DNA of 63,739 nt, filler included, from Reticulomyxa filosa (Eukaryota; Protista; Foraminifera): assembly GCA_000512085.1 (NCBI GenBank). It is 17 parts of 17 records of this genome, joined end to end, with 100 filler letters (N's around TTAATTAATTAA, not from the genome) between each part and the next. Parts side by side here need not be neighbours in the genome. Positions count along the whole stretch, not along the records: positions 15,573 to 18,887 come from ASPP01012385.1; 16 more parts are not named here. One strand, written 5' to 3'. Both the position numbers and the translations under genes were made by a program. A model generated the notes under the pieces. It was not told where the DNA came from, did no database searches, and saw only the letters and a program-made list of their open reading frames with translations. This document shows, one piece after another, positions 1 through 63,739 of the stretch. Each line of letters opens with the position of its first letter. The first letter of the stretch is position 1.

Positions 1-906
1 ATATCCCATATTCGGATGGTATTATCTAATGATCCAGAACAAATTGTATACCCACTTCCACCAATCACACCAATATGATTGCTTTTATTATCATTTTTGT
101 TGTTATTGCTTTGTAATGGTGAAATATCCAAGCAACGAACAATATTTTCATGTCCACGGAAAACATACAATGATTTGGATGTTTCAACATCCCATAAACG
201 AATTGTATTGTCACCAGATCCAGAACACAAATATCTACCACCATTAAATGATGAAAATTCAATACCACTAATCCATTCGGTGTGTCCATTGAACATTTGC
301 AATTGCTGCTTAGATTTGATATCCCAAAAACGAATGGTTTTATCAATTGATGAAGAACAAATAACATTACAATTATAAATATGATAATATGACGAAAATT
401 TCACACAAGTCACACACATTGAATGTCCATTAAATGATTGAATTTGCTTGTTTGTTTCCATATCCCATACACAAATTGTATTATCTTCTGATCCAGAACA
501 AAGTAATTGACTATTGTCGAGTGTTAAATAATCAATGCTCCACACAGCCCTACTTTGTGCAGGAAATATTTTAAGTAATTTGGATGATGAACGAAATGTT
601 TCAAACATGAAACGAGTAGTTATCTATGTTGAATATGATAATAAACAATCACATTAAATACATATTTTCAATTGAAAAAAAAAAACATAACATAATTGAC
701 AATAAGTTTTTCAAATTCATTGATCCACCCTAATTTGGTTGTTGATTTTTGAACCCAATATCGAACAATTAATTGGATCTTTTCTTCTTCCAGCTAATTA
801 ATCACAAATCATGTACAAATATACAAAATCAATTTTAAAAGATTAAACTAAAGCTTACCGATTCTGATTGTGTTAAAGTTTGTTTCTTACTACTATGAGT
901 TGTCAT
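1..906 (-). CDS. WD40-repeat protein (3' end runs off the window); exons 906-859, 793-692, 623-1
   Basis: Spliced translation: MTTHSSKKQTLTQSES|LEEEKIQLIVRYWVQKSTTKLGWINEFEKLIVNY|ITTRFMFETFRSSSKLL..., followed by repeats such as LCSGSEDNTICVWD, CSSSIDKTIRFWD, LCSGSGDNTIRLWD and CSGSLDNTIRIWD. Introns are GT-AG. It is missing from the ORF track because there is no stop in the window. Confidence 0.93.
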
Positions 907-2257
907 TCTTTCCAACTTTTTTGTTGTCTTGGATGATGTTAACTGAAAAATGATTGAACTTTTGCGTCTCTTCTTTTTTTTCGTCAAAAAATTAAACGAT
1001 AATTATTAAGTTCACACTGAACGAGGAAATTATTCTTACATTGAAGTGATTGACTCATTGTAATTCATTAACAATACTAGTGTGTTTGATTTAAGCACAT
1101 TTTAATTTATTAAACATGATATTTTTCTCAACTGATAGTCAATTAAACATGATGTTAACAATACTTTTCAATTTCATCAACTAACCTATTTTTAATTGTT
1201 TTGTTACGCATATGTATTTGTCAATAATGTTGTCTCAAGGTCAGTGCGAATGAATAAGCAGAAATCAGTTCAAAATTTGAATAATTTCCAACTAATGCTT
1301 TAAACCAAAGTAAATGAAATTTAAAGTTTTATCTGTCTGTGATAACAAGCAATGAAGATATAGTCTATAATAAGAGCAAATAATGAAGAAAAGAAAACAG
1401 GTTAATTGTGATTTAGTGTGATTGTACGATTATTACTTGAATAGAATGAGGTTAATAATAAGTTACAACTTTATTTTGCCTGCTACAAATCTATTACTTC
1501 CTTCTTTATATGTGTTTTTGTTATTGAAATTTAAAAGATAAGCGTGTGTACATTTTTTTGTTTGATAAACGATATCGTGCGATAAAAAAAATCACATATG
1601 CAACAAGTATCTAAAATATTGATTTTAATTATTAAGATTCTCTTGAAGTTTTTTCATTAGTAAATCGTATAAGAAAAGTAAATGTACGTTGATTGGCAAC
1701 GTAACCACATGAAGTTACATAGAGAAAAAGTTTTATCCAAAAGAATGTATGCAAAGAGAACTAATTCGTAACACAGAGAAACATCGATTTAAAAGAGAAG
1801 ACCAATGAACCAAGGGAACGGGGGAACGTCAACAGCACCATACTCAAATCGGAACCAAAAATACTGTTGCGTCCTAACTGACAGCTTGGCACAAAAAAAA
1901 ATAGTATTTTAACCGCATGTATATGAGTGGTTTTTCAAAAATTGCAATGGGTATTTTAATTGAATGATTTTTGTTCATCCAAAAAAAAAAGGGACTCGGC
2001 TCGTGTTGCGTAGTTTTTTTTCAACTTTTTTTCAAAGAATGACGAGTAAATTGGAGTTAAAGAATCACTCTAAGTTTTTGACCAACTTGAAAATGTTGAA
2101 ATGAGTGCACTGTAAATCTATTTTGCATTGAAGCAATTGGACCGAATATGCTATCTCTTTCTCATCAGTTTGACTTTTGTGCAACAGTAACAAACAAAAG
2201 TTTAGACACTCAAAATTGCAATATCCAGTGCATAATCTTCACTCTGTTCTTCTGGCT

Positions 2258-2626
2258 CTACCCTAAGTGTCCATAGTTGGGCTCAACAGGAACTCGACAG
2301 CAATATCTGCGACAACATCGAAAGAAAACAACGAAAATAGGAACGACAACAACGCACATGACAACAATGACTACAGTTTGTTCGAGTTGCGATTGAACGA
2401 AAGGTAAGAACATTTTTCCGTGAGTCGGTGTTGGTGTCGGACGCATTGTGGGGATTTGTGGCGACGATGGAACAGGTGCATGGGTTGGAATCCAGCTGGA
2501 TGTTGGAACAGGTCCTCGTGTCGGAGGTCGAGTGGGTGCTCCGGTAGGAGTCGACGTCGGAGCTTTAGTGGGTGCTCCGGTAGGCGTCGACGTCGGAGTT
2601 TCAGTGGGGCCTTTTCCACGGAAAAA
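2258..2626 (-). CDS. C-terminal part of a Pro/Thr-rich (mucin-like stalk) single-pass membrane protein
   Basis: Open frame GPTETPTSTPTGAPTKAPTSTPTGAPTRPPT...MRPTPTPT, then a hydrophobic VVIVVMCVVVVPIFVVFF segment and a basic/Cys-rich RCCRRYCCR juxtamembrane tail. The 5' end is cut by the contig end. Confidence 0.7.
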   Translation of the reverse strand, partial: FFRGKGPTETPTSTPTGAPTKAPTSTPTGAPTRPPTRGPVPTSSWIPTHAPVPSSPQIPTMRPTPTPTHGKMFLPFVQSQLEQTVVIVVMCVVVVPIFVVFFRCCRRYCCRVPVEPNYGHLG

Positions 2627-2726
2627 NNNNNNNNNNNNNNNNNNNNNNNNNNNNNNNNNNNNNNNNNNNNTTAATTAATTAANNNNNNNNNNNNNNNNNN
2701 NNNNNNNNNNNNNNNNNNNNNNNNNN
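2627..2726. other. Artificial contig linker N44-TTAATTAATTAA-N44 (first of 16)
   Basis: The same 100-bp spacer, with stops in all six frames, occurs at 2627, 6264, 15473, 18888, 24631, 27691, 29786, 31102, 51170, 52989, 54281, 56774, 57997, 59401, 60820 and 62097. Adjacency across a linker has no biological meaning. Confidence 0.99.
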
Positions 2727-4900
2727 AATTTATTTGATTAATTGGAGATTGTACTCCTAATATTGTAGACAAATTGATATTGTTCACCGACCCAAACTCT
2801 TCATATTCTTTCACATTGGCAATATTCTCTGTTGTTGATCTGATCCATCATGAAAGAGTCACTCCATTAATTTTCTGAATATCATTTGCATATCGACGTT
2901 TTTGTAACGTTTTCTCCAAGACAGCAGTATTTGCACATGCTTTCTTCTTCATTTGCAGTTCCACCACTTTCACTGCCTGTCGATTTAACATATTCTGATT
3001 GCTGCAAAAACAAACAGTAAATGAATTCAAATTATTTAAAAAAAAAGATAAAAATAATAAATAAATTTTAACTGAGTCTTCTTTCAATGTGTTCGAATAA
3101 AGGAAATCATTTCCTACTTGACAATGACAACAATTTTTTTTTTTTACATTGAAAAAAATAATTCAAATTGCAATAATATTTTCCATCAAATCAACACGAA
3201 AAGTCATAATAATTGCATTTTGAAATATTTCCATGTATCTTTGGTGTCGATGTTGGAGGATCACATACAGCATAAGCATAAATATATGTAAAAGGTGACG
3301 ACTGACATTGATGAATTGGAGTACGTTGAATGAAAGCATTGTGTGATAATCCAAATGTCGCTGTGTGATTGCAAGCACATAACAATTAATTATCACTTAT
3401 TTCATTTTATAGACATCATCCATAACCACTCATAGTTTTGATAACACGAATAGCAACACTTTTAAGGGATTATTGTCGGTTCTCTTTCATTTACACTTTC
3501 TCCATGCTTTTTTTGATGTATTCATATCTCTTGCACTCTTCATTGCCAATTTCATATCTTTTTGAGATAATCCAATAATATTATTGGTTCTTTCTTTTCT
3601 TTTTTCATTCCCTTAATTTACTCTTCTTCTTGCCTTTCTTCATTTCTCTTTCTTTTGTCACAAATCTAAGGCAAATCATTCTACAATGTAATGATCCATG
3701 CTCACGTTGTTTTGATTAAAACACATCACAAAAGCTGAAAATATGATAAAAGTAGCTCATACCTTCAAATAAAGCTGTCTTCTTTCGCGTTTGATTGATC
3801 TTGTCATTTTGAATGCCTTTTTCTCCACTGTTCTGACGTTGGTAATATGCGCTCTGTGTCTTGAACTCGAGTAATGGCAGTATTGCATGCCACGAGAGAA
3901 TTTTCCACAGAATACTTCAATTTGCGTTGTATTGTGGTAGATCAAGAAAGCATCAATAGCAATACAATTTTTCATTCCACTAATTGATTGTATTCACATT
4001 GTTATTTTTGATGATAACATCCATGCTTTCACTTGAAATATTTTGTTTCTTCAGTTTGTATTCACATTAATAACGCATCAATTGGAGATTATCGAAGAAA
4101 GACGAACGTATTCATTCCAACAAATACTTGTTCCAAATTTACTTCGATTGATTGATATTTTTCTTTTGTGGGACTTGGTCTTGTACTGTCCCAAAAGCAT
4201 TAAATCTATGTCACACTTAAATTTTCACAAGTCTATCGATTTTCAAAATAGATAAACTAAACTCCTTGAATATATGTTGAACACTCGATAGATTTGAAAA
4301 TGATCTCATATATGCTCTCAACGATATTGCAATGTAATAGAGTTTTAATCTGCATTAACAATGGTCTGGAAGCGCAGCTCGTTCACATTTGAATCCTTAT
4401 TCGACGAACGAATCTCCAAATTAATTCTTGTGTCAATTGAGTGAATAGTGCGACCCGTATTTTTTCTTTGTCGATGCCGGTTCCAGGAAAATCTTTTATA
4501 TTTAGCAACTGGATTGAATTTATATAATTAAAAAAAATTACTGCATTGTTGCTATTGTTCCATTTGCGTTATTCACTTCTTACCAACGCCACAATTCAAT
4601 ATCTTCACCACAGCGACCTACATAAATAAAAATAAGTCTCGAACTGATAGTCGATTGCTTTGTTCAAGTTCTTTACAAAAAGAATTTGGCAAAATGTTGT
4701 TTACTCTTTGATTTGTTTCTCCGCTCTCGATATTATTTATCCTTCTGCCTTCATTGGAACTTCCATTGACATTACTTTGGCAATCATTTCTCATCGTTAT
4801 TGCTGTTCTTAATTTAGATTCAATCTTCTTCACTTTGAACATCGCCACATAATATTTTAATTATATAAACGACTGCCTTCTGCTTGCTGACCATGTGTAA
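2727..4900 (-). pseudogene. Decayed GPS(GAIN)-motif membrane-protein gene (adhesion-GPCR/polycystin-like)
   Basis: CACNHTATFG (~3380-3350) resembles the GPS cleavage motif CxCxHLTxF. The region has many stops and frameshifts and is collinear with 28700-29785. The upstream boundary is approximate. Confidence 0.45.
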
Positions 4901-4989
4901 TGTCCTGTCTTATATGTTATACGTATTTTCAAATCAATTTTTTTGAACAAACAAAAAAAAATTTACTTAACAAATGTCGCTATCCCGCA

Positions 4990-5400
4990 CGGGATCATCA
5001 ATTTTTCAATAAAAATAAAAAAATTTAATTTAATTTTTCTTCCTTTTTTTTTTTCTTTATTATTTTCTTTTTTATTATTAAAACAGTTGTTTTTTTTTCT
5101 TTTATTATTATTTTCTTTTCCATTATTTTTTCATTATAGAAAACATTTTTTTCTTAATACTTTTTCTTTTTCTTTTTTTTACTTTTTCCTTCTTTTTTTA
5201 ATATCTTTTTTTTATTATTCTTCCTTTTTTTTATTACTACATTTTTTTTTCTTTTCCATCTTTTTTTCTTTTTGTTACTGCATTTCTTTTTTTTTTCAAA
5301 TCCCCCCACCTCCATCTTATTCTCAATTTTCTCCTCCCCCCTCTTATTTTCATTTTCTTCTTCCTATTCTTAATTTTTCCTACTTTCCAAATTTTTTTCA
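4990..5400. repeat. Low-complexity T/C-rich tract
   Basis: Runs of T interspersed with C and A; the F/L-rich ORF 4943-5458 simply reflects this composition. Confidence 0.8.
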
Positions 5401-5597
5401 AGATATTACATACACACTGTTAAGCCAGATCTATATAAACAAACAAAGTGTATTTTAAAAAAGACTAAAAAGAATATATTTATAACTGTTATTTATTCAC
5501 GATATCCATTCATTTGCTCTTTCCCCTGTAAGACACTCACAATCTTTTTTTTTTGTTATGTGGACAAATATATATTTATGTATAAATGTTTTTTCTT

Positions 5598-5915
5598 TGC
5601 AAGGGGGAATCTATTGAATCACAAACACAAGATTATACAGCAAAAGAATATCTATGTATATATAAATGAACATGAATATCACAAACCATTATTCCTCATT
5701 GAGGATACGGGGTAGATTGCGACCCTTATTCTTTTTTTTCTTTTGTGTGGAGGTAGGAAAACATATTTGTAACGATCTTTGCATATGGGGGAACCTATAT
5801 CACACAATACAAAACATAACATTTACACATGTTTAAAAAAAGGATAGATAGAACAAACCTGTATTTCTCCTTTCGGAGACGGGGTGGTTTCTACCCCTTA
5901 TTCTTTTTTCTTTTC
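5598..5915. repeat. Diverged ~180-bp tandem duplication; each unit carries two short hairpins
   Basis: Both units start TTGCA..GGGGGAA.CTAT and end ACCC(C)TTATTCTTTTTT. Hairpins are at 5693-5705 and 5710-5725, and at 5866-5879 and 5881-5897. Confidence 0.6.
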
Positions 5916-6377
5916 ATTCACTTTATACAATCACTTGTAATCGCTGCTCCATATTTTTGCAGTCTATACAAATGACAATCAAGACAAATTTGTATGCTAT
6001 AATCACAACAAAAATAAATAAATAAAATAACTTGAATGGCGACACATGTCGAGCATTGATTTGGATATCGCGATGAGTTTATTTGGGGCTTATCAACAAA
6101 GTCCCCCATAAAGACTTACGCTATTGCCAATTAAATAGGAGCAGGATCAGTTTGTGGACAATCAAATGGTCATCGCGAGATATGTGATCAATTGATTGCG
6201 ACTTGGAGTGGTAGCATATGTGCTATTGGATAGACCAAGCCTTGGTGATAGTAGCTATGCTGTNNNNNNNNNNNNNNNNNNNNNNNNNNNNNNNNNNNNN
6301 NNNNNNNTTAATTAATTAANNNNNNNNNNNNNNNNNNNNNNNNNNNNNNNNNNNNNNNNNNNNATATATATATATAG

Positions 6378-6840
6378 ACTGGATCCTTCAGACGAAAAAG
6401 AAAAAGACTCGTGGGAACCTGGGACCGGAATAATGATAATTGACTTAGGAGGTGGTACAGCGGACATTGTGAGCTATGAGGTGCTGAAAGAATTTCAAGT
6501 GAAAGAGCTAGTGTATCCGTCCGGAGGGCCTTGGGGAAGTAGTGTGATTGACGAGGAGTTTGAATCCATTTTGAAGAATCTGTTTGGGAGCGAAGTGATG
6601 ACCGAGTTCCAAAAGTCATATCCTGCACACTACGTGGAGTTGTTCAAAGAGTTTGAAAAAAGCAAAACCACTTTTTTCAAGCAAAAGACATTGACCGGAA
6701 AGACCATCGAACAATTGCGAAGACAAAATCATAATGTCACCCTTCCGACCGAGTTTATTGACTTTTTAGATGAAAAGTTTGGAGATGAACTTCCAGACAA
6801 AGTGGAGGCTTTTGAACTCCTTGGAACTCAAAGGTTTACC

Positions 6841-6874
<34 letters not shown>

Positions 6875-7771
6875 TTTTTTAAAAAAAAAAAAAACTTTAT
6901 TTTGAATATGCATACGCCTAGATTGTGCCAGATATGTAATAATACACTCTCTGTATCCTTCCAACTGTGGTTCCACTTGTTCGACATGGTCATCGACAAG
7001 ATCATTGGCCACATTAACCAACTCTTGAAAACTCATACGAAAATATTGGCTGGCAAGTTGAAGTACATGTATTTGGTTGGAGGGTTTTCCACTTCGATGT
7101 ATGTGCAACGTCGCATTCGTGAGGCCTTTGGCGAAACCTATCAAGTGCGTATTCCAATCGCTCCAATGCTCTCTGTAGTCACTGGCGCGGCTTTCCTTGG
7201 ACGTCCTGAAATCACAGCGAGTGATGTCCCACGTCCATCCACTTTTGTTACTCAACGTGTGATGGCTCGCACTTATGGAGTCTCGTGCGCAAGGGAATTG
7301 AGATATGTAGAAAATGACTCCAGATTCAGCAAAGAGCATCTCCAACACTATCAACAGACAGATGGCAAAAAGACTTGGATTACACAGTGTTTTGATGAGT
7401 TTATTAAAAAGGGTGAAACGATTGATGTTCATCAAGTTAACTTTTTATATTAAATCAACTTTTAGGATCCATCAGAGTAATTTATAAAATATATTACAAA
7501 TTTAAAAAAAAAAAAAAAGGAAATCACAAAATCGTATCTTGCGACAACGAGGATAGTGATGACGACAGTGTTCGTCAGCAATGATATAAATCCTGCGACT
7601 GTGACGGATTGTACAAAGCTAGGAACAATTGTCACTCAATTGCCAGATAGTGTCAAATTAGGGGAGGATTATATCACAACCAAGTTCTACTTTGGATATA
7701 CAACTATTCGTGTGTGTGATCTTGTTAATGATGTAGTTTTACAACAAACAGAAATTCAATACAATGTATGA
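6378..7771 (+). CDS. HSPA12: HSPA12-type atypical Hsp70 (5' partial); exons 6378-6833, 6922-7435, 7520-7771
   Basis: Motifs IIDLGGGTADI, ELVYPSGGPWGSSVIDEEF, MYLVGGFSTS, SVVTGAA, RVMARTYGV, FIKKGE and FYFGYT match the HSPA12 subfamily. Splice phases are consistent. Confidence 0.88.
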
Positions 7772-10486
7772 TGTTGTATTCATATTTTTATACTTTTTTT
7801 TGTATACCCTGTTCAGGCTCAGTTCTTAGCCTTTCTTCCAATATAGTATCGTTGCAATAGAAATGTTTATTCAAAAATTATATTCGTTTTTCATATAGTT
7901 ATTCCTTTCTTGTTTGTTATTAGTATTTCAAACAATCGATCATTACATATTTAGCAGTTTTCCTATTTTCGTAATAACTGTAACAAATCATCCAGATATA
8001 TGAATGCTGCGTAAGCAGTCATTTATGTGATTTTGATGTGATAATCTGACAAATAAAATCACACTTCACATCTTTATCTCCTAAATCAATGCAAGAGACA
8101 AAAACAGTAATAAATAGCTATGATAACAAATCAAAGAAAGTAAATCAATTGAACCGCATTCTCATTTTTGTCACTTAACAATAAACAGTCCAAAAATATT
8201 ACTTACAAAACATGTTCTTTATACTTTCATCTATTTTTTAATTGATTTAATAATAAGTTTTTTAAAAAAAGAAGTGTAATGCATATAAAATAAAAAGGGT
8301 ATATTATTCTTTTTATTAGAAGGTCAAGTTATGCTAAATATAAAAAAAAAGAAAAATATGTATGAATGTAAAATCTCCTTGATACTGGCAAATATTTTTT
8401 CTACAATATATGCTTTATGCTAGATTTTGAAATGTAATTATATGTACCGGTACTTCGAAAATCATCACATGCATCACACTTTTTAAAACATTTTTGATTT
8501 TTTTTCAAGTTTATTACTGATCAATTGTTCAATTCGTCTTAGAAAAAACTAATTTTGGGTTTCACAATAAGAATTTAGTATGCTAGAATAATAACAATTA
8601 GATTTTTGTTAAAGTTGTCTTTTTATTGGAAAATAGTTTTATACATTTTGTGTGTTCCAAATCAGATTGGATGATGCTTTTAATTTTTATGAAATAATCC
8701 ACTAAAAAGATATGAAATTTATTAGATTTTTTGATGTATTCATATTCGTTATCACAATTTTCTTTTTGGATATTACCACAACTGCTGTTATTTTTTTTCC
8801 ATACAAGATGAAATTTTTCTGTCAAGCCTTTTTCACAAATGTAATAATATCAATATGTGCTGTTTTGGAGTTAGTGCAATGTCCCATTCAAAAACGTTTC
8901 GATACTGTTTTTTAAGTTAGTGCACGAGTCCAAAAAATGAAGAAAATTTTTAGAGACCTATTCGTCAATTATTGTCCTGTGCATAAAAAAAGGATTTTTG
9001 TCAATTTTCTAAAAATTGCTTCTAATTAGATTTACGTACAACATCTTTTCCGTATAATCGCGTCTTCCCACCAAAAAAGTGTCACAACGAAGCATACGTC
9101 TTTACCAAAGTACTTTTGGATTTCAAAAAAAAAAATTGTACATTTTTGGATGTGTCATCATAAAAACAATTCAAAAATTGTTTTTGATGTTTTGTCTTCA
9201 AAAAGGTTTTTTGCCAATGTTTTAACGAAGAAATCGATTATTATTTTCGGCCAAATAATTTCGCAAAATAATATTTTTTTAAAAATTATTTTAAATTTTT
9301 TACCGCATGAGACTATGATTTCAGAAACTGGAGCAAATAATGATTTTAATAAAGAAGAATCTCGATACAAAATGTGGAACAATATTTGAAAACATTTTTA
9401 AGCAATGAAGAGTCGTCAACAGCTGGATTATTGGTCAAATACTTCATTCGATGTACAGTTTAGTAGTCCCTACAAAAACAAAAAAATAATGTAACACAAA
9501 AAAAACAAAAACGAATAAAAAAAAGGACGTAAGTGTTGTGCAAATAGTGGAAAAATCAGCTATGTAAGCAAATGAAAGGAAAAGCATAAGAACACGTGAA
9601 CACATACGAGCGAAAAGAAATAATGCTGAAAGTTTACTAACATCTAGTAGTTAAAAAAGTTATTTAAAGCATGTAAGAAGAGAATAGCATTGAATGGACA
9701 TTACTGAAAAATATGATCAGCAACTACACATAGCAACATGCTTTTATGCTCAAAAGAAACAAAGAATCTATCTTTGCAATTGATTTTGTTCTACGTCTAT
9801 TATAACAGGAACAGAAGCAAGACCATTCCAAAATAACATCAAACGTTGAATGAGAGGTATCACTTGCAACAACAAATCAAAGCGATCACGTGAAAGGAGT
9901 TGCTACAATCCGGCAGCTATATACTCTCAGTCAAATTTAAAAGGAAATTCCATACCACAAAGAAATTTTGGAAAATTATTTGAGTCACGACAATTTTTGA
10001 TTATTTCTGCGTCGTCTGTAACAGTAGCTAGTAAACGGGTCTTGTTATACTTTTTACGTGTACATTGTATGCAATGCAGGGCTAGCGCGAGACGTTGAGA
10101 GTTTCAAATGGTGCAAATAAGTGTTTAAACCAATTGTATGTTCTATGAGCCATCAAGAGATATTATTTGAAAAACGTTGGCACTGTAATTGTGTTTTTGT
10201 TGCATGAAAAGTACTTGACTTTCATGATGATCATAAATACTTTTCAAACATATATTGTCTTAATCGCAACCAGTTGTCATCTTTTTCGAACATTTAACAC
10301 TTCGTCAGCAAGCGATTGAGATCAGATTTTAATTTATTTGTATTTCTTTCAAAGAATAAAGCAATATTAAAATTGCAAATTTTTAAAATGTCAAATCAGG
10401 AAAGGTAATTTAACACAACCAAACTTCTTGGAGAAAAAATTGTTTAAAACCTTTTTTTTTGGAACACTCCTTGCAAGAGGTGAAAG

Positions 10487-13400
10487 ATGGAAAAAGAGGG
10501 AATAATTGGACTTGATTTGGCAGCTTCTTCATTCCGTGTTGGTACATGGGAAAATGGAAGAGTGAAATTGTTGATAGACGAAGCGATTGGAGTGTTTACA
10601 AACTGTGCAAAAGAGTTACATAATCTTCCTTAAAAAAAAATCGACAAATTCGTGCAAATGCACCAAAAAAAAAAGGACGTGTTTTTTTCTCTTGCCTCCC
10701 TTTTTTAGACATAATGAATTGAGTGCGCAGAATCGTGTGCACAATGTGCAAGATGAGAATGTCAATGAGTCGTCATCAAGAAAACACCAAAATCAGGCTA
10801 TATCTTTGGAGAGATTGACGACTATCATGAAGCGCATTAAGCAAGAGCTCATAGAAAATTATGCAAGCTGGGACATTTTGAAAGCTGTCATCGCAGTACC
10901 ATTTTATTTTGACCAATCACAAATACAAGTTTTGTAAATACGGTAATATGTGTGTATTGCGATTGGTTAAAAAAACGCATTTTTTTTTATTTATTATTTT
11001 TTTTTAAAAAAAAGGCTGTTAGTGATGCAGCACAAAAAGCAGGGATTGAGGTAATGGAAGTATTGAGAGAAAATAAGGCCGTGATGTTTTATTATTGGAT
11101 GAACAATAAAGATAAGATTAATGCTGAACAACAAGTGATAGTCGTGAATCAGAGTGGTCGAAGAGTTTGCATGTCGTTGGCATCCATCGAAAAAATTATT
11201 GTCGAAGTGAAAGCGATAGTAGAATGGAAACAGAGCCTTGATAGTGGCAATGGCAATAACAACAACAATAATAATAATAATAATAATAATGGCAATGATA
11301 ACAAATTCATTGATGCTATGAAGCGAGTGTTGGAAGAGGGAGATGGATCGGAATACGAAGTGGACCGTGTGATACTTGTTGGAGACTGTTGTAGTAGTAC
11401 TTGTAATCCCAACTCCAACTCTCATCTCGTAACTTTGATAGAGGAATTTTTGCAGAGACCTGGAGTGTGCTCCAAAGATATTCCACTTCGAGAAGGAGAA
11501 GAAGAAGAAGTGGTGACGAAAAGAGAAGAGATAGTGCAAGGAGCAGTGATCCGCGCGACGGTGATGAAAGATGAAAGTCAATTGGGTAATTTGGTCTGTT
11601 TGGACATGGAAAAAGAAATAATAAAAATACAAGAAGAAGAAGAAGAAGAAGAAGCGGAAGGACAACAACAAGATATCGATGAGAAAGACAAAGAAAGCGA
11701 TACAATAAAAAATGAAATTGAAAGATTATTTCAAAAATGTGACGCACAATTGCAAAAAAGCGAAGTCGCATCTAAAAAAAAAGAGCAACGTTTGAAACTG
11801 CAAAAAATAAAAAAACATATCGAGTCATTGAAAAATCCAAGTCTCAATACGCTCATCTGTTATAAAAGAGAAATTGAAGAGCGTTTGGAGTTTTGTTTAT
11901 TTTTTTTAAAAAAAATGGAGCCAAGTTGATGTTTATTTGAAAATAAAAAATAAAAATGTTAGAGACTTAAAAAGTGTGAAAGGATCAAAAAAAGTGCATC
12001 TGTTACTGATCGGTTGCAGTGGCTCAGGGAAAACGACATTGCGAATGGCCATCCGAGATTACTTGCTCGACAAACCGTTTGAAGAAGTGAAATCGACAAT
12101 GGAAAATGAAGAGCAATGGTATAAAGATAACGGGTGGGCAAAGCCTGAACTTGGCCAAGCACAAACAACTATGTGTATTAAAGAAAACTTTTGGAACGAT
12201 GAGTTTGACGTGTTTATCACCGACACTCCAGGATTTTCTGATCCGCAAGGGAAGGAGCAAGATAAAAAAAACTTTAATTCCATTGCAGAGTATGTGGACA
12301 CATTGGAATTCAACGCGGTACTTGTGACCATTCAAGCCACAGTGAATCGTAACTATGAGAAATTGAAAGACGAAATATCGAAATTGCTGGAGCTGTTATC
12401 TGATGACCACAAACGAAATTTCTTTGTAATTTTTACTTTTGCCACAAACAAACCTGGCAGGGATACGTTGCAGGTTATTCAAGATTTGGGGTTGGAGTCA
12501 TGCTGTTATATGTACATGCACAACGTCCGCTATCAATCCGAGTTTGATTTGTCTCAAAACTCAGTCCAACTAAATAAACCCTTTTTCGATGACTCCAAAA
12601 AAAAAATCCGTAAATTGTTAACAGATTGTTCCAAATACTCAGTTTTTCAACGCCTCTGTCTTTGTTTGTGGAGTGTGTTTGAACTTTTTTTTGTGTATGT
12701 TATGTATAGCGAAGTTGATTGAATACATTGCTAAATAATAGTAAATTAATAAACAACAAAATAATGAAGCTTTTCCAAGGAAAGACGTTCAAAGACAAAA
12801 ACTTTCGAGCCAATAGAAAAAAATTGGAAAGTTTAAAACTTCGGATTGAAAGGGAAAACAGAGCCTTAATGATTACTGCTTTGGACAACATGTCCAAAAA
12901 GATCTTGTCCAACCGATTAACCGCGGAACAACTTCAAACGCGCCAATTGTTTGTCGACTGCTGGCAATTGGAGGACTCCAAAGACAATAAAGTTTCTTTT
13001 TCAAATCACACTCTTTTCTTATATTTCATATTTCATACAATTTTTTTTTTTTTAAAACCCTCATCCACTATACATACGCACCCATTTGGGATTTGGAATA
13101 GATAAATGTAATTTGTCTGGCATGCCCACTCAATAAGGAACCATGCTGCGTCAATTGCAAGAAAAAAAAGATAGACAACATTGTAGAATGCGATATTTTT
13201 TCTGATCGACGTGTACTACCAATTTTGAGCGGGACATCATCTGCTCTCGCAATAGGAGCTGCAGCAGTAGCTACTGATGGGCTACTATTAGTTGGCGGAG
13301 CAGTTCTGGTAGCGTATTGCTATTTCGCAGAAAAATTTCAGTGTGCGAACCAGTGTGGTCACTTGCCAGTTCAACATGTGCTTTCTACTGAAATTCCACA

Positions 13401-13548
13401 AAAAACACGTCGAATCAATATATTTCCAACCCATTCGTATTTCGCTAACGAGATTGATCTCACACGACAAATCACGAATTCAATTCAAAACAAGATTCGA
13501 CTTTTGCAACGTGAAAAACAACAGTTGGACAAACAGCTTAAGCAATAG
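10487..13548 (+). CDS. ~856-aa fusion: degenerate Hsp70 NBD + coiled coil + AIG1/septin-like P-loop GTPase + Cys/His domain with a hydrophobic insert; exons 10487-10614, 10709-10928, 11015-11889, 11963-12641, 12770-12991, 13102-13548
   Basis: Hsp70-like: MEKEGIIGLDLAASS, KAVIAVPFYFDQSQ|AVSDAAQKAG, VDRVILVG, VQGAVIRA. GTPase: LLIGCSGSGKTT (G1), AQTT (G2), DTPG (G3), FTFA (G4-like). All five GT-AG introns keep frame; the first donor is ambiguous (10594 or 10615). Confidence 0.8.
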
Positions 13549-15572
13549 GCCTCTTTTTTTTGGAACCAGTTTAACGTATAATTAAGTATGATACTCCAAA
13601 ATGAATGTGTACCTTTCAGTAGTTGTTTGGCGCTGTTAATGTTAATGTTTTGAAAGTTTTATTGTTTTTAGTCATAATTTATTTTTTGTTTTTAGCGTTA
13701 GTCCATTAGATCAACTAAAATCTCAGTTATTGCATTGCATATGTTGGAAAGAGTTTAAACTGCAGTTATCAGGAGGTAGCGAAGTGAAATGAAGTTTACC
13801 GTTCTGTAAGAGAACGAAAAGAAAAAGAATATGCGACCAAGAAATACAAATTTTTTGCAAAGTCCATTTCGAAAAAAAATAAAACATGTACTACATAAGG
13901 TTCGTAAGAGAATATATAATTGTTATATTCATAAGGAGCTGAGACAAAGTCATGAGTTATCACATTGAAGGTACGAATCGTGTCGCTTTCAAAAAATCAC
14001 AGTCTCATCGTCGATTACTAGAGCTGTTTGAGAGAAAACTTTTCTGGAAGATGGGACATCTTTTTCGTCGTTAAGAGAGATGCCGAACATGATCAAATAT
14101 TAGAGAAACGTCACAATAAAAGTTTGCTTAGAACTTTGAGTTCGTTTTTTTCACATTATTTGATTTAGAACTAACAGTACTGTTTAGATACTCTTAACAT
14201 TTTTCGTTTAATTTTTTTACTATTCTTTTAGTTGAGAAAAACATATGATAATTTATTCTTGAAAAAGAAAAAATAGGCTCTATATCCAAAAACATTGTAA
14301 ATGTCTTTTCTATTTAGTATTTGTTTGGCAAACATGTAGACAACGATTTTGTGACTCAATTCGCTCCAATTCTTGTTTCTTTTGACTTGTGTTAATCTTC
14401 TTCCTTTGTGTACTTTACAACTCGGGCTACTAGTAACGGATGTTGCGACGAACTCCAGGAAACTTGGAAAAACTCTAAACAAATCTGGTCCAAACATTTA
14501 TTACCATTGCTTATGAAATAATAGCTTTCTAAGTTTTTTGAACATGGTAAAATAAAAAAAAAATATGCTTTTTGGTAGGATCATGTTTTCTTGTGGATAA
14601 GACAGTAACGTTTTTGAACAAACATCGGGCAAACAGGCTTTGCAGAACAAAAAGAAGTCAGTATTTGTGGTAAATATGGTACATTGTTATGATATTTCTC
14701 TCAGAAAACACATTGAAAAAAATTGAAATTGGTCAAAGAGGCAAGTATTGCTGCAAGTTTTGTGGAAGCAGCTAGTAAGAATCTGGAAATGTAAATCTTG
14801 TGAAATAATAGTAACAGGAGGTGCTTGTACACCATCAAAACGAATTTTTTGTAATAAATGGAAAACTTTTTGATAATGTTGCAACCACTGCAAGATCAAT
14901 TATTAGAAGAAGACGCTCAGCACGGTCTTTTATTTTCTTTATTTTGGATAATCGTAATTTTGTTTGGCACAGCATTCAAAATGAATGCAACAATAATGTC
15001 AAATGAAAATGATTTTTTTTATTGAAAATGTGTCCAATCTTAATATTGTGTTGATCCAACAAAATATTTTGGTGGATCCACATTGTAATCAACTGTTTTT
15101 TTTCTTATTGTTGACTGCAATAACCATCGTACGAAATAACATTAACAATAAAACGATAATATCTTAGATACAAAAAATCTCTTGGTCACCAGTCACGCAC
15201 ACAAACACAAAAGCAAAAACTTGTATTATATCAAATTTTCTAATCAGTTTTGGGGCATACAAAAAAAAAAAAGTGTGATGAATGAAATTTTATAAAGGCT
15301 AAGGGACCAGGGCAAGAATAAGGTTTATAACTACCTGAAATGGTAGTGAAATTAAGATAAGTTTTACTTGCTAGTTATAATTTTGCTAACATGACGGTGT
15401 GCTGCAACCTGCAATTTTTAGCTGGATAAGTTACTGATCTTTTTCTTTCAAAAATCTTTTTTTTTTTTTTTTNNNNNNNNNNNNNNNNNNNNNNNNNNNN
15501 NNNNNNNNNNNNNNNNTTAATTAATTAANNNNNNNNNNNNNNNNNNNNNNNNNNNNNNNNNNNNNNNNNNNN

Positions 15573-15616
<44 letters not shown>

Positions 15617-15993
15617 CATAACTTATTTGCTTTATACACAAATCAATCATCTTGACAACTCTGATGGAGCGTAACATATTTCATAATAAGCTTATTAAAT
15701 TCATTAATCCATCCACTTTGAATTAAACAAGATTGAAGCCAATTATCTAATATAATGTTTATCTTTTGTTCGCTCTATTTGTTTTTTTTTTTTTTTTATC
15801 ATAAAATAGAACACTTTTATTCTAAGTAATTTTTGTTATCTTGTTCTTTGGTCGTTACCGAATATAATACGTGCAATTTGCTTTCATCTACATTCTCTTG
15901 CTGCTGTTCAGTGGACTTGTTGTCGGGAAATAAATTATCCACAGCTTCTGTATTTGCTGCAGAGTTTAAGAGCAAAGACAGACAAATACCCAT
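15573..15993 (-). CDS. 5' part of a putative N-myristoylated/palmitoylated protein carrying the GWI module; exons 15993-15859, 15774-15676
   Basis: MGICLSLLLNS...KLHVLYS|SEQKINIILDNWLQSCLIQSGWINEFNKLIMKY|gttacg. It has an MGxCxS N-terminus and the same donor context as the module exon of the WD40 genes. The gene continues beyond the contig end. Confidence 0.65.
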
Positions 15994-16359
15994 TTCAATT
16001 GCAAGATCAGGAATTTTATTTCCAATTACTGGTCAATTGTAGTAAAAAAAAAAAAGGAGGCTTGAATCTAAAATCAAAACTGAAGAAGCTTTTATATTTA
16101 CGTTGGTTTGTGCTGAAAACTGCAACAAATAGAATGTGGCATAACAATTTCTGCAGACAACACAACAACGCTATTATTACAAGTAAGAGACGAAGACAGA
16201 AAATTCTTGTAGTTATTGTTTTGTTAAAAAAAAAAACAAGTGCTAAATAAAAAATACTAAACAAGACAGTCTATAAAAGAAACTGCTTGCACAACAAAAC
16301 AATTGGTATATTGTGGTTTTTCTAACAAAAACCTTTTTTCTTTTTGGAAATATCTAGAT

Positions 16360-18887
16360 ATGATGACTGAAGCAAAATCTGATGTATTAAAAACACCAAC
16401 TTTGAGTTCTGACTTGTATGATCCAAAATGGAGAGCTTTAAAGGCATTATATGAGGACGTAGTAAGTGAGGAAACGTTAAAAAAGAAGTTGAATGATCAT
16501 GGAGGAGATATTAATGCAGTGATCCAAGATATTTCGCAAAACGAATTGAAACTGGAATCAGTGGATTGGATCCAAAGAGATTACGGTTACGCTCGAAAAG
16601 TAGAAGAGATTGAAAAGCTGACACTTGCTGCGACAAAAACAGTATTTACTAAAAAAAAAAAAAAAACACAAATTTGGTTGACAAGTAATCGAAATACGTA
16701 TCCCCACGCACCATAAAAAATGGGTCCATTTCCAAAAAAAAAAAAAAAAAGGAAAAGGTGATGTGGTATGCCTGTAACTTTGCCGATCACCGAAAAGAGG
16801 AGTTGTTCGTTGATATTTTGGAACGTTTTAAACCGTACGTGGACATGGCAAAGAAATTCACTTATGGCCACCACCGAGTTTTTTTTTTTGCAAAAAAAAA
16901 AAAAAGTGCGTGTCATGTGCAATGTTTGGGTAGGAAAAAATCTATTTAAAAAAAAGAATAGCATGATTTGTTGGGACACTTGGTGTCGCCTGCCTCGGTG
17001 AATAATGTGAGATGCGTGCGATATTTGCTGGAGTCGCAATTAGTGAAGCCATTGGACAGGGAATTGAAACGTGCGTTGAATTTGGCGACCCTATTTCAAA
17101 ACGAAGACTGCATGAAGCTGCTGTTGAGCGCGAATTATTTGGATGAGAGAGACAAAGCCATGCGCGACTATGCATTGCAATATTTGAAAGAAAAGAGCAA
17201 ATCGGAGGTGTTATTGGGATATTTGAAACAGCATTTGAACAAGTTGGAATTGAAAGTGGTGATGAATGCATTGTGCAAAGTAATGCAAGAAATGATCAAA
17301 GATCGCAAATGCATTAGCACCGATCTGTTCAACTTGTGTTGGCTTTACGACTCGAACAAAATGTGGGAGGTCATGTTTTCAAAGTGTCAGCAGCTGCTGA
17401 ATATTGATACATTATCAGAAAAGCCAAATGATTGGCAATGGTTATCCGAATATATGGTCGAAGATCGAAACTTATTAATTTGGTTGGAACGTTGTGTCAA
17501 TGATAAAGATAAAGAAAAGAACAAAGATAAAGATAAAGAAAAGAAAAAAAAAGAGAATGAAGATAATGGTGATAGCGACGAAGACGAAGAAGAAAATGAA
17601 AAGAAAGGAAATGATATATATTGGTCGAAAATAAAAACGTTATGTGATGAACAGCGATATAAAGAAATGATAGTTTATCAAAACACATTGAAAAAAGAAA
17701 TTGACAGCAATGAAGAGAAATTTGCAGAAATATGCTCTTGGAAGTGTTCGAATGTAATATCTCCCAAATATTTGAATAAAAAGAGCAATTGGAGACAAGA
17801 TGCATTTCCAAATGGAGTGAAATGTCATTTGTCGGAACAAGACTTGCTGCAAATGTCTTTGAAAAGTCGCGATGTCACGTTTCGTCCAAAGCATACGTAC
17901 GACTTTGATTTGTATCTGACGGAGCTGCTTTCACGTGCACACGAAGTCGATGAGCAATTTCAAACACTCACAAAACGCATTTTCAATAAATGCAAAGGCT
18001 GTTCGTTTTTAAGTGGACCCATCAAAACTCACGAACGTTGTAAAATGAAAGCTCAGGTCGAATATCGCAATGAAAATTTTCCCAAATCGGCCCATATTTT
18101 AGATATCATTCGTTGTCAGGCCACTTTTGATACCATTGTCAATTTTCGAAATGGTTTGTTCCTTTTGGTCGATCAAATTGGTGCCAACAAAACTAACTTT
18201 GAAATTATGCGAATTAAAAATGGTTTTGAAATTAAAGAAATTAATAATAATAATAACAACAATAATAAGAATGATGATGGTAATAAAAAATTATACAGCG
18301 AACGACTAAAATTGGAAATTCCACAAGAATATAAAGACATCAAAATCAATGTGATATTTACAAATGACAAAGGTCTTCGCGTAGTCGGAGAAATCCAATT
18401 GCTATTGCAACCCATTTCAACATTTAAAGAGAGACAACATCAAATTTATGAGATTTCAAGACAAGAAGAATATCGCTTTGGCGCTTTAAAGCAAGTGTCG
18501 ATTCATTCGTTTGCGTTTCAATTGAAAATGTCAGGTTGTCATCCATCATCATTGTCGCCATTAATGTTGTACTTCCCTTTGGAATTCCGTCGATGTCCAT
18601 ACGTGTTGACTCAAAAAGACTCGGAAGGAAAAAACTATCTCTCGCAATTGGCGTACAATGAAAATTTACATTTGAATTGCGTTCAAGAAATGCTACAAAG
18701 CGGAAATTTCATGCCCACACAAGTGGTACAAAAGCAATTGGCAGAAACAAATCAATTTGGAAATTATCCACTTATGTATGCCTTATGGAAGCAATCTTCT
18801 ATTTCTTTGGTTCAATTATTTGTGCCTGAATCATCTACCAATGCACAGATTATTTGGAATGCTTTAGATGAGGTTTGCTTTTTTATT
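16360..18887 (+). CDS. CUE-like/ankyrin-repeat protein with a RelA/SpoT-synthetase-like nucleotidyltransferase domain (3' partial); exons 16360-16641, 16758-16877, 16962-18872
   Basis: Motifs SGPIKT, ILDIIRC, RIKNGF, EYKDIKIN, GEIQLLL and HQIYE follow the order and spacing of RSH SYNTH motifs. Ankyrin-like segments: RCVRYLLES, EDCMKLLLS, KDSEGKNYL, NQFGNYPLMYA. The N-terminal LKALY..LNDHGGDINAVIQDI is CUE-like. Confidence 0.8.
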
Positions 18888-18987
18888 NNNNNNNNNNNNN
18901 NNNNNNNNNNNNNNNNNNNNNNNNNNNNNNNTTAATTAATTAANNNNNNNNNNNNNNNNNNNNNNNNNNNNNNNNNNNNNNNNNNNN

Positions 18988-19764
18988 TGATTTTGATGTT
19001 TCAACATCCCATAAACGAATTGTATTGTCATATGATCCAGAACACAAATATCTACAACCATTAAATGGTGAAAATTCAATACCACAAACAGCTAATGTGT
19101 GTCCATTGAATATTTGTAATTGATTATTATGTTTGAAATCCCAAAAACGAATTGTTTTGTCAGCCGATGAAGAACAAATGACATTTTGATGATGATTATG
19201 ATAATGATATAACGAAAATTTCGCACAATACACAATATCTGAATGTCCATTGAATGATTGAGCTTGTTTGTTGTTATCAACATCCCATACACGAACTGTT
19301 TTATCAGATGATCCAGAACAAATGAATTGACAATCATCAAATGTTGAATAATCAATACTATTCACCGAATTAGTATGTGCAGTGAATGTATTGATTAATT
19401 TGGATGATGAGCGATATGTGTCAAACACAAAGTAAGTAGTTGCCTGTGTTAACAATATTATGAAAAATAACAAATAAAAATTTGTTATTTTTATTTTAAT
19501 TAAATGAAAAACAAAACAAATAAAACGTAACATAATTTGCGACTAGTTTATCGAGATCATTTATCCATCCAAATTTAATGTGTAATATTCGCATCCAATG
19601 CTGGATAATGATTTGGATCTCGTTTTCCTCTGGCTAATCCAATCACAAGCCACATACAATAAATACAATAAAAACTTAAAGAAGTCAGTTTTTAAAAAAT
19701 TTAGAATAAAACTTACGACTACTAGTTGAGTTAAAGTTTGCTTATCATTGATAAGAGTTGTCAT
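18988..19764 (-). CDS. WD40-repeat protein (3' partial), paralogue of 1-906; exons 19764-19717, 19633-19532, 19443-18988
   Basis: MTTLINDKQTLTQLVV|PEENEIQIIIQHWMRILHIKFGWINDLDKLVANY|ATTYFVFDTYRSSSKL..., with CSGSSDKTVRVWD and similar repeats. Its first two exons (48 and 102 nt) are the same lengths as those of 1-906. Confidence 0.93.
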
Positions 19765-20733
19765 TTTGCAACAGCTTTTATTTTTTTGCTTGTATCGTCT
19801 TCAATGATGTAAAACAGAAAATATTTAACTTTTTTTTTCAAGTTCAATGAAGGGACTTCAAAAATATAGTTTTGCATTGTCTGTGTTTTTTCTTAATGAA
19901 GAAAAAAAAAAGAAAATTAATTCTAATTATATTAAGAATAAATTATTTTTTTGATATTCAGTATATCTAATAATATATGCTCATGATCAAAATGAAAATA
20001 CGAATATTTTTATTATAAAAATTGTTAAGCCAGACAAAATTCAATTATGTGTGCAAACAGGAAAAAATTTATTATGATCCAATGAATTAATTACCTTCAA
20101 CGAAATAAACAAACCAAAGCAAAGAAAGAAATATGATTAAAGTCGAAGATGAAAACTAGAAAGAAAAACAAAGATTTGTTAAAACTAAAGTAGCTCCAGT
20201 TCCTTTTGGTAACAATGCTATTTTGTTTGATGGCTGTTTGAAGCATTTAAGGAGTTAAAAATTTTTTTGCAAGTGCATACAAAGAAGAGTCCTTTTGAGC
20301 ACTTGAGTTCTTAGCCAAAAAAGAAAAAAAACTGGAAGTTGTCCCCTATGACTTTTTTCTTGATGAAAGGAACCCTTATTTTTCGAACGGTCTACATTGA
20401 GATTGCCTATTTGTTCATTAAGAACAAAGTAGTAGAATCAAGCTAACATAAGAAACAAAAAAAGCATAAATTGAAATTTTGAAACGAAAATGTTTTGCGC
20501 TATAGTTTGTGTCAAGCGAAATTAAGGTAAGTGACAATGTTCGTTCCCAGCTTGCTTTGCCATCTAGCATCTCCCACATTACCCCCTTTTCATTTTGACA
20601 GCAAAAATTTGTAAGAAAAAAAAATTGGAAAGGAGAATTTGATCATAAAAATAAACCCCCATTTTTAATCCAATTATAATAAATTTTCTTAAAAAAAAGG
20701 ACAATATAAAATAACAGGATTGTTGGACTGTTT

Positions 20734-21439
20734 TTACCAATCCAATTTAACAGGCTGCCGTTCGGAGTCTTGCTGAGAGTTGTTGTTATCCAAAACATTC
20801 CCAGAGACGTGGTGATATTGAGTATGAAAAAGTGTGCGTGCGGTGTCAGAGCCAACATCGTCTCCAATAACGTTTGCATACAAGACATCAGCAACACTAC
20901 GAGAAGGTCTTCTTTCGCCATTGCCGAGATGATATCCTTCTCTATAACAGCGTTGATTCTCTTTATACAAATTTCGCAATAGTTGTATCCACTCTTTTTT
21001 TTTTTGTTGAGCTTTCAATAGACCCCCTCCATTCAAACAACCTTGCGGACAAGCCATAATTTCTACATAGTGATAACAGGGAATATCTGAACGTTGTTTC
21101 AGTTTCAGTTTTTGTTGTTGATGTGTTTGTTTGTGATATTTTTTAATCTTTTGAACGACGTTTTGTATATTTCGAAAGCCGTATGCGCGAAGCATGTTCA
21201 AGACGATCAATTCGTCTTTGTTGTCGGCACGTGCAGCAAACTTGTTGGGATCCAAATTCAGCCTGCATACCTCTGTCCTCGGTAATACCAATTGGACCTC
21301 TTCCATGTCTTCATTGCGAAGAACTTGAAACTGTATATCAGACACGCTTACCGTGTCCCTTTTGAATATTTTCTTGCAAGTCGCTAAAAATATATTTTCC
21401 AAATAGCCATTGCTGCCTTTGTTATCAACTTCCTACATA

Positions 21440-21492
<53 letters not shown>

Positions 21493-22715
21493 CAAACATC
21501 AGAATGTGTATATTACCAACAATGAATGCAGAAAGAGCTGCTGATCGATAGCACATGATGATGATTTTGGATTGGTGATCAAATATTGAAATAAATTGTC
21601 AATCGACGTGGTCTCGACGACAGGTTTGCCAGTGATGGGAGAAGACGAACCATGAGGAACCGCAAAGGACTGTGCTTGCAGCAGCTGTTCCAATTCGACG
21701 GCGGTGATCACACAATCGACCTCATTCAAGAAATCTTTGCGAGAGGCTTCCAATTTTTTATCAAAGCATGGCATTATGGTGACATGATACACGATCGAAT
21801 GGACATCTTTATTTTCTGTTTCTTTTTCTTCTGTTTGATCCGTGCGCTTCCAATAGTCGTGGATCAACCGACCCATCACTTGTTGCGGCGATTTGACAGC
21901 TGAAATGTAATCGAGCAAATGAGACTCACACGTCTTTTCAGCGTAACACACAAAGCCAGGACATTCACTGCTCAAAATTGGAAAACAGCCACTTGGCGTC
22001 TCTGTGCTGTCCTTTGTCGTCGCGTAGTGCTGCTCATACCGATCTGTAAACTCTTTCACGCTTTCTTTCAATGTTATTTCAAAGGCCACGTTACTGTCGA
22101 ATACACACACCCTTCGATTCTTTCTTTCGTACTGTCCTTTCAGAAATTCACACAATGTCTCAAAAAATAACACGGGGTGGCATTCATAATTCGCTGCCAA
22201 TGACACGCGAACTTGAGGTGATATTGTAAATACCAATGTCATTGCAATATTTTCATGCTCGTTCAAATATTGTTCCATTTCTTTAATGCTTTGTTTCTTT
22301 TTTTTTTTTTTTTTTTTTTTCACCCCTCGTTCATTAAATTTTTTTTTTTTTTCTCACGCAAATACGCAAATACCTGAATTAATACTGTTTCTGCAGATGT
22401 AATACAGCCAGAACATGCCAAACAATCATTTAATGTAATTCTGGCCGACTTGTTGATCTTATCCAATTGAATCTGATCAAAGTGACCACCACTCTTTACC
22501 AAATCGTCCTCTTTTAGGTCGATCGACACTTTTGTAGCCTCCTTTTCGCTTTGGTTCTGCTTTGCTCTTTTGGACGGACGCAATTTCACTTCAAATTGAC
22601 CACTTTCATCTTTTTTTTGTGCTGATTTGTTTGTAGACTGGGTTTCCAGAATACATTGTGATTCTGGTGTAATGTAATCATTTATATCTGCGAGCTTTAT
22701 AGCGTCAGAAAACAT
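20734..22715 (-). CDS. NAR1: Cytosolic Fe-S assembly factor Nar1/CIAO3 (Fe-hydrogenase-like); exons 22715-22374, 22296-21517, 21432-20734
   Basis: ITLNDCLACSGCITSAE, SSECPGFVCYAEK, KSPQQ, IMPCFDKKLEASR, YGFRNIQN, VEIMACPQGCLNGGG, LFHTQYH and the C-terminal W are all diagnostic of Nar1. Confidence 0.96.
21440..21490. repeat. (ATT)n microsatellite in the NAR1 intron
   Basis: About 17 tandem ATT units. Confidence 0.9.
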
Positions 22716-24094
22716 TATTTAAAAGAGGATTTTTTTTACCTCCCAAACAAAGCCATATTCTATGAAGTTATGCCCAACACAAACAATGTTCACAAGTGCT
22801 TTTTCGATAACCTCCAAATTAATAATTTTTTTCTTTGTGTCGCAAATTGATGTAGTTTAAATTCTTTTGTTAATTTTTTCGTCAACTTCCTATACGTTTA
22901 CAACAAAAATTATATGTAACCTCTATTCTTATATATTTTTTTCATACTTATACAAGCTGGCTGTAATTCATAAATTTGCTCTTTCAATTTATCTTAATAT
23001 ATTGATCAACATAATTTTATTTATTCTTTTTGAAAGGCAATTTATTAGTTTGTGATTTGACAACAATTGTTCTTATGCACCTATGTCATTTGTGAAGTGT
23101 ATATTTCGACTAGTATTTCAATCAGTTTTTTACAAAAAATATTGACATATTTTTTGAAAAATAATTTTTTAATTTGGAGTAATTTTATCAAATAGTAAAA
23201 TAAAAAGTGTAAGTCAAGTACATAAAACTATAAATTGTGGATTTTTCTCTTTTTCAATTATTTATATATAGTTTGCAAAAATATATTAATAATTCATTAA
23301 TATAATCAATTTTCTCTATAAAAAACGAAAATTTAATATTATTTTCTTTTAAAACAATATCTTGTTACTTATTGCTTTTTCTTTGATTAGTTTCGTACAC
23401 ATAATTTTTTGTTTTGGTTCTTTCATTGGAAATGACGTTGTTGTAAATGCAACATTTTTTTGTGACCATTTGATAATCATGTTTATTTTCTATAATCTAA
23501 TGAATCACCTTTTATGTATCACAAAAAAACAAATTATTAATATCTCATTAGAAACACTGCAAATATTTATAAAGCCGATAATATGTGCTATTTTTTTTGC
23601 AAACTGTTGTATTTTTCAATTAAAAGTATTTATTTCTAAGAATAATGACAAATGTTTGTAACAATGCATAATATTGTGCTATATCTAACTGACTCAACTT
23701 ATTTTTTCTTTTAATTTAAAATAAGCATTCCAATATTTTTTAAGTTTTAGGAAAAGAATATTATCTACAAATTACTTGAAATGCTTATTGGGGTGAGATT
23801 TACATTTTTTATTTTTATTTTAAGTTTAAGTTTTTGAATTGTTTTGGATTGCATTCAATCAAATTGTAATCAAAAGAGTTAAATATATCAGTCTTATCTT
23901 CACTAAACATAGAAAGGCTTGTAAACCTTTAATTTCACTATCAACTAATATTGTGACTATGTGGCAAGATGGTTCAACTTCAGCCACTATAGAAACGGCA
24001 AATATTGGATAACTAACCCAAAAAAACTTGCAAAATTTCAAGTTTTTTTTTTGGTTAGTAAGAGGAAATAAAAAAATCCATCAATACATTACCG

Positions 24095-24583
24095 ATGGCG
24101 TCAACACTTTTGGAAACTGAACAAAAGTATGATGACGGTTCATCTGTGGATGAAGTGACTGGCAAAAAGTCTCGACAAAGTCTGTTGTATGATCCTTTGG
24201 AAGCAAGCAAGCAGCTTTTGTTCAGCTTGTTGCGATTGGACGTTAAGTGAACAACTTAACCGATCAAAAAAAAAAAGCAAGTAAATGAACAAATAAATGG
24301 AACAGAGACTCGCGTGGTATTATCAAAAAAAAAAAAAAATTGGGAAGTGGTGTATCTGTTGGACCGGTCTGAGCAGCACGAATCATTTTACATAGCACTG
24401 ACACCACAAAATGAGTACATGATAGTTCACAGAGATGACATTTACTCCATTCCTCCGACCGAGAAATTGTCAGTGCAAGAAAGTCTGCAAAAAATAATGC
24501 GTGCTTTGTTATTCAAGTTTCAAGAAACTGCGGTTGCGTCCTCTCTGATATGTATATATGCATATATGTAAATTTGTATATGT

Positions 24584-24629
<46 letters not shown>

Positions 24630-24630
24630 G
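24095..24630 (+). CDS. Hypothetical protein, 5' part
   Basis: MASTLLETEQKYDDGSSVDEV...LLRLD, then a GT-AG intron and WEVVYLLDRSEQHESFYIAL.... A poly-A run at ~24325 probably carries an indel. Cut by the contig end. Confidence 0.45.
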
Positions 24631-24730
24631 NNNNNNNNNNNNNNNNNNNNNNNNNNNNNNNNNNNNNNNNNNNNTTAATTAATTAANNNNNNNNNNNNNN
24701 NNNNNNNNNNNNNNNNNNNNNNNNNNNNNN

Positions 24731-24768
<38 letters not shown>

Positions 24769-24770
<2 letters not shown>

Positions 24771-25098
24771 TCCTATGCGTGACAGTATGGAAGGGCAATG
24801 AAAGCTATGAACTTGTATTCTGCTCTCTTCCAGTGTTTTGTGTAGTTTATTATAACGTGAGATGCCCCAAGATTGTGGATCACTTTAAAGTACTTGATGA
24901 ACTCAAATTATCATCCTACTGTGCTTCCCTTGGTTTGTCTTTTTTTAAAAAAATAAAAAAAAGATTAAATTACCGTGTGAACTCAATTCATAGACATTAT
25001 ATGCACATACATATACATATATATATGTACATATATGTATATATGCATATATGTATATGTATATGCATATGTGTATATATTGTGTGTATACGTAATGC

Positions 25099-25142
<44 letters not shown>

Positions 25143-25735
25143 TTGTTATATTGATAGCACTGGCATTGTTTGCATTGATTCCGTTGGTTACGAACAAGGA
25201 ATTTGTGAAGAAGATAATGTACATATGGTTTAGTTCATTGTTCTTTGCAGTGTTGTCGTTGTCATCCACGTTTTGGGTGTTGCGAAACACGAAAGCGTTG
25301 CGTCAGCATTCGAAGTTGAAAGCGATTATTATGAGACAACCGACGATTGGACGCGTCGTTTCTTCCGCCATTGACGAGCGTGGAGATCACATATCAACGC
25401 AAATTCAAACCCAAACTCAAACTCAAACCCAAACTGAATCTCAAGCCCAAACGCCTACGCACAGGCATTCACATACACATACGCAAAGTCAGCAAAAACG
25501 CCACAAGCATGGAGACAAACAGAGTAAGGAGCGAACCATGACAGAACCCAGTTGCGAAGTTTTTCTCACTTTGGAACAGATCATCGCCAATAAACATGGT
25601 TTCCACTTGTTTATGCAACATTTGAATTTTGAGTTTTCCACGGTATCTTTGTTCTCTCCCTTTGCTTTTCTTTGTTGTCCTCGAATCTTTATTTGTTTAC
25701 AAAAGTACTTTTTTTTTTTTAAAGCTAATGTCCCC

Positions 25736-25771
<36 letters not shown>

Positions 25772-26387
25772 GGAGAATTTATTATCAGTGACCGAAATGG
25801 TTCAATTTCAACAATATTATTCATTCGATCGAATTCGAATAACCTCTCCGCCATTGGTGTCGTCGTCCGGGATAGAGTCACTGTCGTTTGACACGACAAC
25901 AAAGACACAACACTACATAGCCGTCCATGAATCGCTAACACTGCCTCCGGATATTCCGCAAAGTGCGATTGTGTACAATCCGAAATACTCCATGCTGGAG
26001 AAGCTGAAGCTACTCACGGAAAAGTATATCGCTATCGGAAGCGAATTGGAACTGAACATATCCAGTCGATTGCGACACAAAATTGTCACCTTTATTCAAG
26101 TCTCTAGCGAACAACTAAAAAATGACGATAATTTAAGACAAGATGCATTGTATTTGCTTGATCCCGTTGTTGATGAAATTGTTAGCGTTATGATGGATAG
26201 TTATTGGAGGTTACGTTTGCTCTTTTTTTTTCCTCCTCCCCCCCCTCTTTGTCTTAATCTTAGTTTAATTGAGTCGCATTGCAATCCAATTTTGGTTCTG
26301 TCTTATGTGTTGCACTTTGTATGCAGATTTCGCAAAACAAAGGCCTTCCAAGGCTTGCAGGAGCTTATTGGAAACAAAGCTGTTTAG
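24769..26387 (+). CDS. Multi-pass membrane protein with a C-terminal RGS domain (7TM-RGS type; 5' partial)
   Basis: Hydrophobic helices, DHFKVLDELK, then LEQIIANKHGFHLFMQHLNFEFST|ENL, KYIAIGSELELNIS and DSYWR|F, which are RGS-box motifs. Intron 25643-25772 restores EFSxENL. Confidence 0.88.
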
Positions 26388-27510
26388 CTACAAAAATCGA
26401 ATAATATATTTATGTATACTTTTTTTTTCCCTATGAAACATTGAACATTTTCAAACTTAATTCAACAACAAAAAGAAGAAGACGAAGAAAAACAGGCGCT
26501 TTTTTTAGTTTTGTTTTTTTTTGGGTCACTTGGGGGGAAGAAAAAAAAATCGGTGTGTGCATATTGTTTTTGTCAATTGGAGAGTTTTGTGTTATTTTGT
26601 TACCTGTTCGGTTTCCTTGTTTTTTATTGGAGTGAACGGGCACATCGCATTAAAACTCTTTTCTGAGACTTTCATGCTTTGTAAAAGGATTATTATGTCT
26701 CACTTGAACATTGCGAATCTTAATCTTGTAACACTCTAATATTGTAAATGCAAAAGTACTATTTAATCAATTTGGATTGTATAATATATTGTATCAATAA
26801 AAATTTTGTTGAATAGTTGCTCAAGATAAATAACAGCAATATTTTTGTTTTTGTTAGATAACATTGATAAGAAAAAGCTGATGAAAAGATATTGTGGAAA
26901 ACAACATGCTTTAGTAAAAAGCATTTATTGGCAAAAAATATCGTCAAACTTGTAGAAAACTAAACTTTGTATTGTTTTTGCAAAAATTGCATAATTTTGC
27001 AATAGCTTTAATTTTGTACAGTTATTTTTTTTATAGTATGTCTTCCAATTGCAACAAAAATTTCATTAACTTATTTGTCAACTCTTGAAAATTGTAACAA
27101 GCCAGGCATTATTGAACAGGAAAACTGTAAATATCACTAAAATAAATTGCCTTTGTACAGCAAATATCCATTATAGATTTGGATAGACCCATATTGGAAG
27201 GTGAGTATGACTTAAATGTAATACGAAAGTAAAAGAGGAAAATTCTTAAGGAAAAAAAGTTTGTCCCTCCTCAATTGCCCTCAATATCAAGAAAATACCT
27301 TTTGACCTCTCAACATAGAATAATAAAGTGTGCTTGGTAATGAAGTATTACCTTTGTCAAAATTAAAAGCATGAACTTAAAATAAAAAAGACCAGAAAAA
27401 AATGTACACAAAAGTGTTTTTGTAACTTCTTGCAAAAGCATTTTTTGGATTGGTGACATATGCTAAAAAACAAAAAACATTATTTATTTTTTAAAAATCC
27501 AAAATGTGAA

Positions 27511-27690
27511 CTAGTTTGGAGTGATTTTTGCGTTTTCGATTTGTTCAATTAAATCATCTTCCAACACTTTGTTAACTTCAGCGACATCTTTCAGCATATC
27601 AACAAATTGGTTTGTGGACTGGCCATTGGTTTCATCTTGCGGCAATGCTGGTGACGCTAATTGTATCAATACTTGCTCTTGTTCTTGCTT
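27511..27690 (-). CDS. 3' end of an unknown gene
   Basis: Open frame QEQEQVLIQLASPALPQDETNGQ...IENAKITPN-stop at the contig edge. Confidence 0.35.
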   Translation of the reverse strand, partial: KQEQEQVLIQLASPALPQDETNGQSTNQFVDMLKDVAEVNKVLEDDLIEQIENAKITPN

Positions 27691-28699
27691 NNNNNNNNNN
27701 NNNNNNNNNNNNNNNNNNNNNNNNNNNNNNNNNNTTAATTAATTAANNNNNNNNNNNNNNNNNNNNNNNNNNNNNNNNNNNNNNNNNNNNTTAGTAGAGA
27801 ATGAACTGAAAGAATTACGAACAAGGCCATACTCACATATTGCGTAATGTTCCACGGCAACACACTGACTTATCCTTGCGACATCAACACATTGTGCTCG
27901 AACACAACTAGGTTATTCCGATCATGCACACATCACAAATTTTCAAATGGCATAAGTACTTTCCCGATTGGCAAGTATACAAGCACTACCCATGACCGGA
28001 CCGTCTTTCTCTACTTTGGTGGTACTGAGAGACTACATCACAACTGGCTAACACTTTTTTTTTTTTTTTTTTTAATTAGTTGTGATCTTACTTGTGTAAA
28101 TGTTCTATGTGATTTTAGTGTACTTTTCACATTTTATGTGCGTTGGTTGAAATATGCTGACTTGTTGTGAATCATTATTTTTTTTCAATGTTTTTGATTA
28201 TATAAAAGAAGAGATAATGTTTCATTATCTTTTCACTTTTATCATTTTCAAAAAAGAAAAGGATAATGTCTTTTTTTTTTTTTTCAAGTAACATTATTCA
28301 TCGTAAAAAGTTTATTGAGATAGAAAAACTTATGCACAAACAAATTCTCTAAGGAGGAAACACTTGGAGATGAAAGATGTTTTCAACTGCACCAACAAAG
28401 AAGAATACAAGAAAGGATTAAAATCTGGACCTTATTTGGATTAGCTATTTCAGAAATTGATAGAACAGAAAATCATTGAAAAAATATCAAACATACGACT
28501 ACATTGAAAATCATTAGAGTACAACATACTTGTATTACAATGACAACAACAAATCACACAATGAAATTAATTACATTAAAAGAAGCAGAACAAAACAAAA
28601 ACAAATCAATGCGTTGATTTGTTATATCATCGGACAATATTGACAAAATGTATATATATATATATATATTGTGGCAATGTTTCAATTTTGTCTTTGTGT

Positions 28700-29785
28700 G
28701 TGCTCCGAGGTTGTGATAAGTCTTGCTTTCATCTCAAGTTCCCAATTACGACAATAGCGACGAAATAGGACCAATAGAAATGATAATGGAAATGACAATC
28801 GATGAAAGCAGTACTTGGCCTTATTTTTATTCACATTAAATACAATGATTTGGTCATTGTATTAAATGTGTAGAGTCATCGTTTTGTCTTTAGGCAGGGA
28901 ACCGTCATTGCTTCAATGCAAAATGATAGATCGCGTTCGTATTTACGATGGTACCAAGGATATGATGTGGTATTGAGAATTTGCATTGCCATTATTTTCT
29001 TGACTTGAATATTGCCTTGGAAAAGGTCCACCAGTTTGTATTTAATGGATTGGAGATTGTACTACTGATATTGTTTCTAGATTCAACATCTTCATATATC
29101 TTTTTCGCATTGACACTATTTGCTGTTTATCATGGGAGGGATTATCTTCTGCATATCGTTTGTACGCAAATTTTTTTTTGTTTTTCTAATGCATCCGTTC
29201 CAATCGAGACAGCAGTGCTTGCTTCGGTATTTCTGTACATCCCATCATCCTTCTTCATTTGCAGTTCCAGCACATATATCACCAGTGGACTTAGCATATT
29301 CTAGTTGTTGTAAAACAAGGACAACAAGCAACAATTAATTCAAATTGTTTAGAAAGAAAGACAAAAATAGTCAATGTTTTTTTTAACCTCAATCTCCTTT
29401 CAAAGGCATTCCATCACAGAATGAAATAATCAATCCAATCATTTCCTGCTAATCTTCTTTGATGATAATATCCATGGTTCTTTTGTAATCAATATATCAC
29501 AGCTTTAATATCTTGCACCAAATCAACACGAAGATCATGCCAATTGTATATAGGAAATATCTTCATGCATCTTTAGAGTGTCAACATCAGGGACCACATA
29601 TAATATAATTGCAAATATATGTGAAAACAAGCAACAAATACTTGACCAATTATGGACATTGGTGATTTGATTGAAAGTATTGTGTATTAAGCCGGACGTT
29701 GTTGTGTGACTGTAAGTATGTAAAAATTCATTGTCACTGCGTTTCGTTTTCATAGTCTTGGTGACAAATATCAACATCTTTTAAT
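28700..29785 (-). pseudogene. Second decayed copy of the GPS-motif membrane gene family
   Basis: TYSHTTTSGLIHNTF aligns with ACNHTATFGLSHNAF. Shared nucleotide blocks with 2727-3400 include CTTCTTCATTTGCAGTTCCA, ACAGCAGT, AATCAACACGAA and ATTGGAGATTGTACT. Multiple stops are present. Confidence 0.5.
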
Positions 29786-30421
29786 NNNNNNNNNNNNNNN
29801 NNNNNNNNNNNNNNNNNNNNNNNNNNNNNTTAATTAATTAANNNNNNNNNNNNNNNNNNNNNNNNNNNNNNNNNNNNNNNNNNNNTTGAAAGTAGCTGCC
29901 TTGCAACAACAAAAGAAAATGAAAAAGAGTCCTACTTTTTATCAATTCTTTTAAATTTTTTTCATTTGGATAAACCAAAAAATGCTTTAAATTGTTTCAT
30001 CCAAGCCAGAATACTGCAGGCAACAAAAAAAAGTAGTTTTGACAAACAAAACCCTTTGCAATGTCTTTAAAAATGTTTATAATATACTAGAAAATGGAAT
30101 TAACCTTGATGTATACGTGATCACTAAAATCAGAAGGAACTTTGAGATGTTTTTTTTATCTTTGCAGAGAAGGTCCAAATCGCGCTTGCGCAGAAATCTC
30201 TGCAAAATAAATATCAAAGAAACAATCAGAAAAAAAGACAAATAAAAACAAGACGTAACGCCAAAGAGTATTTGAAAATATTTTTTTTTAGTTCTATGAA
30301 ACAGGCAAACCGAAGAAACTCTTTAGTTTTTTAAAAGAAGGGGAGTTTGTAAGTTCTTTTTTTTTTGTTTGTTCGTTCGGGTTTTTTTAAAGTGTCATTT
30401 AGTTGTTTTTTTACAAATAAA

Positions 30422-31101
30422 ATGATAGAAGTTCTCACAATTGAGATCGGCCAAGCCGGTATACAACTAGGAAACGCCATCTGAGAACAATATTGCGCAG
30501 AACACGCAATTGATAACGGTGGCAAAAGAAAAGAGAACCCAGGAAAGGATGACTCTTTTAAGGTATTCTTTGAAGAGACAGGTAGTGGACAATTTGTTCC
30601 TCGTAATCTTGCAGTTAAGTGCTCCATTGGCGAATTGTTTTTCCGTGTTACGTATAACTCACAAGAAAAAATAGTTTGATTTGGAACTGAACGTAATTGA
30701 TAATGTAAAAAATGATCCTTTTGCGGCCATCTTCCAAACTGAGTTTTTAGTCCATGGGAAAGAGGACGCAGCAAACAATTTTGCCCGAGGTCACTATACA
30801 ATCTGGAAACAAATAATTGAGAAAGTGAACGATCGATTGAGAAAATTAGTTGACAACTGTGACAACGTGATAGTATTTGTAATTGGACACAGTGTAGGCG
30901 GCGGCACTGGCTCAGGGTTGGGCGCCTTAATACTAGAACGTTTGGCGATTGATTATAGAAAGAAGCCAAAAATTGGCTTTGAAATATATTCTTCACCAAA
31001 TTTGTCTACATGCGTCGTAGAACCTTACAATGCGTTGTTGGCGACTCATTGGTTATTGGACGATATCAATATTATCGAAAGCCAAGGTGCCTTGCTTAAC
31101 T
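30422..31101 (+). pseudogene. TUBA: Alpha-tubulin (Retaria alpha-2-like) pseudogene; exons 30422-30613, 30675-
   Basis: MIEVLTIEIGQAGIQLGNAI*EQYCAEH, with an in-frame TGA at W21 (30482-30484). GKEDAANNFARGHYT and GGGTGSG are present. Further lesions are DLELN and GHYTIWK, and homology is lost after HWLLD. Confidence 0.85.
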
Positions 31102-31201
31102 NNNNNNNNNNNNNNNNNNNNNNNNNNNNNNNNNNNNNNNNNNNNTTAATTAATTAANNNNNNNNNNNNNNNNNNNNNNNNNNNNNNNNNNNNNNNNNNN
31201 N

Positions 31202-32114
31202 TTCAAAGAACCTTTAGCAAATCACGTCAAAGTTTTGTTGTTTATCTTCATACCCTTGATTTTGGCTACCAAAAAAAAAAAAATATGCACATATCAATTA
31301 AGAGAACGACGACTCCTTCTTTGAAAAATAATCGGATAATACATATACATCATATATATATTATATATATGTATATATATGTATATAAAAGGATCGAAGA
31401 ACAGTCGTGTGTAAAGAAGCCTGCAAACAATTGAGTGCGATAATAAAATATCGACAAAAAGATTTTTATCCGTTTGTTGGCTATTTTATTGAACGATGTC
31501 TTGAAATAATCCGATCGAATATCCAAGTAATGTCTCAAAGCGGTGACGAATGTGTGACAACAATCGTGACGAGTATTCCTGAGAGCGCAGATACATACTT
31601 GATTTTGCGATCGTTGGTAAGCGCAGCAAAGGACAGCAACTCCAAATATACAAAGTCGAAAGAACACATAATGAAATATGTCCGCCACCTTATGCTCCAA
31701 TCACACAATGCGACACTGCTGAAGGACAATACCTACACCGATGAGCTGTGCGCCATTATTGCCATTGGCTGTGAAGACGCTGATGCCACGGTCCGAAGCC
31801 GGTCCTTTGAGGCGTTGAAGACGCTACAGTTAAACGTGGACGCCACTAAAGCCCAAACCATTGTCGATCATTTATCACCGGGGGCGTTGCGAAAGTATCA
31901 ACAACTCATGAACGACGAAGAAGCAAGCAAGGAAGAAAATTCCAAAGCGACAAAGGCGAAACCGGCAGCCAAGACACCAGTTCCTTCCAAAGGAAAAGTA
32001 CGCACCTCGGTGAGGGAAATGCGAGAACAAATGCAAAAAAAGAAACAACAGTCCAATCAAAACAGTGCCAATGGGAATGGAGATGCCAAGTCGACTGATC
32101 AAAAGAAAAATTAA
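31202..32114 (+). CDS. CLASP/Stu1-like TOG (HEAT-repeat) protein, 5' partial
   Basis: DRRTVVCKEAC, VMSQSGDECV and GCEDADATVRSRS match CLASP TOG HEAT repeats. A basic, disordered tail and a stop follow. Confidence 0.75.
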
Positions 32115-32842
32115 TATCAATTTTTTTTTCTTTTTTTCACTTTCCTCATTTTCCTCATTTTCCTCATTTTCCTTTCCCCTCCATTAATCATGCTAATAAA
32201 GATAGTAGAGGGGTACAAACAGATCGATAAGGTATGTTTTTTGTTGTGAATAACCTTATTCAGAATTTTTCATTATTTGTTTTTTCTTTTTTTATCAGAA
32301 TGAAATGTGAATGCTCAGAGAAAAGATTTAAAAAAGCAAACAAATTATATCTTTTCTCTAGAAATTGATTTGTGATTTGTGATTTGTGATTTGTGTTCTC
32401 TGTGCTTGTTGGGGAATTTTGTGCCCATTTACGTGTATTTTTTTTTTCTTTAAATCGGTTTTTGTGATGAGGTTTGGTGCACGTATATTCACACCCACTT
32501 TTTTTGTTTTGTAACTTTCTCATCTCTTCTTGTGTTATGATTGTGGTGATAGCCAATAACTGTCCAAATATCTAGTATTCGAAATGTGGGTACGTTTTCT
32601 TGTGAGAGTTTTGAGTGGTGTTTGTTTTTTTGCAAAATTCCTCTTCTGTGTTCATCATTCCTTTTAAAACTTGTGTAAACTTCGAAGATATAAATCAGAC
32701 AATTTTTATGATCTTGACGAGTAGATACATGTCAGCACTGCTTGTCATACCGCACTTTAAAGGATAAAGGGAGTGTACAGTACAAAAGGAAAAAACTCGT
32801 AATATTTGACCGAGAGTATCTCGACATCAAAGCTTGATAATT

Positions 32843-34877
32843 ATGAGACTTTGCAGAGTGCTTGCCCCGATGCGACGACGAGGCTGTTTTCGCCTGCCAC
32901 TGAGTAATCGCAAGCCCTTGGCGTATTCAAGTTTTGGGTTGGTGCGCGCGTTCAACACTCAACAAGTACAAAAAAAAAACAAATGTGATCTAAGAAATGG
33001 TCTCATACTGCAAATTTTGTTGGAAGGGGAGGACGAGACACAAAATGAAACTAAAGAAGGGTAACATGTACAACATTGGAAACATGAATAGTATCGTACC
33101 GAAAAAGACACGATGGGCGAGGTAAAAGTTCCCGCCAACCGCATATGGGGCGCACAAACGCAAAGATCGTTGGAGAACTTCCTCATCGGACAGCCGGAAT
33201 CCCGCATGCCTCGTCCAATAGTCCACGCGTTTGGAATACTAAAGCGTGCGTGCGCGATCGCAAATTACAAGTTGAACAATTTAGACAAAAATACACAAGA
33301 GTTGATTGTTCAAGCGTGTGAAGAGGTAGCCACAGGCAAATGGGACGACGAGTTTCCATTGACCGTGTTTCAAACCGGCTCAGGTATACAACATATATGT
33401 ATATGTTATATGTATATATACATATATATATGTATATGTATATACATATATGTATGTGTAAAGCTCGAACAAAACAAAATAATTGCATTCAAACACATGA
33501 CACAGGGACGCAGTCAAACATGAACGCAAATGAAGTGATAAGCAATCGCGCCATTCAGTTGAGCGGAAAAGGGAAAGTTGGTGACAAGTCAATCCATCCC
33601 AACGATCATGTGAATCGTAGTGCAAGTAGCAATGACACATTCCCATCGGTAATGCACATTGCTGTGGGCGTGGAAATTAACACAAAGTTGCTCCCTGCTT
33701 TGCACAAGATTCAACAGGCCTTGGAGAGCAAATCAAAAGAGTTTGCAGATATTGTCAAAATCGGCAGAACACACTTGCAAGATGCAACCCCTTTGACTTT
33801 GGGACAAGAGTTTGGCGGGTACGCACATCAAATCACTAATGGCATCGCTCGAGTCAAGGCTAGCTTACCAAGAGTTTATGAATTGGCACAAGGTTAATAT
33901 CAATTACAATTGTATTTGTTTTGTTTGTTCCAAAGGTTCCAATTTCCATGTCTTGAGCATTCTTTTAATGTGGATATCCTATTGTAACAGGTGGAACGGC
34001 AGTCGGCACTGGATTAAACACAATTGAAGGATTTGATAAACTTGTCGCAGAAGAAGTGGCCAAGTTCACCAAATTGCCATTTGTTACCAGTCCGAATAAA
34101 TTTGAAAGCTTGGCTGCCCATGATGCATTGGTTGAGGTCAGTGGTTCATTGAATGTGTTGGCGTGCTCTTTGATGAAAATTGCAAATGATATTCGATGGC
34201 TGGGAAGTGGACCACGTTGTGGATTAGGCGAAATTTCTCTGCCTGAAAATGAACCCGGCTCAAGCATCATGCCAGGAAAAGTCAATCCAACTCAATGTGA
34301 GGCAATGACTATGGTAAGTGAAATTTTTTCTGTTGCTTTTCTTTTCTTATTCCCCTTGTCAATGCCATTTTGTGAATGTCCCCGGAAAAAAAAAAGGTTT
34401 GTGCGCAAGTGATGGGAAACCACACAACAGTGACTGTTGGTGGAAGCAATGGGCACTTTGAATTAAATGTATTCAAGCCGGTAATCGTTGCTAATGTGTT
34501 AAACAGCATCCGATTGCTGAGCGATGCTTGTAATTCCATCACTGATAACTGTATTGTGGGCATTGAAGCAAATCGTGAAAGAATCAATAAGCTGTTGTTT
34601 GATTCATTAATGTTGGTTACTGTGTTGAATCCTTACATTGGATATGACAGTTAAGATATATAACATTTTTTTTCTTATAACATTTCGAGAAGCTAAACAA
34701 AAATCTCATTTTTTCATATTTTTGTCAGATGCTGCAAAAATTGCAAAGAAAGCGCACAAAGAAGGAAAAACATTGAAAGAAGCTGCCTTGGAACTGAAAC
34801 TGTTGACAAGTGAAGAATTTGATCAGAGAGTTAAACCTGAAAAAATGCTTCATCCTGACAAACCTCCAAAAAAATAA
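32843..34877 (+). CDS. FH: Class II fumarate hydratase with an Arg-rich putative mitochondrial presequence (~7 exons)
   Basis: [25 protein letters not shown]|[31 protein letters not shown], the signature [15 protein letters not shown] and [10 protein letters not shown]. Confidence 0.98.
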
Positions 34878-35266
34878 AATCTTTTCGTCTCTACATTTTT
34901 GACATTAAAACGGTGTTCGGTTCATGCCATTCAAAAAATAGTTTATATCTCTCAAAGAATTTGAACCTTGTGGTGCTTTCCTTAATCTCTGTTAGTAGAT
35001 TTTTTTTCATTAAAAAAAACCACCTTTTGCTACTAAAAAGCGTTAATCTTTAGAAAGTGTCAATAGAGAGTAATTAATTTCCTAAATTTATCTTTTAAAG
35101 AAGGGACTTACCAAATAAAAGAGGTAACATAAACTAGTCCCACTTTCATTATTTTCGAAAATGAGCTCTAATGGATGCAAACTGACGCAAAAAGACGTCA
35201 AATAAAGAAAATGTTGAAATAGGTGTTTGTTAATATCCTAACAGCTTGCATTTAAATAATATATCT

Positions 35267-36786
35267 ATGGCTATGTCACACAAATTCGGAAAATCATTTG
35301 GTATTTTTTTAATTTTATCTTAAACGAATAAATTAATCTTTTCATTAAAATATATAGAAGCTCTCAAGTTCGTAAAACTGCCATGTTCTTGCACTTATTT
35401 ATGTCAAAATTTAAAACAATATACTCCACCTGGTGGTCATTGTTCCTATTATTCCTTCATCACTGGTAATGAGGCTTACATTATCAGAGTTGATGGTGAA
35501 AATACGGAAAAATTTCAAATTTCAAAAGTTGCTTATGAAGATACTGATCCCATCACAGTAGTCGAATGGCTAAGATTACAACATAGCCTTCGATTTGTTG
35601 TAGGCACCTCTGCTGGGCACATCCATGTTCATTTCTTTTTTTATAAGCGCACAAAAAAAAATTTTTAAAAAACAAGAACGCAAATTGAATAAAATTGAGC
35701 AGATGTACGACTTTCAAGGAAAAAAGCGTGAATATTTTTGTACTGTCTCGTCTAAGGACATGCAAAAATCAAGAAAAAGCAATCCTTACAATGACGACAC
35801 GAAATCACGTCTCACAATCAATTGTATGGCATCCAACCACAAAGATTTATTGTATCTAGGCCTTTCTAATGGCCAATTCATTGCGGTTGAAATGACCGTC
35901 AATGGACCCAGCAAACAACAGTACTTGTTCCAAACTGCTCATTCCATCAATTGTATGGTCATTCATAAAGATATTGCATTCATTGGAACTGATTCAGGTT
36001 TTTTTTGTACAAATGAATCACGAATAATCTCATTCTTTCATAATTAACTAAAAAAAGGGTCGGTGATTGAATACAATTTCAAGACCGAAACAGAAACAAA
36101 AGTTGTTAGCGATGATCAGTCATTGTTAAACTTTGTTAATATATTTATTTTATTTTAATTGTAGTAAAAATACTTATATCCATGACGAATTAGAGATCCA
36201 TGCCAATGTATGCAATTGACAAGCCATTTCTTAGTTAGTGGGCATGTGTCTGGTCATGTCTGGATTGTTGATATTGAAAACATTCCAGAGACTTCAGTTA
36301 TTGTTTCGTTTTGTTTGCATTTTGCTTTTGAGACTGCAATAAAACGATTATCTTTCAAATAAAGTATCAAGTGGCGCTACATCGACGATCAGTGACAGCT
36401 ATTTGTGCTCAATTGGATAGTGATGTTGTTACGTGAGTTTTGCAATCTAAATTTAAAGGGAAATAAGTTACTATACAATAAAAATATTGATTTGATAGTT
36501 TGCAACAGTTTCCGAAGATGGATGTGTGCACGTATTACAACTTTTGACTCACGACAATGATTTGGTAAGTAAAAAAAGTTCTTTATTTAGGAAATACGCT
36601 TATTAATATATGTTGACACAGGACATTAAAGTTCACAAATCATTCCATGTTGAAGATACAATTCTATGCGGTGTAGAATTTGCTTCGCATGGGTATCAAA
36701 GAACAAAGAAAGACGGCAAATGTGTAAATGAAAGCTTTACGTTGGCAATATCAGCATATGACAGAAATTGTTTGGTTTTTTTGTGA
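35267..36786 (+). CDS. WD40 protein, WDR54-like (multi-exon)
   Basis: Spliced MAMSHKFGKSF|EALKFVKLPCSCTYLCQNL..., PITVVEW...GHIH|MYDFQG, FIGTDSG|SV, ALHRRSVTAI, FATVSEDGCVHV and the C-terminal DTILCGVEF...AISAYD resemble WDR54 as recalled. Confidence 0.7.
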
Positions 36787-37326
36787 TCGCAAATATCTTA
36801 TCACAAACAGAAAATTCCAAAAAATAGTTATTTACTACTTAAGTAGTAAGTACACAAAATTAATTAAAATTAAATATTATAAATTCAATACTTAGACTAT
36901 TTGACAATTTTCTCCATGAAAAACAACATTTAAACATAATTTTTTAAAAATATTGACATGTAGTTTTTTATAATAACTTTCTTTTAGATTGATAAAAACA
37001 TCGTTCTTTCGGATTATTTTTAAAAATTTTGCATTGCAGATAAATCGCACTTGCATTAATCATTGAAAAAAAATTAAAGGAACTTCACATTATATTTTGG
37101 GACATCTGCTGATAAGAGACTGCACTAAATGTAATACGAAAAGGTTTACTCAAAAAGAGATTGTTTTTCGGCAAAACAAAAGTAAATTAAATAAATAAAA
37201 GATTAATGACACAATAAAAGAAAGAAAACAAATAAATATTGCAGAAAATTAGTGGAGAAGTTTAACATAATGGTGACTAATCAAATCATTCAGAGTTCAG
37301 CTATCTATAGTAGTAACTTGCCCTAC

Positions 37327-37358
37327 AATATCGACCACTCAAACGAGTGGTCGATATT
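37327..37358. repeat. Perfect 14-bp inverted repeat (hairpin)
   Basis: AATATCGACCACTC-AAAC-GAGTGGTCGATATT. Confidence 0.9.
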
Positions 37359-38492
37359 TGAGATAAAAGTGTATATATAACTTCATCTCATTTACGTGAA
37401 CATGCTTAATATGTATGAAATATCGGCATTGTCATGAAGAAAATAGATAATCTTCATAAGGAAGTTTTTGCAACATGATGAGTTATTACCATATTTTAAT
37501 GGTCGGTTATAACACAAAATTTTTATTGTTTGCCGGACTTGAATTATGTTAATGTTATAATATTGTAATTATTCATCATAAAACAACATAATTAATTTGA
37601 TGCAAAATAGATAAATCATTATACTTCTTCAGACAGTGAAAATTTTGATATTTTGATTTCATTGATAAAAATGACATTTAGCACAAATACTATTCTCAAA
37701 AGTAAGATAATATTGTGCTATCGATAAGGTTTAGCTTAGGAAGAATTAATTCTGTGAAAATATTCTGCAATAACGATTGCAAATTGACAAACATTATATC
37801 TGTTTTTGCTGTCCGTGCAAACTTATTAACATTAATACTTGTCATTTTTTCCAGCGAGATACAAAAGACTAACTATACTATAAATAAGCATGCGCATTGT
37901 TATCGTTTTGTTAAATGAAATAATTCACTAAAAGAAAAATACCGCGTACAGTGCATGTGCCTGGTTTGAAAACTCGATATTTCCTTAAAAAACACACCAA
38001 GCAAACAGGAATAAGGTGATATGAGTGAACAGAGGCTAATGTAATACAGTTACCTCTAAAAAATTAAATTAAATATAACCAAAAAGCAACACAACAGAAA
38101 AATTGTGTATAATCGTGAGAGAGTAAAGAACTTTAGAAAAAGGCTTTGGTATCCGTTTTACTATTTATCATGAAAAATAAACAATTTCTTTAAAAACGTG
38201 AATAGAAAACAATGTCAAGGTCCCTTTACATTATTTCAAAAGTACTTTTGGACAATGAGCAACCCTTAAACTTTTGATAGTGCTGTTTCTGGGATGTATA
38301 AGCTTTCTCCGTGAACAGTACCCAGCATAGTGATCACAACGAAGAAAAAGAAAAGCGAGACCAAGAGGCGATACACATTGAAGTACACAAAAAAAAGATA
38401 TATCCAATGCTGGATAGGAGGCATGAGATTTTGACAAACGGGCCTCCCTTTTGTTTAAAAAAACAAGAAATTAAAACTCTTTACAAAAAAAA

Positions 38493-40107
38493 TCACAACG
38501 AATTGATCCAGTCTTTCAGTAAAGCGATCTTTTTTTGATATTTTTCATATTCTTTTTCCAAGGAAATTTTTTCAATAGTTTGTTCTTCCACAGCGATTTT
38601 GGACTCAATAACGCTGACGTTACTCGCGGTATCTTTGTTATCAGAGTGTTTCTTGGAAGATTCATTTTTATTGCCACTGTCACTGTCGCTGCCCAAATTA
38701 TCCTGTTCGGAGGTCATATGTGCATTTGCATCGTCTTTTTTTTCATATCGAGACGTGTCTTCATTTTCCTCCAATTGATGAATTTGTGTTTGTGTTTGAT
38801 ACACTTGGATCACTTGTCTGTGTTTTTGCACCCGCAAGCATTGCTTCGCCAAGCATCGATCCAGCCTCATTTCGAACTCTTTGAATTTTATTTCCAACTC
38901 CTCGATGATCTTTGTTAGCTCCGTGCGTAACTTGGCTTTGCACTGAAGATTTTCGCGTTCTAGATCTTTTTTTTTTTTTGATGCTGTGGACTGATGGCAA
39001 GCAAAAGGGTGAATACAGAAAAGATAATCCTCTCTCTCTCTCTCTCTCGTCGTGAGTACAGAAATCGTTTGCATATATGTGCACGCATGAAAATGTACCT
39101 TGTTGTTTCGGGTCCCAAGATTGCGGACCATTTGTGGACGGCTTTGTCATGGAAGGCGCGTTTTCCATCGGTTCGGCGACGGGCGACTCGTCAGGCTCTT
39201 GTGGCGGCGGAGGAGGTATATCTTCCACATTATAAGATGTCCCGGAAACAAACGCCAAAGTTTGAGTTCGTTTTCGTCGAATGTTTTTTTTGTCTTTTAT
39301 CATCCTCGCATGCCCTGACCGTTTTTCACTTATTGTATCACTTCGCTCTATTCTGATTTTTTTTTTTTTTTTTGGTTATATGCACGTGTTGCTTGTAACT
39401 ACTTCGTACATTTACTAATTGCTCAATCCCAAAAAATTTTTTAAATAATGCACAATTTTTTTAAAAAAACGGGGGAAAAGATATAAATATGCTTCATTGG
39501 GAATGCACATATGTTAAACACTGTGCACGTAAGCGGAGGTGGAATGCATTACTTGTCTTGTGGCTTCTTTTTGGGTTTTTGTTTGGGCATCGAATGCGTG
39601 TGTTCCAATCGTCTTGCTTGTGGCGAATCCGATCCACCACTGGAGTTGCCATCTGATTTGCCTTGATCCTTTACTTTAGTTTGTATGTATGCATAAACTG
39701 GGACGACTTGAATCAAAGGTGTCCATTGCAATATGTCAATTCCATTCCATATATAAGTTTGATCATACACCTTGCAAATATAATCACAGACATATATACA
39801 CTTGTAGTACATGTATAATCCACACAAAAAGCGCTTCTTCTCCCAAAATACTCATTAACATAGTTTCTCAAATATTTTATTTAATACAAAGAGTATGATT
39901 GTTAATCCTAAATAAATGTTAATTTTAATTACATACCTCACGACGTAAATATAACGAGCTCAGTTCGTCAACCGTGCAGGGCCCTTTTGAACTGCCATAA
40001 CGGTCGACATAATACCAATCATCACTGGGCTTTTGGGTTTTTGCAAATTTTACTCTATTCTTTTGACTGCCTGCAAGCATAGCAGCATCATACTTTGGAA
40101 ACTCCAT
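38493..40107 (-). CDS. GYF_2 (DUF4339)-domain protein with a Pro-rich linker and a C-terminal coiled coil (~4 exons)
   Basis: WYYVDRYGSSKGPCTVDELSSLYLRRE|VYDQTYIWNG...QWTPL is a GYF_2 signature, followed by PPPPPQ and a coiled coil ending LKDWINSL-stop. Confidence 0.75.
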
Positions 40108-41081
40108 GGTCAATCAAAAATAAAGGGCTTATTTGATTCATTTTCTTTTGGTAGACGTTACAGTAATCACTTTTCCGTAGTTTTTAAATAACAGTTAAGA
40201 AGAATTCGTATCTGGAGTCTTATATTTGTTTATATATAAACTAGTGAGTTTTTAAAAGATCAATCCGCTGAATTCAAATTTTTACACATAACATTAGCGC
40301 TCTTAAAAAAATTTTTGAAATCGACACGTGATTTTAATAACAGTAGAAAGTTCAATGGTTAATTGATCAGTTCAATGTAACAAAAATTTGATCGCTTTGT
40401 TTATATCTAAGCCTTCCATATTATTTTCTTGTTTTTTTATCTTTTTAAAAGTATATTTTATCATATGTTGTTTTCGTCTTTTCAGTATATTTTTGAAGTG
40501 TGCAACTTTTTTCTACAGAAACAGTTGTTTACACTTTTAGTGGACCGAAATTTAAACACTAAAAGCACAAAAAATTTTACAATAAAAATTTCCGTTTCCA
40601 AGTGAATGCAAATATAGATGTTTTTCTCGTTTCGGACACAAATAATGATTTCTTAAACGAAAAAAATAAAGAAAAAGAAGGGCAAGCAAGTAAACTCACA
40701 GCAAAAAATAGCATTGCCGTTAGCTAACAAAAAAGGAAAATATATGTACTATTTTCATAAAAAAAGAAATAAAAATATGTTGCGATAATCAAAATTAGAA
40801 TCGGTCTTTAATGATCAAATTTGAGTTAAAATAAACTAATTATTGAAATACCAATATATTTTGTGTAGTAACCAAATAATGTTCGATCTTTTTTTTCTTT
40901 TGGATCAAATCTCTCTCGCATAAATATCACTATAGCTAGTATTTTTAACAACACCTTGCAAGCTGTTTTTTTCAAATGTTAACAAGGGATTGCCAGTAGC
41001 TTTTTTGTAAAAGGTTTGTTGAGATATAGGAGTCAGTTCCTGCTATGTATACAGACAATATATAAGTCGATTACGTGTTCT

Positions 41082-42702
41082 TTAAGCTTTATTTCCAAAG
41101 ATCAAAATAGTGAATGAAATAATATCACATTCATGTAAAAAAAAACTGTAAAACAATACAAGAACTGCTGTTTCGGTTTCAGCTGCACGTACGTCGTTTA
41201 TCTTGTGTAAATGATCGTACTGTTTGTCTGTGTGCAACTCAAACCAGCTGCTGATTTGTTGTCGCGATTCTGTTAGTACATTAGAAATATCTGACTGCAA
41301 TTTTTCTTCAGCTATTTCGTTCCAAAGTTGATTTGAAATTATTGATTTGCTCATAAATCTCCTATTTTCTTTCACATTAAATAACAACTTACTTTTTGAA
41401 CTAAATTAGATACCATGGTTGTCACTGTTTGATTAATTGTCGGTGAGATATTTTGTTTGGGAAATGATAGCAATTGTGTATCTTTTCGTTGATTATTATC
41501 CAATGTTGATACTTGCTTTTTCTCATTGCTGATTGAAATTCCCTCAACGATCGAAGTTGGCTTTCTACTTAAAAAGTCATTGTTTATTTGGTGTGAAGTG
41601 ACAGCCCTATTATCCGCAGTACTATTTGCACTTTTTAGTAAGTGGACAGGCTCTATGACATTATTATTCGGAGCCAGATTCAAGCTCGAAGCTTTGAAGT
41701 TACTTGTTTGTTGCCTTGCTGGTGAAAGATTCGGCTCTACATTTTCTTTGCAGCAATTGAACCGAGTCGGCTCAGAATATGTTTCCTTCGATACGTGAGA
41801 CTTTCCGCATCTTGTTGAACAGTTGTTTTCCAAATCTCATTTCATTTTTTTTCCAACTTAAGAAAATGAAAAACAAAAACAAAAAACCACAAACGTGGTC
41901 TCGATTTGTTCTTCCGCTTCCAATTTCTGTAAACGCTCTCGCAAGTTTTGTAGCCTTTGATCAATTAATGAACTGATTTGTGACAATTGCTGACTGTCTT
42001 TTGAGTTTGTGTCATGAACATGCGGTTTGCTACATTGTGTTAAACAAGGTGTAACCCTCCAATGTTCTGTTTGTGTACAACAATGCTCTGAATCTTGTTG
42101 TGGCAGAGTCGAGGAAGCCAATACACTGTCAAATGAAATATCGATTGAAAGTAAAGTTTGTTAAATCCAAAAAAAAGCTTTATGGTCAATTTAATACACT
42201 TTTGATATAATCTTAAATACTACAAAAATTGCAAATTTCCTTGCGCTCAAAGAAGGGTACGTTGAAATCAGATATATTTTGGTTTTTTTATGTACTTTGA
42301 AGTATTTTCATACACAAAATATATAAACTTAGAATATGGAGGAGATAATGAATTAGAATGTGCTTGATGAGAGCTTGATTCTGTTTGAGGGAGACACGGC
42401 GTTGTTACCTGTACTGGAGAATGTGAAGCAAATAATTGACTTGCCAGTTGGCAAAAGCCAGTGTGTAGTTTTGAAAAATTACGTTCCAGCGCCTCCACAG
42501 AGTCATGAGAAGGTTGGTCTGTCTGAAGAACGGGTGATTGCTCTTCTGATCGTTTGCGCTTCCGGAAATATGGAGTACCGTTGATTGAGGTTGCTGTTTC
42601 ATGTATGAAACGAGACGGATGAGAAAACTTCAGATAACTCGCTTCCTCGAAGGGTTTGCAATTATATCCTGCTTCTTGCTCTGTAATATTTGCTGGTAGC
42701 AT
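41082..42702 (-). CDS. Hypothetical low-complexity multi-exon protein
   Basis: Consecutive same-strand ORFs (42268-42702, 41858-42121, 41372-41833, 41082-41387) with plausible GT-AG breaks. No family recognised; boundaries are uncertain. Confidence 0.4.
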
Positions 42703-43070
42703 TTCAAACTGAGAAAAAGGGAAAATTTGAAAAAAGTATATTTAAGAAAATTTCAATTAAATGTCGACCTTGTGATGGTTTAGTTTCGCTTGACGTGAAG
42801 CAATAAGCAGATATCTCATCTTTTGATGATTTGGTGTGAAAACAAAAATAAAATCTTTGTCACTAAAGGATTTACGTAAACTGGTCCCTAGAATGAAATA
42901 GTTAATATGAGTGCAACAAAACAGACACAAAAACATCAAATAAAAGCAAAAATTAAAATAAAAATAACATTGTGCCCAAGTAATGAATTTTGTTTAACGC
43001 TTTTTTTCCTTTTCCCTTCCCTTCTACTTGTTTTTTATCGCCCTACAAAAAAATAGTGTTTGGAATTTTT

Positions 43071-46000
43071 TCAATCTGTCGAATTGTCACGCGGAGTTTG
43101 CTGTTCAATTTGCGAAAGTCTGCGTTGTACCTTTTGTAAATACTGTAGTGTGTCATCATCGTCGTCATCATGTTCAGTGTTGAAAACAGCAGCATTGTTG
43201 TTATTATTGACATAGTTTTCGTTGGTATTGTCCTTTTTTTCTTCTCTATTTATGGATGGCAAAGGAGGTTTGTTGGTGCCTCCGGGAATGAAATGAACAA
43301 AATCCCTGTGTTGATTGGAGAGGGAATTCAACGATCCCAAAGCGGTCACTGAAGACACATCAGTAGAAGACATATCATTGGACTCGGATTTGGACTTTTC
43401 CTCGTCCATTTTTCCAGACCTTTCTTTCTTTTTTTTTGATTGGTTTTGGATTTTGCCTTTGGTTTTTTTTGTTTTTTCGATGGCCTCATTTCGTTCGTGC
43501 ATGTCATTTTCAATATCACTGAGTTGAACCGAGTCTCGTGATTGCAATCCTGCGTCGCGAATCATAGGACTCATTAAAAGCAGCTCTTGAGTAGTCATGG
43601 CAGGAAGAGGAGATAACTCTGCGAGTAATGGGATATCGTGTTCCAAGTTTGAAAACTTTTCTTGTTCTACGTGGTTATGCATTTCGAGTCTCTCATTAGC
43701 AGCCGCATGATCATGATCATGGTCGTGATCGTGATCGTGATCGTGTTCATGTTCATTTTCGCTCATTGTCATGTAGCCACTGACTGAATGTTCACTGCGG
43801 GGTTGTGGAACATTTAACCACGATGTATTGGTGTTGGTGTTTGTGACGACACGATCATTGGTCGTCTCATTCTTGTGTTCGTTGCTCGTTTCGACTTTTT
43901 CGTTTTTGGATTCATTCGATTTCGATGGAAAAGTTGTTATGATGATCTTAGGTCCTGACTTGGTGACGACATCATTGTCGTGAACGTCCTGCTTCGACTG
44001 CTTTTGCTTAGTGCTTTCACTCTCCTGCGTGGTTTGTCCTACCTGTAATTGATCCTTTGACACAGGTTTCGATTCGTCGACGAGGATATTGGGATCACTT
44101 TTCGACGCTTTGAATGCCAGTCGAGGGGAAATGGGCTGCGACAATGGTCGTGTCGACTCTCGATGCGTTTCGTTGCCACCATCGCTTCTTATGCCTATGG
44201 ACATATCTAAATGTAATGAAATGCTTTGATCTGTAAAAGTCTTGGAGCACGAGTTTTCTGGTGGTGTATGGGGAGCATTGTCGTTGTCACCGCTATACAC
44301 GGACACAACATAAAAAGACTTTTTTTTTGAAGACAACGAGAGACACAAAGAAAGTCATACATATACCGTGATTTACGCGATACATTAAGTCCACCACGGA
44401 CAGCAACTGCTCCAAACATGTCATCTTTGGTTTGTTGCAACGCCAATTTGTGTGGAGTCAATTTCTGTGTTACGTGTTCCAACGAATTTCTTCTTTGTAT
44501 TGATACCTTTGAGGTGTTTTTGTCAATGCATTGCTCGTTAAGCGTGTTTAAAGCGGTAATTATATCAACAACTTGAACATGTTCAATGGACGGTCGCTTT
44601 GCGCTTTGTGCAACTTCCTCTTTGCTTGTTGGATGTTTCTCCCGCGGATGGCCACTGCTGCTACTCTCTTCATGCCCTTGTGCAGGGACAATCGTGGACA
44701 CCAAACGCACCATTTCACTATTACTTCTCATCAACTGGTGTTCTTTGCCTTTTAACCGAGTCGCTCCAATTTGGAATGGAGTCGATGACGGAGGCAATGT
44801 GATTTTCTCTTTTCGCTTCAACTGCTTATTCAAATTGCGATAATGGATTAATTTCGAATGTAGCGCTCTTTGCGATAACGGCAACGTGGGTCGCTCAAAT
44901 ACTGTGGTGTTATTTTCGACAATGCGAATTCGAAAAGGAAGCACTTTTTTTTTTTTACATACATACCAGATTGAGCTTGAATACAATAGTCTGGAATTTC
45001 TTCCAATGTTCGAAAGCGACCGCAGTTATGCAAGTGTTCATTTTCTATTCTTAGCAGATTCCAAACACCACGACGAAACACCTCCAACGCTGCAAATGGC
45101 AATCTCAAATATGGATCGTACCGTGTTATATCTGAAGATAAAATCAGATGTATTGAATTACTTGTTGCAAACATATAATATATTTATGTATATGTACATT
45201 TATATATGTGATATAACTAAAAAATGTAGGGAAGAGAGCAATAGCCCATGCAATTCGTAACACGAAATTAAAGATAAGTGCAAAGTAATGGAAAAGTGGA
45301 GAAAAGCGGAGATTTGAACGCCAATTCAGCGTGGTGGTCGCGGAATGTTGGAACAAACCCCAATCACAAAAGATGTCCCAACAATGAAAACACAATATTG
45401 TGACCACTCCGATGATAAAACGAAGAATATACAATCCATTCGATGGTACGTGGACATAATAAATGGATAAAATGGTAATTGCTATTGCCATCGAATATTT
45501 GACAGCGTTCAAAATATGATTTTCCCGTGTGAACAGATATTTCAATTGGAGATTGATGTCGTTGTCCCTTGCACTCCGAAGACATTGACAAAAGCGAATC
45601 CAGTCTGAATGTGATTTGTTTAATATTTTTTTTTGAGTATAAAATAGATTGCATTGGAAAAAAATAAAACAAAACATTACAGGGGATAACAAGCAAGGCT
45701 GAAATGATGACTTTGGAATGGTTGGAATCACAAACAGGGGATTGTTTGTTGTTCCACAAGTCTCCACTATTTATCTCCAATTTTGTTGTATGTAAACACA
45801 ATCAATCGAACATAGGACATACATATGTATACGCCAAATGTTCCGACCCTTTTTTTTTTTTTAAAAAAAAAAATGTTAGTAGAACTTTGTCAAATAGCAA
45901 AGAGTGAAAGTGAGATCGACGAGAATAGTAAAAAGACTGGTCCATTGATCGGCCCAAAAAAAGTCAAGGAAGCGCACTCGAGAAAAGGGAGCGACGAGTT

Positions 46001-47993
46001 GACGAAAGAAGCAGCGCAAATGAAAAGTATAACAACGCCAAGTGGTGGGAATGCCCCAAAGGAAGATTAGACCTATGAATGCAGAGACCCATGCAATGAT
46101 CCACGCGCAACACACATAGGCCGGACTCCAGGATACAAAGTCAAAGTCAAAGGCGACGAACATCAAACATCCGATCAAAGTAATGAAGGACATCAACACA
46201 GCCACGCCAAATATTTGAGAGGATCTCATAACGAAAAGTGGATTTATTTCCATGATCAATGAAAAATTCAATTTCTTCCGTTCGAAGCAATAGACATTTA
46301 GTCCCCAGATCCACAGATACAGACTCAACAGCAACGTTGCCTCCAAACTGAACCTACACAAACAAAACAAGTGTAAGATCGAAAGGAGACGAAAAGCGAG
46401 GAATATAACATAACCACGAGTGTTTGACAATGTAATTTTTCCAAAAATGCTTGGATGTCAGACTCCACAATAGTATACACAAGGCCAATAGTGTGACACA
46501 AATGCCAAGACACAATCCCAACCAACAATTCGTGTGACCAAAGACGTCCTCTTGTTTCATGGATGTCTGTTGTAACTGTCGTATTGCTATCTTTTGTATA
46601 TGTGCGGATTCGTCGACGAGTATTTGATGACATCCCTGTTCCAATTGTTGTAATACACTCTCTTCCCAATATCGTCCGCTTCGGAAATTGCAGCTTTGTA
46701 TTTCACGCAGCATGACATATTCAAGTCCTTTCCATGTCAACGAATATTGATCGTGCTTTCTTGCAATTTCGAGAAACGCCGTTATATTTAATATTCGATA
46801 TTTCGATAATTCATTGACGCCGTCATATATTTCTTTCAAAAGTTTTCGCAGTTGTATTTTTTCGCTGTACAATTCCACAGCCACATTTTCGTCTTCGTGC
46901 TCATATTTATGATCATGCTCATATTTGTGATCATGCTCATATTCGTGATTACGTCTGGACGATGTCGTCACGTGGTCTCGATTCGAGGGCGCGTTGTCGC
47001 CATGACTCATTTGCATATTCATATCTTTGGACTTTGGCAACAGTCGGCTTCGTGAACTGAATGTAGTTGATTTCGGTGTGTCCTCGCCGCTCATCGTGGT
47101 TACGTGCGTTGCGCTGATGCGACTGTAATGGAATGCATTCGAAGGTGTCCATGTTTTGTTCAGTCGATTCACACGTTCCAATAATTTTTCCGTCTATCTG
47201 AATCAAAGAATCAAAACATTCCACATTATGTCTTTCATTTCTTTTTTACTTTTCATTTATTGTAACGCAACTTTGCGTATATTCAATATCTTCATATACC
47301 TCAGCTTATCATGTATATTCTTTCAATCAACACAAACAAAACTTGAGCTGAAAAGTATTGACATTGATCCGCATAAAACGAAGACACATGAATCAACTCA
47401 AGTGTCAAATGTTCCAAAAACTGCAATTCCATCACTTTTACAATTGAAATTCCAATTTCTGGCAAATGTCGTTCAAACTGAGGTTCCATTATTTTATTCA
47501 CTTGTCTTTTACTTTTTTCATATTTTTTTTTTTCTTTGTCATCCTTTTCTTCTTTCTCATTCTCTTTCTCTTTCTCCTTCTCTTCATTGGCAATCTTATC
47601 TGTGTTATTCGTCTCTCCGCTCTTCAAATATACCATCTCATTATCCAATGAGTCCTTTTTTACTTTTTTTTTTGTAACTTTATCCTGCTTTCTTCCACCT
47701 AATATATATTACACATCACCTTTTTGTTACATTCTTGTTTTGTTTATGCATTTGTTTTTCATTTTTCACCATTTTTTTTTAGCTTTTTATCCAAAGCCGC
47801 TCTTAACTGACACACTCCGCAATTCTTTCGTTTCTGAGCTATTGTGCTGTTGTCTTTTTTTTTCAAGTCCCTTGGAATGTTGTTTACAGACACCGTCCAA
47901 TTTTTTTAGGCACACTTTCAGAGAGCCAAAATCACAATATTGTTCTGACCATTCCAAAATTTTATTTGCTTCAAAATAAATACCAAACTTCAT
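43071..47993 (-). CDS. XPR1: SPX-EXS phosphate exporter family protein (XPR1/PHO1/Syg1) with a ~600-aa disordered C-terminal tail
   Basis: SPX: MKFG...EWSEQY, FL..EL..VSSFY, LNITAF..ARKHD. EXS: [69 protein letters not shown]. Confidence 0.93.
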
Positions 47994-48272
47994 GGATGTG
48001 AGTGATTGATGTCTTTTTTTTCCAGTTTTCACGTAACTGGGGCTGCACCTATCCATATAATGTTTTAGCCCAGTGAAAAATTTTTCAACGTGTACAACAA
48101 ATTGCAATTTTGTTCTTGTCTGAACAAAAACATTTCTTTTCGTCTTGTCAGTGGAACGTTTATGGCTATCTTAACGCTTGAACTTTTTGCACATCTTCTC
48201 AAGTCATAACTTGCTATTTGAAATATTTTTTTGCTTTCCTTTTTTGTTTTGTCAATTGTTTGAAGGTCACAA
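47994..48272. promoter_or_regulatory. Putative bidirectional promoter between the SPX-EXS and alpha-tubulin genes
   Basis: Divergent start codons at 47993 (-) and 48273 (+) leave only 279 bp between them. No motif identified. Confidence 0.4.
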
Positions 48273-50240
48273 ATGTCCAAAGGACGTGAAATTATTTCAG
48301 GTTTTAAGAAGCTTGCCTTGTGTTTCCATTGCCAACTGTAAAGCAAAAAACAAAAACGAGTAGTGATGTGTGAAGAGTAAACAAAAGACCTAAAAAACAT
48401 ATAACACAGTCCATATTGGACAAGCAGGTTGCCAAATGGCAACAACAATATGGGAACAATACTGCAAAGAACACCGTGTGGACTTGGACGGGACACTGAA
48501 GTCTCGTCGAATTCGCGGCTTGGAGAGAGTGCGAATAAACAAAGACAAGGAATTTGAACGTGTCGACGAAGAGAAAGAAAAAGAGAAGGAAAAAGAGAAA
48601 ACGGATGAATCACCAGCGGTATTGTATTGTACATGTTTGTTGTGTAATGCGCTATTCTCTATTGCTGCTATGCATATATGTACAAAAATATGAACACATA
48701 AAATATTCGCAATAAGTTTGACCAGCGCGGCGTGTGTATTGTGTTGAGGACAGAAACAACGTTCAGAAGTGACAGAGGCGACAGTATTTTTTCAACACAT
48801 AACCGGGAATGATAGATTTGTTCCACGAAGCGTATTGGTGGATTTGGAATCCAGTGTCATCGATGAAGTGAGGGCCAGTTCCTTTGGGGCTTTGTTTAAT
48901 GCGAATATGTTAGTCAATGGAAAAGAAGACGCGGCAAATAATTATGCGCGAGGACATTACACCGTTGGTCAATCAATCGCACCACTTGTAATGGAACGAG
49001 TGAGGAAACAGGTCGAAGGTAGTGATCGCTGTCAAGGATTTATATTCAACTGCGCCGTCGGAGGTGGCACTGGCTCTGGTATTGAATCTCTATTTATGTA
49101 GTTCAATGTCTGTGTATTTGTATGCAATTCCACAAAGGTCAAGTGCTCGCGGAATCGCAACATGCAAAGCGATTTTTTGTGTCTTGAATCTCAATGCAAA
49201 GGCTTGGGTGCACTCTTGCAAAAAGAGATGAAAAGCGCATATTCAAAGGTTCCACAAATATCATTTGCGATTTACCCGTCACTATTAATGTCTACGTGCG
49301 TCGTGGAGCCTTATAATGCATTGCTGGCGACACACGGAATGATTGATTACAATGATATCACTGTTGTGTTGGATAACGAAGCGGGATATGATCTCGTGGC
49401 GCAACACTTGCTTAAATACTCGGGCAATCCACAAGCAAAAGCATCTTATTACAACATTAACTCCTTGGTATGCAAAGTAGTTTCGAGTATGACCTGTGGG
49501 CTGCGTTTTGTTGGGGAACAACAAATTATGATCGCCGACATGCAAACCAACTTGGTTCCTTTTCCACGTTTGCATTTTATGACATGCAGTTTGACTCCCA
49601 TTGTCAGCGAATCCAACAAAGAATATACTCCTTGGAATGAAGAAGACATCACTTTGCGAGCTTTTGAAAAAGAATACATGTTTATCAAATTTCACGATTG
49701 GGACGTTCAAGAAGATCAAGTTGAGATAGCTTACATTCAATGTCTATTTTTTATTTTTTTAGTTGGAACTTGATCAAAACAAACTTTTTTTTTTTGTAGT
49801 ACTGTGGGATCTCTTTGATATATCGTGGAAATGCTAATGTCACAGCGATCAACTCAGCAATTCAAAAGGCCAAACACTCACGACTGAAATTAGTAGAATG
49901 GTGTCCAACCGGCTTCAAAACATCTATTATTGATCGAGGTTTATCGGCTCTCACTGACGACGGCATCATGGCCACAGACAAAAGCCTCACCATGATTGGC
50001 AACAATACTGCCGTCACCAGACCTTTCGAACAACGTATTGGCCGCAAATTCGATCTTATGTACTCGCAGCGAGCATTTGTCCATTGGTATGTCGGAGAAG
50101 GAATGGAAGAAGGTGAATTCGCTGAGGCCCGAGAAGACCTAGGACTGTTAGTGAAAGACTATACTGATTTAAAAACTAACCGTCCATCAGATGATGAAAA
50201 TTCCACTGGAGACGCTGACGATACACAAAATCAAGAATAA
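48273..50240 (+). CDS. TUBA: Highly divergent alpha-tubulin; exons 48273-48300, 48410-48618, 48754-49078, 49202-49719, 49800-50240
   Basis: MSKGREIIS|VHIGQAGCQ, FVPRSVLVDLE, GKEDAANNYARGHYTVG, GGGTGSG, VVEPYN, DNEA, QTNLVPFPRLHF, WCPTGFK and KFDLMYSQRAFVHWYVGEGMEEGEF. The frame is intact across four introns. Confidence 0.95.
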
Positions 50241-50783
50241 ACTCGTTTTACGAGTAATTGTCACTTGTTGTTTTTGTCTTTTTTGTTTTGGTTTTGCTTT
50301 TTTGTGTTTTGAGCTGTTGAAAGTGAAAATGATGTATATAAAATCGGTCTCCTCTTGTTGTTTGTTTTTCGTCCTGATTGAATGCAGCTTTGAAGATCTT
50401 GTCAGAAAAGAAGCAACACTATTTTCCAATACGAAGCAACAAAAATATCTTCGCCACTTAAGGGTTATTCGGCATTGCATAACAATAAGACCAACCTTAA
50501 CATTTTGTAGGAACAGTGAGTGCAACTAAGTGTATACGAACTTTGTTCTAAAAACAAAATTTCAGTAAAACGGAATGAATTAAATGAAGATAATTTAAAA
50601 AGTAACACTTGAACTTCAAGATTGTAAATCTTTTGATTTTTTTGAATATAATATAAAATAAAAAGTGTAACAATTATTTTGAGTATATATATAAGTTTGA
50701 ATTTATATATATATTAAAAAAAAGTTGCCATAGATGAGGAATATATTCATAAACGTTTTAATATATAATACATATATAATATA

Positions 50784-51169
50784 TTAGATTAAATTGGACC
50801 ATAGTTCAATGACGTCATCATCATTGTCGGTGATATTCGTTTTCTCGTCGTCAAGGTCAAGATCAACGGTAGATCGAGTGGACACCAAAGAAGAGCACAA
50901 GTCTTGATATTCTTCATATTTGCGTCGATTCCAAGCCTTTTGATCCAAGTTGTTTTGGTCATGGCGTTGCGTCAAGGCTTCATTGACACGGAACAGTCTT
51001 ATGACCGAGTTCTTTGCGTGTTGCAGGTCGTTTGTCAACTCTTGGATAGTACCCAATCGATTCAACAGTTCGACTTCATAACCACTTCGGTTGATTTGTA
51101 TCTGCTTTGCCAATATCTTCATTTGCTCGTCTAGTTGATTTCGAACATTTGCAAGTGTGCTTACCATTT
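50784..51169 (-). CDS. 3' end of a coiled-coil protein
   Basis: 127-aa open frame with heptad character, cut by the contig end. Confidence 0.5.
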
Positions 51170-51269
51170 NNNNNNNNNNNNNNNNNNNNNNNNNNNNNNN
51201 NNNNNNNNNNNNNTTAATTAATTAANNNNNNNNNNNNNNNNNNNNNNNNNNNNNNNNNNNNNNNNNNNN

Positions 51270-51680
51270 ATGAGGAAGATGTTTGTAAATATCATGTAAT
51301 AATACATCTAAGTTTTTGTTTTTCATTTTTGAAATGTTTGATGAGATTATATTATCAGTAATTCAAATGTGATATGTTCTGGATCACGTGATGGTACAAT
51401 TCGGTTTTGGATCAAATAAGGGAGAAATATATGTGATCGAAGGAGAAAAATGATGGAATAAAGTAGATGATAAGAAAAAATCAAAAAATGGGCGGTGTTC
51501 GTTTATATTATAGCTTAGCAAATAATCAAATTTGTGTTTGGGGATAAATTTTTTCTATGTTGAATGGGATGAATAGTCAAAAAAAGAAATAAGATTTGTT
51601 ATTGAACATTGGGTTCGAATTTTAAAGATAAAATCAGGATAGATCGAAGATTTTTATCAAATTATTTTTATAATTATTAC
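51270..51680 (+). pseudogene. Decayed WD40 gene with a GWI-module exon
   Basis: NVICSGSRDGTIRFW remnant (~51365-51410) and SKKEIRFVIEHWVRILKIKSG*IEDF (from 51577), which contains a stop. Confidence 0.65.
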
Positions 51681-52021
51681 TGTTCGTTCTTTTTTCAACA
51701 TGTTTTGCATTTGCAAGAGAGAGTTCAAAAATTTTTACAATAAATTCTTTTTTTTCTTAAGATTCAATTAACATCTTACTTCTTATTCTAAGAAAAGAGT
51801 CATCGTTATTAATAGAAACAGCAAAAATCAAAAACAAAGATTTTTTAATTAATATATCCAAGCAATAAAAAAGTTTGCAATTTTGTTGGAAATAACAGAA
51901 AAAGAAAAAATATTTAAGTCATTTGTTTATAATCAACTGATATTCATTGAACAGCACACAATAACAAAGCAACAAAAGTATTGCAATTCTAAAAAAACAG
52001 ATCAAATTTTTTGTTTTCTGT

Positions 52022-52735
52022 TTATTTTTTTTGAAGTTGATTTTCAATGTTTGTTACCCGTTTCTCTAAACCATCGATTTTTCTGTCAATACTTTGTAAT
52101 AACTCTAAAATTTCATAGATTTTGCTTGCATTGGACTTGTCGATTGTTATTTCTTCGGCTGTGTTTTTCTCGACTGGTTTTTCTTCATCCAGTATTAATT
52201 CATCTTTATCCAATCGAATTTTTTTGGTTGGTATTATTTCGTGTATATCATCGTCGCTACTATCTTTTCTTTTTCGTTTTTGCATCTTTTTGCTTGGTTC
52301 TTCGCTATTATTTTTTTGTTCAGCAATTGGTTTGAACCAATGTTGAGTCAAAGTTGATTGTAATTTGTCATTGACTTCTATGCCACGTAAACGATTTATT
52401 TTGCTAAAAAATGATTTGGCATTCCACTCAGACATTCCTTCGGCAACTTTCCAAAAATTAGGATATACTATTTTCAATTTAGTCCATTTTTCGAAACTGG
52501 TAACCTTTCTTTTCGCAATAGCATTAAACTGTTGATGATTGGTATTGACACAATCTAGGTCAATTAAAAATTCTTCATCCAAATGTGGATACTTTGTAGC
52601 AACATCAGAACTTATTTTCAATTCTTTGCAATCAATTTTTTTATGTCGATTGGATTTCCATTTGCGGTACAAAGCGTAATCGTCAGAAAACTTCTTAATA
52701 TTGCGATGAATTTTTTCATTGTCATTAAGTTGCAT
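52022..52735 (-). CDS. Intronless hypothetical 237-aa protein with basic NLS-like patches and a C-terminal zipper
   Basis: Complete ATG-to-stop ORF; KKMQKRKRK; ILELLQSIDRKIDGLEKRVTNIE. Confidence 0.6.
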   Translation of the reverse strand: MQLNDNEKIHRNIKKFSDDYALYRKWKSNRHKKIDCKELKISSDVATKYPHLDEEFLIDLDCVNTNHQQFNAIAKRKVTSFEKWTKLKIVYPNFWKVAEGMSEWNAKSFFSKINRLRGIEVNDKLQSTLTQHWFKPIAEQKNNSEEPSKKMQKRKRKDSSDDDIHEIIPTKKIRLDKDELILDEEKPVEKNTAEEITIDKSNASKIYEILELLQSIDRKIDGLEKRVTNIENQLQKK

Positions 52736-53088
52736 CTTAGATCAAGCAATGCTGCTAGAAAAACCTCAGTAAATAGCAAAAAAAAAAACGATGATAATGA
52801 TTCAATATCAATTTTTTTTTTAAGGAACCTTTTCCCAAGTTAAAAAACAAAAAAAATAAAAAAAAAAGTTTCACAATTAAATTTTTCAGTTTCAAAAAAT
52901 AGACAATAAAACTATATTTTATCAGTGAAAAAAAAGTTAAAAATGATATAAGTAATACAAGTATTTCATTAATGAAAGTATATCCAAANNNNNNNNNNNN
53001 NNNNNNNNNNNNNNNNNNNNNNNNNNNNNNNNTTAATTAATTAANNNNNNNNNNNNNNNNNNNNNNNNNNNNNNNNNNNNNNNNNNNN

Positions 53089-53675
53089 GCAGTTTCGTCA
53101 TGCTGAACCTGCGCACCGCGCACAGCCCCTATCAGGACAATTACCGCCACGCCGGCGCGCGCTTTGCACGCTGGCCGACCGACGACAGCCTGCCGTACGC
53201 CACGCGCAAGTCCAATGCCTACGATAACGCCGTGCTGTACGCCGATGACGTGCTGGGCCAGATCATCCGCCAGTTCGAGGCGCTGCGCGGCGAGCGCTAC
53301 CTGCTGATCACCGGCGACCACGGCCAGTTGCTGGGCGAGCAGGGGCGCTGGGGGCATAACGACCTGCAGCCCGAGGTAGCCGACGTGCCGATGTTGCTAC
53401 TGGCGCGGCAGGCACCGCCGGCCGCCGCTGCGGCGCTGGCGGCCCAGTCGCATGTCAGTCATTACGAAGCCGGGGTATGGTTGGCCGCCAGGTTGGGCTA
53501 CCGGGTCAGCAACCCGCAGTGGCGCGAGGGCGAGCATTATCTGCTGGGCAAACTGTTGTGGCAGGACAACCCCTTGCGGCCCCTGCGCGAGCAGGGCGGG
53601 CAGCTACACTTTGCCCCGCCGCTGCTGCTGAGTGACTGGCTGCGACGGGCGGCTACCCCCGCCGTGGGTAGCTGA
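53089..53675 (+). CDS. Bacterial sulfatase/phosphoethanolamine-transferase-like (alkaline phosphatase superfamily) protein, 5' partial
   Basis: AHSPY, NAYDNAVLYAD, LITGDHGQLLGE, WGH and VPMLL; GC-rich, with no introns. Confidence 0.85.
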
Positions 53676-53799
53676 GTGGTCCGTACTTTGCCTTACAGTG
53701 GGTACGGGAATTGTTGCTACAATGTTCTGATATTAAATACAGACGATAGTTGTAAGACTTTTCTCGGCATGGCGCGTAGCCACGCTGATACCGGACGCC

Positions 53800-54280
53800 A
53801 TGCCACCACTCCTGCCCGTACTGGCCGCGCTTGCGCTGCTGCTAACACCGTTTGCCCATGCCCAGCGCCTGGTGTTCGCCTTCAATACGGCCGAGCCCTA
53901 CAAGGTGCTGGATGCGGCTGGCCGCCCGGCCGGCGCCTACGTGGACATCATCCGCGAGCTGGCGCGACGCAGCCAGCTGGTGCTGCAGATCGAACAGGTA
54001 CCGCTGAAGCGGGTGTTGGCGATGCTGGAAAACGGCAGTGCCGACATCAGCATCGGCATCAAGGGTGGGCCTGACCGAGACAGCTATCTGCAGTTTCTCG
54101 ACCCGCCGTTTGCCCCCAGTAGCCGTACCGTGGTGTTGCAGCGCGCCAGCGACCCGCGGGTATTGCGCAGCTACGAGGATTTGCTGCCGCTGCGCATTGG
54201 TGTGGTGGACGGTGTGCATTACTTCCCGAGGTTCGATGACGACCGCCGTCTGAAGCGCGATGCCGCCCCCCAATGTGGAT
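53800..54280 (+). CDS. Bacterial periplasmic substrate-binding protein (family 3/PBP2), 3' partial
   Basis: Signal peptide ending AHA, then EPY, GAYVDIIREL, PLKRVLAMLENGSADI, SYEDL and IGVVDG. Confidence 0.85.
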
Positions 54281-55599
54281 NNNNNNNNNNNNNNNNNNNN
54301 NNNNNNNNNNNNNNNNNNNNNNNNTTAATTAATTAANNNNNNNNNNNNNNNNNNNNNNNNNNNNNNNNNNNNNNNNNNNNTTCCCTTCAAAAAACAACTT
54401 TTTTAGCAAATTGAAACAATGATGTTTTTTTTTAATCAATAAAACAACACTTGCACGTTTCGTGCGTTCGTCGTTAAGACCAAAAGGAAGTAAAACCAAA
54501 AGCAAAAAAAAAAACATTTAATATCAAAAATCTGAAAGAAAAAATGAAAACATAAAAGCAATAATAAAAAACATATTAATGTTCCTTTCATAAATTGCGG
54601 AATACCAACGTAGACCGGTTGATATCACAATTTCCCTTTTTAAATTGTGAGATACTGGCAGCATTCACAAAAACTGTAAGATGTAACACTAATTCAAACA
54701 AACAAATGAAACAAAACATCAATTTACTTTGGTAAAAAAAAAATTTCCTTCGGTATTTACAACTACTAAAGGACCATAATTAATTTATCATAGCATGAAA
54801 GCTCTGTTTTCTCATTTGGTGTTTTTCCGACACACGACAACATATTTTTGCTGTTTGGTGCTTTCTAGTGCCTTTCCTTCGGTGCCTTTTTTTAGTTTCC
54901 TGGTCTTCGTGGTCTTTTCTTTAGTTTCCAGTCCTTGACACAACGAGAATACTTTGCATTCTTCACATCATCATATATTAATCTCACTTCTTTTAGCGCT
55001 TTTGTTATCAATATTCATCTTATTTTGATGATTTACCATTAGATTTGATGCTTGACCCAATTCCATGTGTGGTATTTTATCCAGTGAATTCGATTATGTT
55101 CTCCATGTTTGTGAGAATGTATGTGCTTTGATCTTTAATGCCAATTGCTTTCCATTTCCACCAAAAATTTCAATATTGATTATTTGATCTGTCTTCCATC
55201 CACTGGAGTGATCTTCTCCTTGCTGTTGAAAAATCGATATATAATCGCCCTGACATTTTCACAAAGAAACTTGCCAATCTTCAATTCACTAATTTTGATA
55301 AAAAATTTTCACAATCTTCCACGATATCGTGAAAAAAATTTTGAAAAGGTTTGTCCTATGTATGTATATATCTTCACAATTTTGTAAACTTGTTGTTTCC
55401 CAAAGCTAGTCCCACCGCTTCAGCCAATGTTGGCTTCGAAATATTCCACCTGGATAGCGATATCACTATATTACAAAATATCTTTCGATATCAATCAACT
55501 GCAATAAACTTGAATGCCCTTTCAAAAACAACTTTATCAAGTTGATAATGATGAATTATGCGTGAATTTTTTTAACATTATCTTATTAATTATTTAAAG

Positions 55600-55870
55600 A
55601 TCTTCTGACAATCCATAATCGTATATGTCAGAATCTCATTTGTTGAATAATACATTGATAACGAACTTATAATCAGTCATGATAATCATCCTTCCACAAT
55701 TGGATCTGTAATAATTATTTACACATTCCAATGCAAGTTTCATTGACTCGATCTATGCTACAATATGTATTGTAATACCATTGATTGGATATTCCAGCTC
55801 CAGCCATTGTGTCATATATTTATCTAATGTTAGTTCATTAAATATCACAAATTGTGGCTTATTGTATTGT
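55600..55870 (-). mobile_element. Decayed RNase H domain, probably from a non-LTR retrotransposon
   Basis: ...IVA*IESMKLALECV...RMIIMTDYKFVINVL matches the RNase H motifs AELxAIxxAL and IxTDS..V. The TAG sits at the catalytic Glu position. Confidence 0.55.
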
Positions 55871-56017
55871 GACTTCTGTTGAATATTTGTGATTAAATTT
55901 GAATCTGATTCAACTGCCAGTCTTTATGTCAGCTTCATGTATACAGCCACGATGCAATGTCGCTGCACATCAAATTCCACATTATCAGTTCTCCAATTAC
56001 TAATCAATGAAAGGATA

Positions 56018-56734
56018 TACGATAAGAAAAAAAGAAAATTGACACCTAAAATGCCACCTTATAGAGTTATTGTGTTTCTCCATGAAAAAACAACATTTAA
56101 TCAAAATTTTTAAAAAAATATCTACGAATCGTGTATCATTTTGGTTTTTTATTAGTCTTTACAATTTTTTCAAAAATTTTAATCTTTCATTTGATTTGGT
56201 AAAATTTCTTTAAAAAAGTTGACAATCGTGTTTTTCTCGTAGTCATGAAATTTGCCAATCTTTTTTAAACAATTTTTGATATTTTTTTTAGGTGTTCGAT
56301 ATTGATTTTTATCACTTTGATTATTTTGTTGCCGAAATATTGATTGATATTTTGCTATTTTTGTTAAAATGAGAAAACATGTCGATGGTTTTGTGAAAGG
56401 TCGTGCTGTCGAAATGGCTCAAGCTATCGTAAAGTGGCCAAAAAATTTAAAGTTAGCTATGAGTGTGTTAGAAAATGGTTCTTAACTTTTAAAAAAGATT
56501 GTAGAATTTTGAAAAAACAACGTACTGGGCGTCCGCAAAAGATACCTTTGAGATTACATCGTATTATTGTCAGATGGTATTTTACAGCAAGAGATGTTAT
56601 AAGAGAAATGGAAAGAAGAAATTTTGCTCCGGTTTCGCGTCAAATAATTACAAATATGTTAAAGCAAAGGTGCTAAGTCCTATTATAAAAAAGAAAAAAC
56701 CATTGCTGACAATGAAACAGAAAAAAGCAAGATA
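56018..56734 (+). mobile_element. Tc1/mariner element: degenerate left TIR and frameshifted transposase N-terminus
   Basis: After TA (56018-19) there is a TIR-like ...ACACCTAAAATGCCACCTTAT. From 56369 the sequence reads MRKHVDGFVKGRAVEM / SYRKVAKKFKVSYECVRKW (HTH), RTGRPQK (GRPR-like), VSRQII and KKKPLLT...R. Confidence 0.8.
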
Positions 56735-56773
56735 CAGTAGGTTGCAAAGAAAACTGAACGCCTAAAACGATAT
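56735..56773. mobile_element. Tc1-family TIR inserted at a TA inside the transposase above
   Basis: TA|CAGTAGGTTGCAAAGAAAACTGAACGCCTAAAA, nearly identical to the TIR starting at 57927. Confidence 0.75.
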
Positions 56774-57299
56774 NNNNNNNNNNNNNNNNNNNNNNNNNNN
56801 NNNNNNNNNNNNNNNNNTTAATTAATTAANNNNNNNNNNNNNNNNNNNNNNNNNNNNNNNNNNNNNNNNNNNNATACATAAAAAGCATAAGCTGTTGTGC
56901 ATAATTTTCGATTCTGATGTAGAGAAAAAACAAAACAAAGTAAACTTTCAAAATTTATTTAGTATTCATACGATCAATTAAATTAAAATTCTGCTATCTG
57001 GAAAAAAAAACTTGTTTAATCGCAAATAACAATGTTTGACATTGTGTGGAAAATATGTTGACAATAAGCATATAATATTTTGTAACAAATAGTATTACAA
57101 TTGTTTATGAAGTTGTTCTCTTTATCTTTATTTTATTCATTTTCATCATCACAAAACCATTTATTTGTTTGGGTGAAGAAATCAAACAAAAAAGGAGATA
57201 CACTTTGAACGAGTCTTAGAGTAATGTGTTTATTCGTAGCATAGTGATAAAATATAGAGGTATAAGTTACTCCTAAAAATATAATAGTGTATTTGATTT

Positions 57300-57926
57300 A
57301 AATATATATCATTTAAAAGATGACAATATACCAATTAAAGACAATGAAATAATATCTGATCATTGTCTTATAAGAATATCAGATAAAGAAATGTTATTTT
57401 TTTATTATAAATCATGTATATTAATTAAATATGATGAATATAATAATAAATTTTATTTTAATCATATTAAAATATCTGATCAACTATCAAAATCAGTCAA
57501 TTATTGTTACGTGTATGTTGATGATATGATATTACTATTTGGTGGATGTATTGATATTAGTATTGCTTCGGCAAAAATATATAAATTTGTAATTATAAAT
57601 AATGAATGGGTTGATATTCAAAATAATTTATATATACCATTAACATATTGTGTTGCATTATTCAGTGAAGACGATGATCATATAAATATAATCGGAGGAT
57701 TAAATGATAAAAATGAAGAAGTATCAAATCATATGAAGATTAACTTGAGTGTATTTAATCCTTTACATTTGGTAATGATTTGTTTTTGTTTTTGTTTTTA
57801 TAAAATATAAATAAATTACAGTAAACAGGTAAAAAGTGAAATGAAAGATATTATTCAACATTGGATCAAGATTTTACAAATAAAATTTGGATGGATCGAC
57901 GATTTTGATACAATTATAATGAAATA
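57300..57926 (+). pseudogene. Kelch-repeat gene fragment with a C-terminal GWI module, interrupted by a Tc1 end
   Basis: ILLFGG...IYKF...NEW and INIIGG are Kelch motifs. Intron 57772-57828 is followed by VKSEMKDIIQHWIKILQIKFGWIDDFDTIIMKY. No intact 5' part is seen. Confidence 0.65.
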
Positions 57927-57996
57927 CAGTAGGTTGCAAAAAAAACTAAACACCTAAAATGCCACCTTATGAAGATGATAGATTTTCTTAATGAAA
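57927..57996. mobile_element. Tc1/mariner terminal inverted repeat at a TA target
   Basis: TA|CAGTAGGTTGCAAAAAAAACTAAACACCTAAAATGCCACCTTAT. A CAGT start after TA is typical of Tc1. Confidence 0.8.
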
Positions 57997-60224
57997 NNNN
58001 NNNNNNNNNNNNNNNNNNNNNNNNNNNNNNNNNNNNNNNNTTAATTAATTAANNNNNNNNNNNNNNNNNNNNNNNNNNNNNNNNNNNNNNNNNNNNGTCA
58101 CAATTACATCTCAAAAGTGTATTTTGTGATAAGATTACACAATCAAAAGAAATGAAAGAGAGAACAGTTATACCAGAGTTGTCGTAGTGGATGCACCTTT
58201 AGACAATGATTGCAAAGAATGATGGAGATATTCAAGTGGATGCATATTCCATAGGTTGAAACTTTCATTGGACATGCAATTCCATTATTCAAATTCAAAC
58301 ATAGAATGGATATACGTTATCCAGAACAATTGAGGGGGGATGGAGAGAAAAAAAGCATAGAAAATAGAAAAAAAAGAACAAAAAGCGAACAGAAGTGAAG
58401 GAGATTAGCTCTTTTTGAAGGTTGGTGTTGATGTATGTTGTTTGTATCATTTTTGTAATGGTTGTAATATATCCATCAAAACAAGCCCTTTCATTGTGAA
58501 ATGATTTACATTAGGTTTGGAGATTAAGAAGGGAAGGATAAAAGAAAATAAAAGAAGAATGAAAGAGTTGTTTAGAGCACATGGACTAGTACAAGCAATA
58601 TAGCAAGTGATAATGGATCGCATAAAAACGAATGGCAATGACAAAGTCTTGGTACAAAGAAGTGTGGTTCTATTGTAAGAAGCAAGGCATGTGTCCACGT
58701 CCACGCAGAAACAATTTGGATGAAAGAATCGACACAATAAAATCTTGAAGGTGTCGATATGCGTTATTGATGGTATGTATAAAACTCAAACACAAATGGA
58801 AATGGACACTACTTTCAATCCCAAAATTAATCATGTGAAAATATCCTGTTGATTGTATATACCTTCACATGTACTGCAATTATGTAGTATGCACTTTCAA
58901 TGTCACAAACCAATAGTAATGAAAGTACTGACATCGTGATCCAATCGTTTTTCGATACAATAAACTGGTTATTGTCGTTAAGCAATGTTAGAAAGGAGGC
59001 GATTGGATTGTTTATTATTTGCTTTATTGATAATTGCATTTGAAAGAAGATATTAAAGTGCAATTGCAAAACAACTGTTTTGTTTTATTTCTAATTTATC
59101 CGAACACTTTAAAAATATTTGTTTTATCAAATTTGATTAGTAGCAAAACTTGCTCAAAGTATTGTTGTTTTTTTTTTAAACAAATTCAAATTATTTGTGT
59201 TTTTTCTCTAAAACAAGGAATAGAATGCGAGCATTGGTGCCACAATGAAGAAACAAATGCATTCAGCTGTCGCATTGCCTAGTGGACAAGCCAACTCAAA
59301 TAAATCCTGTTTAAATGGAAAAGAACTAATATTTACGGAAAGAAATGTCTCTAAATGAATAGCTCCATCCAACAATGTGGATTCAATTATTCAATAGCTC
59401 NNNNNNNNNNNNNNNNNNNNNNNNNNNNNNNNNNNNNNNNNNNNTTAATTAATTAANNNNNNNNNNNNNNNNNNNNNNNNNNNNNNNNNNNNNNNNNNNN
59501 AAAAGGTGTTACTCTTTTTCTGGTGTCAGTTGTTGAAAAATATGGTGGAACATTTTAATTTTTTTCTTATGAAAAATGGCTATTTTGGAATTTTGTGTAT
59601 TCATTTTTTGCTTGTATATTTGATTGGAAATGACCACATTGATATTAAGACAGATGAAAGCTTTGTTTTTATTTTTATGCTATTCAATTGGTAATTCTGT
59701 CACTTTTTTAAAACTAAACTATAAACGGTTAGAAAAATAAAAATATTTTTTTTATTTCGGAAATATTTGCTTTCATTTTTGACTTTTATATTGCTGTACA
59801 TAATGCCTACGTCATACGCAAGTATTCTACATTGAATTGTACATGACAAACTAGTAATCGACCATATTTCAATCACTCTTCGAATAAAAAGGGTAGTTCA
59901 AAACAAAAAATAAATTACAACTTTGAATGAAAGATATTTGGTCAGCTTGTTGCATGGATTTTAAAGTAACATGACTGTACAAAGTTTTAATCTCATCGCA
60001 CAAATAAGGTTTAAGATAACCGAATACCATCAAATTAAGTTGATCAATCATTTCGATAAAACAGTGGCAATATTTTAAGTCATTTGTTTTGTTTTATTTG
60101 AGTTTACATTTCAACTTGATATTGATTTTCAAATATTGAAAATTTTAAATAGGCCTAATTGTGAAATAAACAGTATAAAATTTTCATTAAATGATTGTCT
60201 TTAAGTTATTGTTATATTTATTCA

Positions 60225-60640
60225 TAGCATTGAACATACCATTCAATAGTTGTCGATATTTGTGTTCTGAATCTACTGACAAAACTCTTCGTTTATTTGT
60301 CATGTGCTACAACTATTCGTATAGTAATATCGACAATGAAACAATTCATTTTATCCAATAAACATCAAAGTTTGTTAGTCGTGTAAAATATGGACCAAAT
60401 GAATTAGTAAATACAATATTATCTGGACCAAGAGATAACATTGTTTGTTTATGTGATGTTCGATCTGGTCAACAAATTCAAATGTTCAAAGGATATACTT
60501 TCTGTTGAACATTCGCAATTTGTAGTAAACAATACTGGTAGTTCGAATGTGATGTGTCATTGATATTCGATCCAATAATAACGAATTCACTTAATCAAAT
60601 GATATAACCAAAGATATTGTGATATTGTGTCTTTATTAAT
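60225..60640 (+). pseudogene. Decayed WD40 gene
   Basis: RYLCSESTDKTLRL and VKYGPNELVNTILSGPRDNIVCLCDVRSGQQIQMFKG remnants, with stops and frameshifts. Confidence 0.7.
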
Positions 60641-60726
60641 TATAAGACAAGATTAGGATTATGCTCTGTGTCAATCCAAAAAAAAGGGCCAAAGGGAATC
60701 TAGCCACCAAAAAAATCCAAATAATA

Positions 60727-60819
60727 ATGACTACACACGATTTTAAGATTGTAATACTTGGTGAAGGGCGTGTTGGGAAGACATCTCTTTTAATAAGGTC
60801 AATAATAGAATATTTTTTT
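60727..60819 (+). CDS. RAB21: First exon of a Rab-family GTPase, Rab21-like
   Basis: MTTHDFKIVILGEGRVGKTSLLIR, then a GT donor at 60798. GEGxVGKTS is characteristic of Rab21. Confidence 0.65.
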
Positions 60820-60939
60820 NNNNNNNNNNNNNNNNNNNNNNNNNNNNNNNNNNNNNNNNNNNNTTAATTAATTAANNNNNNNNNNNNNNNNNNNNNNNNN
60901 NNNNNNNNNNNNNNNNNNNAAAAAAAAAAAAAAGACGTA

Positions 60940-61135
60940 ACAAGCACACTTCCTTGGAACGTGGCAGCGAGATAATCCAAATGACTAGTTAAATTCGAGG
61001 AAGAAATAATTCAAATATTCACAAGTCACCAAGAGGTTCTCGAGATCGGCTTGAATGATACAATAAGTAAAAAACGACAGCATGTCATCTGTGGTAACTG
61101 CCAAATCTTCCCCACTGCGAACGACTATGCATGTT
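60940..61135 (-). pseudogene. VPS9-domain fragment with an apparent frameshift
   Basis: TTDDMLSFFTYCIIQADLENLLVTCEYLNYF, then in a shifted frame SHLDYLAATFQGSV, resembling the VPS9 catalytic D and YxxxT motifs. The shift could be an assembly error. Confidence 0.6.
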
Positions 61136-63157
61136 AATAAGAGAAAAGAAAAAAGAAAAAAAAAAAAAGGATGGTACAAAATCGTCAGTACAAAAGTTTT
61201 TTTCTTAATATGAAAAAAAAACAAAAAAACAATTACTTAACATATAAAAAGTTGCACCATTTCATGGTCCCTTGCCTATTTGTAAAAAAAAAACAACCAA
61301 CTTTCATTATAACATCAAAAAATATTTAAAACAATTATTTTTTGCTCCTCAGAGGTACGGCTTCGTCGTCATGTTGACTCAGCAGTAAGGATTGTACATC
61401 ATATAGAGAAAAAAGAAAAGAAAAAAAAAACATTACTTAACACATCACAAGTTGCGCTCAAACAGCGCATCATAAAACCCTTTCGGGTTTAAAAATTATT
61501 TCACATCATCGCAAAAACGCCTTTTCATAAAAAAAATAAATTATTATTATCATTATTAGAATAAAGAAAAACAAACAAACAAAAAAACACCTGTTGACTT
61601 TCAAGTCTTTTTTACAAGTCAAATTACCTTTGCAATGTTGTTTTTGTTTTCCTCATTGGAAACACAAATTATTTACATTACAAAAACAATTTGATACATC
61701 TTGTTTTGTGCTTATAAAAAAAACAAAAAGGAACAAGCGTAAACTAAGAAAAACTCGTCTGACGACCTGTAAAAAAGGGTGTCACAAACAATTTTGAAGT
61801 AAAAAATATTTTGAATAAACTATTAATCTGATTTACCTGATTGCTGTATTTTAAAAAATAATGTAAAAATTTAAAAACTACATTGTTTATGTTTGATATT
61901 TGATTTTTTTTTTTTGTTTATAATCGTTTTTTAACCTTTCAGGACTTAGAGCTGAAATTACTTTTAAGAAAACTTTCAATTTAAAACAGTCGTAGTTTTG
62001 TTAAACTAAAGAAAGTAAATGAAATTGCATGAAAAGATTTTAAGCCAATTAGGATCACATTCTGATTTATCTATATATGTGAATGTTTCTCTACACNNNN
62101 NNNNNNNNNNNNNNNNNNNNNNNNNNNNNNNNNNNNNNNNTTAATTAATTAANNNNNNNNNNNNNNNNNNNNNNNNNNNNNNNNNNNNNNNNNNNNGACA
62201 ATAGAGTGAACGAGCATTTGATGCAACAAGCTACGACGATGATATATTAATTGACGACGGAGAAGATTGGGGAGATGAAGATGACGCAGAGGTAGCCCCA
62301 GACATGGAAGAAGGACAAGAACAAGATAAAGTAGCTCTATCACATAAATTTTTTTTTTAAGAGATTTTTTTTTTTTTTTTTAAAGAGAGTGATGGGATCA
62401 GTAAGTCAATGCAATAAAACCATTTCGAACAGCCAAAATTTAAAAAGACAACCAAAAATAAAAAAACAATTAGCACATAAAAAAATTTTATACTTAAAAA
62501 CTACAAGACTTGTGGATTTTTTTAAAAAAATTAGTGTTAAATGTTTATTTCCCACGAAAAAAATCTATTCTCTAGTTTTTTCTTTTTTTTTTGTTTTTTC
62601 TTCAATCTACTGTATAATTTTAACAAGTGATTTTATGTTGAACTGTTTAGTTAAAGCTTGAATTTGCTTAAAATTGCAAAAAATGTGTAAATGGAAGCCT
62701 GCATTTAATGCAAGTGATTATAAATAAGATGCCAAGATTTGCGTTTATAAAAAAGTACAAAATTTGGACATTGTTCCGATATTCAATTTTGTTCAAAATA
62801 CGACTTTTTTAACAAAAGTATATCGATAATTAATAATGTTATAATAGATTCTTTTATTCAAGCAATGTCACATGTAGTGGACACATCTGTAGAGACTATT
62901 GAAATATAGCGCATATTTTGGAGTATAAAAGCGCTTGAAAGTTTTTTTAAAAGAAGATAATTGAATATAATATGTTATTTTTCCTCCAAAAAAAGATATT
63001 GATATTTTTTACTAATCAAGGCCATTTTTAAAAATTCGGCCGATTGTACAAAGAACTCCCGGAAAACAGATGAAATGATACAAGTGGTTGCCCTTTTGAA
63101 AATTGCGGTTGCACAGAACAGTGTCATAACTGGTGTATATAAAAAAGTAACATTTTC

Positions 63158-63650
63158 TCAGAAGGTTACAACATGATTGACCACAAACAAGAAAAAAGCG
63201 ATAAATGGGCTGAACACAGCCAAAAACAGATTGCGATTTAAAACCAAGCCATAGATAGAAATACCAACATATTTGGATTGTATGGCGGCTTGCACGGCCT
63301 GGGCCTGCAGGCAAATATTGGACTGTTTTATTCGCAAAAGAGTTAATTCGTGTTTGTTTTCCGGTTTCACATTAAAGTCTTTCAAATTATCGCCAATCCA
63401 GTTAAAGTGAGTGGAGGCAAGTAATCCATATAAGCACCGACTGACTCTTGCATTCATATGAGATATCTGGCAAACAGCGGACACAACATACGTACAATAG
63501 TAACGTGTCTATTGAAAGCTACAAATTACACTCAACTTTAGTAGCAGCTAATAGCGTGTAAAACGTAGTTAATGCACTAATGCAAGACTGCAAATAAACG
63601 TCCATGTGATGTAACACAAGAGTAGGTAGTTTCGCCCAAGAGAGTACACT
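63158..63650 (-). CDS. C-terminal part of a multi-pass membrane protein resembling the 7TMIC/GRL (DUF3537) family
   Basis: Terminal GISIYGLVLNRNLFLAVFSPFIAFFLFVV resembles the TM7a/b signature G(I/F)T.(Y/F)G..(L/I)(D/N)R..L, preceded by a helix-end QISHMNARV. The 5' part is outside the window. Confidence 0.55.
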
Positions 63651-63739
63651 TTTTTTTTTTTTGTGACCGCATACATTGCATCCAAACATATAAACGTATA
63701 AATGTATGTTCACACTTTTTTTTTTTTTTTTTTTTTTTT

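What the first reader, a model, noticed from the sequence alone, without database searches (positions are those of the whole stretch)
16360..18887. Spliced eukaryotic ankyrin protein with a RelA/SpoT-synthetase-like nucleotidyltransferase: candidate alarmone or second-messenger enzyme
Seen: an intron-containing, AT-rich gene (so not a bacterial contaminant). It encodes a CUE-like N-terminus, ankyrin-like repeats, a helical region, and at ~18000-18470 the motif series GPIK / LDIIR / RIKN / YKD / GEIQ / HQIYE, followed by more ankyrin repeats. Known: RSH SYNTH domains use R.K, D..x.R, GY.S.H and E.Q motifs to transfer pyrophosphate from ATP, making (p)ppGpp or (p)ppApp or, in toxic SAS enzymes, modifying tRNA CCA ends. 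Well-studied eukaryotic RSHs are plastid-targeted, and no hydrolase or TGS domain is visible here. Inference: the catalytic Asp, Glu-Gln and base-stacking Tyr are kept, but GYxSxH is replaced by EYKDIK, so acceptor specificity may differ. A ubiquitin-binding-like domain plus repeat sensors wrapped around a signalling NTase looks like a sensor-effector for stress or innate immunity in a heterotrophic protist.
Basis: partly seen in the sequence, partly recalled or inferred. Interest (0 to 1): 0.88.

Follow-up and report, generated by a model that had tools for sequence, protein, structure and literature searches.

The report
Foraminiferan ankyrin-wrapped alarmone synthetase family
A gene of the giant protist Reticulomyxa filosa encodes an enzyme domain like the bacterial enzymes that make the stress nucleotides (p)ppGpp and (p)ppApp; it belongs to a large family in foraminifera that Pfam misses, which suggests that these plastid-free eukaryotes make such nucleotides themselves.

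Summary
The piece is a whole 3,315-bp contig of the foraminiferan Reticulomyxa filosa; its protein is misnamed 'RasGEF' at NCBI. Three exons are backed by paralogues. Exon 3 encodes ankyrin repeats, a helical domain, an RSH synthetase (SYNTH) domain at 17880-18473, and more ankyrin repeats. Pfam misses the domain, but its confident model matches alarmone synthetases first (SaEAS Z 13.6, B. subtilis SAS1 13.4, RelP 13.0, Tas1 11.8). By sequence it belongs with the RelV/Apk1(Tas1) branch, not RelA/SpoT: P-K-R-K, DxxR, K[ND]xF, YxD, ExQ, K-H-Y. Of 546 related clusters, every named close relative I looked up was foraminiferan; 125 of 143 complete domains keep all nine core residues; partner domains vary (coronin, RCC1, ZZ/C1). 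Two corrections: YxD is shared with RelV/VpEAS, which make only (p)ppGpp, so it does not by itself signal a new acceptor; and the CUE/ubiquitin claim found no support. Most likely a regulated cytosolic purine-nucleotide pyrophosphokinase. Activity, product and expression of this gene are untested.

The parts
16360..16641 (+). Exon 1 (94 aa from ATG): a short, probably three-helix element and a linker; CUE/UBA-like by eye only, without the MFP and LL ubiquitin-binding motifs
   Evidence: 43% identical counterpart in paralogue locus L019, same exon order; no CUE/UBA hit
16642..16757 (+). Intron 1, GT..AG, phase 0, with poly-A tracts
   Evidence: intron at a matching place in L019
16758..16877 (+). 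Exon 2 (40 aa), helical segment ahead of the ankyrin repeats; exact 3' donor inferred
   Evidence: homology to P0002, P0007, P0033 and L019; synonymous pattern against L001
16878..16961 (+). Intron 2, GT..AG, phase 0; near its acceptor the second copy L001 switches from diverged to near-identical
16962..18872 (+). Exon 3, 637 codons, open; its model is confident throughout (pLDDT 92.5, pTM 0.88)
16995..17132 (+). N-terminal ankyrin repeats
   Evidence: Pfam Ank_2 E 4.2e-8
17145..17735 (+). Family-specific all-helical domain (conserved SdDll, WxW and W motifs) with a Lys/Glu/Asp low-complexity insert near 17500-17580; no HD-hydrolase match seen, but not searched alone; candidate regulatory clamp
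17793..17801 (+). Near-invariant RQD motif just ahead of the synthetase domain (92-99% of family members)
17880..18473 (+). RSH SYNTH (pyrophosphokinase) domain of the RelV/Apk1 branch
18018..18050 (+). Syn1-equivalent P-x-K-x3-R-x3-K (K407, R411, K415 of ETO20660.1): ATP triphosphate binding, inferred; same form as in Tas1
18102..18113 (+). Syn2 D433-x-x-R436: Mg-binding Asp and adenine-stacking Arg, inferred; same spacing as SaEAS D121/R124
18210..18350 (+). Acceptor side: R469-x-K471-N472, an Asn-rich loop insert (about 18240-18290), then Y509-x-D511-x-K513-x-N515
18390..18461 (+). Syn4 E529-x-Q531 and the C-terminal helix K541, H545, Y548, R552
18510..18872 (+). C-terminal ankyrin repeats; the array continues in further exons beyond the contig end
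18873..18887 (+). Start of intron 3, cut by the contig end
   Evidence: exon ends at the same place in L001, L006 and L019

Best explanation
The gene encodes a cytosolic, multi-domain small alarmone synthetase of the RelV/Apk1 (Tas1, exported alarmone synthetase) branch of the RSH superfamily, one of many foraminiferan paralogues. Shown here: the SYNTH fold, an intact and family-conserved active site, the ankyrin-helical-SYNTH-ankyrin layout, the expansion, and variable partner domains. Inferred from RSH chemistry: ATP binds the K/R/K helix, D433 holds Mg2+, and the enzyme moves pyrophosphate from ATP to the 3'-OH of a purine nucleotide stacked on Y509, most likely GDP/GTP to give (p)ppGpp, as RelV and VpEAS do. 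Inferred from architecture: the bacterial relatives are lethal in cytoplasm, so the helical domain and ankyrin arms probably keep the enzyme off until a protein ligand binds, and different paralogues couple the same output to different inputs (stress, cytoskeletal or non-self signals). A bacterial origin by gene transfer is likely but was not tested with a rooted tree.
For: The model (pLDDT 89.7) matches only RSH synthetases in the top 50 Foldseek rows; VIA Z 13.6 SaEAS, 13.4 SAS1, 13.0 RelP, 12.6 CapRel, 11.8 Tas1, against at most 10.5 for polymerase-beta-type enzymes. A broadened profile finds Tas1 as its only significant PDB hit (E 1.5e-4), and 8 of its 40 members hit PF04607. The foraminiferan profile scores 40-48 bits on RelV-like and myxobacterial domains but about 0 on E. 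coli RelA/SpoT (hhalign 96.8%). Nine core residues are intact in 125 of 143 complete domains. The sequence clusters holding V. cholerae RelV and VpEAS carry KNRF..GYRD..EVQLHL, and these enzymes make (p)ppGpp only (PMC12691689). Extra basic residues on the acceptor side (R469, K471, K513, K541, R552) fit a nucleotide di- or triphosphate rather than tRNA, by analogy with PMC11782079. No hydrophobic N-terminus here; only 2 of 88 long paralogues have one. Partner domains vary.
Against: No activity data. No RNA evidence for this gene. Motifs predict the product poorly in this branch: Tas1 makes (p)ppApp, SaEAS both, and swapping Syn motifs did not switch Apk2 (PMC12226406). The foraminiferan family has Lys at Y+4 where RelV/VpEAS and Apk1 have Asn. 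No hydrolase partner could be looked for. Autoinhibition by the flanking domains is inferred, not measured on the model. Several Reticulomyxa-type paralogues have decayed sites.
Confidence: 0.6

Rival explanations
1. It is an Apk1/Tas1-like (p)ppApp synthetase, or a dual-specificity one like SaEAS, that acts as a self-destructive or anti-microbial effector: once triggered it drains ATP or GTP locally, sealing off an infected part of the multinucleate cell or killing engulfed bacteria.
For: Syn1 and Syn2 match Tas1 almost residue for residue. The closest bacterial relatives found are C-terminal domains of long polymorphic-toxin-like proteins and a phage gene between a portal gene and a hydrolase gene. 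Expansion, decay and shuffling are typical of conflict genes.
Against: The Syn3 motif is YxD as in RelV, not YxGxN as in Apk1 and Apk2. No export signal.
Confidence: 0.17
2. It pyrophosphorylates a different acceptor, such as the 3' end of tRNA or another RNA, or another nucleotide or cofactor, which the ankyrin arms help to present.
For: The family has its own acceptor-side residues (Lys at Y+4, N515, R469, RQD) and a long, variable loop before Y509. CapRel is among the top structural matches (Z 12.6).
Against: tRNA-modifying toxSAS keep the R-K-S-K Syn1 and a smaller positive patch (PMC11782079); the characterised enzymes of this branch act on nucleotides.
Confidence: 0.12
3. The domain is catalytically silent or nearly so and serves as a nucleotide-binding or scaffolding module of an ankyrin protein.
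For: The canonical Syn1 Arg and Ser are replaced; some paralogues are degenerate; no partner hydrolase is known.
Against: The same Syn1 form is present in the very fast Tas1. The residues kept at 93-100% over distant paralogues are exactly the catalytic ones, and this copy keeps all of them.
Confidence: 0.1
4. The sequence is a bacterial contaminant or an assembly artefact.
For: The contig is short, and 1.9 kb is near-identical to another contig whose exon 2 differs.
Against: GT-AG introns at matching places in three other loci; relatives in two other foraminifera. A chimeric join would change only which 5' exons belong to the enzyme.
Confidence: 0.01

Closest known systems
RelV of Vibrio cholerae and VpEAS of V. 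parahaemolyticus (RelV subfamily, exported alarmone synthetases; (p)ppGpp only; PMC12691689)
   Same: SYNTH-only enzyme with K-x3-R-x3-K, DxxR, K[ND]xF, YxD, ExQ and K..H..Y motifs; the foraminiferan profile finds RelV-like Photobacterium proteins at 40-48 bits.
   Different: Eukaryotic and spliced, no signal peptide, wrapped in ankyrin and helical domains, multi-copy; Lys at Y+4 (Asn in RelV/VpEAS, though Lys in the Photobacterium homologues), KNGF for KNRF, and an extra RQD motif.
Apk1/Tas1 (P. aeruginosa T6SS toxin; (p)ppApp; PDB 6OX6; a divergent RelV-subfamily homologue per PMC7229694)
   Same: Syn1 and Syn2 nearly identical in form; only significant PDB sequence hit of the broadened profile; structural match Z 11.8; R330/E382/Q384 correspond to R436/E529/Q531.
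   Different: Syn3 is YxGxN in Tas1 and YxDxKxN here; no PAAR/T6SS delivery domain and no adjacent immunity gene.
SaEAS (Streptomyces exported synthetase; PDB 8VX3; makes both alarmones)
   Same: Best structural match (Z 13.6, rmsd 3.6, 159 residues); D121/R124 spacing equals D433/R436.
   Different: Secreted single-domain bacterial enzyme; 14% identity.
Canonical RelA/SpoT/Rel, RelP/RelQ and plastid RSH1-4
   Same: SYNTH fold; catalytic Asp, stacking Tyr, ExQ.
   Different: No HD, TGS or ACT domain; lacks RxKxxxS, DxxxxR and YxSxH; no profile similarity to E. coli RelA/SpoT; the host has no plastid.
divRel: sporadic small synthetases of fungi, Dictyostelium and diatoms (PMC3153485)
   Same: Precedent for SYNTH-only genes in eukaryotes outside the plastid line, probably acquired from bacteria.
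   Different: Described as sporadic and unplaced; no large ankyrin-fused expansion and no foraminifera in the passages read. Whether the diatom divRels belong to the sister group found here was not tested.

Membership tests
RSH superfamily, SYNTH domain | SYNTH fold (polymerase-beta-like nucleotidyltransferase core with RSH helices) | tested here: met
RSH superfamily, SYNTH domain | Catalytic Asp, basic Syn1 helix, acceptor-stacking Tyr, ExQ | tested here: met
   K407/R411/K415, D433, Y509, E529/Q531 present and 93-100% conserved
RSH superfamily, SYNTH domain | Pfam PF04607 match | tested here: not met
   0 of 125 family members hit it; 8 of 40 members of the broadened set do
RSH superfamily, SYNTH domain | Pyrophosphate transfer from ATP to a 3'-OH | not testable with these tools
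   needs biochemistry
Long RSH (Rel/RelA/SpoT, plastid RSH) | HD hydrolase domain plus TGS/ACT | tested here: not met
   no such match by Pfam, NCBIfam or structure; the helical region was not folded and searched alone
Long RSH (Rel/RelA/SpoT, plastid RSH) | RxKxxxS, DxxxxR, YxSxH, ExQxRT motifs | tested here: not met
   alignment with E. coli RelA and SpoT
RelV/Apk1 (exported alarmone synthetase) branch | K-x3-R-x3-K Syn1, DxxR Syn2, C-terminal K..H..Y helix | tested here: met
RelV/Apk1 (exported alarmone synthetase) branch | Profile similarity to RelV-like and Tas1 sequences above that to canonical RSH | tested here: met
   40-48 bits against about 0; hhalign 96.8%; Tas1 E 1.5e-4 through the bridged profile
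RelV/Apk1 (exported alarmone synthetase) branch | Placement inside the branch in a rooted tree with all SAS subfamilies | tested here: inconclusive
   the trees held only RelV-like, myxobacterial, phage and RelA/SpoT rows; Tas1, RelV and other SAS had no tool reference and were left out
RelV/Apk1 (exported alarmone synthetase) branch | Export signal or secretion-system domain | tested here: not met
   no hydrophobic N-terminus; no MuF, PAAR or LXG domain
Apk1/Apk2 (p)ppApp synthetases | Syn3 GxN signature | tested here: not met
   YxDxKxN here
CUE/UBA ubiquitin-binding domain (exon 1) | Profile match and MFP/LL binding motifs | tested here: not met
   exon 1 was not folded
Ras guanine nucleotide exchange factor (NCBI name) | RasGEF/CDC25 domain | tested here: not met
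   no such Pfam or structural hit

The most novel reading that the evidence does not exclude
Foraminifera have turned a bacterial exported-toxin synthetase into a large family of receptor-like enzymes, in which swappable sensor domains control the making of a hyperphosphorylated nucleotide. This would be a cytosolic alarmone signalling or innate-immune pathway in plastid-free eukaryotes, parallel to the cGAS-like and TIR systems, possibly with a product of its own.
Probability: 0.35. Interest if true: 0.9.

Novelty: new variant of a known kind. Interest (0 to 1): 0.74.

Why it matters
Eukaryotic (p)ppGpp synthesis is established for plastids; animals have the hydrolase MESH1 but no obvious synthetase (PMC10107265), and the few other eukaryotic synthetases are sporadic (PMC3153485). 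Here a plastid-free lineage carries many intact synthetase genes of a branch known so far from bacterial secreted enzymes and toxins, invisible to Pfam and misnamed at NCBI. The held literature has no paper joining ppGpp with foraminifera or RelA/SpoT with Reticulomyxa (subscription journals not covered). The family makes cytosolic alarmone signalling in eukaryotes directly testable and gives a profile for finding missed synthetases elsewhere.

Tried and rejected
Pfam, NCBIfam and single-sequence PDB searches miss the domain. The large ML tree timed out; smaller trees were used. Rejected: RasGEF; NCBI's 5' frame at 16768; long RSH; cGAS/TUTase/polymerase-beta as best fold; CUE as an established domain; and my own first mapping of N515 to Apk1 N370 (read without gaps, K513 sits there). 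The motif shuffle used a pattern drawn from this sequence, so I give it no weight. Two Aravind-group papers I wanted to check for prior mention were not held.

Full report
Source and gene model. The piece (15573-18887) is a complete 3,315-bp contig of Reticulomyxa filosa; its NCBI product ETO20660.1 (P0001) is named 'Ras guanine nucleotide exchange factor, partial'. No RasGEF domain was found by Pfam or structure. The sequence shows three exons with phase-0 GT-AG introns: 16360-16641, 16758-16877 and 16962-18872, then a donor at 18873 that runs off the contig. Exon 1 has a 43% identical counterpart in paralogue locus L019, in the same order ahead of exons 2 and 3. Exon 3 ends at the same place in L001, L006 and L019. 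No RNA run was found, so splicing is inferred. As the operators asked, I searched exon by exon by reference and left out the joined-protein step; the folds used exon 3 or parts of it.

The domain. Pfam and single-sequence PDB searches see nothing at 17892-18494. A full HMMER scan found 546 related clusters at E up to 0.001, 256 at 1e-10. In 125 aligned domains the residues kept at 90-100% include K407, R411, K415, Y420, P426, D433, R436, R469, K471, N472, Y509, D511, K513, N515, E529, Q531, K541, H545, Y548 and R552 (ETO20660.1 numbering). The AlphaFold2 model (pLDDT 89.7) matches only RSH synthetases in the top 50 Foldseek rows. In the wide structural search SaEAS scores Z 13.6, B. subtilis SAS1 13.4, RelP 13.0, CapRel 12.6 and Tas1 11.8, above TdT (10.5), GLD-2 and cGAS-like enzymes.

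Which branch. The motifs are not those of RelA/SpoT. The family profile scores about 0 bits on E. coli RelA and SpoT but 40-48 bits on two RelV-like Photobacterium proteins and on myxobacterial C-terminal domains, and 30 on a phage protein (hhalign probability 96.8%). A sister group from metagenomes, often fused to TPR or EF-hand domains (P0194 and kin), bridges to Tas1 (E 0.005 alone; E 1.5e-4 with the broadened profile, its only significant PDB hit) and to PF04607 (8 of 40 members). Tas1 has the same P-x-K-x3-R-x3-K and DxxR motifs and is described as a divergent RelV-subfamily homologue (PMC7229694). In the supplement of PMC12691689 the representatives of the clusters holding V. cholerae RelV and VpEAS read KNRF, GYRD, EVQLHL and a Lys twelve residues after the Glu, as here. 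These sequences and Tas1 have no tool reference, so I read them by eye and left them out of all trees. In the trees, the foraminiferan-type domains form one well supported group (100/99) on a long branch; its union with the TPR/EF-type group against the bacteria has 90/88, neither shown nor rejected. The taxonomy of the TPR/EF group is not established; the nearest ESM Atlas clusters are mostly ciliate and diatom among the few members with a record.

Product. RelV and VpEAS make only (p)ppGpp, Tas1 makes (p)ppApp and SaEAS both; all are toxic in bacterial cytoplasm (PMC12691689). What is particular here is Lys at Y+4 (His in RSH, Asn in RelV/VpEAS and Apk1, Lys also in the Photobacterium homologues), N515, R469 and an RQD motif ahead of the domain. 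Motif swaps did not change Apk2's product (PMC12226406), so prediction is weak. My estimate, given activity: (p)ppGpp about 65%, (p)ppApp or both about 20%, another acceptor about 15%.

Architecture and family. The exon-3 model is confident throughout (pLDDT 92.5, pTM 0.88): ankyrin repeats, a conserved helical domain with no hydrolase match, the SYNTH domain, and ankyrin repeats that continue in later exons of L001. The high pTM suggests a fixed packing of these parts; whether they cover the active site could not be measured. All named close relatives that I looked up are foraminiferan: R. filosa (ETO20660, ETO35982, RFI_01368, RFI_08959, RFI_22575, RFI_22376, RFI_35901), Nonionella stella and Bolivina argentea; many others are unnamed marine metagenome genes. 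The EukProt sets for the last two species are transcriptomes by my own knowledge, which would mean that family members are expressed. Partner domains differ: coronin-type WD40, RCC1, ZZ and C1 fingers, long ankyrin arrays, and two SYNTH domains in one chain. 125 of 143 complete domains keep all nine core residues, while several Reticulomyxa-type copies have decayed. A second R. filosa contig has exon 3 with only two base differences but an exon 2 that is 65% identical in protein, with the switch at the intron-2 acceptor: recent duplication with 5' exchange, or an assembly join. Exon 1 looks like a small three-helix UBA/CUE-type element by eye, but no profile supports it and it lacks the usual ubiquitin-binding residues (own knowledge).

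Mechanism, shown and inferred. Shown: fold, intact site, branch by profile, expansion, domain shuffling, no export signal. Inferred: Mg-ATP pyrophosphate transfer to a purine nucleotide; restraint by the helical and ankyrin parts, since the unrestrained bacterial enzymes are lethal; activation by ligand binding; use in stress signalling or defence. A hydrolase partner could not be searched genome-wide.

Novelty. Eukaryotic SYNTH-only genes are known as sporadic divRels in fungi, Dictyostelium and diatoms (PMC3153485), and RelA/SpoT-like toxin domains are known from bacterial polymorphic toxins and plant-directed effectors (PMC3482391). I found no description of a RelV/Apk1-type, ankyrin-fused expansion in foraminifera, within the limits of the library. 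Verdict: a real finding, a new variant of a known enzyme kind; interest 0.74.

Noticed in passing
window 16745-18887 against L001 64-2207: A second R. filosa contig (ASPP01001109.1, ETO35982.1) differs by two bases over exon 3 but has a diverged exon 2 and intron 2; the switch lies at the intron-2 acceptor. Either 5' exon exchange between paralogues or an assembly join.
   Followed up: partly
window 16768 (NCBI model ETO20660.1): The NCBI model begins in the wrong frame, omits exon 1 and carries the wrong name RasGEF.
   Followed up: yes
L001 2256-3310: Further short exons with ankyrin-like repeats complete the gene; a nucleotide-sugar transporter gene follows on the other strand.
   Followed up: partly
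L019 near 5636-5771 and L006 near 5650: Two R. filosa paralogues each show a frame break inside exon 3; sequencing error or pseudogene not resolved.
   Followed up: no
P0014, P0113, P0033, P0008, P0022, P0016: Reticulomyxa-type paralogues with decayed catalytic motifs: possible decoys or inactive regulators.
   Followed up: partly
P0015, P0095, P0123, P0013; L002 1-1869: Family members fused to a coronin-like WD40 propeller, RCC1 repeats or ZZ/C1 fingers, or with two SYNTH domains; a PH-ankyrin frame lies directly upstream of P0013 and may be part of the same gene.
   Followed up: partly
P0194, P0203-P0234; L007, L017, L018: A sister group of RelV-type synthetases fused or adjacent to TPR repeats, some with EF-hands; probably from algae or other protists, taxonomy not established; possibly calcium-regulated.
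   Followed up: partly
L014 2086-4351 (Bordetella phage vB_BbrM_PHB04): An unannotated protein right after the portal gene ends in a RelV-type synthetase domain; a small gene and an alarmone hydrolase gene follow, the layout of the Apk2 loci but with a YxD motif.
   Followed up: partly
L009-L012, matches at 3001-3324: Myxococcota MAGs encode long polymorphic-toxin-like proteins that end in a RelV-type synthetase domain.
   Followed up: partly
L013 1118-2962 (Photobacterium sp. DA100): Two tandem, unannotated RelV-like genes with signal-peptide-like N-termini.
   Followed up: partly
window 18240-18290 and 17500-17580: An Asn-rich insert in the acceptor-side loop and a Lys/Glu/Asp insert in the helical domain; both are low-complexity and have lower model confidence.
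   Followed up: no
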